Source of the DNA: an uncultured Verrucomicrobiae bacterium
Lineage (GTDB): Bacteria; Verrucomicrobiota; Verrucomicrobiia; Limisphaerales; Palsa-1400
Assembly (NCBI GenBank): GCA_963702845.1
Contig: OY969763.1
Location: forward strand, 3,872,001-3,936,000
Length of the DNA stretch: 64,000 nucleotides
Reading direction: 5' to 3'
Part shown: piece by piece, positions 1-64,000 of the stretch
Layout of the letters: each line of letters starts with the position of its first letter
Position numbering within the stretch: position 1 is the stretch's first letter
Position numbers and translations under genes: made by a program
The notes under the pieces: generated by a model
What the model was told of the DNA's origin: nothing
The model's input: only the letters and a program-made list of their open reading frames with translations
The model's database searches: none

Positions 1-981
1 GGCAGTGTGCTGGTGACAACGCCGATGTTGATGAACGCCTGGAAACCAATCATGAAAGTGATGCCGAGCCCAAGCAGCACGCCGAAGGTGTCGCAAGAGC
101 GCTTGGCGATAATGGTGCCGCAAACAATGATCGCGATGAAAAGGATCACGACGGCAAGTGTCGCGATGATTCCAAGCTCTTCGCCGATAATGGAGAAAAT
201 GAAGTCGGTGTGATGTTCGGGGACGAAGCCGAGTTTTTGGCGTCCGTTGCCGAGGCCGAGTCCAAACCAGCCACCAGAACCAAGTGCCAGCATCGCTTCG
301 TAGGCCTGATAACCGACGCCTTCTTTGTTTTCTTCGGGATGCAGCCACGCGAGGATGCGCCGCAACCGCATCGGGTCGTGCACAAGCGAAAAAGCCAAAG
401 CGAGGCCGGCGGCGATCACCGGCGGGATGATAAATTTCCAACGAACTCCGGCGATCACCAGCATTGCGGCGCTAACCAGTGCGAGGAGAATGGTACAACC
501 GCGGTCGGGTTCGATGAATATCAACGCAAGAACCATGGCGATGATGCAACTCGGAATGACGAGACCTTGCTTAAACGTGTGCATCTGGCGCTGGAAGCGG
601 TCGCAATAGGCGGCGAGAAACAAGAACCAGCGAGAGCTTGGCCAATTCCGAAGGTTGAAAACGTGGGACTCCAGGGATTGCAACCCAGCGTCGCGCGCCT
701 TTTGTTCCAAAGCCGTATGGTGAAAAAACCACCAGAAGCAAAAACCCGGCGAAAATTAAGAGATACGGAGAAATTGTTTTCAGACGGCGATAATCCATGC
801 AGGCGATCGCGGCCGCGAGCGCAAGACCCACTGCACACCAGGTGAGTTGGGAAATCAGATACTTTGCGCCGACGGCGGTCTTGCGAATTTCCATGCTCAT
901 GCTGCAGCTATAAAGCATGACGAGACCAAGGCCGGTCAAAGCCAGGACGCAGCAAATTAGAATGGTCGTCAACCACTTCAT
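1..981 (-). CDS. ftsW: Cell division protein FtsW (SEDS family); runs off left edge; one apparent frameshift near 600-620
   Basis: GLVMLYS, GARRW and FQPSELAK in ORF 571..984; another frame gives ALGSGGWFGLGLGNGRQKLGFVPEHHTDFIFSIIGEELG; AGGAGG upstream; dcw context. Confidence 0.95.
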
Positions 982-1148
982 CAAAAAGGCAAACCTCCTA
1001 ATGCGCTCACGCGCTTAAACGAACAGGCGGCACGCGTGCCGCCCGAGTCAAACCCGACGCGTTGCTGTCGGGTTTCTACACTGCAGGTGCTTAAACTTTT
1101 ACAAACGGGCTCGGATTTCATCCAAACGCATCGCGCTTGGTTGTGAAG

Positions 1149-1182
1149 AGCGGGCGCCAGGGTGAGGACACCTGACGCCCGC
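1149..1182 (-). terminator. GC-rich hairpin just after the LysM gene stop
   Basis: minus strand GCGGGCGTCAGG...CCTGGCGCCCGC followed by TCTTC; weak U-tract. Confidence 0.45.
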
Positions 1183-1195
1183 CCATTAAACGAAT

Positions 1196-2035
1196 TTAAT
1201 TATTCGCGGTGCCGGTCGTCACTTGCGCCGTTGTTGTTGGCGTAGCGGAAGCGGCAGGTACCGGAGCGCTCACCGGCGTCGCGTCGGTTGACGCTTTGCC
1301 TGCGGGCATCTTCAGTTTTTGTCCGACCTTCAGCGAGTTGATGGACTTCAACCCGTTCAAAGAAGCGAGCTGCTTCACGGTCGTCCCGTGTGACTTCGCG
1401 ATCTTTTCCAAGCGGTCGCCGCTCTTGACGGTATAGGTGGCACCGTCGGTCGAGGCCGTGTCAGCCGATGCAGGAGTTGCGCTGGTCGCAGCAACTGCGG
1501 ACGTAGAACCGACCGGGATCTGGACCTTCTGACCGATCTGCAAACGCAGCGCGTTCAGGCCGGGGTTCGCGTCTTGCAATGCTTTGAGCGATACGCCGTT
1601 TTTCTTGGCGATCGAGCCGAGCATGTCGCCTTTTTGAATCGCGTATTCGCGAGTTGCGCCGGTTGCAGCAACTGGAGTTGCAGAAGTGATCGGAGCAGCA
1701 GGAATTGCGGTCACCGGAGCACCAGTCGGAGCGGGTACTGCGGTCGGGCTAATCGCAACGGTCGGAGCCTGCGGAATTGCCGCGTTCGGATCCATCGGCG
1801 CGGGATTCGCAGCGAGGTTGTCGGTCGTCGGCATCGAAGCATCAGCGTTTGTCTTCACGCCGTTGGTTCCGCTGTTGTCGGTCGGGGCCGAGTTATCCTT
1901 GGTGCAACCCTGGATGAGCAAACCACCGATGAAAACCACGTGCACGATGAGAATCGTGAAGAAGGCTATTCGGATGGTAGATTTATTTTTCGAAGGCTTG
2001 GTGCCTTGGGGTACGAGTGGGCTTGGAGTGTTCAT
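1196..2035 (-). CDS. Membrane-anchored protein with two LysM peptidoglycan-binding domains
   Basis: N-terminal TM helix, Pro/Ala/Thr linker, [19 protein letters not shown] and [19 protein letters not shown]ysM repeats. Confidence 0.93.
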
Positions 2036-2435
2036 TTTGGTCCTGTCTGGTTTATGTCATTCGTTGAGGTGTTCTTGTTGTTTCTTTTGTATCTGGTCTT
2101 CCCTCACAAAGACCGGATACAAAAATGTTTGGGGTCAAAACCCAGTCATTTTTCTGCAATTTTCCTGCAAAAATCGTCAATTTATTCACAATTTCGCCTT
2201 ATGGCATCCTTCAGGCCGTCTTATCAGAGCCTGCATCTTGTGGGGTTTTTAGGCCCCAGCACTATTCGTTGCGTCCGCCAACGTTCTACCGGTTTTAAGC
2301 AACAAAACGGCCTTGAATGATTCTTTTTGAATTTTTCAAGGCTTGAACAAAGCGCTGAACGTCCGTTTCTGTGTTCGCTTGTAACAATTTGTCCAAGTTG
2401 CTGCAACTGTTATTTGGTTGATTCATGTTTTTTTC

Positions 2436-3587
2436 TCACCGGATTTTCAACGTGCTCAGAGCCACCACGGCGCACAAAACGCACATGATGTAAAAGCGGG
2501 TCGTAACCTGTGATTCGTACCAACCTTTTTTCTCAAAGTGATGGTGCAACGGCGCCATCAGAAAAACGCGGCGGCCTTCGCCATATTTGCGTCGGGTGTA
2601 TTTGAAATAGAAACGTTGAATCATGACGGAACCGGCTTCGGCAACAAAGACGCCGCCCGCGATGATCATGATGAGCGGTTGGTGAATGAGGACGGCGATC
2701 ATGCCGAGCGCGCCGCCGAGCGCGAGTGAACCGGTGTCGCCCATGAACACTTTTGCCGGATGACAATTGAACCAAAGGAACCCAAGACCCGCTCCGATCA
2801 TGCCGGCGGCGAAAACGGTCAGTTCGCCGGCGCCGGGCACGTATGGGATTTGAAGGTATTGCGCAGTGCGGAAATTTCCAGCGAGATAGCTCAGGACCAG
2901 AAAAACAAACGAGACAATCACAACACAACCCGTGGCAAGACCGTCGAGGCCGTCGGTCAAATTCACGGCATTTGAGGTGCCGACAATGGTAAGTGCGGTG
3001 AGGATTACGCCCACGGTTGCGCCGATGGAACCCGTCAACACTGGATATTTTACAAATGGCACCATGACTTCGCTGACCATTTTGCTGGTCGCGGGAAGCT
3101 TCCATAGATAGAGGCCGACGAAAATCGCGAGGATCCCCTGGACCCACAGCTTGATGAACTCAGTGATGCCACCGGCATTTTGTTTGGTGATTTTCGCGTA
3201 GTCGTCGAGGAAGCCGAGGCCGCAAAGCACGATGAAGGTGAGCGACATCAATTGCACGAGCGTGTTGTATTGGGTCCACAACATCGCGGTAAGATCGACG
3301 ACGAGAACGATCAAAATTCCACCCATCGTTGGTGTGCCACGTTTATCGACGCGATTGGTCAACGCGCCCTGCTCTTCTGCGCGATCGCGGTATTCCTGGC
3401 CGAACTTCAATTCTTTGAGCCAGCGAATCATTCGCGGACCAAGAATCCAACTCAGCACGAGCGCAGTAACGGCGGCGCCGGCACTACGGAATGTGATGTA
3501 GCGAAAGACGCGCAACGGCGAGACATAGGCTTGCCATTGGCCGTCTTTGGCCCACATCAGAATTTTCTCGGCGAGGTAGTAAAGCAT
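2436..3587 (-). CDS. mraY: Phospho-N-acetylmuramoyl-pentapeptide transferase
   Basis: GTPTMGG, GFLDDY, NAVNLTDGLDGL, VFMGDTGS, MAPLHHHFE motifs. Confidence 0.98.
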   Translation of the reverse strand: MLYYLAEKILMWAKDGQWQAYVSPLRVFRYITFRSAGAAVTALVLSWILGPRMIRWLKELKFGQEYRDRAEEQGALTNRVDKRGTPTMGGILIVLVVDLTAMLWTQYNTLVQLMSLTFIVLCGLGFLDDYAKITKQNAGGITEFIKLWVQGILAIFVGLYLWKLPATSKMVSEVMVPFVKYPVLTGSIGATVGVILTALTIVGTSNAVNLTDGLDGLATGCVVIVSFVFLVLSYLAGNFRTAQYLQIPYVPGAGELTVFAAGMIGAGLGFLWFNCHPAKVFMGDTGSLALGGALGMIAVLIHQPLIMIIAGGVFVAEAGSVMIQRFYFKYTRRKYGEGRRVFLMAPLHHHFEKKGWYESQVTTRFYIMCVLCAVVALSTLKIR

Positions 3588-4973
3588 TTAGTTCCTGATA
3601 AGTTGCTCGACGATTCGCTCCATCTTCATCGCACGCGAGGCCTTCACCAAAACGAGGTCGCCGTCGCGAACAAACTCTTTGATTTGGGTCGCAGCATCTT
3701 CGACATCGGTAAATTCGGTAACGTTCTTCAGGCCTTTTTTGCGCGCGGCTTCAGCGATGCCGCTGGCGAGGCGGCCAACTGCAAAAAGTTGATCAATTTT
3801 CAGTGAGGCAGCTTTTTCGCCGACTTCTGAATGTGCAGCAGCGGCTTCGTTGCCGAGTTCAGCCATGTCACCAAGCACCGCGACGCGACGAGCGCGCGTA
3901 GGCATTTCGCGCAATGTTTCCAGGGCAGCGAGCATGGAGTCGGCATTGGCGTTGTAAGCGTCATCAAGGACGCCGATGCCTTTGGCCGACCAGAATTGCA
4001 TGCGCATTTTGGGCGGAGCACATTCGCTGACGCCACGCGCGATTTCGGCGTGGCCAAGTCCGAGCTCGTCGCCGACCGCGATAGCGAAGAGGGCGTTCAC
4101 CACTTGATGGCGTCCGAGAAGTTTTAAGCGGTATTCGCCATCGACTTTGCCGGCTCGAGACTTAACCAAAAAGGAAACGCCATGTTCCGAAAGCTTGATA
4201 TCACTCGCGCTGTAATCGTTTTTTCCATTGAGGCCGACTTTAATCACGCGAGCGCGAGTGCGACGCGCGATGGCTTCACTCCACACGTTGTCTCCATTGA
4301 GAAACACCGCTCCACCAGCAGGAACTGCTTCTGCAACCGCCCCTTCCTCGCGGGCAACGCCATCGAGGTCGCCGAAAAATTCGAGATGTTCGCGCCCGAT
4401 GTTGGTTACGACTGCGTAGCGTGGAGCGACCATGAACGCGAGCGGCGCGAGTTCGCCAGGATGATTCGTGCCGATTTCAAGCACGGCAGCTTGATGAGTT
4501 TTTTCAAGCTTCAACAGGGTGAGCGGCACACCGATATCATTGTTGAAACTGGCTTCGCTCCAGAGTGTCGGATTTTCCTGACGCAGCACTGAAGCGATCA
4601 ATTCTTTCGTCGTCGTTTTGCCGTTGGAGCCGGCGACCGCGATGATTGGCAAATCGAAATTGCGACGATAATGCGAGGCTAGCCGGCCGAGCGCTTTGCG
4701 GGTGTCGTCGACTTCGATTGCCGGGAACGGCGCGCGCGGAGCGACGCGCCCTACCTTGTGCTTTTCGACAACGACAGCAGCGACGCCGGTTTCGAGAACA
4801 TGCGGCAAGAATTCGTGCGCGTCGAAATTCTCGCCCGAGAGTGCAAAGAACAAATCTCCAGCCTGTGCCTTGCGCGAATCTGTGCAGATGCGCGAGACGG
4901 TCGTGTCCGGCGTCGCCACCCTGAGTTCGCCCTGGCACGCTTCAGCGACATACTGGAGTGTTCGTGTTTCCAT
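3588..4973 (-). CDS. murF: UDP-MurNAc-tripeptide D-Ala-D-Ala ligase
   Basis: TDSR, GSNGKTTTKE, SFNNDIGVP, DDAYNAN, LGDMAELG, VKASR; ATG at 4973. Confidence 0.97.
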   Translation of the reverse strand: METRTLQYVAEACQGELRVATPDTTVSRICTDSRKAQAGDLFFALSGENFDAHEFLPHVLETGVAAVVVEKHKVGRVAPRAPFPAIEVDDTRKALGRLASHYRRNFDLPIIAVAGSNGKTTTKELIASVLRQENPTLWSEASFNNDIGVPLTLLKLEKTHQAAVLEIGTNHPGELAPLAFMVAPRYAVVTNIGREHLEFFGDLDGVAREEGAVAEAVPAGGAVFLNGDNVWSEAIARRTRARVIKVGLNGKNDYSASDIKLSEHGVSFLVKSRAGKVDGEYRLKLLGRHQVVNALFAIAVGDELGLGHAEIARGVSECAPPKMRMQFWSAKGIGVLDDAYNANADSMLAALETLREMPTRARRVAVLGDMAELGNEAAAAHSEVGEKAASLKIDQLFAVGRLASGIAEAARKKGLKNVTEFTDVEDAATQIKEFVRDGDLVLVKASRAMKMERIVEQLIRN

Positions 4974-5209
4974 TAATCGTGCAGCGGACTGTTTGATTTG
5001 AAACGGCAACGCGGTCCGCGCAGGGCGCGATTCAGCGCGAAGCGACGGCCTTCCATGTGTTCGGGAACGGCATTCGATTCGAGTTCGGCGATGGCTTGTT
5101 CGACCGGTTCTTTTGAAAATGCTTTCGGAAATGCCGGTCCGCCTTGTGTGGCGAGCCCAAAATTATTGCCGGCCTGCTGCTGATCCGTTTCGAATTTTTT
5201 CATTTTCAT
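4973..5209 (-). CDS. Small hypothetical protein (76-78 aa) between ftsI and murF
   Basis: starts 11 nt after the ftsI stop; its TAA overlaps the murF ATG (TAATG), typical translational coupling. Confidence 0.55.
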   Translation of the reverse strand: MKMKKFETDQQQAGNNFGLATQGGPAFPKAFSKEPVEQAIAELESNAVPEHMEGRRFALNRALRGPRCRFKSNSPLHD

Positions 5210-5220
5210 AGGTTCAGGTG

Positions 5221-7077
5221 TTATCTGGCTTGCAGTCCCTTTTTGGTGTTCGACGCCTCGACCAGGCGTGGTTGATTATCCATTAAAGGTTCAACTTCGA
5301 TGTCAGGCTTGAGATTCAAATAGTTTGCGGCGCGATCGGCGATTTCTTTGAAAAATGGCGCGGCAGTCTGGCCGCCGAAATGGCCGTTCTTCGGATCGTC
5401 GATCACGACGGAAATGCAAATTTCCGGATTATCCGCCGGGAAAAATCCGATGAATGAGGAGAAAAATTTCTGCACGTAGTGGCCGTGCTCAACTTTTTGT
5501 GCGGTGCCAGTTTTCCCGGCGACGGTGAAGTTTTCCATGTGCGCCTTTTCGGCGGTGCCACCTTTGATCGGCACGGTCTTAAGCGCGGTGATCATGTCTT
5601 TATCGGCGCGGTCGCCGGCGACCGTGCGGACAGGTTGTGGCTGATATTTCGCGACGATCTTTCCATCGGAATTTTCAAGGCGATCAACGAGCATCGGGCG
5701 CATTAACACTCCGTGATTGGCGATCGCGCACATGGCCATGACCATTTGCAACGGCGTGACAGCGATGCCCTGGCCCATCGGAATTTGGGCGATTGAGACC
5801 TTCGTCCACTTCTGCACCGGATGCACGATGCCGGAGACTTCACCGGGCAGCGGAATGCCCGTCTTACTGCCGAAACCGAAATCGGTGATGTAGTGGTAGA
5901 GGCGTTCTTCGCCGAGACGAATACCGATTTTGGCCGAGCCAATATTAGAAGACTTAGTGATGATGTTCATCACGCTCAGGTCACCGTAAGGTTCGTGGTC
6001 ATGCAACGTGCGGCCGGCGTAAGCGAAGTGTCCATGCTCGCAGTTGAACACGTCCGTGAGGCGAACGACTTGTTCGTTCAAACCAGCGCTGATAACGACG
6101 ATCTTGAACGTAGACCCCGGTTCAGCGATATCGCTGATAACGCGATTGCGCAGGGCGTCCATCGGAAATGCGCCGGGACGATTTGGATCGAAGTTCGGGA
6201 TCGTGGCCATCGCGAGAATTTCACCCGTACGAGGCCGAACGATGGTGCACGACGCGCTTACCGGCGTGTGCTTTTTTACGATCTCGACCAACTCAGTTTC
6301 GGCGATGTGCTGGAGGCCGGCATCGATTGTCAGCACGACATTTAAGCCGTCGCGTGGATTAACGGCTTCTTCGCGGAACACGACCAACTCACGTTGGCGC
6401 TTATCGATTTCTGTGCGCAGCCAACCACGAACACCGGTGAGTTTGGAGTTGAAAGCAAGTTCGATTCCGTTCTGGCCGGATTGGAGATCGTCGTTTGCAA
6501 CATAACCAAGAATGTGCGACGCCAAACGGCCATTGGGGTATACGCGAATTTCGTCATCTTCGGCGAACACGGCCTTGGCGCGAAGATTGGTATAGAAACG
6601 CTTGTCGACGGCTTTGAGCTTGGATTCGTCGACGCCAAAAGAGAGCGTCGACATTGTTTTGTTGATTGCTTCCCACGTATCGAGCGTGACTTTGCGTTTT
6701 AAAACGATGTAGCCATTGGTCTTTCCGTCTTGGCGGAGGTGCGGAGCCAATCGCTCAAAGACAAAATCCACGTTTGTTTGCAGCAAGGGTGCGATGGCGC
6801 GAGCGACTTCGGCGCGGCGATCGCCGACCAAACTTGGATCAGCGCAAATGATTTTCGCCGGGATGCTCGTGGCAAGTGGATTGCCACGAATGTCGAGAAT
6901 TGCGCCGCGCATCGGCGGGCGCGAAATCGTGCGATGGGTGTTGTGCTCCGCGCGGGTCTGAAGGTCGTGATGACGGAGAACCTGGAGATCGACCAGACGG
7001 TATCCAAGCGCCGTAAATGCCACCACCAGGAGCCCGGTTACGAGCCCGATTTTCAAATCTGTCGCCGCGAACTTCAT
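5221..7077 (-). CDS. ftsI: Class B penicillin-binding protein (PBP3)
   Basis: RGAILD, EPGSTFK (SxxK), KSSN (SxN), KTGTAQK; likely ATG at 7077 with GAGGAG upstream. Confidence 0.96.
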   Translation of the reverse strand: MKFAATDLKIGLVTGLLVVAFTALGYRLVDLQVLRHHDLQTRAEHNTHRTISRPPMRGAILDIRGNPLATSIPAKIICADPSLVGDRRAEVARAIAPLLQTNVDFVFERLAPHLRQDGKTNGYIVLKRKVTLDTWEAINKTMSTLSFGVDESKLKAVDKRFYTNLRAKAVFAEDDEIRVYPNGRLASHILGYVANDDLQSGQNGIELAFNSKLTGVRGWLRTEIDKRQRELVVFREEAVNPRDGLNVVLTIDAGLQHIAETELVEIVKKHTPVSASCTIVRPRTGEILAMATIPNFDPNRPGAFPMDALRNRVISDIAEPGSTFKIVVISAGLNEQVVRLTDVFNCEHGHFAYAGRTLHDHEPYGDLSVMNIITKSSNIGSAKIGIRLGEERLYHYITDFGFGSKTGIPLPGEVSGIVHPVQKWTKVSIAQIPMGQGIAVTPLQMVMAMCAIANHGVLMRPMLVDRLENSDGKIVAKYQPQPVRTVAGDRADKDMITALKTVPIKGGTAEKAHMENFTVAGKTGTAQKVEHGHYVQKFFSSFIGFFPADNPEICISVVIDDPKNGHFGGQTAAPFFKEIADRAANYLNLKPDIEVEPLMDNQPRLVEASNTKKGLQAR

Positions 7078-7150
7078 CTTCCACTCCTCTGGAGCCGCGC
7101 ATTGCGCTCCGGCGCCCATCGTCGCGATGGGTTGAGGCTTGCGCCTCGTC

Positions 7151-7210
7151 TGGAGTTTCGGCTGCAGGCGGCCCGGCACACGTCGTGCCGCCTAAAGGCG
7201 GGACTCCAAA
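7151..7210. repeat. REP-like palindromic element (TGGAGT...CCGCCTAAAGGCGGGACTCCA type)
   Basis: terminal inverted repeat TGGAGT/ACTCCA enclosing the palindrome CCGCCT-AA-AGGCGG. Confidence 0.65.
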
Positions 7211-7356
7211 CAACTACATCAACCAAGCGCCACATGCGCTTAGTTACCGGCCACCCGCGCCCGTTCAGGTCCTCCAACCGAACTAGGCGCGGGCAACCGG
7301 CAAAAATTCACTCTTCACTGTTCAGTATTCAGCTACTGAACACCTGAGACTGGACG

Positions 7357-7722
7357 CTAGTCTCGCTTCGCTAACTCTGTTGCATGAGTGTGCGAAGGTT
7401 GTTGCGTCTGAACCGGGCCGTCGACCAGACGAATCACTTGCGTCAGGGCCGGCGGACCGAGTCCTAAATTCAATTGTCGAACGCGCTCTTCCAACTTCAC
7501 CGGCGAGCACAAAGCCGCCAATTGATCGCGCCGGACTTTGTTTCCGCGTTCCAAATCAGCGAGATGGTTCTCCCGCTCCTTGATTTGATGGCCGAGCAGG
7601 CTGATCTGGTTCTTGTACCAGACATAACCCACTCCAGCCGTGACGAAGAAAGCACAGAGGAGCAGCGCCTTGATGACAGGCGCGAATCTCACTGCTGCAT
7701 CGCTTTTTCTGTTCTTCGCCAT
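7357..7722 (-). CDS. ftsL: FtsL-like cell division protein
   Basis: short basic N-terminus, single TM helix, coiled coil, SPVKLEERVRQLNLGL; lies between rsmH and ftsI. Confidence 0.8.
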   Translation of the reverse strand: MAKNRKSDAAVRFAPVIKALLLCAFFVTAGVGYVWYKNQISLLGHQIKERENHLADLERGNKVRRDQLAALCSPVKLEERVRQLNLGLGPPALTQVIRLVDGPVQTQQPSHTHATELAKRD

Positions 7723-7734
7723 CTTCGTTCTTTT

Positions 7735-7803
7735 GTAGCGGCCGAGGTAATGAGGCTCGAATGTTCCTCCTGCAAGTCAGAGCCTTCTCACATCGGCTGC
7801 TAC
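7735..7803. repeat. REP-like element, GTAG...CTAC type
   Basis: GTAGCGGCCGAGGTAATGAGGCTC and GAGCCTTCTCACATCGGCTGCTAC form an imperfect inverted repeat; a related half copy starts at 23336. Confidence 0.75.
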
Positions 7804-7807
7804 GAAT

Positions 7808-8728
7808 TCAAATTTTCTCAAATGCTCTCAGCTGCGCGCTTCTGCTTCGCGGATTATCATGCACTTCAGCTTCCGTCGGTTTAATTGCTTTCCGCGTCAA
7901 AATTTTCAATTGCGGTGGCACGGGCACGCGCAACTCCGGCACATCCACTTCGCCGGGGAATTCGTAACCCCGCGACAGATAGCGGCCGAATTCCTTCACC
8001 ACCCGGTCCTCCAACGAATGGAAAGTAATAACCGCCAACCTGCCGCCGGGTCGTAAAATCTTCATCGCACCCGCCAGGCCTCGTTTCAAAGAGCCAATTT
8101 CATCATTCACCGCGATGCGCAGAGCCTGGAAAACCTGCGTCGCCGGATGCGTCTTATGTCCTGCTCGCGGGGAAATACGTTCAATCAACTGCGCAAGCTG
8201 CCGTGTTGTTTGGAAGGGCCGATCGTGTTCAATTGCTTTCGCAATCCGCCGCGATTTCTCTTCGCCTCCGTATTCCCAAAAAATCTTTGCCAACTCCTCC
8301 GCGCCCGCCGTGTTCACCAGCTCGGCCGCGGTCATGCCTCGCGTTGGATCCATCCGCATGTCCAACGGTCCTTCCCCAACCAGGCTGAAACCGCGTGCGG
8401 CTTCACCCAATTGCAAAGAACTGATCCCCAAATCGAGCAGCACTCCATCCAACGTTCCCAGCTCAATCCAATCCGCTAAATCAGCGTAATTCCCCTGGCG
8501 CAGCTCAAACCTGCCCGCATACGACGACAACTTGCGGGTTGCCGCCTGCAGCGCGACGCCATCGCGATCGCATCCATACAGCCATCCAGTCGGCGAGCTT
8601 GCCTCCAGAATCGCTATGGCGTGTCCAGCTCCACCGACCGTTCCGTCTCCGTAACGGCCGGTGGAGTGGACTGCCATCACTGCCAGCACCTCCTTTAACA
8701 GCACTGGCTTGTGAAATAGTTCCGGCAC
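7808..8728 (-). CDS. rsmH: 16S rRNA m4C1402 methyltransferase (MraW)
   Basis: HKPVLLKE, DGTVGGAGHA, DLGISS, LDMRM, FQALRIAVN, TFHSLEDR, NPRSRSA; probable GTG start at 8728. Confidence 0.97.
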   Translation of the reverse strand: MPELFHKPVLLKEVLAVMAVHSTGRYGDGTVGGAGHAIAILEASSPTGWLYGCDRDGVALQAATRKLSSYAGRFELRQGNYADLADWIELGTLDGVLLDLGISSLQLGEAARGFSLVGEGPLDMRMDPTRGMTAAELVNTAGAEELAKIFWEYGGEEKSRRIAKAIEHDRPFQTTRQLAQLIERISPRAGHKTHPATQVFQALRIAVNDEIGSLKRGLAGAMKILRPGGRLAVITFHSLEDRVVKEFGRYLSRGYEFPGEVDVPELRVPVPPQLKILTRKAIKPTEAEVHDNPRSRSAQLRAFEKI

Positions 8729-8758
8729 TTGGCATTTGTTACTCAGCTTTTTTCTGAG

Positions 8759-8876
8759 CCACAGAGACACAGAGCGTAAAGAGAACGTAAAACGTCACTA
8801 TTTTATTGGCCGTTCTCATTGACTCTGTGTCTCTATGGTTCATTCCTGCAAATCTCAAATCCAAATCTCAAATCTC
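8759..8876. repeat. Inverted CCACAGAGACACAGAG/CTCTGTGTCTCTATGG repeat followed by AAATCTC heptamers
   Basis: seen at 8759-8774, 8823-8838 and 8850-8876. Confidence 0.7.
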
Positions 8877-8880
8877 GAGT

Positions 8881-9855
8881 TCAGACACGCGCGATTAATT
8901 CCGGCGTAGGTTCCGTTTGCGGAGCATCCGCAGCGGAATTAATCGCGCTGTCCGTCTTCTTTGTGATTCCACGGCGGCTCGTCGCTGTCGTGGTTATCGC
9001 TTTTTCGGCCGTCGCTGTTTGTAGTTTCCCTGTCCCCACCTTAGCTTCGGCCGAGACCACCTCCAGGTCGGCGTCTAAAAGTTCATTGCGAATCGGGCGC
9101 ACGTTATCTAAAGCGAATTCGCCTTGGACCGCGGGTTGTGCGGCATTGCGTTTGCGTCCAAAAATAGCTTCGCGCAGCTTGGAAGGAACAGATTGGTTCA
9201 CTTCCGACTTGGCAGCCGAATGCAGGACGGGCGTTGCCGGCTTTACCACAACCGGGGCGCTCGCCTTCCTTTCAGTCATTCGCTTTTCGTAAGCGTCGGC
9301 AATTGGATTTGCTTCCGGTTTACCAGGGCAAGTGGCGCCAAAATTGGCCCGTTGTTGCAAATGCTGCGGAGCATCAGTAGCTGGCGCAGATGACTGAACA
9401 GAAACCGCCTCCGAAGAATGCGGCATTTCTCGGCGGAACGTGTTCGTCAGCTTCTCCAATACGGTCGGCTGGACTCTTTTGCCAAGCTCCTGATTGTCCG
9501 TAAAGACTTCGGCGGTTGGCTCACCGGCTTGCACAGTCGCGACGTGTCTCACCGCGTCCTGTTCGGGCAACCGCCGAAAAACCTGATAGCTTTTCTTTTC
9601 CGCAGAGCCACCAAAGGGCTGCGGCTCCTCCGGTTTCAACAACACACGTTTGGCCGCAGCTGCAAACTTCTTCAGCCACGAGGACACCGGATCCAAAACC
9701 GCTGAAGAAACCGAACTTGTCTGCGAAGTAACTGCCGGAGCGCCGGGCTTGCCGAAATTCGGCAACATCCCCGTCGTCTCCAGGTTGTAACCGGCCTGTC
9801 GGCGTTTCATACCGTTGAGCGCGTTACTAAATGATAGCAATTTTGGGAATTGCAT
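8881..9855 (-). CDS. Hypothetical, largely low-complexity protein inserted between mraZ and rsmH
   Basis: 324-aa ORF starting 3 nt after the mraZ stop; A/P/S/T/K rich; no family recognised. Confidence 0.75.
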   Translation of the reverse strand: MQFPKLLSFSNALNGMKRRQAGYNLETTGMLPNFGKPGAPAVTSQTSSVSSAVLDPVSSWLKKFAAAAKRVLLKPEEPQPFGGSAEKKSYQVFRRLPEQDAVRHVATVQAGEPTAEVFTDNQELGKRVQPTVLEKLTNTFRREMPHSSEAVSVQSSAPATDAPQHLQQRANFGATCPGKPEANPIADAYEKRMTERKASAPVVVKPATPVLHSAAKSEVNQSVPSKLREAIFGRKRNAAQPAVQGEFALDNVRPIRNELLDADLEVVSAEAKVGTGKLQTATAEKAITTTATSRRGITKKTDSAINSAADAPQTEPTPELIARV

Positions 9856-9858
9856 AGG

Positions 9859-10323
9859 TTACTCCATTAACTCGAACGCCTGGGCCGACAGAACTTCGTC
9901 TGCCGCTTTCACTGCCTCGTGCGTCTTCGGATTCCAAATTTCAAATTTATCGAGCAGACCGACCATCACCACTTCATCGTCCGATTTGATGTTCGCCGCG
10001 TCTGCGAGGTCCTGCGGAACGCAAATACGCCCCGCACTGTCTAAAGCCACTTGGGCCGACTGACTGCCGATCTGGCGTTTCAATGAGCCGCGCTTATCAG
10101 CCGGCATCGCGTCCAGTTCAGCCATTAACTTGGCCATTTCGGTTGGAGGCAGGACTCTCAAACACACCCCCGCTTTGTGTCTTGGCCAAACAATGAGCGT
10201 AAATTCCGTGCCAGGCTTCGACGGGCGCCATTTAGACGGGATTTGCACACGTCGCTTCTCGTCCACCCCGTGGCGATATCGCGAATTGTATACGCAAATC
10301 TCATTTGTAGGTTCGGTAGCCAT
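9859..10323 (-). CDS. mraZ: Transcriptional regulator MraZ
   Basis: two AbrB-like repeats VDEKRRVQIPSKWR and LDSAGRICVP, plus VGLLDKFEIW. Confidence 0.95.
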   Translation of the reverse strand: MATEPTNEICVYNSRYRHGVDEKRRVQIPSKWRPSKPGTEFTLIVWPRHKAGVCLRVLPPTEMAKLMAELDAMPADKRGSLKRQIGSQSAQVALDSAGRICVPQDLADAANIKSDDEVVMVGLLDKFEIWNPKTHEAVKAADEVLSAQAFELME

Positions 10324-10336
10324 ATCGGCATTTACT

Positions 10337-10402
10337 CCACACTCTGCCCCACTTCACTACTTTCTGCCCCACCTTTATCCACGATACGACACTTTGCGTC
10401 AA
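10337..10402 (-). promoter_or_regulatory. dcw promoter with phased MraZ-type boxes
   Basis: GTGG/GTGGG repeats on minus strand about every 10 nt (plus-strand CCAC/CCCAC at 10337, 10348, 10368, 10379; variants at 10357, 10389); TTGACG -35-like at 10397-10402. Confidence 0.75.
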
Positions 10403-10431
10403 CTATTTTGTTATCAAAAAATCAGGAAATC

Positions 10432-10451
10432 TTATCCCCAAGTTATTCACA
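10432..10451 (+). promoter_or_regulatory. Tandem DnaA-box-like 9-mers
   Basis: TTATCCCCA (10432-10440, one mismatch) and TTATTCACA (10443-10451, matches TTWTNCACA). Confidence 0.55.
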
Positions 10452-10498
10452 ACCGATACTGGGGGAAAACCGATCAACTCGGCTTTTGGAAGTGAACT

Positions 10499-11425
10499 CT
10501 ACTTTTTCGGTCGGAAACCGGGCGGAAGATTGGATTTTGCGGCTAGTTCCGAGTCTTCCGCGACTGCGGGTGCAACAGAGGCTGTGGTTTCTTCTGCGGC
10601 AGATTCGACAGCAACAGCTTCTTCCGGCAAACCCAATTTTTGGCGAGCTTTTTTCGCAGCCGACGTTTGCGGATGCTCGGAGGTGATGCGGTGGAGCAGC
10701 GCCTGCATTTTATCCTGCTGGCCCAGCTTTGCGTAGATATTACACAGATGAATCGCAGCTTTACCCCAATGTTCCGGCGGCAATTTCTGTTTTATCACTT
10801 CTTCGTATTCGAGTGCCGCGGCGAGCGGGTTCTTGAGATCTTTCTCGTAAATTTCAGCGATGCGCAAGGCAACGTATTGTTCGCGCGGATTTTTCTTCAA
10901 GTAATCGCGCATGAGCTGAATTGCCTCGAGATGATTGCCGTTGGCCCATACTTGCTCGGCGTGTTCGTATTCGGGATCGCGCTGGCCTTCGCCGTTGTCG
11001 TTGAATAGAAAATCGACCGCTTGGTTTCCCATGTATTGGGTCACGTCGTAGGCTATCAACAGCCCGAGCAATATCGCACTGATGATAAACGCGGCCAGAG
11101 AACCCATAACGGAACCACCAGTGGCATGTGTAGCAACTTTTGTCTCGTCGTGTGATGCTTTCTTGGATGCGGCATTGGTCGCCGATGGTTGATTCGTAGT
11201 TTGAGCGGCGGCCACGATGTTGGTTGTGCCGTCCGCATTCGTCGTGACGCTAGTCGTGTTAGTGTCGGCGACCGCGTTCGTTGGTTCTACCACAACAACA
11301 TTCGTTTCATCGATGGGCGCCCGGGCGATAGGCATGCTCTTGTAATTGTGATAGAAGCCATAGGCGAACCAGATGACCAGGAACACCAATACCGGATATA
11401 GGTATAATTTGAGCTTCTCGAGCAT
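10499..11425 (-). CDS. Membrane protein with two TM helices and C-terminal TPR-like helical repeats
   Basis: hydrophobic segments flanking a T/N-rich linker; AIQLMRDYLKKNP and ALRIAEIYEKDL TPR-like repeats. Confidence 0.8.
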   Translation of the reverse strand: MLEKLKLYLYPVLVFLVIWFAYGFYHNYKSMPIARAPIDETNVVVVEPTNAVADTNTTSVTTNADGTTNIVAAAQTTNQPSATNAASKKASHDETKVATHATGGSVMGSLAAFIISAILLGLLIAYDVTQYMGNQAVDFLFNDNGEGQRDPEYEHAEQVWANGNHLEAIQLMRDYLKKNPREQYVALRIAEIYEKDLKNPLAAALEYEEVIKQKLPPEHWGKAAIHLCNIYAKLGQQDKMQALLHRITSEHPQTSAAKKARQKLGLPEEAVAVESAAEETTASVAPAVAEDSELAAKSNLPPGFRPKK

Positions 11426-11496
11426 GTGCTGTCTGTAAATGAAACAACATTTTGAAAAAACACAAAGGGTTTTTCGACGCACACCCCCCACTGGCA

Positions 11497-11535
11497 AAAT
11501 CCGAAATCCGAAATTCGAAGCACGAAATGATGAAT
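11497..11535. repeat. Heptamer tandem repeat (AAATCCG)n, degenerate
   Basis: aaatccg aaatccg aaattcg aagcacg aaatgat. Confidence 0.7.
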
Positions 11536-11579
11536 TTTAGGTTAGAGAGTCGCCATCTTGTCTCGTACATTCCCAGTGA

Positions 11580-12638
11580 GTGCGCACCGCCGATTTTAAC
11601 TTTGAATTACCGCCAGAATTGATCGCGCAAAAGCCAATGCCGGCGCGCGACCAGTCGAGACTTTGTGTGCTGGACCACAAAACAGGCGAGATTCTGCATC
11701 GCCGCTTCCCTGATTTGCTCGAATATTTGAAAGCAGGCGATGTGCTGGTGCTGAACGACTCGCGGGTCATCCCTGCACGGCTGCGGGCCGTGAACCCGAA
11801 AACGGGTGGGCATTTTGAAGTGCTGCTTCTAGAAGAAGTCTCACCGAACAATTGGTGGGCGATGATGAAACCGGGCAAACGCGCTCCAATTGGCACACGG
11901 ATACAACTGCTCGATCTACAAAAACAGCCCACGCCGATCGAGGCGGTCGTGGAAGAAGTGAACAGCGAAGGCCATCGCCGCCTGCGTTTCGAGCACACGC
12001 CAAATATTCTGAACGAGCTCGATCGACTCGGCGAAGTGCCAGTGCCGCCATATATTGAACGCGCGGCGCCACAGTCCGAAGATCGCGAGCGATATCAAAC
12101 AGTTTACGCGCATGACGCGGGTTCAGTGGCAGCGCCGACTGCCGGCCTGCATTTTACCAACGAACTGCTAGAACGAGTTCGAGAGCGCGGGGTCAAAGTC
12201 TGTTTCGTCACATTGCACGTTGGCCTGGGCACATTCGCGCCGGTTAAAGCCGATAGCTTGGAAGAGCACATCATGCACGAGGAGCGGTTCAACATCAGTC
12301 CAGAGAGTGCTGAATTAATTAATGCGAGCGAACGCGTGGTTGCAGTGGGAACGACCACCCTTCGGGTCCTGGAAAGCGTCGCGCAACAAAACAATGGCAA
12401 CACTGTTCCGGGAAACGGCAGAACGAGAATTTTTATTTTCCCACCGTTTGAATTCAAAGTCGTGGACGCGCTCGTCACCAACTTCCATCTCCCCAGCTCC
12501 ACATTATTGATGTTAGTCAGCGCCTTTGCAGCACCCACGGAGACGCGCGGACGCAATTTGATGATGGGAACTTATGAAGAAGCGATTCGCGAACGTTACC
12601 GTTTTTTCAGTTACGGAGATGCGATGCTGATTAAGTGA
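11580..12638 (+). CDS. queA: S-adenosylmethionine:tRNA ribosyltransferase-isomerase
   Basis: LPPELIAQ, VLNDSRVIPARL, YQTVYA, GSVAAPTAGLHF, TNFHLP, YRFFSYGDAM. Confidence 0.98.
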   Translation: MRTADFNFELPPELIAQKPMPARDQSRLCVLDHKTGEILHRRFPDLLEYLKAGDVLVLNDSRVIPARLRAVNPKTGGHFEVLLLEEVSPNNWWAMMKPGKRAPIGTRIQLLDLQKQPTPIEAVVEEVNSEGHRRLRFEHTPNILNELDRLGEVPVPPYIERAAPQSEDRERYQTVYAHDAGSVAAPTAGLHFTNELLERVRERGVKVCFVTLHVGLGTFAPVKADSLEEHIMHEERFNISPESAELINASERVVAVGTTTLRVLESVAQQNNGNTVPGNGRTRIFIFPPFEFKVVDALVTNFHLPSSTLLMLVSAFAAPTETRGRNLMMGTYEEAIRERYRFFSYGDAMLIK

Positions 12639-13188
12639 TTGTCTCGGGACCCGAAAGCTTTTCATCAGCCTCAACTCGTCGCGCCATCAACCAGAGCACG
12701 TCAGATAATCGGTTTAGGAAAACGATTATCTCCGGGTTTTCCAGAGACTTGTTTTCATGCAAATGACACGCTTGCCTCTCTGCGCGACGGCACATGGTGC
12801 GAGCGACATCCAACGCAGCGGATGACGGGTTTTTGCCGGGAATAACCCAATCGTTGAAAACCAAACCGGCGCCTTCGAGTTCTTTCGCGAACGTGTCCAA
12901 CTTGGCAGTCATGCTTGTAGTCACAACAGAAAACCCGTCCTTCTTAAATCGTTCGAGGTCCTCTGTTTTGGTGGCGAGTTCGCCCATGAGTGCGATGAGA
13001 TCTTTTTGAACAGAAAAAATTCGCTCGGCAATGTACGGGCTGTTCGTGAGAGAGCGCGCCATTCCGAGAGCCGAGGTTAATTCGTCCACCGCGCCGTAAG
13101 CTTCAACGCGCGGATCACATTTTGAGACGCGGCGATTATACATCAAACCTGTGTCCCCTTTGTCGCCGGTCCTGGTAACGATACTCAT
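12631..13188 (-). CDS. pduO: PduO-type ATP:cob(I)alamin adenosyltransferase
   Basis: TRTGDKGDT, VEAYGAVDEL, ARTMCRRAER, LNRLSD. Confidence 0.93.
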   Translation of the reverse strand: MSIVTRTGDKGDTGLMYNRRVSKCDPRVEAYGAVDELTSALGMARSLTNSPYIAERIFSVQKDLIALMGELATKTEDLERFKKDGFSVVTTSMTAKLDTFAKELEGAGLVFNDWVIPGKNPSSAALDVARTMCRRAERQACHLHENKSLENPEIIVFLNRLSDVLWLMARRVEADEKLSGPETIT

Positions 13189-13197
13189 AAACGAATG

Positions 13198-13278
13198 CTA
13201 AGACTAAATTCTAAACGCTAAAGCGCGAAACTTGTATACAGAATTTTTCTTTAGCCTTTTACCTTTAGGCTTTAGGGT
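13198..13278. repeat. Inverted pair of degenerate heptamer arrays (CTAAA../..TTTAG)
   Basis: ctaagac taaattc taaacgc taaagc ... ttagcct tttacct ttaggct ttagggt. Confidence 0.55.
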
Positions 13279-13285
13279 TCGCTCG

Positions 13286-13870
13286 ATGACAACTGCCAAC
13301 AAAGTCACGATCATTCGGATTTTGCTGGTCCCGTTTTTCATTGTCCAGGTCATCTACTACAATCGCACGGGCAACGCGGTGAATTGGTATTGCGCAATCG
13401 CCTCGTTTTTTGCCGCAGCGGTCGCTGATGGCATCGATGGCTACATTGCGCGCCATTTCAATCAACGCAGCGAACTCGGCGCAATTCTCGATCCGCTTGC
13501 TGACAAACTATTGCTCGTATCGGGAATTATTCTGTTGAGCATGGAGACCCGCTATTTCGTGCGGATTCCAATTTATCTCACCGCGACGGTCATCAGCCGT
13601 GATGTCATCCTGTTGATTGGAATGGCGATTATTCATTACACGGGGACAAAATTTTCCGTGCGCCCGCATTTGACCGGCAAAATTGCGACGGTTCTGCAGA
13701 TGGCGACGGTGCTGTGGACTTTGATAAAACTAAATCCAACCGTCCTGCCCTACATCACAATCCCGGCGGCTGTCTTTACGGGCGTTTCAGGGCTGATATA
13801 TGTTATCGATGGCATGTCGCACTTGAACACGCATCCATCAAGCGGCCCGACGCCGCCGAATCCAGCATGA
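13286..13870 (+). CDS. pgsA: CDP-alcohol phosphatidyltransferase (PgsA-like)
   Basis: ANKVTIIR and the DGIDGYIAR...[10 protein letters not shown] signature. Confidence 0.85.
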
Positions 13871-13905
13871 ACCGGATTACTATTTCCGATGTTATTATCC
13901 ATTTT

Positions 13906-14373
13906 ATGAGTCCAAACATTACGCTCAAAGAAGGCGACCCGGCTCCCGATTTCACTGCGCCAACCAACGGCGGCAGAACAATCAAGTTGTCGGATTTTCG
14001 CGGCAAAAACGTCGTGCTTTATTTTTATCCGAAAGACGACACGCCGGGATGCACGACGGAAGCGTGCAGTTTTCGTGATAACTTAAGCGACCTCACCAGG
14101 CGCGACGTCGTGGTTCTCGGTGTCAGCACCGATTCAGCGAAGTCGCACGACAAGTTTGTTGAAAAATTCAAACTTCCGTTTCCGCTTGTCTCGGACGAAT
14201 CGAAACAAATTGTCGAAGCTTACAATGCGTGGGGTGAGAAAAGTTTCATGGGGCGCAAATACATGGGCACACATCGCATCACGTTTCTAATCGCGCCTGA
14301 TGGAAAGATTAAGAAGATTTGGCCCAAAGTGAAACCTGCCGAGCACGTGGCCGAAATTCTGGAAGCTTTGTAA
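13906..14373 (+). CDS. bcp: Thioredoxin-dependent peroxiredoxin Bcp
   Basis: [21 protein letters not shown]. Confidence 0.95.
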
Positions 14374-14395
14374 CTAACGCAAAGCCGTGAAAATC

Positions 14396-14441
14396 GCAAA
14401 GGCGCAAAGGACGAGTAGATCACTCGTTTTTGCGCCTTTGC
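14396..14441. terminator. Long hairpin between convergent bcp and greA
   Basis: GCAAAGGCGCAAA..ACGAGT-agatc-ACTCGT..TTTGCGCCTTTGC. Confidence 0.6.
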
Positions 14442-14449
14442 ATCAAAAA

Positions 14450-16322
14450 CTAAACCGGCGCAGGTTGTTCGACGGGCGCTTCAGGTGCAGTAGCAGGAGC
14501 CTCAGCCGTCTTGAAAGCCGCAATCGCATCGATGCGAAGGCGCTTCGTGGCGGAATCGGATTGCACTTCGACTTCTTCGCCGACCTTATGGCCGATCAAC
14601 GACTGCGCCACAGGGGTCAAATAGCTGATGACGCCTTTGTCAGGATCCGAATCCCATGCCCCGAGAACCGTGTATTTCTCCGCATGATTTTGTTCCAGGT
14701 CGGTAACATTGACGATCGTACCGATGCTGACCACGTCAGTCTTGGCGTTGCTGAAATCTGTTCCACGCGCGCGCACGAGTTGTGATTCCAACTCGGATTT
14801 GCGGCGCATGAGAATCTTCTGCATTTCCTTGGCCGCTTTGTATTCGTGGTTTTCGCGCAAGTCGCCGTAACTGCGGGCGATGGCGATTTCCTTTGAGTTC
14901 GCCGGAATCGCTTTTTGCACCAGCTCGGCATACTCGTTTTTGCGGCGTTCGAGACTTTCCCACGAAACCTGATAGGTCGTTTCCTGTTTGGTCGCCTCGC
15001 CAGAAATCATCGACTGCATCGCTGGATAGCTCTTCACGATACGTGCCAGCAATGAGCGCTTGTCCATATCGTCGAAGCACGGCGACAGTTGCAGTGCGCG
15101 GGTCAAATCTTTGATCACTTCGAGATCAGCCGATCCGATGAGTTCAACCAACAAAGTCGAATCATCTAAAATAAAATCGCGCAGCTTGTTGGAACGCTTT
15201 TCATTGAATTGATCGCGTTCCATGGCTGTAAGCATGGCGCGGAACACTTCAGGCCCGAGGATATCAGCGTATGTGTCGGAGCGTTCTTTCGCCAACCAGA
15301 GCAACAAGTCGCTGCTGGCCTGGTGTTGGCTGATCAAACGCGAAAGTAATTCTTTAAGGCGGTCCAATTTACCACCTTCGATCAGCGCGTCGGACATTTC
15401 GGTGGCGAGCTTGGTGGAGACATTGTTCAGCGCCCCAACCAAAGAGTCATCCCACTGAGGAGTCGCACTTTTGAACGATAGCAAAGATCGACGATGTTTC
15501 GCGCCGGGGATTGCTTCGAGCAAATGCCCCATCTTACGCATTTCCTGCTGCCAAATTTGGGCTGGAAGTGATTTCGCCTTCAGCGGCCGGCAGGCTTGCA
15601 GCTTCGCGAATGTCGTCGCGAACGAAAATCGCTTCGAGCGCGACAGATGGTTGCGTACGTTGATGGGTTGCTATTTCCGCGTTCAACGCCGCAATCACTT
15701 CCTTAGACACCACAGGCTTGTCGTTCAGATCCGAAAAATTGCGCAGAATTTCGTGTGCGACCGTGTGACGCGCCTTCAAACCTTTGGCAGCGCGGAATTC
15801 GGTCAGCAAACGGTCCTGCAGTGAAGTTTCCTTCACCTGATAAATGATCGGCTCGGACTTCTTGAGCGGCACCTGAAAATGGCCGTCTTTCTTCAGTTCA
15901 CGCTTCGCTGCTTCCCACCACTTCTTCCAATCATCTTTAATGACGTCAGGAACGAGGACCTGCTGAATCTGGTCCACCGTTGCTCTACCGTTGAAGCTTT
16001 GCAGAACTAATTTGATCAAATCGAGATGGTGCAAGGCTGCCATTTGGCGAAGATTTTCAATATCAGCAACTTTGCGCGCGTAAATGTGATCCTTGGAAAT
16101 GGGTTTGAGAGATTCGGCAGCGAACGCCAAATCCATCTTGTGACCCTTTTTCGTTTGAAAATCGATGACGAACTGGCCAAATACCGCATCAACCGTGGTG
16201 ATTTTTCCGAAACCCCAACTGCGATGCCAGCAATAGCCGTTATCGGTCAGCTGCAGCAGCGCGTCCATTTGGGGTCGGGAAATTTTTCCAGTGGCAACCA
16301 GCTTATCAAATTCTTCTTTCAT
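14450..16322 (-). CDS. greA: Long-form GreA transcription elongation factor (about 620 aa; apparent frameshift near 15550)
   Basis: C-terminal ARSYGDLRENHEYKAAKE and ISYLTPVAQSL; N-terminal HRSWGFGKI and WKKWWEAAKREL; ORFs 14450..15541 and 15534..16574 join. Confidence 0.9.
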
Positions 16323-16364
16323 TGAAATGTTCTCAGATCCCATATAGTCAGTTATTATTACGTA

Positions 16365-17636
16365 GTGAGTCTGCAAAAACCAAGAGAAATTGCCGCGCGC
16401 GTGCTTAAGCGCCGTCGTAGCGTGCACGAATACATCGAACGACTGCTCGAACTCGAACTCGGCGAGCTCGCGCCCGAAGATCGCGCGCTTTGCCAGGAAC
16501 TCGTCTACGGCGTCGTGCGCTGGCAAAAAACACTCGATTGGCTCATCGGCCGAAAAACCGGCGGCCGCGAGCAAATTCCCTTAGTTCACATTCTGCTGCA
16601 ATTGGGACTTTATCAACTTTTCTGGTTGGAACGCGTGCCCGACCACGCCGCCGTCCACGAGACGATTGAAATGGCAAAGAACATGCGCTTGGAGGCGAAG
16701 GCCGGGTTCATGAATGCCGTGTTGCGCGGTTACACCCGGGAACGCGACGAAACCCGAGCCGCGCTGGAAGCAATTGAAACAAACCGATCCCGCCATCGGA
16801 TATTCGCAACCCGATTGGTTCGTCGAACGCTGGCAACAGCGCTTTGGCAAAGAAAAAACGATCGCACTGCTCGAATGGAACAACACGCCCCCGCCGACTT
16901 TTGCGCGCATCAACACATTGAAAGCTGATGCGCGAAAGATAACACAACTGTGGGATTCGGAGCGCGTCATTTACAAAGCCGTCGAACGCGATTGGCTTGG
17001 CACCGACGAAATTTTCGAGCTGGAATCGCACCCATCGCTGAAAACGCTTCGCACATTCCAGGAAGGAATGTTTTATGTCCAGGACCCAAGCACGTTGCTC
17101 GCGGTTGCAGCTTTAGATGCGAAGCCCAGCGAACACGTGCTCGATTTCTGCTCCGCCCCTGGTGGCAAAACAACCTTCATTGCTCAGCGCATGGGCAACA
17201 CTGGCGAAGTCGTCGCCGAAGATGTCGATGCCGAACGCCTGAAATTGGTTGTAGAAAACTGCGACCGCCTCGGCGTGACCTGCGTTGCCACGAGCTCCGC
17301 CACGAAACAGTTTGACCGAATTCTCATCGATGCGCCCTGCTCCAACACCGGCGTGTTACGTCGCCGCGTGGAATTGCGTTGGCGAATTCAAGCCGAGGAA
17401 ATCACGCGTTTGCGCGAAACTGCAACTTTCCATTTTGGGCGATCGCCATCCAACGACTTAAGCCCGGTGGCACGCTCGTTTACAGCACGTGCAGTCTCGA
17501 ACCCGAGGAAAACCAGGAAGTGATCAAATCATTTCTCGCGAAGAACCGGATGTTCACCTTGCAAAACGAACGCCAATTCCTGCCGTTCGAAGATCAAGTT
17601 GACGGCGCGTATGTAGCAACTTTGAAGGCGAAATGA
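16365..17636 (+). CDS. rsmB: 16S rRNA m5C967 methyltransferase (NusB-like domain plus MTase; two apparent frameshifts)
   Basis: ELVYGVVRW, HAAVHET, YVQDPS, DFCSAPGGKT, DAPCSNTG, VYSTCS across three frames. Confidence 0.93.
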
Positions 17637-17674
17637 TCCTGTGAATCTTTGCGTCCTTTGCGTCTTTGCGTTGA

Positions 17675-19182
17675 TCACTTCTGCCCCCCGTTACCTTCTT
17701 CGAAATACTGGACGCCCTTGAACTCAGTGATTTTTAAATACTGCTCCCAGTGCTTCATCAGAATCTGTCTCGTCCTGGTCTGGGGCACGACCAAATTTTC
17801 CGGCAGCGAATTCTTCAGCGCTTCATAAAGAACGCGTCCATCCAGCTTTTCTTTCGGCTCAATCCCGAGCACGTGCAGCACAGTCGGCGTGACATCTAAA
17901 TTGCCGCTCGGCAGCTCGCTTTTGAGGCCTGCACGAAAATCTGGTCCGGCGGCGATGAGCGTATTGTGCATGTCGAATAGGCAAAGCGTCACATGGGCGC
18001 CCTGGCCCGGCTTGTAACTGGTGCCATCGGTCACGACTGTGCCCGGCACTCCGAAGCGATTGCGTCTTTGTTCCAGCGCAATGAGATGACGATGTCCGGA
18101 GCTTCCGGTGAATCGATGTGGACGGGTTTCAACGGGAACGTCGCAGGAATATTGTCGCGAGTAAAAATGACGCCCGTGTATTTCCAGCCCTGCAAAAACC
18201 TGACCACATCGGCAACGATTTTTCGGTCATGACCAATCACATAAACCATCGTCGAACCGCTGTTACTCGCGACAACGATGTCGCCGTCCTTCGGTTTGGC
18301 AGAATACTTTCGCGCTGCGTGAAATCCGGCTCGCGTCAGGTCGCCGGGCAAATCGGCATTGTCGGTGATGGTCGAACAGCCATGATCGGAAACGACGACA
18401 ACGTCTGTCGAATCACGAACACCTTTCTTCTCCAACGCACGCAGAATTTTCGCAAGGTTATCGTCTGAATTACGAATGGCGGCAAGCGCCTGCGGTGACC
18501 CTGGACTGTATTTGTGCTGCGCGAGGTCAGGTTGATTCATCCACACAAACGAAAAGGTCGGCACCTCGTTTTTCCACAAATTATTGAGCATGGCGTCGAC
18601 GGTCCAATCCGTTCGAGACGGCTTCGCTTCTTCTTCGGGAAAAGATCCAAAATGATTCGTCAGTTCCGCGCCCAATGACTCCGGCAACGCACCTCCGGCA
18701 TAGATATTTACTCCCTGTTTTGTGGTCGCGCGAGCTTTGCGATCCAACAACAGCGCAATGGGTTTCGAACCAACGACGACCGCTGTTCCACCGGACGCAC
18801 GAACCGTTTCCGCCAGTGTCGGAGCAGCGATGTATTCGCCGTGCTGAACTTCGTCGCCTTTGCGAACCGACGCCAAAGCTTCAGTATGCACATCCGCGAG
18901 TTCGTCGACGTAAGGCCGGTATTCATGGTTTCCCATGATGTGATTGCGCGCGGGATTCACGCCAGTCGCGATAACCGTGCCGTTCACTTCCGTAGCGCTC
19001 GGGTATGCGGCATGATGTTTGGTAAACGTGACACCCTGTTGCGAAAGCTGGAACAACGTCGGACAATTCGACGCGTTCACAAAATCCGGCCGCATGCCAT
19101 CCCACACGACGAGGACGACGTGTTTGGCGGCGTGGACGTGAATTGCAACGAGCGAAAAGAGACAAACAAGAAAGGAGCGCAT
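17675..19182 (-). CDS. Alkaline phosphatase superfamily / nucleotide pyrophosphatase (apparent frameshift near 18045)
   Basis: signal peptide, VVWDGMRPD, PSATEVN, QPDLAQH, VVSDHG, GNLDVTPT. Confidence 0.88.
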
Positions 19183-19186
19183 CAAA

Positions 19187-19239
19187 TGTTCAGTGTTTAG
19201 TTTCTAAAGCTGAATACTGAATACTGAAAACTGAACAGT
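19187..19239. repeat. Inverted heptamer arrays (TTCAG../CTGAATA)
   Basis: gttcagt gtttagt ... ctgaata ctgaata ctgaaaa ctgaaca; a similar array lies at 7307-7352. Confidence 0.7.
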
Positions 19240-19251
19240 GGCAAACTTGAA

Positions 19252-19464
19252 CTACACCGGAGTTCCGAACGTCTGCGTCTTCAGAATGGTAAGTTCGCTC
19301 AAATCAAACCACTCGCACTCCGGCCCATCCGGTTCCCGGCACATTTTGATTCGCTGACCGTCTGGCGAGAGTTCCATGACAAAACCTTCCAGGACACGCC
19401 GGTCATTGGGCCGATGCAGTTGGAACCGAACCCAATCATACTCCTTCAGAACCTCTGCTTGCAT
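19252..19464 (-). CDS. Small hypothetical protein, 70 aa
   Basis: ATG-started ORF filling the gap; beta-rich pattern; no family recognised. Confidence 0.55.
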   Translation of the reverse strand: MQAEVLKEYDWVRFQLHRPNDRRVLEGFVMELSPDGQRIKMCREPDGPECEWFDLSELTILKTQTFGTPV

Positions 19465-19553
19465 GAATAAAGATAGCGCGAGTCACCGCACCTGTCGCGG
19501 GATCGCTCTTGGCATCAGATGTTCACAGTTCTAGAGTTGGGCGAGGATCACGA

Positions 19554-19973
19554 ATGAGTGAAGAACGATCAATGCGATGGCCGATTTGGATTGCTATCAT
19601 CTTTCTTTGCGCCGTTATCTGCAGCCTTTATCTACCGCAACTCGCAACCAGCGGACGGCCAAGTCCGAAAAGTAATATCATACGAAAATGGCAGCTAGAA
19701 CAGATTGCGGTGGGCTGTGTCTATTACTTTGCGGATTACCATTCTTGGCCGACAAACCTCCAAAACCTATACAAAAATGGAAATGCACGGCATCTCGTCT
19801 TCGTAAACTGCCAAACAAACGATGCGTGGGGTCACTCAATTATGTACGAATCGTTCGATAATGCGCGAGGATTTGGACTGCTGAAGAGTCTTGGGCGAGA
19901 CGGCAACCCCGGCGGCACTGGCCTGGATCAGGACATCGAAATCCGATTCAACGCAAAAGGCGTTCTTCGATAA
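19554..19973 (+). CDS. GspG (type II secretion pseudopilin) C-terminal-like protein
   Basis: N-terminal TM helix; DAWGH...SLGRDGNPGGTGLDQDI resembles the GspG DPWG...S.G.DG..GG.G...DI motif. Confidence 0.65.
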   Translation: MSEERSMRWPIWIAIIFLCAVICSLYLPQLATSGRPSPKSNIIRKWQLEQIAVGCVYYFADYHSWPTNLQNLYKNGNARHLVFVNCQTNDAWGHSIMYESFDNARGFGLLKSLGRDGNPGGTGLDQDIEIRFNAKGVLR

Positions 19974-20312
19974 GTGAACGAAGACACTGCGCGAAACCTT
20001 GCGCCAACTTTGCCTCAGGCTTGCCGGAAGCTTTGCGGGCGCCTTGCGCTGGCTTTGCGGGGGTTTCCGGTCGGGTTCAGGAAGCTATGATGCCGCTGGA
20101 GATAGGCGCTCCGCGTGAGGCTTAAAAAAGTTTAAATCGTGAGAACTGACACGGGATTTAGCCCACGTTTTTTGGTCACACCAGATATGCGAGGCGTTGC
20201 CGGAACGCGCGCTTGCTTTGGGCGGTTTTCGTGAGATCAAACGTCATTCGGTGTGTTTGATTGCTGCAATGGTATTCTTGACGTTCACAGTCCCGGGCAG
20301 TTCCCCCCAATG

Positions 20313-20342
20313 CCAAAAGCGGTGGCAAGCCACCGCACTCCA
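20313..20342. repeat. REP-like half element
   Basis: CCAAAA GCGGTGGC-AA-GCCACCGC ACTCCA perfect palindrome. Confidence 0.6.
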
Positions 20343-20371
20343 TTCGCATCGCGACGATCCGATGCTTAACC

Positions 20372-23017
20372 TCAATTCGTTATATACTGCGTCGCGCGGT
20401 GCGTTGGGGTGATGGTGACGGCTGGGGCGGCATAGTCCTCGGGATTAATCGGTCCGGTGTATGGACCAACAGAAGGTAATTCCGGGTAGAGGCCTGGATT
20501 TCGGACGTCCATGCTATCAAAGGTATCCGTGACGATGAAATGTTGGTGCGGCGCGATCTGAATGTCTCGGCGCATGAGCACTTGTACTCCAATTGTCGGA
20601 GGTCCGATTAGTACGTCACGAAGCGACGGAGACGGAGACGGAGGCGGAGGCGGCAGTACCGGCGTCGTGACGAGTTGCCATGCGTCTTGAAAACTGAAAA
20701 ACGCGGTCGCCCCGAGTTCCGCGTCGATTGAGCTTTCGTCAGCCAGGACAAAGCCGTCATCGTATGTTCCCAACGAAGCCAAAGGCGTGGCGCGCAGGAC
20801 TATCAAGACGCTGTGGTCGGTGTCGAGCGTGTAGCCGATGTTTTCGCCGCCAATGAGAGCATTGACGTGAAATGGATTGTGCCCGGCGAAGGTGATCGTG
20901 CCAGCAACCAGGCCCGTCGCCGGATCAAAGGTCAGGTTCATCGTCACATTCGATTGGCCCGGCATGGCGACGATTCGATTGTTCGCCGGCGAATAAATGA
21001 ATTGGGCCGAGTAACTGATCGTATCGTTAGCGATCATAATCTCGCCTACGGCGAAATTGGTCAGGATAGATTTGCCGATGTCGGGTGTATATCTGCCGAT
21101 GACCAGATCCAAATTTTCCACGACCCCAGCGGGATAAACCTTCGCGCTCGCATTGGGCGGCTTCACCCAACGTCCACCGCTGGCACTCAAGGGAAAGAGA
21201 AACTCGAGGTTGAGGGTCGCGAGAATCATTCCGTCGCCGCCGTTAAGCGGGATGAAGATGGCGATCGAATGGTCTTTGCGGACGGGCGTTGAGAACGTCA
21301 CCGCGGGCGAGCCGTCGGCTAGATGCATGACCACATTGGCCTGCCCCTTCGGCGTGACGACGACTGAGCCGTAGCTGGCACCGACGCTCAAGTTAGCTAC
21401 GTCATCCACGAAATTGTAGAGCCCGGGCGCGACGGCATTGGTGGAGGATTGGACCAACGGCATCGGCGACAATATCAGGGACGAAATAGTCATCGAGAGC
21501 GTTGGTGTCGGCAAGAGATGACCAGAGCCGTCGCTCGGGAAACGGATGTTGCCGGATAAAGATCGGTCCGCGCCGGTCGCGAACGTTGAATTGACCGCGT
21601 CGGGGTCCTCGAAGTCGGCATCGAAACGCAATTTGCCGGCAATGGGAAAGCGGCCCGCTCTAAACAAGACGGTGCCGGTGTATGTGCCGTCGGGCTTTAC
21701 CGTGATGATGGTGTAACCGGAATTGGCCGACGATGGATTGTTATGGAGGGGAGGCCGAAAAGTGTCAAAGAACGGGCCCGAGTAAGTGCCAGCGATTGCC
21801 GGGAATGGGTTCGTGACGAAATTCCCGACGATGGTCATGTTCGATTGCATCAGGAAATTCCAGGGATTGAGCGTTGAGAGCACTTTAAAATCGCCGTCGC
21901 GCCAATCGCGGAAGACGGTGTTGGTGTCTTTCGGTTTGCCGGCGACGGTGTAACCGCGTCCGACCTCAAGCATCGCGCCATCGCGCACACCTCTGCTGCC
22001 GATGACGGTGCCATTGCCCGAGGTTAAGAGCGTCAGCGGACTGCGCACGGAGTAGAAGATGCGGCGCGTGACGATCGATGAAACGTTTTGGCACAAGTCG
22101 AAGCCCGACACCCAAAACCAGTTCGTGCCCGGAACGAGATTGACGATATTGAAACCGGTCGTCCACGTCGATTGTTTTGGAAAGTCAGGGGTATTTTCGA
22201 TAGCGTACAACCAACCATTAAAAGCCGACACTCCTAGTGAAGGATCGTCTCCCGGCGCAGCCAAACGCCACACCGGCGCGAAGGTCGCCAGGTTATCGGT
22301 GATCGTGCCGGTCACTTCGATGCTCGGGGTGTTGGTCGCTTGATGCGGCGCAGGCGATGTGATGGTGAGTGTCGCCGGAAGGAAATCGCCCACCACGGTG
22401 CAACTGCCGCTGTTCAATGGTACAGGCGAGGATGCCGGCGTGTTGACCTTGTTGGAGAGATGGTAGACGCAATCGATTATCCGCTCGTACTTTCCGAAAG
22501 CCACGAACGCCGAAATGCCCCCTACAGGCGGATAGGTATAATTAGTCGAGGTCGCCATGTGTTCCAAACCCAGCGCACCAGATCGCCCGGTGGCGGTCCC
22601 GCTCAAAACGTTATGGGCCCAGCTCAGCGTGAGCGTTTTCACGACCGCATAATGCGGATTGCCATTTGTATTAGGAGTGTTGTGGTAAAACTTGAACGTC
22701 GCGCTCGTCGCACCCGGCGTATAAGAACTGATGATCGGGTTGTCGTCGTTTGGCATTCCCCATAAGTCCCCATAAAGCGCTGCACCGGCCCCTCCAATAT
22801 CGAAGAAAGTGTCAAAGCCGATCGGCCCGACGTTGGTCATGACGATCCCGGAAAACACCAGCGACGCCGCGCCATTGGTGACGATGGACGTCGTGTGCGT
22901 GACGGGATTGGTGACGAGGACCTCGTTCCACGTTTCGGACATCGAAAAAGTCGGAACAGCCTGCGCGCTAAGCGTCGTTGCCAGCAGCAAAAGGGATAAC
23001 AGGCGAATTAGTTTCAT
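20372..23017 (-). CDS. Large secreted beta-rich protein (about 880 aa) with Ig-like and InlB B-repeat-like modules
   Basis: signal peptide MKLIRLLSLLLLATTLSAQA; LTITSP..VTGTITDN; GNGTV..YTVAGKP..VFRDW..MQSNMTIVGNF; poly-Pro tract near the C-terminus. Confidence 0.8.
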   Translation of the reverse strand: MKLIRLLSLLLLATTLSAQAVPTFSMSETWNEVLVTNPVTHTTSIVTNGAASLVFSGIVMTNVGPIGFDTFFDIGGAGAALYGDLWGMPNDDNPIISSYTPGATSATFKFYHNTPNTNGNPHYAVVKTLTLSWAHNVLSGTATGRSGALGLEHMATSTNYTYPPVGGISAFVAFGKYERIIDCVYHLSNKVNTPASSPVPLNSGSCTVVGDFLPATLTITSPAPHQATNTPSIEVTGTITDNLATFAPVWRLAAPGDDPSLGVSAFNGWLYAIENTPDFPKQSTWTTGFNIVNLVPGTNWFWVSGFDLCQNVSSIVTRRIFYSVRSPLTLLTSGNGTVIGSRGVRDGAMLEVGRGYTVAGKPKDTNTVFRDWRDGDFKVLSTLNPWNFLMQSNMTIVGNFVTNPFPAIAGTYSGPFFDTFRPPLHNNPSSANSGYTIITVKPDGTYTGTVLFRAGRFPIAGKLRFDADFEDPDAVNSTFATGADRSLSGNIRFPSDGSGHLLPTPTLSMTISSLILSPMPLVQSSTNAVAPGLYNFVDDVANLSVGASYGSVVVTPKGQANVVMHLADGSPAVTFSTPVRKDHSIAIFIPLNGGDGMILATLNLEFLFPLSASGGRWVKPPNASAKVYPAGVVENLDLVIGRYTPDIGKSILTNFAVGEIMIANDTISYSAQFIYSPANNRIVAMPGQSNVTMNLTFDPATGLVAGTITFAGHNPFHVNALIGGENIGYTLDTDHSVLIVLRATPLASLGTYDDGFVLADESSIDAELGATAFFSFQDAWQLVTTPVLPPPPPSPSPSLRDVLIGPPTIGVQVLMRRDIQIAPHQHFIVTDTFDSMDVRNPGLYPELPSVGPYTGPINPEDYAAPAVTITPTHRATQYITN

Positions 23018-23753
23018 GGTTGATTTGCACCCATCATCGCGAACAAAAACGGCCAATAGTTTTGGTTGTGCAGGACGACGTTTTTGACACAAATGGGGTT
23101 ACATTCCAAGCGTAATCGCCCCGCCCCCCAGCCGCTGCCACGGTCAAAAAGGGGTCAGTTAATAGTATTGTCACATCAAGGTTACTGCTTAAAAAAGTGG
23201 TTTATTTGAAACCTGAACACCGAAAACTAGCAGCTCCCTGGCGCTTGACAATACCGTAACTTCACTACACAGTATGCAGAAGCAGCCGGTCGCTACCGGC
23301 ATCCCCAAAACGGGGATCGTTCTTTGACATTCGATGTAGCCGCCGAAGTGATGAGGCGGATGGCCGGATTGCACCTAATTGCAGTCAAAATTTAAAAAAC
23401 AGGTGGGGACGATCGCGCTGCGTCGCCCTGGGGGCGATAAATGAGAAACATATTCTTCTCCAATGTTTCTCATTTGTTTCTCCGAAGTTTCTCCATGTTT
23501 CTCCAATGTGCCACAATGAGAAGGAATGTGCCACAATGTGCCACATTTTTGAATTTTTTGGCAAGGGCTTCCCAGATGGTGTGCCCTAAACACCGAAACA
23601 ACCGCCGTGAATCCGCGGGTTGATATCGCATCGCGATAGCAAGAGGTGCAACGTTTCGACCGAATAGCAGAGACGGCGACGTTGAAACTGGACTACGCAA
23701 TCGTATGAGGCGCACGCGCCATCAATATTCCGTTCAGCCTCAAGCCACTACTG

Positions 23754-24935
23754 TCAGCTTTCCAGGTCGCGTTGCCAAACGCGCGGCAGCACTTTCCAAC
23801 TCCACCAAATCACCCCAAGCGACCAGAAAATCGCGCCATAAATATAATGCGACGCCATGATCTTCGGCCAGAAGTCGCCGCTGATACGTGTGATCATTGC
23901 GAACCACATAATACCGGTGACCCAAAGCAGCCATCGATTGGGTTTCGACATTAGCGCCAGGTTTCCGCTGTGTCCGAAGATTACGCGGGTCGCGACGCTG
24001 AACGTGATGACGGCGAAACCACCAACGAGCGTGAGGTGAAGCAAGCCGACGCGCCATTGCGGAAACACGCTCACAAAGAAAAACCCGGCGAGCATTGACG
24101 CGAACGCCAGCTTCAACACGAGACTGAAAGCGTTCTTGATTTTCGCGCGTCGAAACAGCGGCAGTTCGAACACGACATAGAACGCGCTCGTGACAAACCG
24201 TAATGCAGAACCGAGCCGATACCAGCCATCGGCTTCCAACCAGAATGACGCCAGAATCAAGACTGCTGTCAGCAACGCCGGCCATGCCCGAGCCATCCAA
24301 CTGGCACTTGGCCTCTTCGCTTCTGGAAAATCATGCGGATTCGGCAGGCCGAAAAAACGCGGCAGCACAAATGCGCCCACGCCAAGAATCGGGAATAGCA
24401 CGAAGCCTTGATAGGACAACAAATGCTGCAACAACGGACGGGCCGGCGGCTCATCGGAATAACTGGCAACAATCCCCAATACCGCTCCTGCAGCCGCGCA
24501 CAGCAATCCGAGCAGCACGAGAATAAATCCCGGTGGCGGTGTGTCCTGTCGTTTCGGAAATCGCCAGGCAATACAGCCGAAAAAGCAAATGAGCACAGCG
24601 AGGAATAATTCATCGCCCAATGGAATTTTCCCAAAAAAATACGCGCCAGCCATCGCGATATAAATCAAGGCGAGCAAAAATGCTTCGACCACAGTGAACG
24701 GCCGGACCGACAACATCCGCGGCATCGCCGTCCCGAGGAATCCAAATATGAATCCACCGAACAGTCCGTATGCCATGAGCCGCGCATGGCTCAGCCCGGG
24801 ATAGAGTTTCATCACTCCACCGAAATGCAACGGCCACAACAAGACCCCCGCTAGCCCAACGAGAACGGCTAACGGAAGAAATAAACGAAACGGCTCCGCC
24901 GCCAATTCCCGCATTGTGATGCGCGACTGATTCAT
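23754..24935 (-). CDS. nnrS: NnrS family membrane protein
   Basis: EPFRLF, HARLMAYGL..FIFGFLGTAMP, LHLTLVGGF...TRVIFGHSG. Confidence 0.88.
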   Translation of the reverse strand: MNQSRITMRELAAEPFRLFLPLAVLVGLAGVLLWPLHFGGVMKLYPGLSHARLMAYGLFGGFIFGFLGTAMPRMLSVRPFTVVEAFLLALIYIAMAGAYFFGKIPLGDELFLAVLICFFGCIAWRFPKRQDTPPPGFILVLLGLLCAAAGAVLGIVASYSDEPPARPLLQHLLSYQGFVLFPILGVGAFVLPRFFGLPNPHDFPEAKRPSASWMARAWPALLTAVLILASFWLEADGWYRLGSALRFVTSAFYVVFELPLFRRAKIKNAFSLVLKLAFASMLAGFFFVSVFPQWRVGLLHLTLVGGFAVITFSVATRVIFGHSGNLALMSKPNRWLLWVTGIMWFAMITRISGDFWPKIMASHYIYGAIFWSLGVIWWSWKVLPRVWQRDLES

Positions 24936-25067
24936 CGCATTACGATACGAACGACGCGAAGGAACCGCTCACCGTTATTTGCGCTTACCCGCACAATTTT
25001 TGGTGCGGTTTTTGTGCGGTTTTTTCTTCGTTTCAATTCCGATTACCTCCAAAATACCGGCTCTACG

Positions 25068-26378
25068 ATGAACGTCAGCCGTCTGCTCCGTCTTTTTCCG
25101 ATTTTGTTCGCGTTCGCGCAAGTGCCGTTCAGCGCGTTGGCTCAGATTGACGACTACGAACAGCCTCCAATCAACTACTCCAAAGCGCAACCGCACGATG
25201 CGATCAGTCGTTTAGAAAAGCGCCTTGTTTCGGGCGGAGTGAAGTTCGCTGGTGACGACAAAGCGATCGCGCGCTCGCTCTTGCGTGAGTTGCAAATTCC
25301 TGAAGCGAGCCAAATCGTGGTCTTTTCGAAGACGAGTTTTCAACGCAAACGCATTGAACCGACCCATCCGCGCGCACTCTACTTTTCTGATTCCTGTTAC
25401 GTCGGGTGGGTTCCTGGCGGCCTGATGGAGATTACTACGATCGATCCTGAACTTGGTCCGGTCTTCTACTCGTTCGATCCGAGCGCGGTTCCGCAAAAGA
25501 ACTCGCCGCGCTTCACCCGCGACTCCGATTGCCTGACGTGTCACGCCACGAGCGGCGTTAACAACATGCCCGGCGTGTTCGCGCGTTCAGTTTTTCCGGA
25601 CAGCGACGGCGAACCGCTGCTCCGTCACGGTTCTGAAATGGTCGACTATCGCACGCCGTTCGACCATCGCTGGGGTGGTTGGTATGTCACCGGCCAACAC
25701 GGCACCGCGACTCATCGCGGAAATGTTTTCGCACAGGAACGCGGAGATGAGCTTGTCGTTGATTTTCACAAAGGCGCAAATATTATGAACCTCTCGACCT
25801 TTTTTGAATCGGGCAATTACCTTCGCGGTGACAGCGACATCGTTGCCTTGATGGTTTTCGAGCACCAGCTCGCGATGCAAAATGCCATCGTCCAGGCAAA
25901 CTTCCGCTGCCGTCGCATGATGGATTATCAACGCAAACTCCAGCATGATCTAAAAGAGACAGTCACCGAAGAGCCCACCTACGACAGCGTAAAAAGTGTC
26001 TTCGCCAGTTGCTCGCGTGACGTTGTCGATTGTCTTCTTTTCAAAGACGAAGCGGCGTTGCCGGACGACATCAAAGGCTCGGCCGCTTTTCAACGCGCGT
26101 TCGAGGCGAATGCGAAAACCGTCAAAGGCATCGGCTCATTGAAGGACCTCTCGTTGCAAGGCCGTCTCTTCGAGAATCGCTGTAGTTACCTGATCTACTC
26201 CGAATCGTTTCTCGCGCTGCCAAAATTATTAAAGGAACGGATCTACGTCGGGCTCGATAAGGCGCTTAGGAGCAAATCTCCTGACGAACGTTACAACTAC
26301 CTCAACAATGACGAACGCGCGCGCATCGTCAGAATTCTTCGCGCCACCCATCCTGACCTTGCGGTGAAGTGGCGCTGA
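25068..26378 (+). CDS. Exported hypothetical protein with one CxxCH haem-binding motif
   Basis: signal peptide; VFSKTSFQ, PRALYF, CLTCH, RWGGWYVTG, SDIVALMVFEHQ, CSYLIYS. Confidence 0.8.
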   Translation: MNVSRLLRLFPILFAFAQVPFSALAQIDDYEQPPINYSKAQPHDAISRLEKRLVSGGVKFAGDDKAIARSLLRELQIPEASQIVVFSKTSFQRKRIEPTHPRALYFSDSCYVGWVPGGLMEITTIDPELGPVFYSFDPSAVPQKNSPRFTRDSDCLTCHATSGVNNMPGVFARSVFPDSDGEPLLRHGSEMVDYRTPFDHRWGGWYVTGQHGTATHRGNVFAQERGDELVVDFHKGANIMNLSTFFESGNYLRGDSDIVALMVFEHQLAMQNAIVQANFRCRRMMDYQRKLQHDLKETVTEEPTYDSVKSVFASCSRDVVDCLLFKDEAALPDDIKGSAAFQRAFEANAKTVKGIGSLKDLSLQGRLFENRCSYLIYSESFLALPKLLKERIYVGLDKALRSKSPDERYNYLNNDERARIVRILRATHPDLAVKWR

Positions 26379-26390
26379 CGGTAATCAAAC

Positions 26391-27803
26391 GTGGTGAATT
26401 TCCATTTGCGTTTTTTAGTCGCTGTCGTGTGTGGCGCATTGGCTGGCGGTTGCGCACATCGTTTCGACAGCAATGCCGACAAGCTCCCCGCTGAAGACAT
26501 ATCATTTTTGCGCGATCTCACGCGCGATGTAGTTAATGCTTCACGCGTCAAACCGGGATCAAATGGTGGCGGAAATTGCCCTTTCACCAACACGTGCGGG
26601 TTCAGTTTGATTACGCCCGGCAAAGACACGTATCAGGCGTTTTGGCCGCGCGATTTTTCCATGGCGCTCGGGTCGGGATTCGTCAGCACCGACGAGATGC
26701 GAAATCATCTCCTTCTTTTGTGCCGTGTTCAGAATGGTGCTACGGACAAACAACTCGCGAACGGGTTACACGTGCCGCCGTGGGCCATTCCGGACCATAT
26801 AAACTATGACAGGCGCGCAGTCTGGTTTCCCGGAACGATGAGTTCGGGCGAGGATCAAGGCTCCGGCGTTTGCGGCCGAATTCCCCCGCTGGATGACAAC
26901 TTTGAATTCATCCACATCGCTTTCACGCTTTGGAAAACAACGCACGATTCAAAATTTCTCAGTGAATCCGTCAATGGACTCACGGTATTCGAGCGGCTGC
27001 AAAATGCATTTGAATCGGTGAAAACGGATCCAATGACGGACCTCGTTGAAACCACCGAGGACGACCGAGGAGTCGGTTTCGGATTTTGTGACGCCGAGGC
27101 GCACACGGGCAAATTGCTGTTCGCATCGTTACTTCGGTTCCGCGCCGCTGATGAGATGGCTGAATTGTCCCGTATGTTGCATTCTAAAACGGGCGCCGCG
27201 CACTACAACAGAACGGCACGAAAAATCCGCGACAACATCGTACCCACGTTCCGCGACCCGATCGTTGGCGGTTGGTTGCGAGCATCGACCGGTTTAAGCA
27301 AACAACCTGATGTTTGGGGAACTCTCTATGCGCTTGAGCTTGGTGTGCTCGATAAGAAGTTTGCGAATGCTGCACGGTCAACGGTCGCCAACGCGGTCCG
27401 CTCAGGAACAATCACATTTGAAGGCGGCGTGCGCCATGTCCCGAAGATTTTCGACTTTAGTGCGACAACAGCATGGGAACGATCTATCGTGCCGTTGAAC
27501 ACGTATCAAAACGGCGGCTACTGGCACGCGGCTTCGGGCTGGTTGATCGACGTGTTGTGGACTGAAGATCGATCACTCGCCCTGAATATTTTCAACGATA
27601 TAATCGCACACTTGCGCAACCAAGATTTCCGTAAAGGTCCCGGTCACAGCGCGCCATGGGAGGTTTTTGGACCGAACACTGAGGCATTGCGGAACCCGGT
27701 TTATATGGCATCGGTCGCCTTACCATATTCGACACTCAAGAATCTTAGTGCTACTACCGATCAAAAGGTATTTTCCACGATTGCCGCACGGTCGCGAAAT
27801 TGA
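26391..27803 (+). CDS. Lipoprotein, putative six-hairpin glycoside hydrolase
   Basis: lipobox LAGGC; YQAFWPRDF, GFGFCDAE, QPDVWG, YQNGGYW. Confidence 0.65.
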   Translation: MVNFHLRFLVAVVCGALAGGCAHRFDSNADKLPAEDISFLRDLTRDVVNASRVKPGSNGGGNCPFTNTCGFSLITPGKDTYQAFWPRDFSMALGSGFVSTDEMRNHLLLLCRVQNGATDKQLANGLHVPPWAIPDHINYDRRAVWFPGTMSSGEDQGSGVCGRIPPLDDNFEFIHIAFTLWKTTHDSKFLSESVNGLTVFERLQNAFESVKTDPMTDLVETTEDDRGVGFGFCDAEAHTGKLLFASLLRFRAADEMAELSRMLHSKTGAAHYNRTARKIRDNIVPTFRDPIVGGWLRASTGLSKQPDVWGTLYALELGVLDKKFANAARSTVANAVRSGTITFEGGVRHVPKIFDFSATTAWERSIVPLNTYQNGGYWHAASGWLIDVLWTEDRSLALNIFNDIIAHLRNQDFRKGPGHSAPWEVFGPNTEALRNPVYMASVALPYSTLKNLSATTDQKVFSTIAARSRN

Positions 27804-30093
27804 TTTCGTGCGCCCAAAGATTTCCAGAGATGTGTGTGAGCGCAGCCGATTTTTCAGTCAACGGAAAATCAAAATGCGGGTTGAAACCTTTTGGAACGTA
27901 GATGAATAGTTTTCCGCTGATGTCCGGCATCCGTTCGCATTGTCCCGATAGCGCATGGGCTTTGTCGTCCCACGCCAACTGTTTCATTTCGTGATAACCC
28001 TGCAACAAATGCATGTCCGTACCTACAATCTGCGGGTGATCGGATGCCTTATGTATCGCCAGGATGCGGCTCGTCTGTGGCGGTAAAGTTAATGTGAGCT
28101 TGTCGTGTTTAATTCCGAGGAACTGTTGGTCCCAAAACTCAAACACGGTCACGTCCTGATTTGTTTGGAATCCGAGGGTTAAAAAGTCGAGCGTCCGATC
28201 CTCAGATTTATTTTCGAAATTGAACAAGCCAACGATGTCCCATTCATCTGCATCGTTTTTACAATGCACACGCCAGATCGACGGAATCGCACGTTCGAAA
28301 AGATCAATCGGCTTCATCGGCGGATTTCCCGGTGGCAGGCATGCTTGCATCATGCGGATACGCGACGGCGGCAAATATTGAAACTCGTCGCTGAACGAAA
28401 TACTGCAGCCCGCCAAAGTCATAATCGCCAGACGCAGCCGCACCTCTTCCACATCCGCCTGCATGCGGACACTCATGTCGCAAACCTCGCGGTGGTAGTC
28501 GCGATCGTTCAACCAATAACCGGCAGCGAGCGAGCGGGCACTCGTGCGCAGGACTTCAATGTTCCCGTTTAAACCGGCATCCGATGTATCATTCCCGCCT
28601 ATGACACTGTCGGCGAGCCCTGCAGAAAGCACCGGCGGTGTTTGGCAATACCGGATCCACGCGTTCGTTCCCGCACCGCGCCGGAGAGCCTCCATCGCAC
28701 TGCGCAACACGCCCCAGCCGCGTGTCACTTTCGGATTGTTTTGAATGAATTGCTGCCCGCCGGATGCTGCGATGAAATCAATTTTGTAATAGCTCACGCC
28801 CCAGTCAGTGAGTTGTGCGAACGTTTTCTCGATCCACTTGGCTGCTTCCGGATTTGACGCATCGAGTTCGTAACAATTCGGGTTCGGTTTCCAATACCAT
28901 TTCCAATTCACCAGCGGTTGGCCGTTTCCGCCCTTTAACATCCACTCGCTATGTTTCTGGTATGTGTCACTCGGTTCAGCGACATCGGTGGGCGCAATCC
29001 AGGCGCCGAGCCTCAACCCATATCGTTCCTTCAACTGGTCGGACAACCAACGCAACCCATGCGGGAAACGTTCGTTCGGAACCCAATCACCAGTGATATC
29101 GCCGCGTTGCCAACCGTGGTCCATTTGCATGATTTCGAATCCAAGTGGCTTGAAATACTTCGCCGCCACCGCCGCATTCGCCAAGACAAGATCTTCGCTC
29201 ATCGCCATGCGATGCGCATACCAACTGCACCATAGCGCCGTGGCTTTGGTGCGCACGGGTTCTTGGGCAAACGCGGCGACAGCATCTCCATATTGTTCCA
29301 GCGAGACGTAACCGTTTGTGTTCGCGGTGACGTAAACGGGATCCAGCTCAAGCGATTCACCCGGACCAAGCAGCCGTTCATTGAACGCCTCATGCGCTAA
29401 CAATCTCGTGCCGCCTTTGCCGGTTTCAAACTTCGCGTTCAAATTTGGAAACCCCTGCAGCGTCGTTAAAAACCCAACCACAAGCCCGCTCGCCGGCTCA
29501 CGGCTCGACAGCCCGAGAAGGCTGCTACTGCTGTAATCTCGCTCTTTCGAACTGTCCGTGGGCAAACATTGCAGCTCGGAAAATCCGGCAACGTAAACCG
29601 ACGCCGGTGACATCGTCGGCTGGCCGATGCGCCAACCGATGTCGGTCGTCGCGTAGAGATCAACCATGTGCTGCGTGCCAAGGCTCACGTTCGCAGCAGT
29701 GGGGTTTCTAATGAGCGCAGAAATCGTGACGCCCGACCGATCGTCGTAAACGCGAAATGAGTTCAAGACTTCGATACCATTCGTCCACCGTTGCACAACT
29801 TCTGTCCCAGTGCCCCACTTGTCCTGAAACGTTTGGACCGATGCAGTTGCCATTGGAGCATGGAGGGTTTTACTGTCTACCTCCAACGCAAAGCTTGCCT
29901 TGTGAATTGACGCATCGACGCCAGACAACCAATCGGCACTCCAGGTGTTCGCTTTGCGTTCGAACGAAAAGCTAAGATAGTCGTTGCGCAGAATGATCTG
30001 CGAATCGACTTCTGAGCTCGATACGCCGGCATGTGCGGAGACAAGTGCGAGAAGGCAAATAGAAGCCCAGAGACGCGCGGCGTGATTGTGCAT
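27754..30093 (-). CDS. Alpha-galactosidase-like glycoside hydrolase (clan D, GH36/GH27)
   Basis: WCSWY, QMDHGWQ, ERFPHGL, YYKIDF; signal peptide from ATG 30093. Confidence 0.85.
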   Translation of the reverse strand: MHNHAARLWASICLLALVSAHAGVSSSEVDSQIILRNDYLSFSFERKANTWSADWLSGVDASIHKASFALEVDSKTLHAPMATASVQTFQDKWGTGTEVVQRWTNGIEVLNSFRVYDDRSGVTISALIRNPTAANVSLGTQHMVDLYATTDIGWRIGQPTMSPASVYVAGFSELQCLPTDSSKERDYSSSSLLGLSSREPASGLVVGFLTTLQGFPNLNAKFETGKGGTRLLAHEAFNERLLGPGESLELDPVYVTANTNGYVSLEQYGDAVAAFAQEPVRTKATALWCSWYAHRMAMSEDLVLANAAVAAKYFKPLGFEIMQMDHGWQRGDITGDWVPNERFPHGLRWLSDQLKERYGLRLGAWIAPTDVAEPSDTYQKHSEWMLKGGNGQPLVNWKWYWKPNPNCYELDASNPEAAKWIEKTFAQLTDWGVSYYKIDFIAASGGQQFIQNNPKVTRGWGVLRSAMEALRRGAGTNAWIRYCQTPPVLSAGLADSVIGGNDTSDAGLNGNIEVLRTSARSLAAGYWLNDRDYHREVCDMSVRMQADVEEVRLRLAIMTLAGCSISFSDEFQYLPPSRIRMMQACLPPGNPPMKPIDLFERAIPSIWRVHCKNDADEWDIVGLFNFENKSEDRTLDFLTLGFQTNQDVTVFEFWDQQFLGIKHDKLTLTLPPQTSRILAIHKASDHPQIVGTDMHLLQGYHEMKQLAWDDKAHALSGQCERMPDISGKLFIYVPKGFNPHFDFPLTEKSAALTHISGNLWAHEINFATVRQSWKIPFDR

Positions 30094-30186
30094 CGGGCGA
30101 TTGAACCAGATTCGAAGGTGGTTGGACAAGCTGTGGTTAAATTCAAGTTGGTTGAGTCGGTGGCGCAGGTTATGTCTTAAGTAGTT

Positions 30187-30828
30187 ATGATTGACGTTGA
30201 AACATTGCGGCGCGAATACACTCAGGGGTCGTTGGATGTTACCGATCTCAAACCCAATCCATTCGATCAGTTCACTATCTGGTTCGAGCAGGCCTGCAAC
30301 GCGCAGTTGCAGGACCCGAACGCGATGAGTGTCGCGACCGTTTCGGCACAAGGTCAGCCCAGTCTGCGCACCGTGCTGATGAAGCACTATGACCAGGACG
30401 GCTTTGTTTTCCTCACCAATTACGAGAGCCGTAAAGCGCGCGAGATCAGTGAGAACTCAAATGTTGCACTGATGTTCCCGTGGCTGGCGCTGGAACGACA
30501 GGTCATCATCACAGGGACTGCCACGAAGATTTCCACGAGTGAAGCACTGAAATATTTTCTCAAACGGCCAACGGAGAGCCAGATCAGCGCGTGGGCGTCG
30601 CCGCAAAGTCGGATCGTCGAGTCGCGCAAAGTGCTTCAAATGATGTGGGACAAAATGAAGCAGAAATATGCCGACGGCAAAGTTCCCCTGCCCTCGTTCT
30701 GGGGCGGTTACCGAGTTGCACCGAAAACGGTTGAATTCTGGCAAGGCCGCAAAAACCGTTTGCACGATCGCTTTCTTTATTCCCGGCAACTCGATAATTC
30801 GTGGGCCGTAAACCGGCTTGGACCTTAG
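30187..30828 (+). CDS. pdxH: Pyridoxamine 5'-phosphate oxidase
   Basis: LRREY, PNAMSVAT, TNYESRK, FWGGYR, EFWQGRKNRLHDR. Confidence 0.97.
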   Translation: MIDVETLRREYTQGSLDVTDLKPNPFDQFTIWFEQACNAQLQDPNAMSVATVSAQGQPSLRTVLMKHYDQDGFVFLTNYESRKAREISENSNVALMFPWLALERQVIITGTATKISTSEALKYFLKRPTESQISAWASPQSRIVESRKVLQMMWDKMKQKYADGKVPLPSFWGGYRVAPKTVEFWQGRKNRLHDRFLYSRQLDNSWAVNRLGP

Positions 30829-30903
30829 TTGATTTGCGTCAAGGCGTTTCGCGCGAGGCTTCCGTCAAATAAGTTGTTGAACCAACAACTGACCACCAAC
30901 GTT

Positions 30904-33900
30904 ATGCCCACGCGATTCACCACCACGCCACGCGTCTGTCGATTCATTCTGCTGCTTCTGCTCGTCGCCTGCGCGCGACTTACCTTCGCCGCGCCCGATC
31001 TGGAACAAGGATTTCGCCAGCCGCCTAACTCCGCGCGTCCGTGGGTTTATTGGTTTTGGCTCAACGGCAATTTGTCACGAGAAGGCATCACCGCCGACCT
31101 CGAAGCGATGCAGCGCGTGGGCATCGGCGGCGTGCTCATCATGGAAGTGGATCAAGGCGCGCCCAAAGGCGATGCAGATTTCGGCGGAGCGAAATGGCGC
31201 GGTTTGTTCAAGCACGTGCTCGCCGAGGCCCATCGTCTCGGGCTGCAAGTAAATATGAACAATGACGCCGGTTGGTGCGGTAGTGGAGGTCCGTGGATCA
31301 CGCCTGAACTGGCGATGCAAAAACTCGTTTGGACAAATGTTGATGTCAAAGGGCCGAGCAAGTTCGACCAGTCGTTGCCCCAACCTCAGTCGGTCGCGAA
31401 CTATTATAAAGACGTTGTCGTGTTTGCATTCCCGAAGACCGGCTCGTATCGCATCGACAGCATCCAGGGGAAGTCAGCGTTTATCCCGCAGCACGCGCAA
31501 CCGCAACCGCTCACGTTTCCGACTGTTGAAAAACCCGACGTCATCGACCAAAACCAAATCGTCCAACTCACTGCAAAGATGGGCGCGGATGGACATCTAA
31601 CGTGGGATGTGCCGGCCGGCCAATGGACCATCCTGCGCATGGGCCATACACCGACCGGCAAAGACAATCATCCCGCGCCAGAACCTGGCCGCGGGCTCGA
31701 GTCCGACAAACTCAGCAAGAAAGCTACAGAAGTGATGTTCGATGGGTTGATGAAAAAAAATCATCACCGACTCACCGGCGCTTGTTCCGAGCGCCCTCGT
31801 TTCAACTCACATCGACAGTTGGGAAACCGGCTCACAAAATTGGTCGCGGCTGTTCCGCGAGGATTTCAAACGGCTCCACGGATACGATCCGCTGCCCTAT
31901 TTGCCTGTCGTCACCGGCCGCGTCGTGGACAGCCTCGCGAATTCGGAACGATTTCTATGGGACCTGCGCCAAACCGTTTCCGATTTAGTGATTGAGAATT
32001 ACGCAAAACATCTGCGCGACCTCGCACATAAATATGGCGTGCGACTTTCGATCGAGGCTTACGACGCCACGCCGTGCGACGACATGACTTTCGCCTCTGC
32101 CGCTGACGAGCCGATGGCTGAGTTTTGGTCGCGCGGCTATAACACCGCGTATAGCTGCACCGAAATGTCCTCGGCCGCGCACATTTACGGAAAGCGCATT
32201 CTCGGGGCCGAAGCCTTCACTGCCAATAATGCCGAACGTTGGGAACTTCATCCCGCGACCATCAAGGCGCTCGGTGACTGGGCATTTTGCGAGGGCATCA
32301 ACCGATTCGTGTTTCATCGTTACGCGATGCAACCCTGGCGCGATTACGCGCCCGGAATGTCGATGGGACCGTGGGGACTACATTACGAACGCACGCAAAC
32401 GTGGTGGGAGCAGTCGAGCGCGTGGCACGAGTATCTCGCGCGCTGCCAATATTTATTGCAGCAAGGTTTGTTCGTCGCCGACGTATGTTACATCGAATCT
32501 GAAAATGCTCCGCAACGATGGGCTCCGCCAATCGGTGCCCGTGAAGGTAACACGCCCGATCGCCCGCGATACAATTTTGATGGCTGCACGCCTGAAGCAG
32601 TGCTAACGCGAATCAAAGTGAAAGACGGCAACATCGTTTTGCCAGACGGCATGCACTATCGCGTGCTCGTGATGCCCCCGGTGCAAACGATGACGCCGAA
32701 GTTGCTCGCCAAAATCAAAGACCTCGCCGAAGCCGGCGCAACTGTCATCGGCTCGCGTCCGGCGTGCTCACCGAGCCTGAGCAACTATCCGCGATGCGAT
32801 GCAGAAGTGCGCAACCTGGCTGACGAACTCTTCGGCACGGAAGCCAAAGGCGAACCGCACAAAATCGGCAAAGGCAGAGTTTGGGAAACTCACGCCAACC
32901 CCGTCCAACAACAACTCCCCTCGGCCGCGCGATGGATTTGGTATCCAGAAGAAAACCCAGCAGAAGCTGCGCCGGCTGGTAAGCGCTACTTCCAACGCAC
33001 ATTCAACATCGATGACGCGAGCAATATCAAATCCGCAACCGCGTTAATGACCGCCGATAACGAATTCGAATTATGGATCAACGGCCATCGTGCGGGTAAC
33101 GGCGAAGATTTCAATCACCTGGTGCGCATGCCCATCGCGCAGCATCTCAAGACCGGGAAAAATATTATTTCGATCATCGCCGTGAACGGCGCGACAGAGC
33201 CGAATCCTGCCGGATTGATCGGCGCGATTACGATCGAAAACAAAGACGGCCAGCGTGAGAACGTTGTCACGGATAAGCAATGGCAGGCCGCGCAAAACGT
33301 CGCCGAGGATTGGAAGAGCGAATCTCCACATAGTGACAATTGGAAGCGCGCAATGGTTCTCGGAACGCGCGGCATGGCGCCGTGGCACCTTCGTCCTGAA
33401 GAACAACCAATCGACATTCCCGAAGTCGCGCAAGTGCTCGAACGCATGGGCGTGCCGCCGGATTTCAGTTCCGAGGCGCGACTCCGTTACATCCACAAAA
33501 AGTTGAACGGTGCTGATCTGTATTTCGTCGCGAATGGCGGTGATTCGTCAGTCGAAGCGGATTGCACTTTTCGCATTTCGGGAAAATCTCCAGAAATCTG
33601 GAATCCGCTCAACGGCGAGATTCAGAAGAATATTGCGGGCGTCGAGAAGGACGGCCGAATCACCATTCGACTGCAGCTCGAACCTTCTGGCTCGCGCTTC
33701 GTCATTTTCCGCAGCAGACGTTCCAACGCTGTCGCGACTGCGCAGAACACGGATCTCATCTCCGACCATCTGCCGGTCGTAGTTGACGTGAACGGCGCGT
33801 GGAACGTTTCGTTCGATCCCAAACGCGGTGGGCCGACGAACATTCTGCTGACCAGTCTTATGTCATGGTCGCAATCTCCTGAAGCGGGCGTGCGCTTGTA

Positions 33901-34342
33901 CTCAGGCACGGCTGTCTACCGCAAACAGCTCGACATGACCGCGATGTTGCTTGAGCGCAACCGCCGGTTCTATCTCGACCTCGGCAAGGTCCAAATTATG
34001 GCGGACATCAAACTCAATGGCAAAGAGATCGGCATTCTTTGGAAACCACCATATCGGGTTGACGTCACTGATGCGCTTAAGATTGGACCCAATGATCTTG
34101 AGATCAAGGTCGTGAACCTTTGGATCAATCGCCAGATCGGCGACGAGAGCCTGGCCGACGATTGTGACCGTAATCCGAACGGCACTTTGAAGAAGTGGCC
34201 GGATTGGGTGAATCAATCCAAGCCGAGTCCAACGGGACGATTCACGTTCAGCAGTTGGAAGCTCTGGCACAAAGACGAGGCGTTGGCTGAATCCGGATTG
34301 ATCGGACCAGTGACGGTGCGGGCTTCAGTTGTGAAACCGTAA
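30904..34342 (+). CDS. Alpha-L-rhamnosidase, GH106-like (apparent frameshift at the A-run near 31753)
   Basis: ARPWVYWFW, ITADLEAM..GIGG, HIDSWE in the second frame, PMAEFW, AEAFT, GINRFVFH, LDLGKV, SGLIGPV. Confidence 0.88.
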
Positions 34343-35432
34343 TTACGCCGGGTATTCTTTGGCGCTTTCGGGAATCGGCATCAGGACGCGGCGATCTGGA
34401 ACCTTCGCTTTGAGCATCGCGATTTCGTCAGCACCGCTCGTCAGCGGCAATGCGATCTGTCCGCCCTCGGCTGCGCTGCGATACATCGCGGACATGATTT
34501 CGAAACCTTGATAGGCGTGTGGCGAAGGCGCAGGGATGCATCTTTTTGTCGTCGTCCAACCAATCGGCCATTTCCTGAACGTAAGGCGGCATGTCTTCGA
34601 CGTAATCCATGTTGCCACTGCCGCTTTGGTCACCGCCGCTCTTGGTGACTGCGCGCCAACCGCCGTTCGTGATGACTTCGGCGAAACCTTCCGTGCCTTG
34701 CGCGCCCATGCGAGCTTTGCGCCACCAGAAACGTTGTTCTTTGCTGGCGTCGACTTCCGGAACATCAGGCGCGCCGGCGCCGCAATCATAAATGCCGCGC
34801 ACGCCGTTTTTGTAATGCACCACGCCTGCGACGTAGTCGGGCGAGGTATGGAGATCGGCAAGTTTGCCGCGACCAGCGGCCTGGGCCATGGCCCATTCGG
34901 CGGGTTGGTAATCGTTGAACCAGCAGGTGTAATCGATCAAATGGCTGAGCATGTGCGCGGCCCAACCGGTGGCAGTGCCGTAAACAGTGTGGACGCGACC
35001 GAGCGCGCCGCTGGCGACGATTTCTTTAACCTTTTTGTAATGCGCGCCGTAGCGGTGTTGGTGGCTGACGACCGCTTTTGTGCCGGCTTTGTCGAGCAGT
35101 TGCTTGATCTGGATGCCTTCGGTGCTGGTCATCGCGACCGGTTTTTCGAACGCAATCAATTTCGCGCCGGATTCGACGCCGATTTTAACAAAGTCGAGGC
35201 GCAGATGCGGCAGTGTGCAAAAGCAATAAAGGTCGGGCTTGATTTTATTGGCAAGCGCGGCGGCATCGGTGCTGATTTCCGGATTGCCGATTTTCGGCGC
35301 GGCAGCTTCGAGGCGCGCTTTGTCGATGTCGCAAATACCGGCGACCTGGAAACGTGGATTGGCGTGAAAAGCCTGGGCGTGATGCATTCCGCGTTTACCC
35401 ATTCCGACGACGACGACTTTGTAGGTTTTCAT
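34343..35432 (-). CDS. Gfo/Idh/MocA oxidoreductase (apparent frameshift near 34520)
   Basis: VVVGMGKRG Rossmann motif, FEKPVA, HQHRY. Confidence 0.9.
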
Positions 35433-35545
35433 AAAATTCGAGCGGGAATATTGGGGCATTGGTAGTGCGATTCAATGTTTTTCGATAGAAGACGTCCGTC
35501 CGTTTCCGACTTGACGCACGTCCCGAACGTCTCATATTGGCCGCC

Positions 35546-35936
35546 ATGAAATATAAGATTTTGTTGGCTTATTATGCTTTGCAGCGCCGCTGCTATCTTC
35601 TCTGGTTGTGTCGAGACTGCCACCGGCCGAATGACGACCGGGATGCCGTTGCTGACCGATACCAAGATAAGCCGCTATCCGCGCAATCTCGCGCAGGTTT
35701 CGCAAGCGACCGAAGCAGTGCTCGCGCGCATGGGCAAATTGATTTCGCACGACACGATCAATAATTATTACGAAGCCAAAGTCAACCAGCGCTCTGTTTA
35801 CGTGCATCTCGAAAACGTGGACAACGGCAACATCACGCAAGTTTCCGTGCAAGCCCGCACCGGCCTCGGTTCTGACATCCAGATGGCTGCTGAAATTGAC
35901 AAACAAATCGCGCTGCAACTCGCCTCGGGCCAATAG
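35546..35936 (+). CDS. Small lipoprotein (DUF3568-like); possible frameshift in the signal peptide
   Basis: MKYKILLA and ..CSAAAIFSGC lipobox in adjacent frames; TQVSVQART...AAEIDKQI. Confidence 0.6.
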
Positions 35937-35984
35937 CCCAGCATTTCAAGTGGTCGTCCATTTGACTCGCGGGTAAGTTGAACC

Positions 35985-37913
35985 GTGCGTTTGTCGCCGA
36001 AAACAGTTGATACGTTTTATCAGGCGACGCGCGCCTACATCCGTGACCATTGGCGTCGGCTGCTCAAAATCCGCGAGCGCCTGCGCGGTCAGTGAGGAAG
36101 CCGTTCATTTGGTCATCGCCGGCTGTGTTGGCGTTAGCGGCGGCTTGATCAATATTCTTTTTTACCAGGCGATCAGCGCCATGCAGTTTGTGCTCACGGG
36201 CGAGCATGGACACAACATCGTCGAAGTCGCCGATCAACCTCGTTCACGCACGTCAATGGGTGTGGGTCGTCGCTATCCCTGCAGTTGGCGCGCTTTTGTC
36301 GGGCCTGGTTTTATATTGGGGAACACGCTTAGCCGGCAAACAAGGCACCAGCAATCTGCTCGAAGTCGTTGTGGCCGGTGACGGGCGATTCCCATTTCGC
36401 ACTGGCATCGTGCGCACGCTTTCTTCGATGCTCAGCATCGGCAGCGGTTCATCCATCGGGCGTGAAGGCGCTATTGTTCAACTCTCCGCGACCGTTGCGT
36501 CCAAAGCCGGGCAACGCGCGCGATTGGCAACCGTATCGGTTGAGACTTCTGGTCGCGTGCGGCGCGGCTTCGGGAATGGCCGCCGCCTACAACGCGCCGA
36601 TTGCGGGAGCGGTCTTTGCCGCGCAGATCGTCCTGGGAAACTTCTCGATGAACTTGTTTGCTCCCCTGCTCTTCTCCTCCGTTATCGCGTCAATGGTGTC
36701 GCGAAGTTTCTTCGGTTTGAAGCCGTGGTATGAAGTTCCGCAATTCGAGTTCAACAGCATCGTCCAATTACCGTGGTTCATCGTTCTTGGCATTCTTGCG
36801 GGAATTCTCGGCGCGGTTTTCTTAAAGCTGCTTAACTATAGCAAAGCTGTTTTCAAACCGATCCCGCGTCCTTACCTGCAAATGGCTGCCGGCGGATTGA
36901 TGGTTGGTTTAATCGCGCTGTGGTTTCCTGAAGTCTGGGGAAATGGTTACGTCGTCACGAACCACATCCTGCAACAGGAATTCGGATTGGAAGCAGTCGT
37001 CGGAATCTTTTTTGCCAAACTTCTCGCAACTCTGGCGTCCGTCGGCTCGGGCGCGGTGGGCGGTGTGTTTACGCCAACGCTTTTTCTCGGAGCTGGCCTG
37101 GGCAGCATGCTCGGTTACATCCTGCAGGATTGGCATCTTGCTCCCGCGCACCTGACACCGGGAATTTTTGCGCTGGTCGGCATGGGCAGCATGCTTTCGG
37201 CAACGACGCGTTCTCCACTGCTCGCGATCATCATGATTCTGGAAATCTCGCTGAACTACTCGCTGATGCCGGCGTTGATGCTGGGATGCGCGGTGTCGAC
37301 GTTGGTTTCGCGCCGTTTGCATCCGAACTCGATTTACACCGAGCCGCTCCGATTGCGCAGTCTGGAAGTCGAGAGTTATCGCCTTGGCGAAGCAACCCAA
37401 CAAACCGTTGGCGATCTAATGCGCGCACCCGTTGAACCAATTCGCGAAACCGCGCTCCTTCCACAGATCGCAGAGCGTTTCCTCACCGGCACCAACAATT
37501 TCCTTCCCGTTGTCGATTCGAACCGACGGCTGATCGGCATGGTGGCCTTTCATGATTTGAAAGAACACCTCAACGCTGGCATCGAACTGAGCGCAGTTAT
37601 CGCCTATGATATCATGCGCCCAGTGCCGCGTTGCGTGACACCCGGCCAAAAACTTCTCGATGCTTTGCCGGTCCTGCTTTCAAGCGAGCAGCGAAACATC
37701 CCGGTGGTGAACACATTTGAGGAAAACCGGTTGATCGGTTCATTGCCGCGCACCGAATCCCTCGGGTTGTTGTCTGAAGCGATCGCCGCAACGACTTCCA
37801 CTACCGTTGCGTCGGAAGAGCGATCGAAAGATGAACAGCCCGAAACGCGCTTGCCGCAGACCAGAGTCGTAGGAACGGGCTTTAGGCTTTCTTCTTCCAA
37901 GTTCACGCGCTAA
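35985..37913 (+). CDS. clcB: ClC chloride channel with C-terminal CBS pair (about three apparent frameshifts)
   Basis: GSSIGREGA, ACGAASGMAAAYNAPI, GGVFTP, CBS domains LPVVD and IPVVN. Confidence 0.9.
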
Positions 37914-37926
37914 GCTCCGTAAAGGA

Positions 37927-39844
37927 ATGAACAAGATCAAGGCGGTATTCAGCTTCGGCTGGCCCTATTTGTCGCGCTATTGGCAGCGTCTTGTCATTGG
38001 CGTCCTCCTTGGATTCATGTTTCGGTTTGGCGAACGGTAGCTTCATTTGGGCAACAAAGACGACGTTCGCGCGATTGACTCCGCCATCCGCCCAAACCAA
38101 TTCGGTTAGCGCATCGGCGCAAACAAATTCGCTGAGTGCATCCACCGCAACAGCGACCGACAAAAATTCACTAAAAGAAAAACTGAAACGCAAACTGAAT
38201 CGCGTTGGCGACGCAGTCGATCACGCCGTTGACCCGTGGTTGCCGAAAATTAATCGCAAGATCGACATGAAACAAATCATCGGCGGGCTTTTGCTGTTGC
38301 CGTTACTCGTCGGTATCCGCGGAGCGGCTAGTTATCTGAGTACGTATTGCCTTAGTTGGGTCAGCGAACGCGCGATGAACAATCTGCGTGTCGATATTCT
38401 GGCAAACTCAACACTCTTTCTCTGGATTTCTATCACCGTTCGAAAACCGGCGATCTCCTCCAACGCGTAAATTCGGACACGATCGCGTTGCAACAAGCAT
38501 TGAGTCTGGGATTCAGCGATCTGGTGAAGGAACCGATTACGATCATTATTCGTGTTAGCAGGATTGCTCATAGTCAGTGTCAAATTGACCCTTTTCGCGC
38601 TTTTATTCATGCCGTTGTGCATTGTGCCGATCGTTGTGCTCGGCAGAAAAGTCCGACGCGCCAGCAAAGACAGCAGCGCGCCTTTCATCGCCCAATTGAG
38701 TTTGTTAGTCGAAGCTTTTTCGGGCGTTCGCGTCATTAAAGCGTTTGCTCTCGAAAATCGACAACTGGAACGCTTTCGTGAAAATTGCAAGCAATTGACC
38801 AGCCACGGCATTCGAGGCATGAAGGCCAAAGCATTGGTCAATCCAATGATCGAGGTGATTGCACTGACTGGGTTGGGCGCGTTGATTGTTTACATTGTCG
38901 CGTCGGATACCACTTTGAGCGACATGATGGGTTTTCTCGTTGGCACGTTTATGTTGCTCGAACCGATCAAAAAACTGGCAAACGCGCACGTTACATTTGA
39001 GCAAACCAGCGTCGGCGTTGGACGGCTCATGGCGATTGCTCGCCGAACAACCGACCATCAAAGAAGCGCAGTCGCCCAAAGCCCTTCCGCAATTCAAGTC
39101 GGTGATCGCGTTCGAAAATGTCACTTTTTCCTACGGCGATAAACCCGCGCTTCACGGTGTGACTGTAAAAATTCCGCGAGGCTGCAAACTCGGTATCGCC
39201 GGCGAAAGCGGCTCGGGCAAGAGCACGATGGTCAATTTGTTGATGCGTTTTTACGATCCGACAATCGGGAACGGTGCAAATCGACGGGATCGATTTGAAA
39301 GACCTGGCGTTTGCTGACCTGCGCAACTCGATGGCCTTAGTGAGCCAGGATAATATTCTGTTCGACCAGACCGTCGCCGAAAACATCGGATGCGGCAAGC
39401 ACGGCGCAACGCGCGAGGAAATCGAAGAAGCAGCCAAAGCCGCGTCCGCGCACGAGTTCATCATGCAGCTCCCGCAAGGTTACGACACGAGAATCGGCGA
39501 GCGCGGCCAGACTCTCTCTGGCGGCCAACGCCAACGCATTGCGATTGCGCGCGCGTTTCATTCGCAACGCCCCAATTCTCGTGCTCGATGAAGCAACGGC
39601 GTCCCTCGACTCGCATGCTGAAATGGAAGTTCAGGCGGCGATTGAGCGTCTCGAAAAAAATAAGACCGTCATTTGTGTTGCGCACCGATTGTCGACGCTA
39701 ATGGAGATGGATCAGATCATTGTGCTGAAGGACGGACGCGTGGTCGAACAAGGAACATTTGACGAACTTATCCGCGCTGGCGGTGCGTTCGCTGGAATGG
39801 CGCGCAAACAGGGAATTTACGCGCAAATGCAGAACGTTGCTTAA
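37927..39844 (+). CDS. msbA: MsbA-like ABC exporter (several apparent frameshifts)
   Basis: TM domain, [42 protein letters not shown] before ATG 37927. Confidence 0.85.
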
Positions 39845-40908
39845 CTGCGCGATTTGGCCGCGAATCATTTCGAAAGCATGTTCGGGAGAGACTCGCGCCC
39901 AGGCATTTCGACTTGCCCAAAGCCTCACAAACATTCTCTTTGCGATTAATGCAGTCGCACGGCACGACAATTTGGCGATGCGCGTCTCCTGTCAGCATCC
40001 AATCCTTGATCGCGGGATAATCGCGTAAGAACGAAAACGTGCGCGTGCCCACCGCCGGCGCCAAATGAGTCACGCCTGAGTCGCCGCCAACTTGTAACAC
40101 GCACCGCTGCAAGAGCGCCGCGAGTTGCGGAATCGTTGGCAGAAGTGATCGTGGTGACTCGTTTGCTTTGCACGCCCTCGGCAAATGCTCGCAAGCGTTC
40201 CTGCTCGCGTTGTCTCGGCGATGCGGTTGCGACGATGTTCGCATCGACGTCAGCGCTTAGAATTTTTTTCGCCAATTGAATCCAATTCTCCACCGGCCAC
40301 TCCTTCACACACGAACTGGCGTTGATCGAAAAATGCATTGCGTGTGGAGGAATATTTTTCGACGCCCAGTCTTTTGCCGCATTCAGGAATGGCTAGATCA
40401 AATCGTGGCGGCTGAAGCGACATTCCAAGGTTCGAGAGCATCCGCCGCCGCTGCTCTGAAACGATGACGTCATTCGGCCTGTCGCGCCACCCAATGCGGG
40501 ATCAACCATTTCGCCCAAAAGTGTTTTCGCGAACCTTGTTGCGCGACACGCCACTTCGCGCCGGTAAATGCCGTCACGAAAATGGTTCGATCCGCACCGC
40601 TAAAGTTAATCGCCAAATCAAACTTCTCACGGCGAAGTGCGCGCAAGATTCCGATCCCGCGCCACCACGGCGGACTTTTTGCGCCGAGCGGGAATCCCCA
40701 GGCCACATCAACGCATGGCGCAAGCTTCAGCACTTCAGCGCCAAGCTCGGCCGATAATGTATGCAGTTGCGCGCCCGGGATAATTGCGTTTGATCTCCCA
40801 CAGCGCCGGAATCATGTGCACGGAGTCGCCAAGAAAACCGAAATCGACGACGATAATTTTGCGCGCGGATTTCGTTTGCTGATAAAACTCGCTCAGTGCA
40901 AACGCCAT
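39841..40908 (-). CDS. GT9 heptosyltransferase-like glycosyltransferase (several apparent frameshifts)
   Basis: FLGDSVHMIPAL, LRREKFDLAINF, KEWPVENW, GGDSGVTHLA. Confidence 0.85.
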
Positions 40909-40995
40909 TGCACCACGTAATAATGAAGTCAGTTTCGTTGCGACAGCAAAATCGGCTCGACATTTGGCAGCGTGTTTGAAAAAGTGAGCATTGGA

Positions 40996-42188
40996 ATGCC
41001 GGGCACACTTTCGCAACCAAAGACCGACACTGCTTCGTCCAAGCCCATGCCTGCACGCTGGGCCTGTTTCGCAGGGGCGCTGCTTTGGCTCATTCCCGCG
41101 ATTGTCGATCAGCATCATGGCCGGAACGCGTCCGGAGGTCCGCACCGTCAGCGGCAGCTATCATCTGGCCACCGCACAGTGGTGGGCCGGAAAGGACATT
41201 TACGTCGGGCCCTCGGGCATGAATTATTTTCCGCACTTCGTCGTGCTCTATACCCCTTTTCACCTGCTGCCGTTGGCAGTTGGCGAAGTTTTGTGGAGGT
41301 TGATTGCTATCAGCACTATCGCCACCGGCGTTTGGAAATTGATCCGCATGTTGTTGCCGGAAAATTCCAACAAAGCTTTTCTCCTCGCCACCCTTCTGGC
41401 CATGCCGCTCTCTCTTGGCGCGGTGCGCAACGGCAATTCGAATGCGGTTTTTGGTGGTGTGCTCCTGTGGGCGATCATCGCGATTCTCGACGAGCGTTGG
41501 TGGGCCGCGGCGCTCCTCACCATTCTTTCGATGATGATCAAACCGCTCGGCATTGTGTTGTTCCTTCTCGCCCCGTTGCATTATTCGAAAATGCGGGTGC
41601 CACTGGCAATTGGATTATCTGGCGATGTTGGTGTTCCCGTTCTTTTTCGGTAATCCCATATATGTGTGGTCCCAACACAAAGGGTTGGTGGCAAACCTGC
41701 AAAGTTGCGCCGTCGTCACCCAACATAGATTCGCCGACATCAATGGCATTTTCCGCACGTTTAAATCGGAACTGGGCCCGCAAACATCCAAAATCGTTCG
41801 CATCGTCGCCGGTGCTGTCACCGCAGCGCTGTGGTGGTGGGGTTCACGACGTCTCAACAAAACCCACGCCGCACTGTGGCTGCTCGCGCTCACGACATCG
41901 TATCTCATGTTATTCAACCCTATGACGGAAGCGAACAGCTACTCGATCGTCGCCCCTGCCCTCGCCGCGTGGGCGTGCATCTTTATCTTCGGTAGCAGCG
42001 AACTAAAGATTCCGCCCTACGGTTGGTTGATCGTTGGCATGGCGCTGACGATGGGATTGCTTCCCAATCTGGTCCGGCCAATGTTCGGCAATTACTTTGC
42101 GCTGCTCTGGCATCCGCTCATGATGATCGCGTTCCTCATCGTGCTGCTCTGCTTTGTTGAAACGCGGCCAAAACCGCAGACCACATGA
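40996..42188 (+). CDS. GT87/DUF2029-like polytopic membrane glycosyltransferase (two apparent frameshifts)
   Basis: YFPHFVVLYTPF, RNGNSN, IKP, NPMTEANSY; many TM helices. Confidence 0.75.
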
Positions 42189-43135
42189 GCACGATCGATA
42201 TTTCCATCGTCATCCCAGTTTACAATGAAGAGGAAAGCATCACGCCTCTTTACGAAAGGCTGACCGCCGCTCTCGTCAAACAGACTCGTCCATACGAAAT
42301 CATCTTCGTGAACGATGGCAGTTCCGATCGCTCGTTCGAAGTTTTGTCCGGTATCGCGGCTAAAGACAAAATGGTCAAAGCCATCAATTTTCGACGCAAC
42401 TTCGGCCAGACCGCAGCGATGACTGCCGGCTTCGATTTTGCCAACGGTCGCATCATCATCCCGATGGATGGCGATTTCCAAAACGATCCCGAGGACATTC
42501 CTCTTTTCGTCGCAAAACTTGAAGAAGGCTACGACGTCGTCAGCGGTTGGCGCAAAGACCGTCAGGACAAAGAAGTTATTCGCAAGATTTTCTCGCGCGT
42601 CGCCAATCGTCTCATCGCATCCATCACCGGCGTCAAACTGCACGATTCCGGCTGTTCGATGAAAGCCTATCGCAGCGAAGTGCTCAAAGGCACTCGGCTC
42701 TACGGCGAAATGCACCGATTCATTCCGGCCCTGGCCAATTTGATGGGCGCTAAAATTTGCGAAGTCGAAGTTCGCCATCACGCCCGCCAGTTCGGCAAAA
42801 GTAAATACGGCCTGAAACGCACGGTGAAAGTTGCGCTGGACTTGATCACCGTAAAATTCCTCGCCGAATTTTCGACCAAACCCCTCTATATGTTCGGGGG
42901 CATTGGCTCGATTCTCTTTACGCTTGGGTTTTTGTCCGGTGCCGAAACGCTCTGGGAAAGATGGGCCTACGGCACGTTCGTCCATCGCAACCCGTTCATT
43001 CTCCTCGCCATTTTCCTCGCGAGCCTTGGCATTAATTTTATCCTGATGGGACTTTTGGCCGAGTTGATCGTGCGCACGTATCACGAGTCGCAAAACAAAC
43101 CCATCTATCACATCCGCGAAACGCGCAATCTGTAG
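42185..43135 (+). CDS. GT2 polyprenol-phosphate glycosyltransferase (ArnC/GtrB-like)
   Basis: VIPVYNEEE, NDGSSD, RNFGQTAA, MDGDFQNDP, GEMHRFIP; two C-terminal TM helices. Confidence 0.92.
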   Translation: MSTIDISIVIPVYNEEESITPLYERLTAALVKQTRPYEIIFVNDGSSDRSFEVLSGIAAKDKMVKAINFRRNFGQTAAMTAGFDFANGRIIIPMDGDFQNDPEDIPLFVAKLEEGYDVVSGWRKDRQDKEVIRKIFSRVANRLIASITGVKLHDSGCSMKAYRSEVLKGTRLYGEMHRFIPALANLMGAKICEVEVRHHARQFGKSKYGLKRTVKVALDLITVKFLAEFSTKPLYMFGGIGSILFTLGFLSGAETLWERWAYGTFVHRNPFILLAIFLASLGINFILMGLLAELIVRTYHESQNKPIYHIRETRNL

Positions 43136-43138
43136 TCC

Positions 43139-45031
43139 ATGTGCGGCATCACCGGAATCGTAGACACAAAAGCACCGATAGATCGCGACGTCTTGTCGCG
43201 CATGGCCAACGCCTTGCACCATCGCGGCCCGGACGACGAGAGCTACTATATTTCTGATCCCAAATCCGGTCGTGCCAACGTCGGTTTCGGATTTCGCCGC
43301 CTTTCCATCATCGACCTCAGTGGCGGGCGCCAACCGATGTGCAACGAAGACGGCACACTCTGGCTGGTCTGTAACGGCGAGATTTACAACTTCCTCGAAC
43401 TCAAAACGCGCCTCGTCGCAAGCGGCCACAAATTCAAAACCGGTTCCGACGTCGAAGTCCTGCTCCACCTTTACGAAGAGCACGGCGAAGATTGCATCCA
43501 ACACGTCAACGGCATGTTCGCCTTTGCGATTTGGGACGCGACCAACCAGAAGCTGTTCCTCGGCCGCGATCGCCTTGGCAAAAAACCGCTCTATTATCGC
43601 GACGCCCCAACGCACATCATCTTCGGTTCCGAAGTCAAAGCGCTCCTGCAATACCCGCAGTGCCCGCGCGAATTGGATTCCGCCAGCCTGAGTAAATATT
43701 TGGCTTACGAATACGTCCCCGCGCCACACTGCATTTTCAAGGGCGTCCACAAACTTCCAGCCGGCCACTGCCTGAGTTGGACCAACGGCAAGACCACCGT
43801 TCGTCAGTATTGGGACGTGCAGTTTGGAAAAGTAACTGTTGGGTCCAATGAAAATGAAATCGCCGAACAGCTACGCGAACGGCTGAAAGAATCGGTTCGT
43901 TTGCGCCTCATCAGCGACGTTCCGCTCGGCGTCTTTCTTAGCGGCGGAATCGATTCCAGTTCCGTCGTCGCGCTCATGTCCGAGTTGCGCCCGGCTAAAA
44001 ACATCAAAACGTTCGCTATCGGCTTCGATGTCGCGTCGTTTGACGAATCGCATCATGCGCGGCGAATCGCCGAGTTTTTTGGCACCGATCATCAAGAGCA
44101 CATTTTCAAAAGCAGCACGCTCATCGAAACGTTGCCCGATGTCGCTGCATTTATGGACGAGCCGTTGGGTGACGCCTCCATCGTGCCCACTTACCTGCTC
44201 TCAAAATTTACCCGCGAGCACGTGACCGTTGCGCTTGGCGGCGACGGCGGCGACGAACTGTTCGCCGGCTATCCAACCTTCCAGGCCGATCGAGCCGCGC
44301 GACTGTGTCCGTTATCAGCCGCAGTAAAAACTCTCGCAACACCGATCGCAAACCTGCTGCGCTCATCCGGTGAGAACTTCAGTCTCGATTTCAAGGTAAA
44401 ACAATTTCTACGCGGACTCGGTCATCCCGCTGAAATTCGCAATCAACGATGGCTCGGCTCATTTACGCCAGACGAACAACGTGAACTGCTGGTGGCCGGT
44501 AGCCCAATCGACAATTACGACGACATCGCTCAAGCAACCGCAAATTCCGCAACCAGCGACGCCATCGACCGACTGACCTACTTTTACTGCAAGTTCTACC
44601 TGCAAGACGACATCCTCACCAAAGTCGATCGCGCAAGCATGGCGTGCTCCTTGGAAGTGCGCGCTCCCTTCCTCGATTACACATTCGTCGAATTTGCCAA
44701 CAGCATCCCGTCACACCTGAAACTTCGCGGCTTGACCACCAAATACATCCTGAAGAAAGCCATGGCCGGCAAACTGCCGCAGGACATCATCGGCCGCGGC
44801 AAGAAAGGTTTCGGAATTCCCGTCGCCAAATGGTTCCGCAACGAGATGCGCGACATGGTCGCCGATTACTTCTCCGAAACCCGCATCCGCCAGCAAGGCA
44901 TCTTTAACGAGCGCACCATCTCACGCCTCTGGCACGAACATCAAAGCGGCCGCCATGACCATCGCAAACAACTCTGGACGTTGTTCATGTTCCAACTCTG
45001 GTTCGACAAATACATGCACGGTAATTCGTAG
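43139..45031 (+). CDS. asnB: Asparagine synthase-family glutamine amidotransferase
   Basis: MCGITG, HRGPD, RRLSIID, LSGGIDSS, GDGGDELFAGY, EVRAPFLD. Confidence 0.95.
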   Translation: MCGITGIVDTKAPIDRDVLSRMANALHHRGPDDESYYISDPKSGRANVGFGFRRLSIIDLSGGRQPMCNEDGTLWLVCNGEIYNFLELKTRLVASGHKFKTGSDVEVLLHLYEEHGEDCIQHVNGMFAFAIWDATNQKLFLGRDRLGKKPLYYRDAPTHIIFGSEVKALLQYPQCPRELDSASLSKYLAYEYVPAPHCIFKGVHKLPAGHCLSWTNGKTTVRQYWDVQFGKVTVGSNENEIAEQLRERLKESVRLRLISDVPLGVFLSGGIDSSSVVALMSELRPAKNIKTFAIGFDVASFDESHHARRIAEFFGTDHQEHIFKSSTLIETLPDVAAFMDEPLGDASIVPTYLLSKFTREHVTVALGGDGGDELFAGYPTFQADRAARLCPLSAAVKTLATPIANLLRSSGENFSLDFKVKQFLRGLGHPAEIRNQRWLGSFTPDEQRELLVAGSPIDNYDDIAQATANSATSDAIDRLTYFYCKFYLQDDILTKVDRASMACSLEVRAPFLDYTFVEFANSIPSHLKLRGLTTKYILKKAMAGKLPQDIIGRGKKGFGIPVAKWFRNEMRDMVADYFSETRIRQQGIFNERTISRLWHEHQSGRHDHRKQLWTLFMFQLWFDKYMHGNS

Positions 45032-45065
45032 AATTTTCAAATCTGAAATCTCAAATTTCAAATTG
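45031..45065. repeat. Heptamer tandem repeat (AAATCTC-like)
   Basis: aattttc aaatctg aaatctc aaatttc aaattg. Confidence 0.65.
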
Positions 45066-45348
45066 CGGAGCCCAGGCCGCATCACTCTTTACATAAGCAG
45101 TCATTTCATGTCACCACCTCATCGCGCTCCAGGGCGCATTGGGTTCGCCCAACCGCTCTTTGACATCAATGTTTATCAAACGGTCATCGAAGGTTCATTC
45201 AAGGCTCACAGAAGCCTCATGGAAAATGCAGGAAACTGAGGCAAAATGAGCCGAAATGCCTTGAAATGAACCTTCCCGAGAAAAAAAATTCACCGAATCA
45301 ATTTTCTCGCGTGTGCCAGCAGTGATTGCATACTTTTGCTCGAACTAA

Positions 45349-46113
45349 ATGGAGCCCAAACTCCCCATTTCCGTCTGCCTCATTTCCGGCGCTGAAGCCC
45401 ATCGCATCGGCCAGGCGCTCAAGAGCGTCGCCGACTGGACCAGCGAAATCGTTGTCGTCCTGAACGAAAACGTTAGCGATGGCACGGATAAGATTGCTGA
45501 GTCGTTTGGCGCGAAAGTGTTTCGTGAACCGTGGCGCGGTTTCATCAAACAGAAAAACTCCGCTTCCGACAAAGCGACCCAGCCGTGGATCCTCGGTATC
45601 GATGCTGACGAAGTTGTGTCTGACTCCCTCCGTGCCGAAATTGCAGCGACACTGAAATCTGCAACCTGTGCCGCCTACGAATTTCCCCGTTGCACCTTTT
45701 TCTTCGACCGCTGGATACGCCACGGCGATTACTACCCAGATCGCGTCACGCGTTTGTGGCGAAAAGACTGCGCGCACTGGGCCGGCATCGAACCACACGC
45801 GCACCTCGACGTGCAAGGCGAAATCGGCCGGCTTAAGTCCGACCTGCTCCACTACAGCAACGAAAGCATCGATCGCCAGATCGCAAAAATTGCGCCATAT
45901 AGCGATGACTTCGTTCAGGATTACATCGCAAAAAACAAACATGTCAGCGCGCTCGACTTGGTTGGCCGTCCGTTCTGGCGTTTCTTTCGCTCGTATATTT
46001 TACGTCGCGGCTTTCTCGACGGTCGCCCCGGACTTTACATCGCAAGTCTCACCGCGTTTTCGACCCTCACGCGCTACATGAAAGTTCTGGAAGCGCGGCA
46101 AAAACCGAAGTGA
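45349..46113 (+). CDS. GT2 glycosyltransferase (WaaE/KdtX-like)
   Basis: SDGTDKIA, WRGFIKQKN, WILGIDADE, YPDRVTRL, GFLDG. Confidence 0.9.
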   Translation: MEPKLPISVCLISGAEAHRIGQALKSVADWTSEIVVVLNENVSDGTDKIAESFGAKVFREPWRGFIKQKNSASDKATQPWILGIDADEVVSDSLRAEIAATLKSATCAAYEFPRCTFFFDRWIRHGDYYPDRVTRLWRKDCAHWAGIEPHAHLDVQGEIGRLKSDLLHYSNESIDRQIAKIAPYSDDFVQDYIAKNKHVSALDLVGRPFWRFFRSYILRRGFLDGRPGLYIASLTAFSTLTRYMKVLEARQKPK

Positions 46114-46913
46114 AACCGAGCATCGCACTGGTCATCAACACGTATCAGCAGCCCGAATACCTCGGTCGCGTGCTTCGTGCTGTGTCGGCGCAATGCGATG
46201 CGCCGGATGAACTCTGGGTCGCCGAAGACGACACGCACGCGCAAACGGCGGAGGTATTCAAAGCGTGGTTTAAATCACAAAAAATTCCCGGGGGTCACGC
46301 CAGCCAGGAACACCATGGGTTTCGTCGCTCCAGCATACTTAACGAAGCTATCGCGCGGGCAAAAGCCAACTACGTTGTCTTTCTCGACGGCGACACATTA
46401 CCGCATCCCCAATTCATTTCCGATCACCGCGCACTCGCGCAATCAGGAATGTTCGTCCAAGGCCACCGCGCGCTAATTGAAAAAAAAGCCGCCAAATACT
46501 TCGGCCTCCACAACTTCGCCAGTGACCGTCGAAAAGCATTACTAAGTTTCCAACTGCGCGGCCTCAAACACGCCTATCGCTGGCCGGTTCCGCAGAAGCG
46601 CACTCGGTCCGACTTGCACGGCATTCGTGGCTGCAACCTCGGCATTTGGCGTTGTGATTTACTCAAAGTGAACGGCTACAACGAAGCGTTCGTAGGCTGG
46701 GGCCGAGAAGATTCCGAGCTCGCAGTGCGTCTGATGAACTCCGGCATTCAGCGTATGGACGTGCGCGGACGCGCCATGTGCTACCACCTCTGGCATCCGC
46801 CGGCCAGTCGCGCCGGGCTCGCCACCAACGACAACTTGCTCCAACAAGCTATCGACACAAAAGCGCGCCGCTGCGAAACAGGCTTGGCCAAACACGCGCC
46901 GCAACCTGCCTGA
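46110..46913 (+). CDS. GT2 glycosyltransferase with C-terminal GT7-like motif
   Basis: YVVFLDGD, GCNL, VNGYNEAFVGWGREDSEL. Confidence 0.9.
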   Translation: MKPSIALVINTYQQPEYLGRVLRAVSAQCDAPDELWVAEDDTHAQTAEVFKAWFKSQKIPGGHASQEHHGFRRSSILNEAIARAKANYVVFLDGDTLPHPQFISDHRALAQSGMFVQGHRALIEKKAAKYFGLHNFASDRRKALLSFQLRGLKHAYRWPVPQKRTRSDLHGIRGCNLGIWRCDLLKVNGYNEAFVGWGREDSELAVRLMNSGIQRMDVRGRAMCYHLWHPPASRAGLATNDNLLQQAIDTKARRCETGLAKHAPQPA

Positions 46914-46916
46914 GTC

Positions 46917-48077
46917 ATGTCACCACTGCGCATTATTCATCTGAACTCCTTGCTCACCGGCGGCGGCACGGATGATCAATGCGTCAAAGTTGCTCATGGT
47001 CTGCAACAACTGGGACAAGACGTTCGCATCGCCGGTCCCGAAGGACGCTATTTTTCCAAAGTCATCCTTGAATTGAACGTGCCGTTCCGCAATACCGGCA
47101 ATACCAAATCGAAGATCAAATTCGTCGTGCGCGCCGCGAAATTCATTCGCGAACACAAACCGCACATCGTGCACGGACACCATGGTCGAGACATTTGGCC
47201 GACGATTCTCGCAACGCGACTTTCTGGCATTCGGCCAAAACTCGTCCTCACGCGGCACATGGCCAAAAGCCCCAGTTCTTGGGCAAGCCGCAATTTCATC
47301 TTGGCTCAATGCGACGCCTTGATCGCCGTTTCAAAATTCGTTGAAAAAATCCTGACCAAAGGCATGGACGACCGCAGGTCACCGGAACACGAGCGCTGGC
47401 ATCGACCTCCGATACTGGGCGACTACAAAAAAATTCATGTGATTCGTCCCGGCATCGACACGAACAAATTTCGGCCCGCACATGCTGAAGCAATGCGCAA
47501 GCAACTCGGTTTGCAACCAGAGCACTTCGCTTTCGCAGTGACCGGCGGTTACGACCTCCCGCGCGGCAAAGGTCAGCGCGAATTCCTCCGCGCCGCCGCA
47601 TCGATTCACAACAAAATCGTAAATGCTCGTTTCCTCATCATCGGCCGCGGCAACATGGAATCGATTCTCAAGGCCGACATCGACCAACTCGGCCTGCAAG
47701 GTAAGGCCTGGCTCACCGGCCAAATGTCCGACATGCCGCAAGTGATGAACGCGATCGATTGCCTGGTGCATCCGCAAATCGGCACCGAAGCCCTCGGCCT
47801 CGTTCTCTGCGAAGCCCACGCCTGCGGCAAACCGGTCATCGCCAGCGATCTCGACGGCATCCCCGAAGCCTTCGCCGCCGGCAACCTCGGCCAACTCGTT
47901 CCGCCCGAGGATGTCAACAAACTCGCCGAAGCGATGTTTGCTCAAATCAACGCTCCTCTGCCCACCGACGCGCAAAAAAACGAAATGCACGCCCGCGTCG
48001 GAGCGCAGTTCTCGTTGCAACGTGCCGCCACCGAAACTCTGGCTCTCTATCGCGAACTCGTCGGCGCAAAAATCTGA
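46917..48077 (+). CDS. GT4 glycosyltransferase
   Basis: KGQREFL and EALGLVLCEAHACGKPVIASDLDGIPE. Confidence 0.92.
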   Translation: MSPLRIIHLNSLLTGGGTDDQCVKVAHGLQQLGQDVRIAGPEGRYFSKVILELNVPFRNTGNTKSKIKFVVRAAKFIREHKPHIVHGHHGRDIWPTILATRLSGIRPKLVLTRHMAKSPSSWASRNFILAQCDALIAVSKFVEKILTKGMDDRRSPEHERWHRPPILGDYKKIHVIRPGIDTNKFRPAHAEAMRKQLGLQPEHFAFAVTGGYDLPRGKGQREFLRAAASIHNKIVNARFLIIGRGNMESILKADIDQLGLQGKAWLTGQMSDMPQVMNAIDCLVHPQIGTEALGLVLCEAHACGKPVIASDLDGIPEAFAAGNLGQLVPPEDVNKLAEAMFAQINAPLPTDAQKNEMHARVGAQFSLQRAATETLALYRELVGAKI

Positions 48078-48129
48078 ACGGATTTATTTGATAGAACCGC
48101 TTTGTTCCGGTATGACTTCACCGCATAGC

Positions 48130-48780
48130 ATGCATTGGTTCGCTCAGATTGAACCTTTTACGAGCCACCCCGGGTTGGGAGCGCTCATCGGATACCTTTT
48201 TGGCTGTTTCACCACTGGATATTATTTAGTGCGTTGGCGCACCGGTCAGGACATTCGCCAAATCGGTAGCGGCAGTTGCGGCGCACGCAATGTCGGTCGT
48301 CAACTCGGCAAAGTCGGCTTCTTCCTCACGCTCCTCGGAGACTTTTGGAAAGGCGCTGCTGCAGTTCTTCTAACTCGTTACCTCACCGCAAACGAAACCG
48401 CGATTCTGTTGACGATCATCGGCGTTGTCGTAGGGCACATATGGCCGATTCAACTAGGATTCCACGGCGGCAAAGGTGTTGCCACCTGCATGGGCGCACT
48501 TAGCTTCTTCGCGTTCAGTCTCGCGATTTCCTACTGCGCGCTCGCCGTTCTCGGCATCATCATTTTTCGCAAGAGTGTCATTCCGGGATTGATCGCTTTT
48601 GCGCTTCTGCCGGCCGTTGCCTACTTCCTGAAGTTCGACACCCGATCCCTCGCGGCGATTTCCGTTCTTGCCTCTATTATTTTGACTGCTCACTATCGCA
48701 ACGTGATTCAGGAGATCAACCAATTGCTGCCGCGACATGGCAAAGTCGAGGTGCAACCCAAGGCAGAATCAACCAAATGA
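48130..48780 (+). CDS. plsY: PlsY-like acyl-phosphate acyltransferase
   Basis: GYLFG, DIRQIGSGSCGARNVGR, DFWKG, GHIWP..GFHGGKGVAT, HYRN; alternative start at 48112; stop overlaps next ATG (ATGA). Confidence 0.85.
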   Translation: MHWFAQIEPFTSHPGLGALIGYLFGCFTTGYYLVRWRTGQDIRQIGSGSCGARNVGRQLGKVGFFLTLLGDFWKGAAAVLLTRYLTANETAILLTIIGVVVGHIWPIQLGFHGGKGVATCMGALSFFAFSLAISYCALAVLGIIIFRKSVIPGLIAFALLPAVAYFLKFDTRSLAAISVLASIILTAHYRNVIQEINQLLPRHGKVEVQPKAESTK

Positions 48781-50423
48781 ACATTAACGACCGCCCTCCG
48801 CTCCATTTCAAAATTGCGTCGGAAGAATCGGAGTTCGAGCAAATCCACCAGCTCAATTACAAAACTTTCGTCGAAGAAATTCCACAGCATCAACCTTCGA
48901 CCACTCCACGCCTCGTGGACAAATTTCACGCCGAGAACACGTATCTGATCTGCCTGTGCGGCGGTCAACTCGTCGGTATGATGGCAGTGCGTGGCAATCG
49001 TCCTTTTTCGCTCGATCAAAAACTTGCCAAGCTCGATGAACATCTGCCGCAACGTCAGAAGCCTTGCGAGATTCGACTCCTCGCCGTTGAAAAAGAGTTT
49101 CGTTCCGGCCAGGTCTTTCGCGGCCTCCTGGCGCTCCTTTGGCAACACGGCCTTGAACGCGGCTACGACCTCTGCGTCATCTCCGGCACCACCCGCCAAA
49201 CCAAACTTTATCGTCACCTCGGCTTCGCCCCCTTCGGTCCGCTCCTCGGCACTGGCGATGCCATGTTCCAGCCGATGTATATCACGTTGGAAACGTTCGA
49301 GAATTATGCCGAAGAATTTTTTCGGGCAGGGTTAAAACAATCCGGCCCCGCTAATTTCCTGCCCGGCCCCGTCGCGATTCACAAGGAGGTCCGCAAAGCG
49401 TTCGAGCAAATGCCGCAATCGCATCGCAGCGACGGTTTCATGGCGGAAGTGCAGGAGTTGAAAAACCGCCTGTGCGCAATGGTCAGTGCCAGGCACGTTC
49501 AAATCCTCCTCGGCTCCGGCACACTCGGCAACGACACCGTCGCCGCGCAACTTTCTCTGGAATCCAATCCCGGGCTCGTCATCAGTAACGGCGAATTCGG
49601 CGATCGCCTCGCCGATCACGCCAAACGCATGGGACTGACTTTCGACACGCTAAAACTTCCGTGGGGGCAACCCTACGACCTGGCCGCAATCAAACATTTT
49701 CTTCAACGCGCTCCAAGTGTTGGCTGGATTTGGTGTGTTCACGGCGAAACGTCGGTCGGCATGCTCAATCCCTTGGAGGCTCTGAAACAAATTTGCGCCA
49801 GACACAAAATCAAATTGGCGGTCGATTGCATCAGCACGATCGGCCTCCTGCCCGTGAATCTCGAGGGCGTGTTTCTCGCCACGTGCGCCAGCGGCAAAGG
49901 CCTTGGCTCCTATCCCGGTCTCTCGCTCGTTTTCTATCAACAGGAAATAGTGCCCGCGCCGAAGCTCCCCCGTTATCTCGACCTTGGCCTCTACGCGAAG
50001 TGCAATGGCATCGCATTCACCCATTCATCGAATCTCCTGCACGCGCTCGATGCCGCCATCAAACGAGTCAATTGGGTTCAGAAATACAAAGAGGTTGGTG
50101 AAACCAGCGCCTGGTTGCGCAGTCGCTTGCGCGAATCCGGCTTTGATTTGATCGCTTCCGAAGAGCACGCCGCGCCGGGTGTCGTCACCATCACGTTGCC
50201 TGCGGAAATCAATTCCTCCGACTTCAGCGCGCAATTGCAACAAGCCGGTTACCTTGTCAGTTCCGGCAGCGATTACCTTCGGACACGGAACTGGATCCAG
50301 ATCTGTTTGATGGGCGAATACTCGCGTCAGAAAATCAACGAGCTCCTTTACTGGATGAAACGCTTTGCTTCGCCCAAAGAGAAAACAGCAAGCAAGCCCG
50401 AAGCGCAACCGGCTGTTCGTTAG
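48777..50423 (+). CDS. Fusion of a GNAT/N-acyl amino acid synthase-like domain and a class V PLP aminotransferase
   Basis: N-terminal IHQLNYKTFVEE, CEIRLLAV, LYRHLGF; C-terminal FLPGP, SHRS, GSGT, NGEFGDR, HGETSVG..NP, VDCIS, SGKGL (PLP lysine). Confidence 0.85.
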   Translation: MNINDRPPLHFKIASEESEFEQIHQLNYKTFVEEIPQHQPSTTPRLVDKFHAENTYLICLCGGQLVGMMAVRGNRPFSLDQKLAKLDEHLPQRQKPCEIRLLAVEKEFRSGQVFRGLLALLWQHGLERGYDLCVISGTTRQTKLYRHLGFAPFGPLLGTGDAMFQPMYITLETFENYAEEFFRAGLKQSGPANFLPGPVAIHKEVRKAFEQMPQSHRSDGFMAEVQELKNRLCAMVSARHVQILLGSGTLGNDTVAAQLSLESNPGLVISNGEFGDRLADHAKRMGLTFDTLKLPWGQPYDLAAIKHFLQRAPSVGWIWCVHGETSVGMLNPLEALKQICARHKIKLAVDCISTIGLLPVNLEGVFLATCASGKGLGSYPGLSLVFYQQEIVPAPKLPRYLDLGLYAKCNGIAFTHSSNLLHALDAAIKRVNWVQKYKEVGETSAWLRSRLRESGFDLIASEEHAAPGVVTITLPAEINSSDFSAQLQQAGYLVSSGSDYLRTRNWIQICLMGEYSRQKINELLYWMKRFASPKEKTASKPEAQPAVR

Positions 50424-50463
50424 TCAGACGCTAATCATCTGAAAGAGTTCGCCGCGACGTTGC

Positions 50464-50781
50464 TCAATGTCCGCCCGTCACCGTGTATCCTTCACGTCGT
50501 AAATCCTCTGCCACATCCATCTCCATTTGCACCGCGTTTTCGTATGGCATTGGATTCAAGTGCTCATACAGATGTTTCAGCAGTCGGACGCCATATCGTT
50601 TCACCAACGACGCCGACTTAATCCCGGCTTTGTGATTGGCGAAGCGCTCCTCTGGCTTCAAGCCCGTCATGCCGACATACACGCACGGCTTCTGTGGATC
50701 ACGCTTCGGATTAACAGCGCGCACTTTGCGAAATTTCCCAACCACCGGATCAAGCAGCACGACGTAGACGTAGTGATGCAT
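50464..50781 (-). CDS. Small GIY-YIG-like hypothetical protein
   Basis: YVYVVLL...VYVGMT...ERFANHK...E pattern. Confidence 0.65.
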   Translation of the reverse strand: MHHYVYVVLLDPVVGKFRKVRAVNPKRDPQKPCVYVGMTGLKPEERFANHKAGIKSASLVKRYGVRLLKHLYEHLNPMPYENAVQMEMDVAEDLRREGYTVTGGH

Positions 50782-50937
50782 CGCCGGTTCGCCTTTCGCG
50801 CGAAGTGCTCTGAACGTGCGCCGCTTCATCAGCATTTAACGTAAGGAAACTTCTTCCGATAACCAATCCGTGTTTCAGCGTTGAAATAAACTGCTACTGC
50901 AACCTGTTCGCATGCTGTAACGTCTCAACTTGTGAAA

Positions 50938-51810
50938 ATGAATCAGATTGTTCGTAGAAATCTCGTTCTCTGTATCGTCGCACTACTGCTGACCTTCACC
51001 ACCTTTGTCACAGCCGCCGAGAGCACGGCCGCCGCAGACCAACTCGGGTGGCAACTCGACATGCACGCCCGCACGTTGAAGAGCTACAACCTTTTCGATG
51101 CGATGGACAAAACCGCTGCACTCGGCATCAAGTATTTCAGTTTCTCCGCCAGCGTTCCGTTTGAAAGCACCACCCAAATCTCCGTTCTCAAACTCACCGA
51201 CGCGCAAATCAAGAAAATCAAAGAGCACGCCGCGAAAAAAGGCCTGACGTTCGTCAACGCCTACCTGCCGCTGACAGAAAACGAAGCCGAGTGCCGCAAG
51301 GGTTTCGAGTTTGCGCGAAAAATCGGTGTTGACGTCATTGTCAGTGAACCAAAGCCAGAGGCGTTAGACACGGTCGAAAAGCTTTGCAAAGAATATAACA
51401 TCAAAGTCGCCATCCATGACCATCCGCAGCCGTCGCACTACTGGAACCCGCAAACCGTTCTCGCTGCCATCAAAGGCCGCAGCGCTCTAATCGGCGCGTG
51501 CGCGGACACCGGCCACTGGGTCCGCTCCGGGCTCGACCCCGTCGATTGCCTCAAACAACTTCAAGGCCATATCATTTGTCTGCACTTTAAAGACTTGAAC
51601 GAAAAGAAGCGCACGGCTCACGATTCCCCTTGGGGCACGGGCGTCGGCAATGCGAAAGAAATGATGACAGAACTCAAGCGCCAGAACTTCAAAGGCGCCT
51701 TCTGCATCGAGTATGAATACAACTGGAATAACAATCTTCCCGAACTTGCGCAGTGCGCAAAATTCTTCAATGCAACTTGCGCTACGTTAGTTGAAAAGCA
51801 GACCAAATAA
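50938..51810 (+). CDS. Exported sugar-phosphate isomerase/epimerase (AP endonuclease 2 TIM barrel)
   Basis: signal peptide; IHDH, DTGHW, LHFKD, IEYE. Confidence 0.88.
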   Translation: MNQIVRRNLVLCIVALLLTFTTFVTAAESTAAADQLGWQLDMHARTLKSYNLFDAMDKTAALGIKYFSFSASVPFESTTQISVLKLTDAQIKKIKEHAAKKGLTFVNAYLPLTENEAECRKGFEFARKIGVDVIVSEPKPEALDTVEKLCKEYNIKVAIHDHPQPSHYWNPQTVLAAIKGRSALIGACADTGHWVRSGLDPVDCLKQLQGHIICLHFKDLNEKKRTAHDSPWGTGVGNAKEMMTELKRQNFKGAFCIEYEYNWNNNLPELAQCAKFFNATCATLVEKQTK

Positions 51811-51841
51811 CCAGTCGCGCTTTGCAGCGTTGCGACCGCTT

Positions 51842-52033
51842 CTACTGCTGTGGCTGCCTCTGACGCCAGATGTGGAACGCGCCTTGGCCGATCCAGAAGA
51901 AGCCCAAGCCGTCAAAGAAGATGCTCAAGATTCCGAAATCGCCGAGAAATATCGAGTCGCCCATGGCCAACCCAATGCCGATAAGGACTATGCCTGCAAT
52001 AATGCTTTTCATAGATTTGAAAACAGGATGCAT
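51842..52033 (-). CDS. Small two-TM membrane protein
   Basis: 63 aa with two hydrophobic Gly-rich segments. Confidence 0.55.
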   Translation of the reverse strand: MHPVFKSMKSIIAGIVLIGIGLAMGDSIFLGDFGILSIFFDGLGFFWIGQGAFHIWRQRQPQQ

Positions 52034-52071
52034 TTCTTATGCCAACAAAGGGCACAATTCTATTGACAGAA

Positions 52072-52128
52072 TGGAGGGTGTCGCACGTGGCATTTGTCCA
52101 AAAGGCTCGGCGGGAGCCTCACCCTACC
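52072..52128. repeat. Degenerate REP-like element
   Basis: GGCTC-GGCGG-GAGCC-TCACCCTACC with a partial left arm TGGAGGGTG. Confidence 0.55.
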
Positions 52129-52183
52129 GCACCAAATAAAGATTAACCTTCCAACGTCTAACCCTACTGACTATTAAATCTCT

Positions 52184-52795
52184 ATGTTGCCGCACTTTTT
52201 GAGGGATGGCGGGCCGATGATGTGGGTTATCATGCTCTCGAGCGCCGTGGCACTCGCTGTTTTTCTCGAACGCGTTCTCCAATATCACCGCGAGCAGATC
52301 AATTCTACTGAGTTCCTCAACGGCGTTCGCAACGTGCTCAAACGCGAGAACGTCGTCGAAGCGATCGCCATCTGCGACGCCACGCCCGGGCCGGTCGCGC
52401 GTCTGGTCAAAGTCGCGATTCTAAACCGCGAACGCGGCCGTGACGGCGTTTACGAAGCGCTCGAAGACGCCGGCTCATGGGAGGTCCCGCGCCTGGAACA
52501 AAAACTCAACGTCATCGCCACCATCGCTCAGATCGCGCCCTTGCTCGGCCTGCTCGGCACTGCAATCAGGTTCATGGTGGTGTTTAAACAAATCGAGGTA
52601 GCTGGACAAAGCGCGCATGTTGGGCAACTTTCCGCCGGGATTTGGCAGGCATTGATCTGCACCGCAGCAGGGCTGGCCGTCGCGATTCCCTGCTACGCCG
52701 CATACAATTATTTGGTCGGACGCGTGAATGCTATCGTGCTGGACATGGAGCAGAGTTCCACGGAAATCCTGAATATAGTGAGTCCAGCGAAATGA
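52184..52795 (+). CDS. exbB: MotA/TolQ/ExbB proton channel protein
   Basis: GGPMMW, IAQIAPLLGLLGT, GIWQALICTAAGLAVAIP. Confidence 0.88.
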   Translation: MLPHFLRDGGPMMWVIMLSSAVALAVFLERVLQYHREQINSTEFLNGVRNVLKRENVVEAIAICDATPGPVARLVKVAILNRERGRDGVYEALEDAGSWEVPRLEQKLNVIATIAQIAPLLGLLGTAIRFMVVFKQIEVAGQSAHVGQLSAGIWQALICTAAGLAVAIPCYAAYNYLVGRVNAIVLDMEQSSTEILNIVSPAK

Positions 52796-53229
52796 AATTC
52801 CAACGACGCGCCAGAATTTTTCGGGGGAAATTGGACGTGGCGCCGTTTGCCGCGTTGTTCTTTTTGGTGCTGTGTTGTTTCATGATGCGATCGCTGGTTT
52901 ACACTCCGGGGGTGATTATGCAAGTAACCCCACCGGTCGCCGACGGCTTTGCTGGAACGGACAACCCGACCATCACCATGGCGGTGACCTCCAGTGGTCA
53001 GTTCCTGTTCGACAACCAGGTCGTCGAAGAAGCGGATTTGAAATCGGTCCTGGCACAGAAAGTTTCCGCCGCGCCAAAATCAGCGAAAGGCCTCACGCTC
53101 GTTGTTATCCCCGACAAGTCGGTAACGTACGAAGTGATTACGAAAATCCGTTCACTGGCACGCGACGCGGGCATTTCCGAAGTTTTGGAAGCGGTCAGGC
53201 CGAGTGCCTATTCGATGAAGGCAAAGTAA
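52792..53229 (+). CDS. exbD: ExbD/TolR-like protein
   Basis: LDVAPFAALFFLVL TM helix, LVVIPDKSV.Y..I; overlaps the exbB stop. Confidence 0.8.
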   Translation: MKFQRRARIFRGKLDVAPFAALFFLVLCCFMMRSLVYTPGVIMQVTPPVADGFAGTDNPTITMAVTSSGQFLFDNQVVEEADLKSVLAQKVSAAPKSAKGLTLVVIPDKSVTYEVITKIRSLARDAGISEVLEAVRPSAYSMKAK

Positions 53230-53237
53230 GATTTTAA

Positions 53238-54061
53238 GTGAGTGAACAACGGACCATGGCAAAACCAGTCGCAGGCCCGGAGCCGAAACGTGCTTCGCGT
53301 CTGGCGCCGTCTGATGCGCGGTCGCGTTGGTCACTGGCGCGCTGGCTGGTTTTAATCAGTGGTTTTTTCATTTTTCAACTTGGCTTCTCGTACTTCGTCT
53401 CCGATCGGCCCATCGGCCACTCTGGCAAAAAAGAACAGCAGCTGAACGCGAGGACGATCCCGGGAACTCTGACCGAAGAACGATTATCAAAAACGTTCTT
53501 CACCACCGATCCCCTATTCTTTCCGTTGGCAAGTCAACACGGGTTCAGCGGACGCGGTTGGATGACCGTGAGTCGGCCTGATCTACAATTTCCGGAAGAA
53601 ATCGAACCGCCGCATTTGCTGGCGTTGCGCAACGAAAGCCTCGGTCGAGTCGCACCCGCGCAGCCGAAACCGGAATTACCATTCCAACTCGGCCAACAAA
53701 GCACGCCTCAAACAGAAGCGTTGCCAGTGTTTGTCGCCGGCGTCGTTCCGCGAACGAATTCGCTCGTCCGCGCCGATGCAAAGTTGCGTGACCGCGCAGT
53801 TGGTTTGCCACTGAAATTGCCAGCGCGTCCCAGCGATAAAGTGTTGAATAATTCGGTAGTGGATATTGCGGTAAATGGTGCGGGTGAAGTGGTCGCGTAA
53901 CGGTTGGTCGCCGCGGCTCCGGGTCTGATAAAGCCGATGCATGACGCGTTGCAAACGCGAAAGCTATTGCGGTTTCGACCTTCAATGCGGTCGGCACAAT
54001 TTGGGGGCAGGCGATTTTCGAATGGGAGACTTCCGAACTACCGGAGGCTGAAAAGAAATAG
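53238..54061 (+). CDS. TonB-like membrane-anchored protein (apparent frameshifts after 53900)
   Basis: TM helix, Pro-rich middle, VVDIAVNGAGEV, then GSDKADA, LRFRP and WGQAIFEW in other frames. Confidence 0.6.
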
Positions 54062-54062
54062 C

Positions 54063-54288
54063 ATGACTGGCGAAGCGCTCATTTTCGGCTACGTTGTTTC
54101 TTTACTTGCCGGGCTTTCGATCCTGGCAATATATTCCGAGCTTCGCGGACGGCGGTTTCAACCCGCGCGCGAGCAGGACAGAGTTTTTCGGTGTGACCGA
54201 TGTAGTTCAGTGTATACGGATGATCCGGACGTGGAATTATCGAGGTGCGCGCAGTGCGGGCAGGATGAACGGCGCGATTGAGTTCTAA
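54063..54288 (+). CDS. Small membrane-anchored zinc-ribbon protein (apparent frameshift near the end)
   Basis: N-terminal TM helix then FRCDRCSSVY..SRCAQCG. Confidence 0.7.
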
Positions 54289-54364
54289 GCGGTTCGGATG
54301 CGACGTTGCAATTTCGGACAGAGATCATTTTAACTTTTAACAACTAACTCAAAAATATTTGCCT

Positions 54365-55548
54365 ATGGGCATGTGGATTGGACGAAATAGAAAAGCACGC
54401 GTCACCTACGGTTTCGACGAAATCGCTCTGGTGCCGGGTGAAATCACGATCAACCCCAACGAAGTTGATACGAGCTTCAAGATTCCGCGCAAAGACGGCA
54501 GCGACATCAAGCTGAAGATTCCGATCATCGCCAGCGCGATGGACGGCGTCACCGACGTGAAGTTCTGCGTCGAAATGGGCAAGCTCGGCGGACTCGGTGT
54601 GATCAATCTCGAAGGCGTGCAGACGCGCTACGAGAACCCGAGCGAAGTTCTCGAACAAGTCGTCAAAGCCGACAAGGACGAAGTCACCACGCTGATTCAG
54701 AAACTTTATCTGGAACCGATCAAAGAAGAGTTGATCGCCAAGCCGCGTCCAAGAATTGAAAAAGGCCGGCGTCCTCGCCGCCGTCAGTTCCATTCCGCAA
54801 AAGGCGGAGCGCTATCGGCTGCATCGCGCAAGAAGCGGGCGCGGATATTTTTGTGGTGCAATCGACCGTTTCGACCGTGAAACACATTTCCACCGAATAC
54901 AAATCGCTCGAACTCGAAGCGTTCTGCAAAGCGATGAACATTCCGGTGATCATCGGCAATGCCGTTACTTACAATGTCACGCTGCAATTGATGCAGTAGC
55001 GGCGTTGCCGGTGTCCTGATCGGGGTCGGGCCCGGAGCGGCTTGCACCAGCCGCGGCGTTTTGGGCCTTGGCGTTCCCCAGGTCACTGCGACCGTCGATT
55101 GCGCTGCAGCGCGCGATTATTATTTCAAACAAACCGGCACGTTACATCCCAATCATCACCGACGGCGGCATGAGCAAGGGCGGCGATGTTTGCAAAGCGT
55201 TGGCCTGCGGCTCAGATGCCGTCATGGTCGGCAGTGCTTTCGCCCGCGCCAAAGAAGCGCCCGGCAAAGGCAATCACTGGGGCATGGCCACGCCGCACGC
55301 GAACCTGCCGCGCGGCACGCGCATCAAGGTCGGCGTGACCGGCTCGTTGAAACAGATTCTGTTTGGTCCGGCCACGGTGGATGATGGTTCACAAAACCTT
55401 GTCGGGGCGATTACGACCTGCATGGGCAACGTCGGCGCCTCGACGCATCCGTCAATTTCAAGAGACGGAAATCATCATCGCGCCGAGCATCAAGACCGAA
55501 GGCAAATTGTTCCAAACGGTGCAGAGCGTCGGCATGGGCACGCGCTAG
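54365..55548 (+). CDS. guaB: GuaB3-type IMP dehydrogenase-related protein (several apparent indels)
   Basis: YGFDEIALVP, ASAMDGV, IGVGPGAACTSR, TDGG, VMVGS, WGMA; no CBS pair. Confidence 0.9.
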
Positions 55549-55598
55549 AGGCTGCTTTGAAGCTTGCGCCTCGCGAGGTTCTGATAGAAGAAGAGCGG

Positions 55599-56239
55599 GT
55601 GTCGAGCCAGCAAACATTTCGATTGGGAATTCTTGGATTCGGGAAAAGGTTCCAATGCCATGGCTATCGTTGATGCTTGTGAGGGTGGAAAAATTCCGGC
55701 GCAAGTCGCAATCGTGTTGAGTGATGTTGCTGATGCTGGCATTTTGGAAGGCGCGCAGGTGCGCGGGTTGAACAGCCGGCACATCGAGCCCGGGAAATTT
55801 CGGACAAAACTCGACGAAGCGGCCGAGGTCGCATTCATCAAAGCTTTGCAGGAAGCGAAGGTGGATTTGGTCGTGCTGGCGGGCTTCATGCGCATTCTTA
55901 AAGGCGAGTTTTTGCGCGTTTTCAAAGATCGGGTCATCAATATCCATCCTTCGTTGCTGCCGTCGTTTCCAGGGCTTCAGGCTTGGAAGCAGGCTTTGGA
56001 TTATGGCGTGAAGTTCACTGGTGTGACGGTGCATTTCGTTGATCAGGGTATTGATACCGGACCGATCATCGCGCAGGAAACTGTGCCGATTTTACAAGGG
56101 GATACCGCGAGAAACTTTGCACAAGCGCATTCAGGAGGCGGAACATCGGTTGTATCCCGCGGCGGTCGCTGCACTGGCGCGAGGGGATGTTGCGGTGCGA
56201 GGACGGCAGACCATTTGGAAACAAACGGCTGGAGTTTGA
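55599..56239 (+). CDS. purN: Phosphoribosylglycinamide formyltransferase (apparent frameshifts near both ends)
   Basis: SGKGSN, LAGFMRIL, NIHPSLLPSFPG, GVTVHFVD..DTGPII, EAEHRLYP. Confidence 0.95.
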
Positions 56240-56320
56240 CGACTTAAGTCAAAATACCGCGAATTTGCCTGCTAAACCGCTTCCCGGACGCCCTACTCTG
56301 CTTAACTGTGCGGTTGATTT

Positions 56321-56458
56321 ATGCGAAAGCCGAAAAAGAAAAAATTGGCTTTGCCCCGCCAACAGTGGACAATCAACCCGGTTACGCGGGTCAAAGAGTC
56401 CGACAAGAAGTATTCGCGGGCGCGCGTGAAAAAAACCGTTCGTAAATATGAAGAGTGA
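56321..56458 (+). CDS. 45-aa basic protein, putative ArfA/BrfA-like ribosome rescue factor (absent from the ORF track)
   Basis: hand translation [45 protein letters not shown]; overlaps the hisG start by 11 nt. Confidence 0.65.
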
Positions 56459-57332
56459 AAAGCCGGTGTTAAAATTGGGATTGCCCAAGGGCAGTTTGCA
56501 GGACGCAGTCCTGACAAGCATGGCGAAAGCGGGTTATAAAATCTCCGTCAGCAGCCGTTCTTATGTCCCATCCGTCGATGATGAAAGCCTAAGCATCCGC
56601 ATGATTCGCGCGCAGGAAATCAGCCGCTACGTCGAACACGGCTATTTGGATTGTGGCATCACTGGCTATGATTGGATCCAGGAAAATGGCTCGAATGTCC
56701 ATGAAGTCGGCGAATTCGAATTCAGCAAAGTGAGCAGCCAACCGACGCGCTGGGTCCTGGCTGTGCCGGAAGATTCTCCAATTAAATCTCCGAAAGATCT
56801 CAATGGCAAACGGCTCGCGACAGAAGTCGTCAATTTGACGAACAAATACCTCAAGCAGCACAATGTTACGGCTGAGGTCGAATTTTCATGGGGTGCGACT
56901 GAAGTGAAAGCGCACGAATTGGTCGATGCCATTGTTGAAGTCACCGAAACCGGTTCTTCACTGCGCGCCAATAAATTGCGCATCGTCGACACCTTGCTGG
57001 TTTCCACGCCCCGCTTGATCGTCAATCACGACTCGTGGAAGGACGAGTGGAAACGTAAGAAGATCGAAACGATGGCGATGTTGCTCCGCGGCGCGATCGA
57101 AGCCGAAAGCAAAGTCGGAGTGAAGATGAATTTGCGGAAGAAAGATTTGGAGACCGTTTTGAAGGCTTTGCCTGCTTTGCGCAATCCAACTGTTTCGACT
57201 TTAAGCCAGCCGGACTGGGTCGCGATTGAAACAATCATTGACGAAAAGATTGTCCGAGAATTAATTCCTCAATTAAAAGAGGCGGGTGCAGAAGGAATTA
57301 TTGAATATCCTTTAAATAAGGTTATATACTAG
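56448..57332 (+). CDS. hisG: ATP phosphoribosyltransferase, long form
   Basis: LPKGSL, RAQEI, GITGYD, SWGATE, TETGSSL, C-terminal regulatory domain. Confidence 0.97.
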
Positions 57333-57356
57333 CCGCCGACACGAACTAAGAAACCT

Positions 57357-57458
57357 ATGGGTTCATTAAAAAAACGACGTAAAGCAAAAATTAATAAGCA
57401 TAAACGCCGCAAGAAGCTGCGTGCCAATCGCCATAAGAAGCGAACCTGGCAGAAGTAG
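57357..57458 (+). CDS. 33-aa basic protein, bS22/AURKAIP1-COX24 family-like (absent from the ORF track)
   Basis: hand translation [33 protein letters not shown]. Confidence 0.85.
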
Positions 57459-57557
57459 CCAGTAGCTGGCGACCGATATGTCGGGAATGCAAAATACAGT
57501 TTAGCGAGCGCATCCCGCGTGGAAGTGGGGTGCGCTCGCCTGTTTGGTTTGGACGCA

Positions 57558-59266
57558 ATGAGAAGAATGCGCATCAACTGGATTGGATCGGTGATGGCGG
57601 TGGCATTGGTTGCCGCCGGTTGCGCAAGTCGTCCCAAGCCGCATTGGGCAGCCTCGCCGCGCAACGTGGTGGAGGTGAAGTCCCCTGCTCCGCCGCGCAC
57701 CAATTCGGTCGCCGAACCGGGAGCGGAAGCGCTCGCGCATTTTGCAGCCGGCGTCAGTTACGAAGCCAACACGAACCACGTGTTGGCGCTTTCGCATTTC
57801 GAACAAGCAGCGCAAGCCGATCCTGGAAATGAACCGCTGGTGATCGAATTGTCGCGCCAATATCTGGCTCGTAAGGAGACGCAAAAAGCGTTGGACTTAT
57901 TGAAGAAGGCGGCGAAGCATCCGAACGCGACAGCCGGAGGTTTCCGGTTGGCTGGCCGAGGCGTATCTAAAGTGCGGCAAGACAAATCAGGCTATCGAAG
58001 TTGGTCGCCACTCGATGGTGACGTGGCCGACGGCTTTGGAGGGTTATCGCAGTCTGGCGGCGATCTATTTGCAAACTGGTGAACCGCAGGAAAGCCTGAA
58101 AGTGCTGAATCGCGCGGCCAAAGTTCAGAAAGTCGACGCAAAATTTCTGATCGGGCTGGCTGATTTTTACGCGGCGTGGGCGCAGGATCGCACCGAAAAG
58201 AAGGACCAGGTCAAAACACAGGCGGTTACACTGCTCGACCGCGCGGCGACAATGAAACCGCCCGAGGAATTGATCCAACACGTCGCCGATACTTACAACC
58301 ATTTTGGCGAAACGAAAAAGGCGGCAAAGTATTATTTGCAGGTGTTGACGCAGGAGTCGGAGCCTTCGGTTACAGCGCGATGCGGTGCGTGAGGAGATTG
58401 CGAATATTTATCTACAGAGCGACGATCGCAAGGGGGCTTACGAGCAACTTGAAGCGATCGTTCACGATAATCCGACGAGGTATCCACAGGCGTGGTATGA
58501 GTTGGGAGTGCTTGCTTATGAAGATAAAAATTTGATCGATGCCGCGCGGAATTTTGAAAAAGCGCTAATGCTCAACACCAATCTGCAACGTGCGTATTAC
58601 AATCTCGCACTGGTGCAGATCGACCTCAAACACAACGAGGACGCGGTGAAGACGTTGGCTACTGCAAGCGCCAAATTTAGAAACTCCTTTCTGGATGAAT
58701 TTTTCTCGGGCATTGCGCACATGCACATGAAAAATTTCAAAGAGGCGGTTTACCATTTCACCGCCGCGGAAGTCATCGCCAAAGTCAAAGACCCGGCCCG
58801 CCTGACGTATGATTTTTACTTTCAATTCGGCGCAGCGTGCGAGCGCAACCACGATTACAAAGAAGCGGAAAAACATTTTCTCAAGTGCATCGATCAGTCA
58901 CCCGACTCGCCGGAAGCACTGAACTACCTCGGGTTTATGTGGGCCGAGCACGGACAAAATTTGGAGAAGGCGCGTGAGTTGATCGAGAGAGCGGTGAAAA
59001 AAGAGCCGAAGAACGGCGCGTATTTCGATAGCTTGGGTTGGGTGCTTTTTAAATTGAATCAGCCGCGCGAGGCTCTGACATGGTTGTTGAAGGCGCAGGA
59101 ACTTACGCCTGAACTGGACGCCACCCTGCTCGATCACCTTGGCGACGTTTACATGGCCTTGAACCAGGAGGACAAAGCCCACGAAGCGTGGAAGAAATCT
59201 CTGTCACTCGAGGCGAATGACGACGTGCAAAAGAAACTGGCCTCGGGCAAAAAGGCCGGGAATTAA
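57558..59266 (+). CDS. TPR-repeat lipoprotein (two apparent frameshifts)
   Basis: VALVAAGC lipobox; ALNYLGFMWAE, AYFDSLGWV, DHLGDVY. Confidence 0.88.
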
Positions 59267-59268
59267 CG

Positions 59269-59652
59269 ATGCACCGCCACTTTTCCAGGCACTACAGTTT
59301 GGAAGAAGCGCGCGCACTGTTGCCCGACGTGCGGAAGTGGCTGGAGGAGTTGGAGAAACTTCAGGCGCAGCTTGAGCCCTTGAATAAACGCGCAGCGAGC
59401 ATGATGGGGCTTGGCGATGATATCGGTGGCGATACCGTCAATTCGCTCGTTCGCACACTGGTCGACTGCAAAACAATCTTGAACGAATTTCGCACTCGCG
59501 AAATTCAGATCAAAGATTTCAGCCGCGGCCTCGTTGATTTTCCTTCGTTGCGTGAGGGACGGGAAGTTTTCCTTTGCTGGGAGAAGGACGAGGACGACAT
59601 CGAATTCTGGCACGATTTGGATTCGGGTTTCACCGGTCGCGAAAAACTCTAG
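59269..59652 (+). CDS. DUF2203 family protein
   Basis: YSLEEARALLP, IKD..GLVDFP..GREVFLCW...FWH...GFTGR. Confidence 0.9.
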   Translation: MHRHFSRHYSLEEARALLPDVRKWLEELEKLQAQLEPLNKRAASMMGLGDDIGGDTVNSLVRTLVDCKTILNEFRTREIQIKDFSRGLVDFPSLREGREVFLCWEKDEDDIEFWHDLDSGFTGREKL

Positions 59653-60192
59653 ATGACGGCTCCAAACATCTCAGCGCGGCAGAACTGGAAGCCGGCCTTG
59701 CGCACATCCGTTTATCACCGAAAGACATTGGTTCCGTTGAACTGATTGTTCGTCGCCCGAATCGTGACGAGCGCGAGATTTTGCAGGAAGCCGCTTTATC
59801 GCCCGAGTGCGGCGTTGAAGGAGATAACTGGCGCGCACGCAGCACCACGCCGAATCCAGCGACTCAACTGACGGTCATGAACGCAAGGGCCGTCGCGCTA
59901 GTCGCTCAGTCGAAAGAACGTTGGGCGTTTGGCCGGTGATCAGTTATTTATCGATCTCGATTTAAGTTTGGAAAATTTACCGCCGGGATCGCGCATCGCT
60001 CTGGGCTCGGCGATTATTGAAGTCAGCCGGGAGCCACACACAGGTTGCAAGAAGTTCATCGCGGGCTTCGGGCAGGAGGCGATGAATATTGTTAACTCGC
60101 CGCTCGGGCGGCAGCTCAATTTGCGGGGCATCAATGCGCGAATAGCCCAGGCTGGCACGGTCCGAGTGGGTTATGTTGCCCGAAAGCTCTAG
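59653..60192 (+). CDS. MOSC domain protein (apparent frameshifts)
   Basis: SPKD.G.VELIVRRP, GVEGDNW, AGDQLFIDLDLS, PHTGCKKF, RGINARI. Confidence 0.85.
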
Positions 60193-60236
60193 GCGTTTCC
60201 GCTTTTCTGGCGGGTCGATTTGTTTACATTTCTTCG

Positions 60237-61205
60237 ATGCGAATTTTATCCGGCATACAACCTTCAGGCACGCTGCATCTCGGGAATTATTTCGGGATGA
60301 TGAAGCCCGCGATCGAACTGCAGAATCAGGGCGAGGCGTTGTATTTCATCGCGAACTATCATTCGATGACGTCGTTGTTCGATGCTGAACAACGGCGCAA
60401 GAATACTTTGGATGTGGCGCTGGATTTTTTGGCGTGTGGCCTCGATCCGAAAAAGTCACTGTTCTTCGTGCAGTCCGGACGTGCCCGAGGTGACTGAATT
60501 GGCGTGGTTGCTGACGACGCTAACCCCGATGGCGATGCTTGGAGAATTGTCACAGCTATAAGGACAAGATCGCGCGCGGCATCGCCGCGAACCACGGCAT
60601 TTTTGCGTATCCGGTTCTGATGGCGGCGGACATTTTGATTTACGATTCGAACATCGTGCCGGTCGGCAGAGACCAAAAGCAGCACGTGGAGGTGACGCGC
60701 GACATCGCGATCAAGTTCAACAACACTTACGGCGAAACGTTCGTGGTGCCGAAGGAGCAGATTCGCGAAGACGCTGCGGTGGTGCCCGGCACGGACGGTC
60801 AAAAGATGTCGAAGAGCTACGGGAACACGATCGAGATTTTCGGCGAAGAAAAAGCGGTGCGCAAAAAGATCATGGGCCTGTTGATGGACAGTCGCACGCC
60901 GCAGAACCGAAGCCCGACGCGGACAAAAATCTCGCGATTCAGTTGTTGAAGCTGTCGCGTCCGCCAGACGTGGCGAGAGATTTACGAAGACCGGTTGCGC
61001 GCGGGCGGATTTAGGTTATGGCGATTTGAAGAAGGCGCTGTTCGAGCACTATTGGAATTATTTCGCCGAAGCGCGGACGAAGCGCGCGGAACTGGCGGCG
61101 AACCCGGATCACGTTAATCAAGTTCTTAAAGAGAGCGCGACAAAAGCTCGCACAATCGCGGACAAAGTGCTGAAACGCGCGCGCCTCGCCAGCGGGATTG
61201 ACTAG
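60237..61205 (+). CDS. trpS: Tryptophanyl-tRNA synthetase (several apparent frameshifts)
   Basis: [40 protein letters not shown]. Confidence 0.97.
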
Positions 61206-62093
61206 CAATAGTGATCGGCCTTTGCGCCCAAATCAGGCTTGGCAAGCATTCCCCAAACAATTCCCGCCACGAATCCACCCGCATGGGCCCCATTGGCGAC
61301 GTTCGGAATGATGTTCACGGCGCAGAGAAAAACCACGGATCATCATGCTCACCATTGTTGCGGCACGAAATAGGCCCGAACGGGATCCAATTTCCGCGCA
61401 TCCAGATATAGCCAAACAGACCGTAGAGAACACCGGACATGCCGCCAAACCTCGGGCCTTTACAGTAGAATTGAGCAAGATTCGAAACAATTCCAAGTCC
61501 GACCACCATCCCCAAAAACGCTCCAACTTCCCGTCGCAACTCAATATCGTCCCAAGAGTTTTCATCAAAGCATGTTGAACGAGTATTGTAGAATGGCCGA
61601 AGTGCATAAAAATTGGTGTGATCTAGCCGCCAGACTTCGCCGTGCTGAATTTCCGGAAGTCGTGGCGAGAAGTATTCACTCATAAACAACGTATGGAGCT
61701 TTGCAACGGCATGCTCAGGAAAACCCGGTGTAGCGGACAAACCAGCGCAGATTAGACATCAGAGCCAGAGTAATTGCGTCCACCGAGGCGATTGATCGAA
61801 AAATCGTTTTCCCGCGTGTAAACCCGTTCCCCTAGCTTTCAACTCCGCCTCGCGTTCGTGTGCTTGAAGTTTTCACCGCGCCTCGCGCCCAATGCGAATT
61901 TCGGATCAGATGGATGTGCCAAATAATCGGCGAGATGTTGTTTGCCGGCGTCGACCTGATCTTCGGAATAGATCCAAACGGCCCATTTACTTTCTGCATC
62001 GGGCTCGATGGAACTCTTGATTTCCAACGAACTCAAGTAATCGGAGAACATCCGCGCATCCGTTTCGCCTGTAACATGACCAATCAACCGCAT
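61202..62093 (-). CDS. Rhomboid intramembrane protease, GlpG-like (several apparent frameshifts)
   Basis: N-terminal soluble domain, GEVWRL, FGGMSGVLYGLFGY. Confidence 0.85.
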
Positions 62094-62202
62094 AATTAAC
62101 AGCGGGTTCAACATGCCTCTGAATGCGGAGAAAAACAGAAAAATCGTGTGCGGCGACAAAATCCTTGCGCACAATCGCAGGCGTCTCGACAATTACGCAT
62201 CG

Positions 62203-64000
62203 ATGCGCCTGTTTATTTTTCTGTTCCTATGTCCGTTTCTCGCATTTGCCGAACCGTTGCATTTCGCGTGGTTGAGCGATACGCATGTCGGTTCGCCGAC
62301 TGGCCGGCTGATCTTGCGTGCGACGATTAAGGACATCAATTCCCAATCCAATCTCCAATTCGTCATTGTTTCTGGCGATTTGACGGAACTTGGTAAGGAC
62401 GAAGAATTCGAGCTGGCCAAAAGCATTTACGACGAATGCAAAATCCCACGTCTACTCACGCCCGGGAAATCACGACTGCAAGTGGTCGGAGTCCGGTGCG
62501 ACATCATTTTCGAAATTCTGGAGCTGCGGACAAGTTCGTGTTTAATGCCGGTGGTTACACGTTTCTTGCGATGCATGAAGGGCCAGTGATGAAAATGGGC
62601 GACGGACATTTTCGCCGCAAGATTTGCGTTGGCTCAAATCCACGCTCAACACCCTGCCCAAAAACCAAAAGCTGATTTTCGTGACGCATTACCCATTGGA
62701 TGAGCAATTGGACAACTGGTATCAGGCGATTGACTTGCTGAAGAAATACAATATTCAAGCGGTTCTCGTTGGACACGGGCATGCGAATAACAAAATGAAT
62801 TTCGAGGGGATTCCGGCAGCCATGGGCCGTTCGAACTTGCGTGCGCACAAAAAGTCGGCGGCTACACCATCGTCGACATCAACAACGGCAAAATGACGTT
62901 GACGGAACGCAATCCTGGCGATGGCACAAAAAAGCCATGGCATCATATCACGCTCGAAAAGCACGATTTCACAAACGACAACAAACAATGGCCCCGGCCG
63001 GATTACTCGATCAACAAAAAATATCGCGCACGTTAAGGTAAAGTGGCGAGTTCAACGCCCAGTGGTTGGCCGCAGCTTCTCCGGCGATTGCCAATGATTG
63101 CGCGATCATCGGCGATCGTCAGGCACGGTGCACGCGTTCTCGCTGAAGAATGGAAAGCCGAAATGGGAATTCCAAACGCACGGGCCTGTATACTCCACCG
63201 CTGACACGAGCGAAGGACATATTGTTTTCGCCTCGTGCGATGGCGGCAATTTATTCGCTCGATCCAAAGACCGGAAAACAACAGTGGAAATACTCGACAC
63301 TTACACCCGATCGTTGCTTCGCCCCGCACCGCCAATGGAAAAGTTTTCATCGGCGCCAGTGACCACAAGTTTCGTTCGCTGGATTTGCAAACAGGCAAGT
63401 TGCTTTGGGAGTTTCCCGACGTGAAATTTTACGTGGAAGCTAGGCCGTTGGTGCTGGATGACGCGTGATTTTCGGCGCGTGGGACGAATCACCTGTATGC
63501 GCTGGACATAAACACTGGCAAACAACTCTGGGGTTGGAGCAGTCCGCGCATTGGATCAATGTCTCCCCTGCTGCTTACGATCCGATCAGCGCAGTCGGGC
63601 AAAATTTTTGTCGTTGCACCCGACCGCGAAATAACCGCGCTGGACGTGAGCACCGGCAAACAACTTTGGCGCACTGCTGACTATCAGGTGCGCGAAACCG
63701 CAGGCATTTCACAGGACAAATCGCGGTTTTATGTCCGCACGATGGGTACACTTGATGGCACGTCCGCAGTCCTGCTGGCGTTCTCCACTCGGCCGACAAG
63801 CCAGAGAAATTGTGGTCGACAGATCCACATTACGGCTATGACATCAATTCAGCGCAGATCGTCGAAAAGGATGGCGTGGTGTTTTATGGGACGAAGAATG
63901 GTTTGGTCCTCGCGCTGAATGCCAAAACCGGCGCCATCCTTTGGCACACAAACTCGGCAACACCATCATCCATACACTCGCTCCTCTCTCAGCGCACCGC
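62203..64000 (+). CDS. Calcineurin-like metallophosphoesterase fused to PQQ-like beta-propeller repeats (many apparent frameshifts; runs off right edge)
   Basis: SDTHVG, SGDLTE, VTHYP, GHGH; repeats such as SLDLQTGKLLWEF and ALDVSTGKQLW. Confidence 0.85.

Follow-up and report, generated by a model that had tools for sequence, protein, structure and literature searches.

What does a PlsY-like acyltransferase gene make together with the gene that it overlaps, whose product joins a GNAT domain to a class V aminotransferase? The pair lies in a 64,000-nucleotide stretch of DNA from an uncultured Verrucomicrobiae bacterium, hereafter the window, and the reading we favor, with a probability of roughly 0.6 judged from sequence, is a two-gene, three-activity candidate pathway in which DHAP would be converted to serinol phosphate and then N- and O-acylated to give the precursor of serinophospholipids. 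The backbone of these lipids is presented, in the available part of a 2025 report, as the third type in phospholipids, next to glycerol and sphingoid bases (Vyssotski et al.), and a described gene set for them was not found in the literature searched.

The initial annotation had seen a plsY-like gene overlapping an intact 548-aa gene through ATGA, and had taken the latter for a fusion of a GNAT/N-acyl synthase-like domain with a class V PLP domain. Both observations held, the overlap on rereading the letters and the fusion through Pfam and NCBIfam profiles and structure comparison (Table 1). Several other genes of the window are apparently split by indels, while both members of the pair are intact, and their four-base overlap recurs at 45 of the 51 measurable junctions (the window plus homologous loci). 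A promoter and terminator scan gave no signal exceeding that of shuffled sequence. Glycosyltransferase and asparagine-synthase genes lie upstream (42185-48077); they were considered as module members and rejected, because no neighbor family except the pair itself is common to all homologous loci.

Table 1 Features of the gene pair, in window positions
Feature	Positions	Strand	Evidence and candidate role
PlsY paralogue (GARN-motif subfamily, 216 aa)	48130-48780	+	PF02660, E 2.9e-35; candidate O-acyltransferase, predicted acceptor serinol phosphate, predicted donor acyl-phosphate
ATGA stop/start overlap, translational coupling	48777-48780	+	read from sequence
Synthase gene (548 aa), GNAT + class V aminotransferase	48777-50423	+	internal stops: 0
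GNAT domain (about residues 1-183), N-acyl amino acid synthase/autoinducer synthase kind	48777-49325	+	PF21926, PF13444; candidate N-acyltransferase
Class V (fold type I) PLP domain (about residues 190-548)	49344-50423	+	PF00266; candidate DHAP:amine transaminase

The PlsY paralogue and the synthase form a real module in soil Verrucomicrobia, Bacilli, and other bacteria. Across 201 genomes of the order, the synthase GNAT occurs in 68 and the paralogue in 60, all within those 68, leaving the paralogue in 0/133 synthase-less genomes, though these counts come from related genomes and are not independent. Among 48 Bacilli synthase carriers, 46 have the paralogue, 35 of them adjacent, and the genus Limisphaera (that of Limisphaera sp. 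4302-co) has the adjacent pair in 4/4 genomes. Complete PlsY-GNAT-AT fusions in a single protein were found in three sequence clusters (P0156, from a Nibricoccus MAG; P0122; and P0144/P0285, from two assemblies, with a single ORF in L308), a count that excludes P0054 and P0219, which look like frameshift products (the PlsY profile stops at 131 and 141 of 164). Five order genomes show long open frames upstream of the synthase, which were likewise rejected as fusions, being GC-rich alternate frames. At eight metagenome loci the paralogue is absent and a PlsC/OlsA-type (PF01553) acyltransferase lies directly downstream of, or is fused to, the GNAT; seven of the eight belong to one related group. 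In the tree, one side of a branch with SH-aLRT 95 holds the PlsYs adjacent to the synthase in both phyla, together with one fusion and 11 Bacilli paralogues that are unlinked, and the opposite side holds the canonical PlsYs of both phyla.

Conservation of the pair, on which the initial annotation had made its proposal depend, thus stands across phyla, the Limisphaera genomes included, but not every lineage keeps the two genes coupled. Counted against our reading are 16 genomes of the homologous-locus set that carry the synthase with canonical plsY only, four order genomes (92-96% complete) with the paralogue and a GNAT-only gene from which the subfamily aminotransferase is absent, and at least 9 of 353 Bacilli that retain the paralogue and lack the synthase. 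Two further synthase-less Bacilli have a GARN-motif protein under the score cut-off, and at five metagenome loci the paralogue accompanies a GNAT-only gene, with the aminotransferase locally absent. Such genomes with one gene and not the other, and the DegV/FakB-like gene that the paralogue adjoins instead in some Bacilli, could speak for a loose linkage, in which the product of the synthase is an N-acyl amide, soluble or secreted, and the paralogue acylates G3P as an accessory enzyme whose acyl or regulatory properties are altered. We regard this as highly improbable, given the complete absence of the paralogue from synthase-less order genomes, the conserved ATGA overlap and the existence of fusions, the replacement of the paralogue by a second acyltransferase family, and the gathering of the paralogues on one cross-phylum branch.

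The paralogue is not the housekeeping enzyme of its genome: the second, canonical plsY for which the initial annotation had proposed to look was found elsewhere, adjoining gpsA, and its product shares 30% identity with the window paralogue. Compared with canonical PlsY (Aquifex aeolicus, PDB 5xj5-5xj9; PMC5700162), the paralogue keeps the PF02660 fold, the phosphate clamp, and the phosphate hole, and its predicted model resembles 5xj5-5xj8 at TM 0.74-0.83, but it scores under the cut-offs of the NCBIfam PlsY equivalogs NF001254 and TIGR00023 (111.5 vs 199 bits; 111 vs 137.2) and belongs to the separate branch. In the Aquifex enzyme, S35, R45, K104, and N180 bind the acceptor phosphate and Ser142 binds the 2-OH (PMC5700162). 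The window paralogue retains the equivalents of S35, R45, H92, K104, H177, and N180, but is substituted at Thr41 (to Arg), Asn37 (to Ser), and Ser142 (to Gly). The first of these columns holds R/K in 105/110 paralogues and T in 49/50 canonical PlsYs, with Arg as the alternative residue in 3.0% of 7,288 PlsY homologues; in the last, S is found in 2/110 paralogues vs 50/50 canonical PlsYs, although its loss is weak evidence, since Ser142 is conserved in just 52.6% of PlsYs at large.

The clamp itself varies among lineages. Verrucomicrobial paralogues (n = 72) keep S35 in 70, R45 in 67, K104 in 71, and N180 in 70, whereas one Bacilli group has lost R45 in 10/13 and N180 in 11/13, which we count against our reading. 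This loss would suit an unphosphorylated route, in which the synthase makes N-acyl serinol, the paralogue O-acylates it into N,O-diacylserinol, an analogue of ceramide or DAG, and a head group is added later from PE or PG by a sulfatase-family or other transferase. LtaS-like sulfatase genes do follow the synthase at 4/47 Bacilli loci and in one plasmid record, and the Gemella haemolysans nas gene expressed in E. coli yields, in the available part of its description, N-oleoyl serinol, in line with what the initial annotation had stated of N-acyl serinol formation by gut bacteria. We consider the unphosphorylated route unlikely, as the verrucomicrobial paralogues retain the binders of the acceptor phosphate (67-71/72) and no third conserved gene was found across homologous loci. 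Under the serinol-phosphate reading, the free N-acyl serinol obtained when a synthase gene is expressed by itself in E. coli would be a dephosphorylated shunt product, diverted from membrane-lipid synthesis, and may by analogy stand to the serinol lipid pathway as commendamide does to the glycine lipid.

The N-terminal half of the synthase is matched by PF21926 FeeM (residues 23-155, E 1.1e-10, 42 bits vs a cut-off of 27) and by PF13444 (31.9 bits, cut-off 22.4), and more weakly by profile to the autoinducer synthase 5w8a/5w8c (E 0.0013); its residues E34, E98, R100, and S136 are kept in 138/138 homologues. Aminotran_5 (PF00266) covers residues 214-386, and the PLP-site residues K374, D350, F274, and G246/G248 are invariant in the same 138 homologues. 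By fold, the PLP domain resembles the AEP transaminase 7e7g, PH1308 (2dr1), and AGT (1vjo), with TM to target of 0.81-0.85 and 22-28% sequence identity to these structures, and its nearest characterized relatives, sharing 21-28% identity with it, belong to the AEP and alanine/serine:glyoxylate transaminases. Bacillaceae proteins built in the same way share 43-48% identity with the window synthase, and a search of the ESM Atlas returned same-architecture clusters with automatic names and nothing else. The best NCBIfam match of the synthase, PhnW-AepZ, scores 153 bits where the cut-off is 361, and other equivalogs also fall short (BhcA, 69 vs 650 bits; SerC, 20 vs 253 bits).

What sets the PLP domain apart from these families is its carboxylate site. 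Gln508 replaces the carboxylate-binding Arg in 137/138 homologues and 93/97 distant representatives, whereas the Arg is present in 7e7g, 1vjo, 2yri, 2dr1, and 6/6 aligned controls, and the domain has SHRS where 7e7g reads SWDS. It thus differs from PhnW/AepZ (2-aminoethylphosphonate transaminase) in scoring below the equivalog and in missing the C-terminal carboxylate-binding Arg, and from the serine/alanine:glyoxylate and phosphoserine aminotransferases in Gln508 vs their Arg and in scoring below their equivalogs. The exchange suits a carboxylate-free substrate, e.g., DHAP. An amino-acid donor would also have to bind without the Arg, a point counted against the best reading. His216-Arg217 was considered as a phosphate site like that of phosphoserine aminotransferase and dropped, because 7/8 ordinary controls carry both residues and the pair is hence non-diagnostic for phosphate binding.

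Loss of the Arg would also fit a decarboxylase, and, with AEP and glyoxylate transaminases as its nearest characterized relatives, the PLP domain might form a different amino alcohol, from another ketose phosphate or by decarboxylation, that is then N- and O-acylated. Ethanolamine phosphate and aminopropanol phosphate offer the partner acyltransferase no free hydroxyl. Such a partner requires one, and an amino-diol is therefore favored over ethanolamine phosphate. The presence of the pair in every Limisphaera-genus genome also speaks against another amine, as does an N-acyl serinol cluster recorded from a Bacillus, in whose group the architecture is common (MIBiG BGC0001683, Bacillus sp. 2_A_57_CT2, named in the available part of PMC12795557). 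We find a different amine rather improbable.

We therefore keep serinol phosphate as the proposed intermediate. The PLP domain would transaminate DHAP to serinol phosphate, the GNAT domain, as judged from its family, would N-acylate the amine using acyl-ACP, and the PlsY paralogue would O-acylate the free CH2OH using acyl-phosphate supplied by the single PlsX. The two acylations might proceed in either order, and the predicted product, N,O-diacyl-serinol phosphate, would be an analogue of phosphatidic acid, to which ordinary CdsA and CDP-alcohol transferases could add head groups; no dedicated second PlsX or CdsA copies were found, with one match each in 5/5 genomes. More tentatively, and at somewhat less than even odds, the pair may be the committed entry to serinophospholipids, with the paralogue (Thr41 to Arg, Ser142 to Gly) taking a mirror-image, archaeal G1P-like serinol phosphate whose hand is set by the aminotransferase with its rebuilt carboxylate site. 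The serinophospholipid backbone reportedly has the S configuration; if this hand is right, the pair would show a bacterial acyltransferase accepting archaeal-like stereochemistry.

The two-gene candidate makes the serinophospholipid pathway experimentally testable, proposes a function for a PlsY subfamily, and predicts that many bacteria of soil, and many spore formers, have amide-linked phospholipids so far unrecognized. If the committed-entry reading is true, such lipids would be made by roughly 30% of the genomes sampled from a soil Verrucomicrobia order and by roughly a tenth of the sampled Bacilli, not by one hot-spring bacterium. Gut N-acyl serinol would then be a by-product of a membrane pathway, and this GPR119 agonist would be recast as an intermediate of membrane synthesis.

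Among known systems, the N-acyl serinol synthase of Cohen et al. 2017 (hm-NAS) is said to fuse a GNAT domain to an aminotransferase, a build that we liken by description to the PF13444/FeeM-type GNAT and the aminotransferase with intact PLP site of the window synthase. It differs in being described, in the available part of the source, as a single gene for a host-active mono-acyl amide, with neither a partner O-acyltransferase nor a membrane role in that description. The names Gemella and Bacillus sp. 2_A_57_CT2 were absent among the 120 homologue matches listed and in the protein clusters searched. RtxA's N-terminal domain (Bradyrhizobium elkanii) turns DHAP into serinol phosphate, taking Glu, Ala, or Asp as donor, according to the available part of PMC3222319. 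It is a precedent, as the initial annotation had supposed, for the step proposed for the PLP domain, but it is joined to dihydrorhizobitoxine synthase, is not lipid-related, and is likened by reaction, not sequence (of 141 plasmid matches, the 45 that were listed included no RtxA sequence). The serinophospholipids that the initial annotation had associated with Limisphaera are indeed published, in a paper cited alongside the description of that genus as far as the available text goes (Vyssotski et al. 2025, J. Nat. Prod. 88:373; Anders et al. 2015). They are the proposed end products, reported from the genus whose sampled genomes all have the pair, but are a lipid class, whereas the module here is a gene set.

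The module works like the OlsBA/GlsBA pathway but is not a member of it. OlsB/OlsA and GlsB/GlsA join an amino acid to a 3-hydroxy fatty acid, O-acylate the hydroxyl of that fatty acid, and give phosphorus-free lipids. In the available part of its description, GlsB/GlsA performs N-acylation and then O-acylation to yield a diacyl glycine lipid. The likeness lies in an N-acyltransferase linked to an O-acyltransferase, with a PF01553 partner in the eight replacement loci reproducing the GlsB/GlsA layout, whereas here a PLP domain fused to the GNAT would supply the amine, and in most loci the partner belongs to the PlsY family (PF02660), with a phosphate clamp.

The initial annotation had described a plsY-like gene overlapping, through ATGA, an intact gene in which a GNAT domain is fused to a class V PLP aminotransferase (hereafter the synthase), and this arrangement was borne out in the window sequence. 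Neither gene reached an NCBIfam equivalog cut-off.

Coordinates and domain evidence for the paired genes of the window
Feature	Position	Strand	Evidence
PF02660 plsY-like gene, 216 aa	48130-48780	+	Pfam match, sequence
Synthase gene, 548 aa	48777-50423	+	FeeM/PF13444 GNAT domain and class V PLP domain, both above Pfam cut-offs

Confident structure models were obtained for both proteins (mean pLDDT 90.6 and 90.5). In structure searches the synthase resembled transaminases of class V, with TM to target of 0.81-0.85, and the plsY-like protein resembled Aquifex PlsY (TM 0.74-0.83). The genome holds two PF02660 genes, and because the other, a canonical plsY, directly precedes gpsA and is only 30% identical to the window copy, the latter is a paralogue. 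Elsewhere in this genome, a second GNAT-PLP fusion outside the window (L388:2704-4473; G000:C1 about 983700-985476) joins a GNAT domain 26% like that of the synthase to a class I/II aminotransferase (PF00155). A CDP-alcohol phosphatidyltransferase gene (window 13286-13870) lies 34 kb upstream of the pair with no sign of linkage to it, and ABC transporter, GT9 glycosyltransferase, GT87-like, and guaB-like genes are split across several frames (window 37991-41145, 40991-42188, and 54359-55673), probably through assembly indel errors.

Comparative analysis revealed that the pair is a real, dedicated, and widespread module. Among the best 78 loci out of 452 stretches encoding a relative, mostly from Verrucomicrobia, a plsY-like gene lay directly upstream of the synthase in 61 (two cut by contig ends and one frameshifted) and not in 17 (one for want of DNA), and the ATGA overlap was repeated at 45 of 51 measurable junctions. 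Within the order, 80 of 201 sampled genomes matched the synthase at 1e-20. In 12 of these the match, at 26-32% identity, was only to an ordinary enzyme of class V, and they were dropped; the 68 carriers that remained comprised 60 full-length genes, five GNAT-only genes, and three cut by contig ends. A paralogue subfamily profile, built from 18 adjacent PlsYs (nine from genomes in this sample), detected the subfamily in 60 of the 201 genomes, all among the 68 carriers, and in 0 of the other 133, though carrier counts are tallies rather than tests because related genomes are not independent. The class-wide sample (n = 351 genomes) yielded 21 synthase matches, 19 in the order and two in one other family, both of the latter with a plsY-like neighbour. 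In Bacilli, 48 of 401 genomes carried the synthase, with the paralogue adjoining it in 34 of 47 examined loci and also in the 48th; 55 genomes scored at least 180 bits with the subfamily profile (46 with and nine without the synthase), a cut-off placed at a score gap and chosen after the scores were known, and of 23 matches at 153-166 bits, four were inspected, two having a GARN motif and two being canonical. The adjacent pair was present in 4/4 genomes sampled for the genus of Limisphaera sp. 4302-co, the group in which the initial annotation had especially proposed checking co-occurrence of the two genes. In Bacillus toyonensis, a pair with overlapping genes is carried by a 290-kb record (L112, NZ_CP126528.1) that is typed as a conjugative plasmid, so the module may be mobile.

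Exceptions were also found. In 16 genomes the sole plsY accompanying the synthase was a canonical one (13 with one match and three with two halves at contig ends). Four genomes of the order (G027, G095, G177, and G077; L119, L120, L121, and L122) had the paralogue and a GNAT-only gene without an aminotransferase of this subfamily. In L119-L122, L335, L336, L346, L347, and L375, the GNAT-only gene follows the paralogue and terminates cleanly at around 185 residues. At least nine Bacilli carried the paralogue without the synthase, and one Bacilli paralogue group has lost R45 and N180 (all PlsY residues are numbered as in Aquifex PlsY) and adjoins a DegV gene. The module is therefore not obligatory, and these cases may represent decay or variant products.

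For the aminotransferase domain, PLP residues K374, D350, and F274 were invariant in 138/138 sequences, the query counted. A carboxylate-binding Arg is described in all aminotransferases (PMC6797613), and its column in our alignment is occupied by Gln508 of the synthase. Gln was found there in 137/138 homologues, 93/97 full-length distant representatives, and 29/30 stand-alone domains, against Arg in all six of nine ordinary class V controls that aligned at this column, which fits a substrate without a carboxylate. Precedent for such a substrate, as the initial annotation had stated, was confirmed in RtxA, which converts DHAP to serinol phosphate (PMC3222319). The His216-Arg217 pair, although invariant, was dropped as evidence of a phosphate site because 7/8 controls share it. 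Thirty stand-alone aminotransferases (P0243-P0283) keep the Gln signature, and L368 and L371 encode the GNAT and the aminotransferase in two neighbouring genes.

Aquifex PlsY grips the phosphate of G3P in a clamp made of S35, R45, K104, and N180 and binds the 2-OH of G3P through S142 and H177; its residues for acyl-phosphate binding are T41 and H92 (PMC5700162). When 110 synthase-adjacent PlsYs were compared with 50 canonical proteins, the former kept S35 (108/110), R45 (102/110), H92 (109/110), K104 (108/110), and H177 (103/110), but had R or K at T41 in 105/110 (T in 49/50 canonical) and S at S142 in 2/110 versus 50/50, the latter loss being tempered by only 52.6% conservation of S142 among PlsYs at large. 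N180 was kept in 70/72 verrucomicrobial rows but seldom in those from Bacilli, where the C-termini are short. In a quick tree made with IQ-TREE (86 of 181 rows, midpoint root only), a branch with SH-aLRT 95 had on one of its sides the adjacent PlsYs of both phyla, one fusion, and 11 Bacilli paralogues not linked to the synthase. We infer that the paralogue remains active, transferring acyl groups from acyl-phosphate to a phosphorylated acceptor that is changed at carbon 2. Unlinked GARN-type paralogues (L214-L225, L234-L238, and L243) occur both in Bacilli that carry the synthase and in Bacilli that lack it; many show changes at R45 and N180, and they often adjoin a DegV/FakB-like gene. A third PlsY subfamily in Bacilli (L227-L233; GASN motif, S35 and R45 lost) forms its own long branch (support 100).

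Most likely, the PLP domain would first convert DHAP to serinol phosphate, the GNAT domain would N-acylate it, the paralogue would then O-acylate the product, and ordinary CdsA and CDP-alcohol transferases would take over; the genome encodes one PlsX, one CdsA, and three CDP-alcohol transferases. The serinophospholipids of Vyssotski et al. 2025 reportedly comprise serinol phosphoethanolamines of N,O-diacyl and N-acyl type, whose core has S configuration and corresponds to G1P. If the core has this hand, the phosphate arm is predicted to enter the rebuilt carboxylate site of the aminotransferase, and the PlsY changes to serve a mirror-image backbone. Comparative evidence lends good support to this proposed role in serinophospholipid synthesis.

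As to the N-acyl serinol synthase that the initial annotation had named, Gemella nas yields N-oleoyl serinol in E. coli (bioRxiv 2025.04.11.648385), and it is by its two-domain architecture that the window synthase would belong to this family. BGC0001683 is named in PMC12795557, the serinophospholipid paper is cited in PMC13388977, and PMC13608581 holds no polar-lipid data; further sources were PMC10407893 and PMC11271093, and PMC8027125 was set aside as irrelevant. Among the literature matches listed, no serinophospholipid gene set was found, though these genes may already be named in Cohen 2017, Vyssotski 2025, or Anders 2015, or in their supplements.

Complete PlsY, GNAT, and aminotransferase single chains occurred in three sequence clusters: P0156 (from a Nibricoccus metagenome-assembled genome), P0122, and P0144/P0285 (found in two assemblies and verified as a single ORF in L308). 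Two further candidates appear frameshifted and were left out. Of 80 metagenome loci, 38 had a PlsY-like gene, 25 lacked one despite >900 bases upstream, and 17 were too short or without a detected GNAT. Some metagenome modules are flanked by cyclopropane fatty-acyl synthase, patatin, and fatty-acid desaturase genes (L328, L333, L351, and L365), and in several Bacillaceae an LtaS-like sulfatase-family gene directly follows the synthase (L111:6599-8452, L134, L136, L138, and L181:5541-7463), whose product could add a glycerol-phosphate head. Eight loci without a PlsY-like gene, seven of them one related group, have a PF01553 PlsC/OlsA-type acyltransferase directly downstream or GNAT-fused (L369), so two unrelated O-acyltransferase families serve the same synthase. 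This synthase and O-acyltransferase layout is that of GlsB/GlsA (PMC10666787), and, unless the 2025 serinophospholipid paper already names its genes, the candidate module would be a new variant of two-step aminolipid pathways.

Follow-up and report, generated by a model that had tools for sequence, protein, structure and literature searches.

The 64,000-nt window analysed here, taken from the genome of an uncultured Verrucomicrobiae bacterium (Limisphaerales), contains a run of + strand genes that encloses a very short open reading frame. The run begins with purN (55633..56247, +), the usual upstream neighbour, which matches its relatives over approximately residues 1-160 only and, as assembled, seems to carry a frameshift close to the 3′ end. 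It is followed by a 45-aa basic ORF (56321..56458, +, ATG to TGA), a terminator-free member of an ArfA-related family, and by the constant downstream neighbour hisG (56448..57332, +), which encodes a long-form ATP phosphoribosyltransferase (PF01634, TIGR00070). The end of the ORF and the start of hisG overlap by 11 nt (56448..56458, +). Behind hisG lies a small basic gene of 33 aa resembling COX24_C (57357..57458, +; 22.7 bits, cut-off 23), and a terminator-like hairpin (57504..57547, +) probably closes the purN-ORF-hisG-COX24_C run. No + strand terminator is predicted between 56031 and 57504, and neither the ORF nor the stretch directly after it contains a strong hairpin (z -2.0 to +1.7 for 80-nt windows between 56281 and 56660). 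The COX24_C domain is related to the ribosomal proteins mS38/bS22. The COX24_C-like gene is found behind hisG in 43 of 48 ORF-positive and in 9/9 ORF-negative loci; since it is present with or without the ORF, its link is with hisG rather than with the ORF.

The basic, histidine-free peptide ending 11 nt inside hisG had been pointed out in an earlier note on this DNA, and conceptual translation together with the hisG start ATG at 56448 bears this out. The peptide has 17 Lys and Arg, 4 Asp and Glu, no His, and a pI of 10.9. It contains no GGQ and, like ArfA and BrfA, is small and basic. The ORF is single-copy in its genome. Several housekeeping frames of the window are split (a guaB-like gene at 54359-55550, purN at 55633-56250, and trpS at 60237-61205), a pattern pointing to indels in the assembly. 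The ORF is intact, and it agrees with its relatives.

Conservation and distribution of the ORF

Alignments of close relatives demonstrate that the ORF is a real, conserved gene under purifying selection. Matches at E <= 1e-6 occur in 20 of 41 genomes, its own counted, and one of these copies has an internal stop (L020). In the 19 intact copies the start codon (ATG/GTG) and the length (40-46 aa) are conserved, the DNA upstream is not, and no Shine-Dalgarno-like element is visible by eye before the 19 starts. Conservation at the protein level, on which the earlier note had made its proposal depend, is evident in these copies, with pN at 0.21 (0.19 without the last 8 codon columns) against a pS of 0.53. 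The resulting pN/pS of about 0.35-0.40 is uncorrected, with synonymous sites near saturation; for comparison, hisG gives a pS of 0.64 and a pN of 0.12. Third codon positions of the ORF differ at twice the frequency of first or second positions in the same 19 copies. Ten residues are invariant in an alignment of 34 sequences, the best-kept columns being T22-R23-V24-K25, S27, K29, Y31, and R33, all within a conserved core that runs from R13 to R33 (56357..56419, +) and lacks the GKG of ArfA. Neither for the ORF nor for sets of 34 and 18 aligned relatives did Pfam or NCBIfam yield a meaningful family.

The position of the gene is as stable as its sequence. Synteny with hisG, a check proposed at the outset, holds throughout: hisG is directly downstream in 20/20 close loci, with purN upstream in 19/20, and again downstream in 29/29 order-level loci examined. 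The overlap with hisG in the 19 relatives is 4-14 nt, and exactly 11 nt in 12 of them (nearest-ATG rule). Labels on close homologues and on loci with this gene order point to a Limisphaerales-like genome within Verrucomicrobiota. Distribution is patchy, however. The ORF is present in 34 of 151 genomes of the order (E <= 1.2e-6), and in a 301-genome sample of the phylum the convincing matches are the own genome and one other only. In 9 ORF-negative genomes, the region before hisG gave no profile match (a tenth gave no hisG match); purN abuts hisG in four of these nine loci, and a different gene is inserted in one. By eye, a PIN-like gene replaces the ORF before hisG in one locus (L385), and apparent ORF remnants are seen there in two others (L386, L392). 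Selection where the gene is present and clean loss elsewhere indicate that it is kept but dispensable. ArfB is found in 13/34 ORF-positive versus 69/117 other genomes (Fisher p 0.05), a difference to which no weight is given, the genomes being kin and not independent.

It could be argued from this patchiness, from the internal stop in one relative, from the seeming remnants before hisG, and from the presence of both ArfB and tmRNA, that the ORF descends from a stop-less rescue gene and is now decaying, with no function in this lineage. We consider this very improbable: it sits badly with the pN/pS value and the ten invariant residues, and with a start and a length that are conserved across many families and in Omnitrophota.

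A large family of short basic proteins

Motif and profile searches, of the kind suggested by the earlier note, recovered a large family for which there is no Pfam model. Its consensus reads R-x2-W-x2/3-[NS]-P-x-T-[RK]-[VI]-x2-S-x-K-x-Y-x-R, over about 25 alignable columns. A widened profile collects 2,685 proteins, and a narrow one 292 clusters at 50% identity; among 94 distant matches, Pfam makes no meaningful assignment. No paper on the family was found in a literature search that left most subscription papers and bioRxiv supplements outside its range. On present sequence evidence, the family is unnamed and large, and includes members from Clostridia, Bacillales, and phages. A motif scan of species genomes gave at least 120 matches, 80 of them with titles. 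Among the 80 titled matches listed, 24 are from Omnitrophota, 14 from Verrucomicrobiota, 9 from Clostridia, 7 from Zixibacteria, and 4 from Campylobacterota, besides others. The gene downstream is hisG in 37 of these 80, including 14/14 labelled Verrucomicrobiota and 16/24 labelled Omnitrophota, so the hisG link spans two phyla.

This linkage, together with the short overlaps in the close relatives, is what would be expected if the ORF were a leader that sets or couples hisG translation, its peptide being minor or acting in cis. Such a role is improbable. As the earlier note had already recognized, the lack of His codons means that the peptide is not a his attenuator; nor is there an attenuator hairpin or a terminator. 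Moreover, free-standing genes of Clostridia, Bacillales, and phages, at a distance from hisG, conserve the same residues, and hisG does without the ORF in all nine ORF-negative loci examined.

Phages supply a further set of members, as all 58 viral motif matches are short ORFs. In the Herelleviridae, Bacillus phage P59 has a family member directly behind an RtcB gene (L135:2971-3105), and Brochothrix phage A9 has one directly before a PemK/MazF-like gene (L134:2965-3096); these two cases of neighbourhood are anecdotal. The phage family phrog_2701 matches 15 of 18 members of the family alignment A2, with a best E of 5.8e-7 and 0.022 for the ORF, and a phrog_2701 search of the own genome gave no matches, controls included. 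Among language-model look-alikes of the ORF are a DUF7230 (PF23876) cluster at 0.92 and an ArfA-labelled cluster at 0.91; the Atlas recognition score of the ORF is below the mark for strong evidence, with no Pfam match. Neither phrog_2701 nor DUF7230, likewise a phage family, has an assigned function.

Two other arrangements were observed. In Zixibacteria-labelled loci and two others (L160, L163, L167, L193, L198, L201, L214, L204, L208), the module continues without a stop, by fusion or in-frame overlap, into a protein of about 200-230 aa that we take, by eye, to be zinc-ribbon NUDIX-like. In L186 it continues into a protein that we take, again by eye, to be RuvX/YqgF-like. Some Clostridial genomes have two copies of the family (G473:C6:15716-15874; G840:C99; G822; G785).

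Relation to ArfA, BrfA, and ArfT

Like the ORF, ArfA (E. coli YhdL; PF03889) is short and basic, and it is RF2-dependent. The earlier note had guessed at an ArfA relative, and the direct likeness on which one might have relied is lacking: the Pfam ArfA model matches neither the ORF nor its 34 close relatives at E <= 10, does not recover the ORF locus in a search of the own genome, and the family profiles give E. coli ArfA a score of about 0 bits, with 0.1% in a direct profile-profile comparison (hhalign). Run against PDB sequences, five family profiles returned chance matches only. The relationship instead appears through intermediates in Bacillales. When 151 Bacillales genomes were searched with the Clostridial profile (A5), three ORFs came up (L321-L323; E 1.9e-6 to 6.4e-4) that combine the family core with the KKGKGSY-x-R tail of ArfA and read R-x2-W-x-[IF]-[ND]-P-x-TR-x2-KNKKGKGSY-x-R. 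All three score 26.0-27.6 bits against Pfam ArfA, above the cut-off of 25.5, and 19.2, 19.9, and 9.7 bits on the Verrucomicrobial-only profile (A1), values that 0/1000 shuffles reach in each case. They have hairpins before their stops (z -1.4, -3.2, and -2.9 in a fixed window), and for one of them ArfA chains are the top PDB matches.

A bridge profile was built from 47 sequences (A7), with neither the ORF nor E. coli ArfA included, and it reaches both ends. Against the PDB, its only significant matches are six ArfA chains (E 8e-6 to 3e-5); against the six-frame translation of the own genome, the ORF comes out best (25.1 bits, E 6.4e-5), the next match being at E 0.57. Neither the ArfA score nor the ORF score is attained by any of 2000 shuffles. 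A profile restricted to GKG-containing sequences (101 sequences) still has the ORF as its sole match at E <= 1 (16.7 bits, E 0.026, 0/2000 shuffles). By hhalign, A1-A7 gives 97%, A7-ArfA 94%, and A1-A5 98%. The bridge matches ArfA mainly via the tail (ArfA 27-47) and the ORF mainly via the W-INP-TRV half. Homology between the ORF and ArfA is therefore transitive, and on these profiles extends over about 20 columns.

The Bacillales subfamily comprises 172 proteins (P0277-P0396 listed). GKG is present in 100 of the 120 listed, and several listed members without it retain the same N-terminus; with that N-terminus shared by both forms, the GKG is a three-residue indel. Many of these proteins carry ArfA names, which are automatic database labels derived from the Pfam match. 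This ArfA-labelled subfamily is distinct from BrfA, includes entries named Bacillus subtilis and B. velezensis, and in some members has terminators; going by Table 1 of the published survey, it was apparently not counted there (PMC11633108).

In the register set by the bridge, T22-K29 of the ORF faces ArfA Q27-K34, and Y31-x-R33 faces ArfA Y39-x-R41. The ArfA segment opposite T22-K25, Q27-E30, is described as the strand that is added to RF2, and the facing ArfA residues further on include the beginning of its channel-binding tail (PMC8012679). An ArfA-like core had been proposed for the ORF from the letters, and its RV..K...Y.R part does fall in register with ArfA R28-V29...Y39-x-R41, whereas the proline is not ArfA P23 and the GKG is missing. 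Indeed ArfA G35-K36-G37 and the KH motif are both absent from the ORF, the former as a three-column gap, and ArfA 1-26, which has a helix, A18, and F25, has no counterpart in the N-terminal half of the ORF (R-x2-W-x-I-N-P). GKG and KH are likewise found in 0/45 of the hisG-linked clade, and KH in 7 among 120 genome-set members listed. In the account given in PMC6299226, no single residue of the ArfA tail is essential, though changes reduce activity. The ORF is thus ArfA-like by inference, yet stands outside ArfA on Pfam score, KGKGS, KH, and non-stop mRNA.

The layout of the relatives provides a functional sign of another kind. A family profile matches 5 of 250 genomes in a sample of the Clostridial class and 51 of 121 in one Clostridial family. 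From these, 35 loci were analysed, namely the 5 of the class sample and the best 30 of 54 places (two of the 35 had been seeds from the earlier motif scan), and 33 remained once two without an anchor were dropped. A strong hairpin (z <= -2.5, stem of 12 bp or more) is present in 27 of the 33 anchored genes, beginning 3-22 nt past the core Y codon. It ends before or at the stop in 26/33, and TTTT is found at the 3′ arm in 24 of the 27. Random windows of the same loci gave 5/264. Beyond the core the tails show no conservation (15-72 aa, 10th-90th percentile), neighbours differ in kind and direction, and the stems differ in sequence, all of which indicates that the hairpin belongs to the Clostridial gene. 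The genomes are kin, so that 27/33 overstates independence. A hairpin before the stop is, according to PMC8012679 and PMC6881298, how tmRNA represses arfA and brfA. The stem-loop layout of ArfA is thus common to the Clostridial members, whereas the ORF has no internal hairpin and lies inside an operon. The absence of an internal terminator hairpin, remarked on in the earlier note, extends from the ORF (z 0.0) to the whole hisG-linked clade (0/45, with 48 loci given), where the tail is 12-14 aa; hairpins accompany 3 of the 58 viral members, none of them before the stop. With no hairpin in the hisG-linked clade, the strongest functional sign comes from relatives of the ORF and not from the ORF itself. 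As to the guess of an ArfA relative, then, the Bacillales bridge and the stop-less layout in Clostridia speak for it, and what fell away is any direct match to ArfA.

BrfA (YqkK), the RF2-dependent factor of Bacillus subtilis, has a basic N-terminus as does the ORF (PMC6881298; PDB 6SZS). At 71 codons it is longer than the ORF with its 45. Its in-frame terminator is shared with Clostridial members, while the ORF has neither terminator nor KH. In both BrfA and the family, two invariant Arg stand 10-11 residues apart. BrfA was not found beside spoIIM in two Bacillales loci, the neighbourhood we take to be its expected position. A strict short motif recovered BrfA-type genes in 3 of 201 Bacillales genomes (L395-L397), with hairpins before the stops in all three; one matches PDB 6SZS at E 4.7e-5 with the same numbering, and BrfA therefore reaches beyond the B. 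subtilis group. Homology of BrfA with the family did not reach significance: hhalign gives 0.1-0.9% with a BrfA profile of 3 rows only, two BrfA-type proteins score -6 to 0.5 bits on five profiles, and PDB searches with five family profiles and the bridge profile returned no BrfA chains. The best alignment, which is non-significant, places R25 and T35-R36 opposite R13 and T22-R23 of the family, a correspondence that is suggestive only. The likeness to BrfA claimed in the earlier note thus finds no significant match by profile or by hhalign.

ArfT of Francisella, which works with RF1 or RF2, offers a different comparison. As described in PMC6299226, it is about 40 aa long, basic, and often unannotated, all as in the ORF, and again like the ORF it has no terminator or RNase III site before its stop; its KKGG stretch near the C-terminus is absent from the ORF. 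ArfT is thus a precedent for a 40-aa factor without a terminator (PMC6299226).

A candidate rescue factor beside tmRNA

From the sequence relationships above, we think it likely, with considerable reservation, that the ORF encodes a divergent, terminator-free relative of ArfA that acts as a release-factor-dependent ribosome rescue factor. Ribosome binding, a release-factor partner, and rescue activity of its product are inferred by analogy with ArfA, from which a mechanism can be proposed. In a non-stop 70S ribosome, the vacant mRNA channel would take up the basic tail (K29-K42). A class I release factor, most likely RF2, would gain a strand from T22-K25 in its domain 2/4 sheet, with W16, I18, and P20 perhaps packing against that factor and the decoding centre. 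The GGQ of the release factor would then hydrolyse the peptidyl-tRNA without a stop codon. The AlphaFold2 monomer (pLDDT 78, pTM 0.30), which had no match in Foldseek, is extended, with one helix (33-44); its lack of a strand speaks against this picture. A complex predicted with the organism's own RF2 (residues from the end of domain 1 onward) scored 0.00, a value that counts neither for nor against binding.

The genome also has tmRNA, SmpB, RF1, RF2, and an ArfB-type protein; RqcH was not found in it (completeness 90%). With tmRNA, SmpB, and ArfB present, and with relatives that lose the gene, the ORF would be an accessory, an added rescue route. Because it has its own fixed stop inside the purN-hisG run, it is probably free of tmRNA control, and it would probably be produced along with hisG without being repressed by tmRNA, as reported for arfT.

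The same traits also fit a ribosome-binding peptide with a job other than rescue, such as an optional subunit-like protein or an aid to hibernation or assembly, whether as an ArfA relative whose job has changed or as a convergent basic RNA-binding tail. This is unlikely in our view, but carries real weight. GKG and KH are absent, the stop is fixed, and there is no control of the tmRNA type; the ORF shares its run with the COX24_C-like small basic gene; and the in-frame continuations into NUDIX-like or RuvX/YqgF-like proteins could reflect targeting. Against it, the best-kept columns coincide in the alignment with ArfA's tail and RF2-binding strand, and a core ribosomal protein would hardly be confined to 34 of 151 genomes of the order and cleanly lost elsewhere.

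On the reading of the ORF as a rescue factor, it is probably a candidate of this type in a bacterial group for which none is known. ArfA, BrfA, and ArfT are held to have arisen independently and late, and further such factors are expected but described as hard to find by sequence, in the accounts of PMC6881298 and PMC8012679. According to Table 1 of a survey of 15,259 genomes, arfA is found in 0/211 PVC and 5/2,633 Firmicutes genomes (PMC11633108). It is conceivable, and we put it forward tentatively, that ArfA forms a single branch within an extensive, overlooked superfamily of very small peptides that recruit release factors, in two wirings. Such a superfamily would span Verrucomicrobiota, Omnitrophota, Clostridia, Bacillales, other phyla, and phages, and possibly include BrfA. 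One wiring would be a stop-less back-up repressed by tmRNA, and the other a terminator-free, operon-embedded form, like the ORF, that is made constitutively and frees ribosomes beside tmRNA. ArfA would then not be a narrow, late proteobacterial invention. The hisG-linked form raises the questions of whether constitutive production is possible without harm, and of what replaces KGKGS and KH. Finally, the family provides concrete candidates in the PVC and Firmicutes gaps as well as a sequence path to ArfA, which makes it testable, with short synthetic peptides, how far release-factor-dependent rescue is spread and whether it had a single origin.
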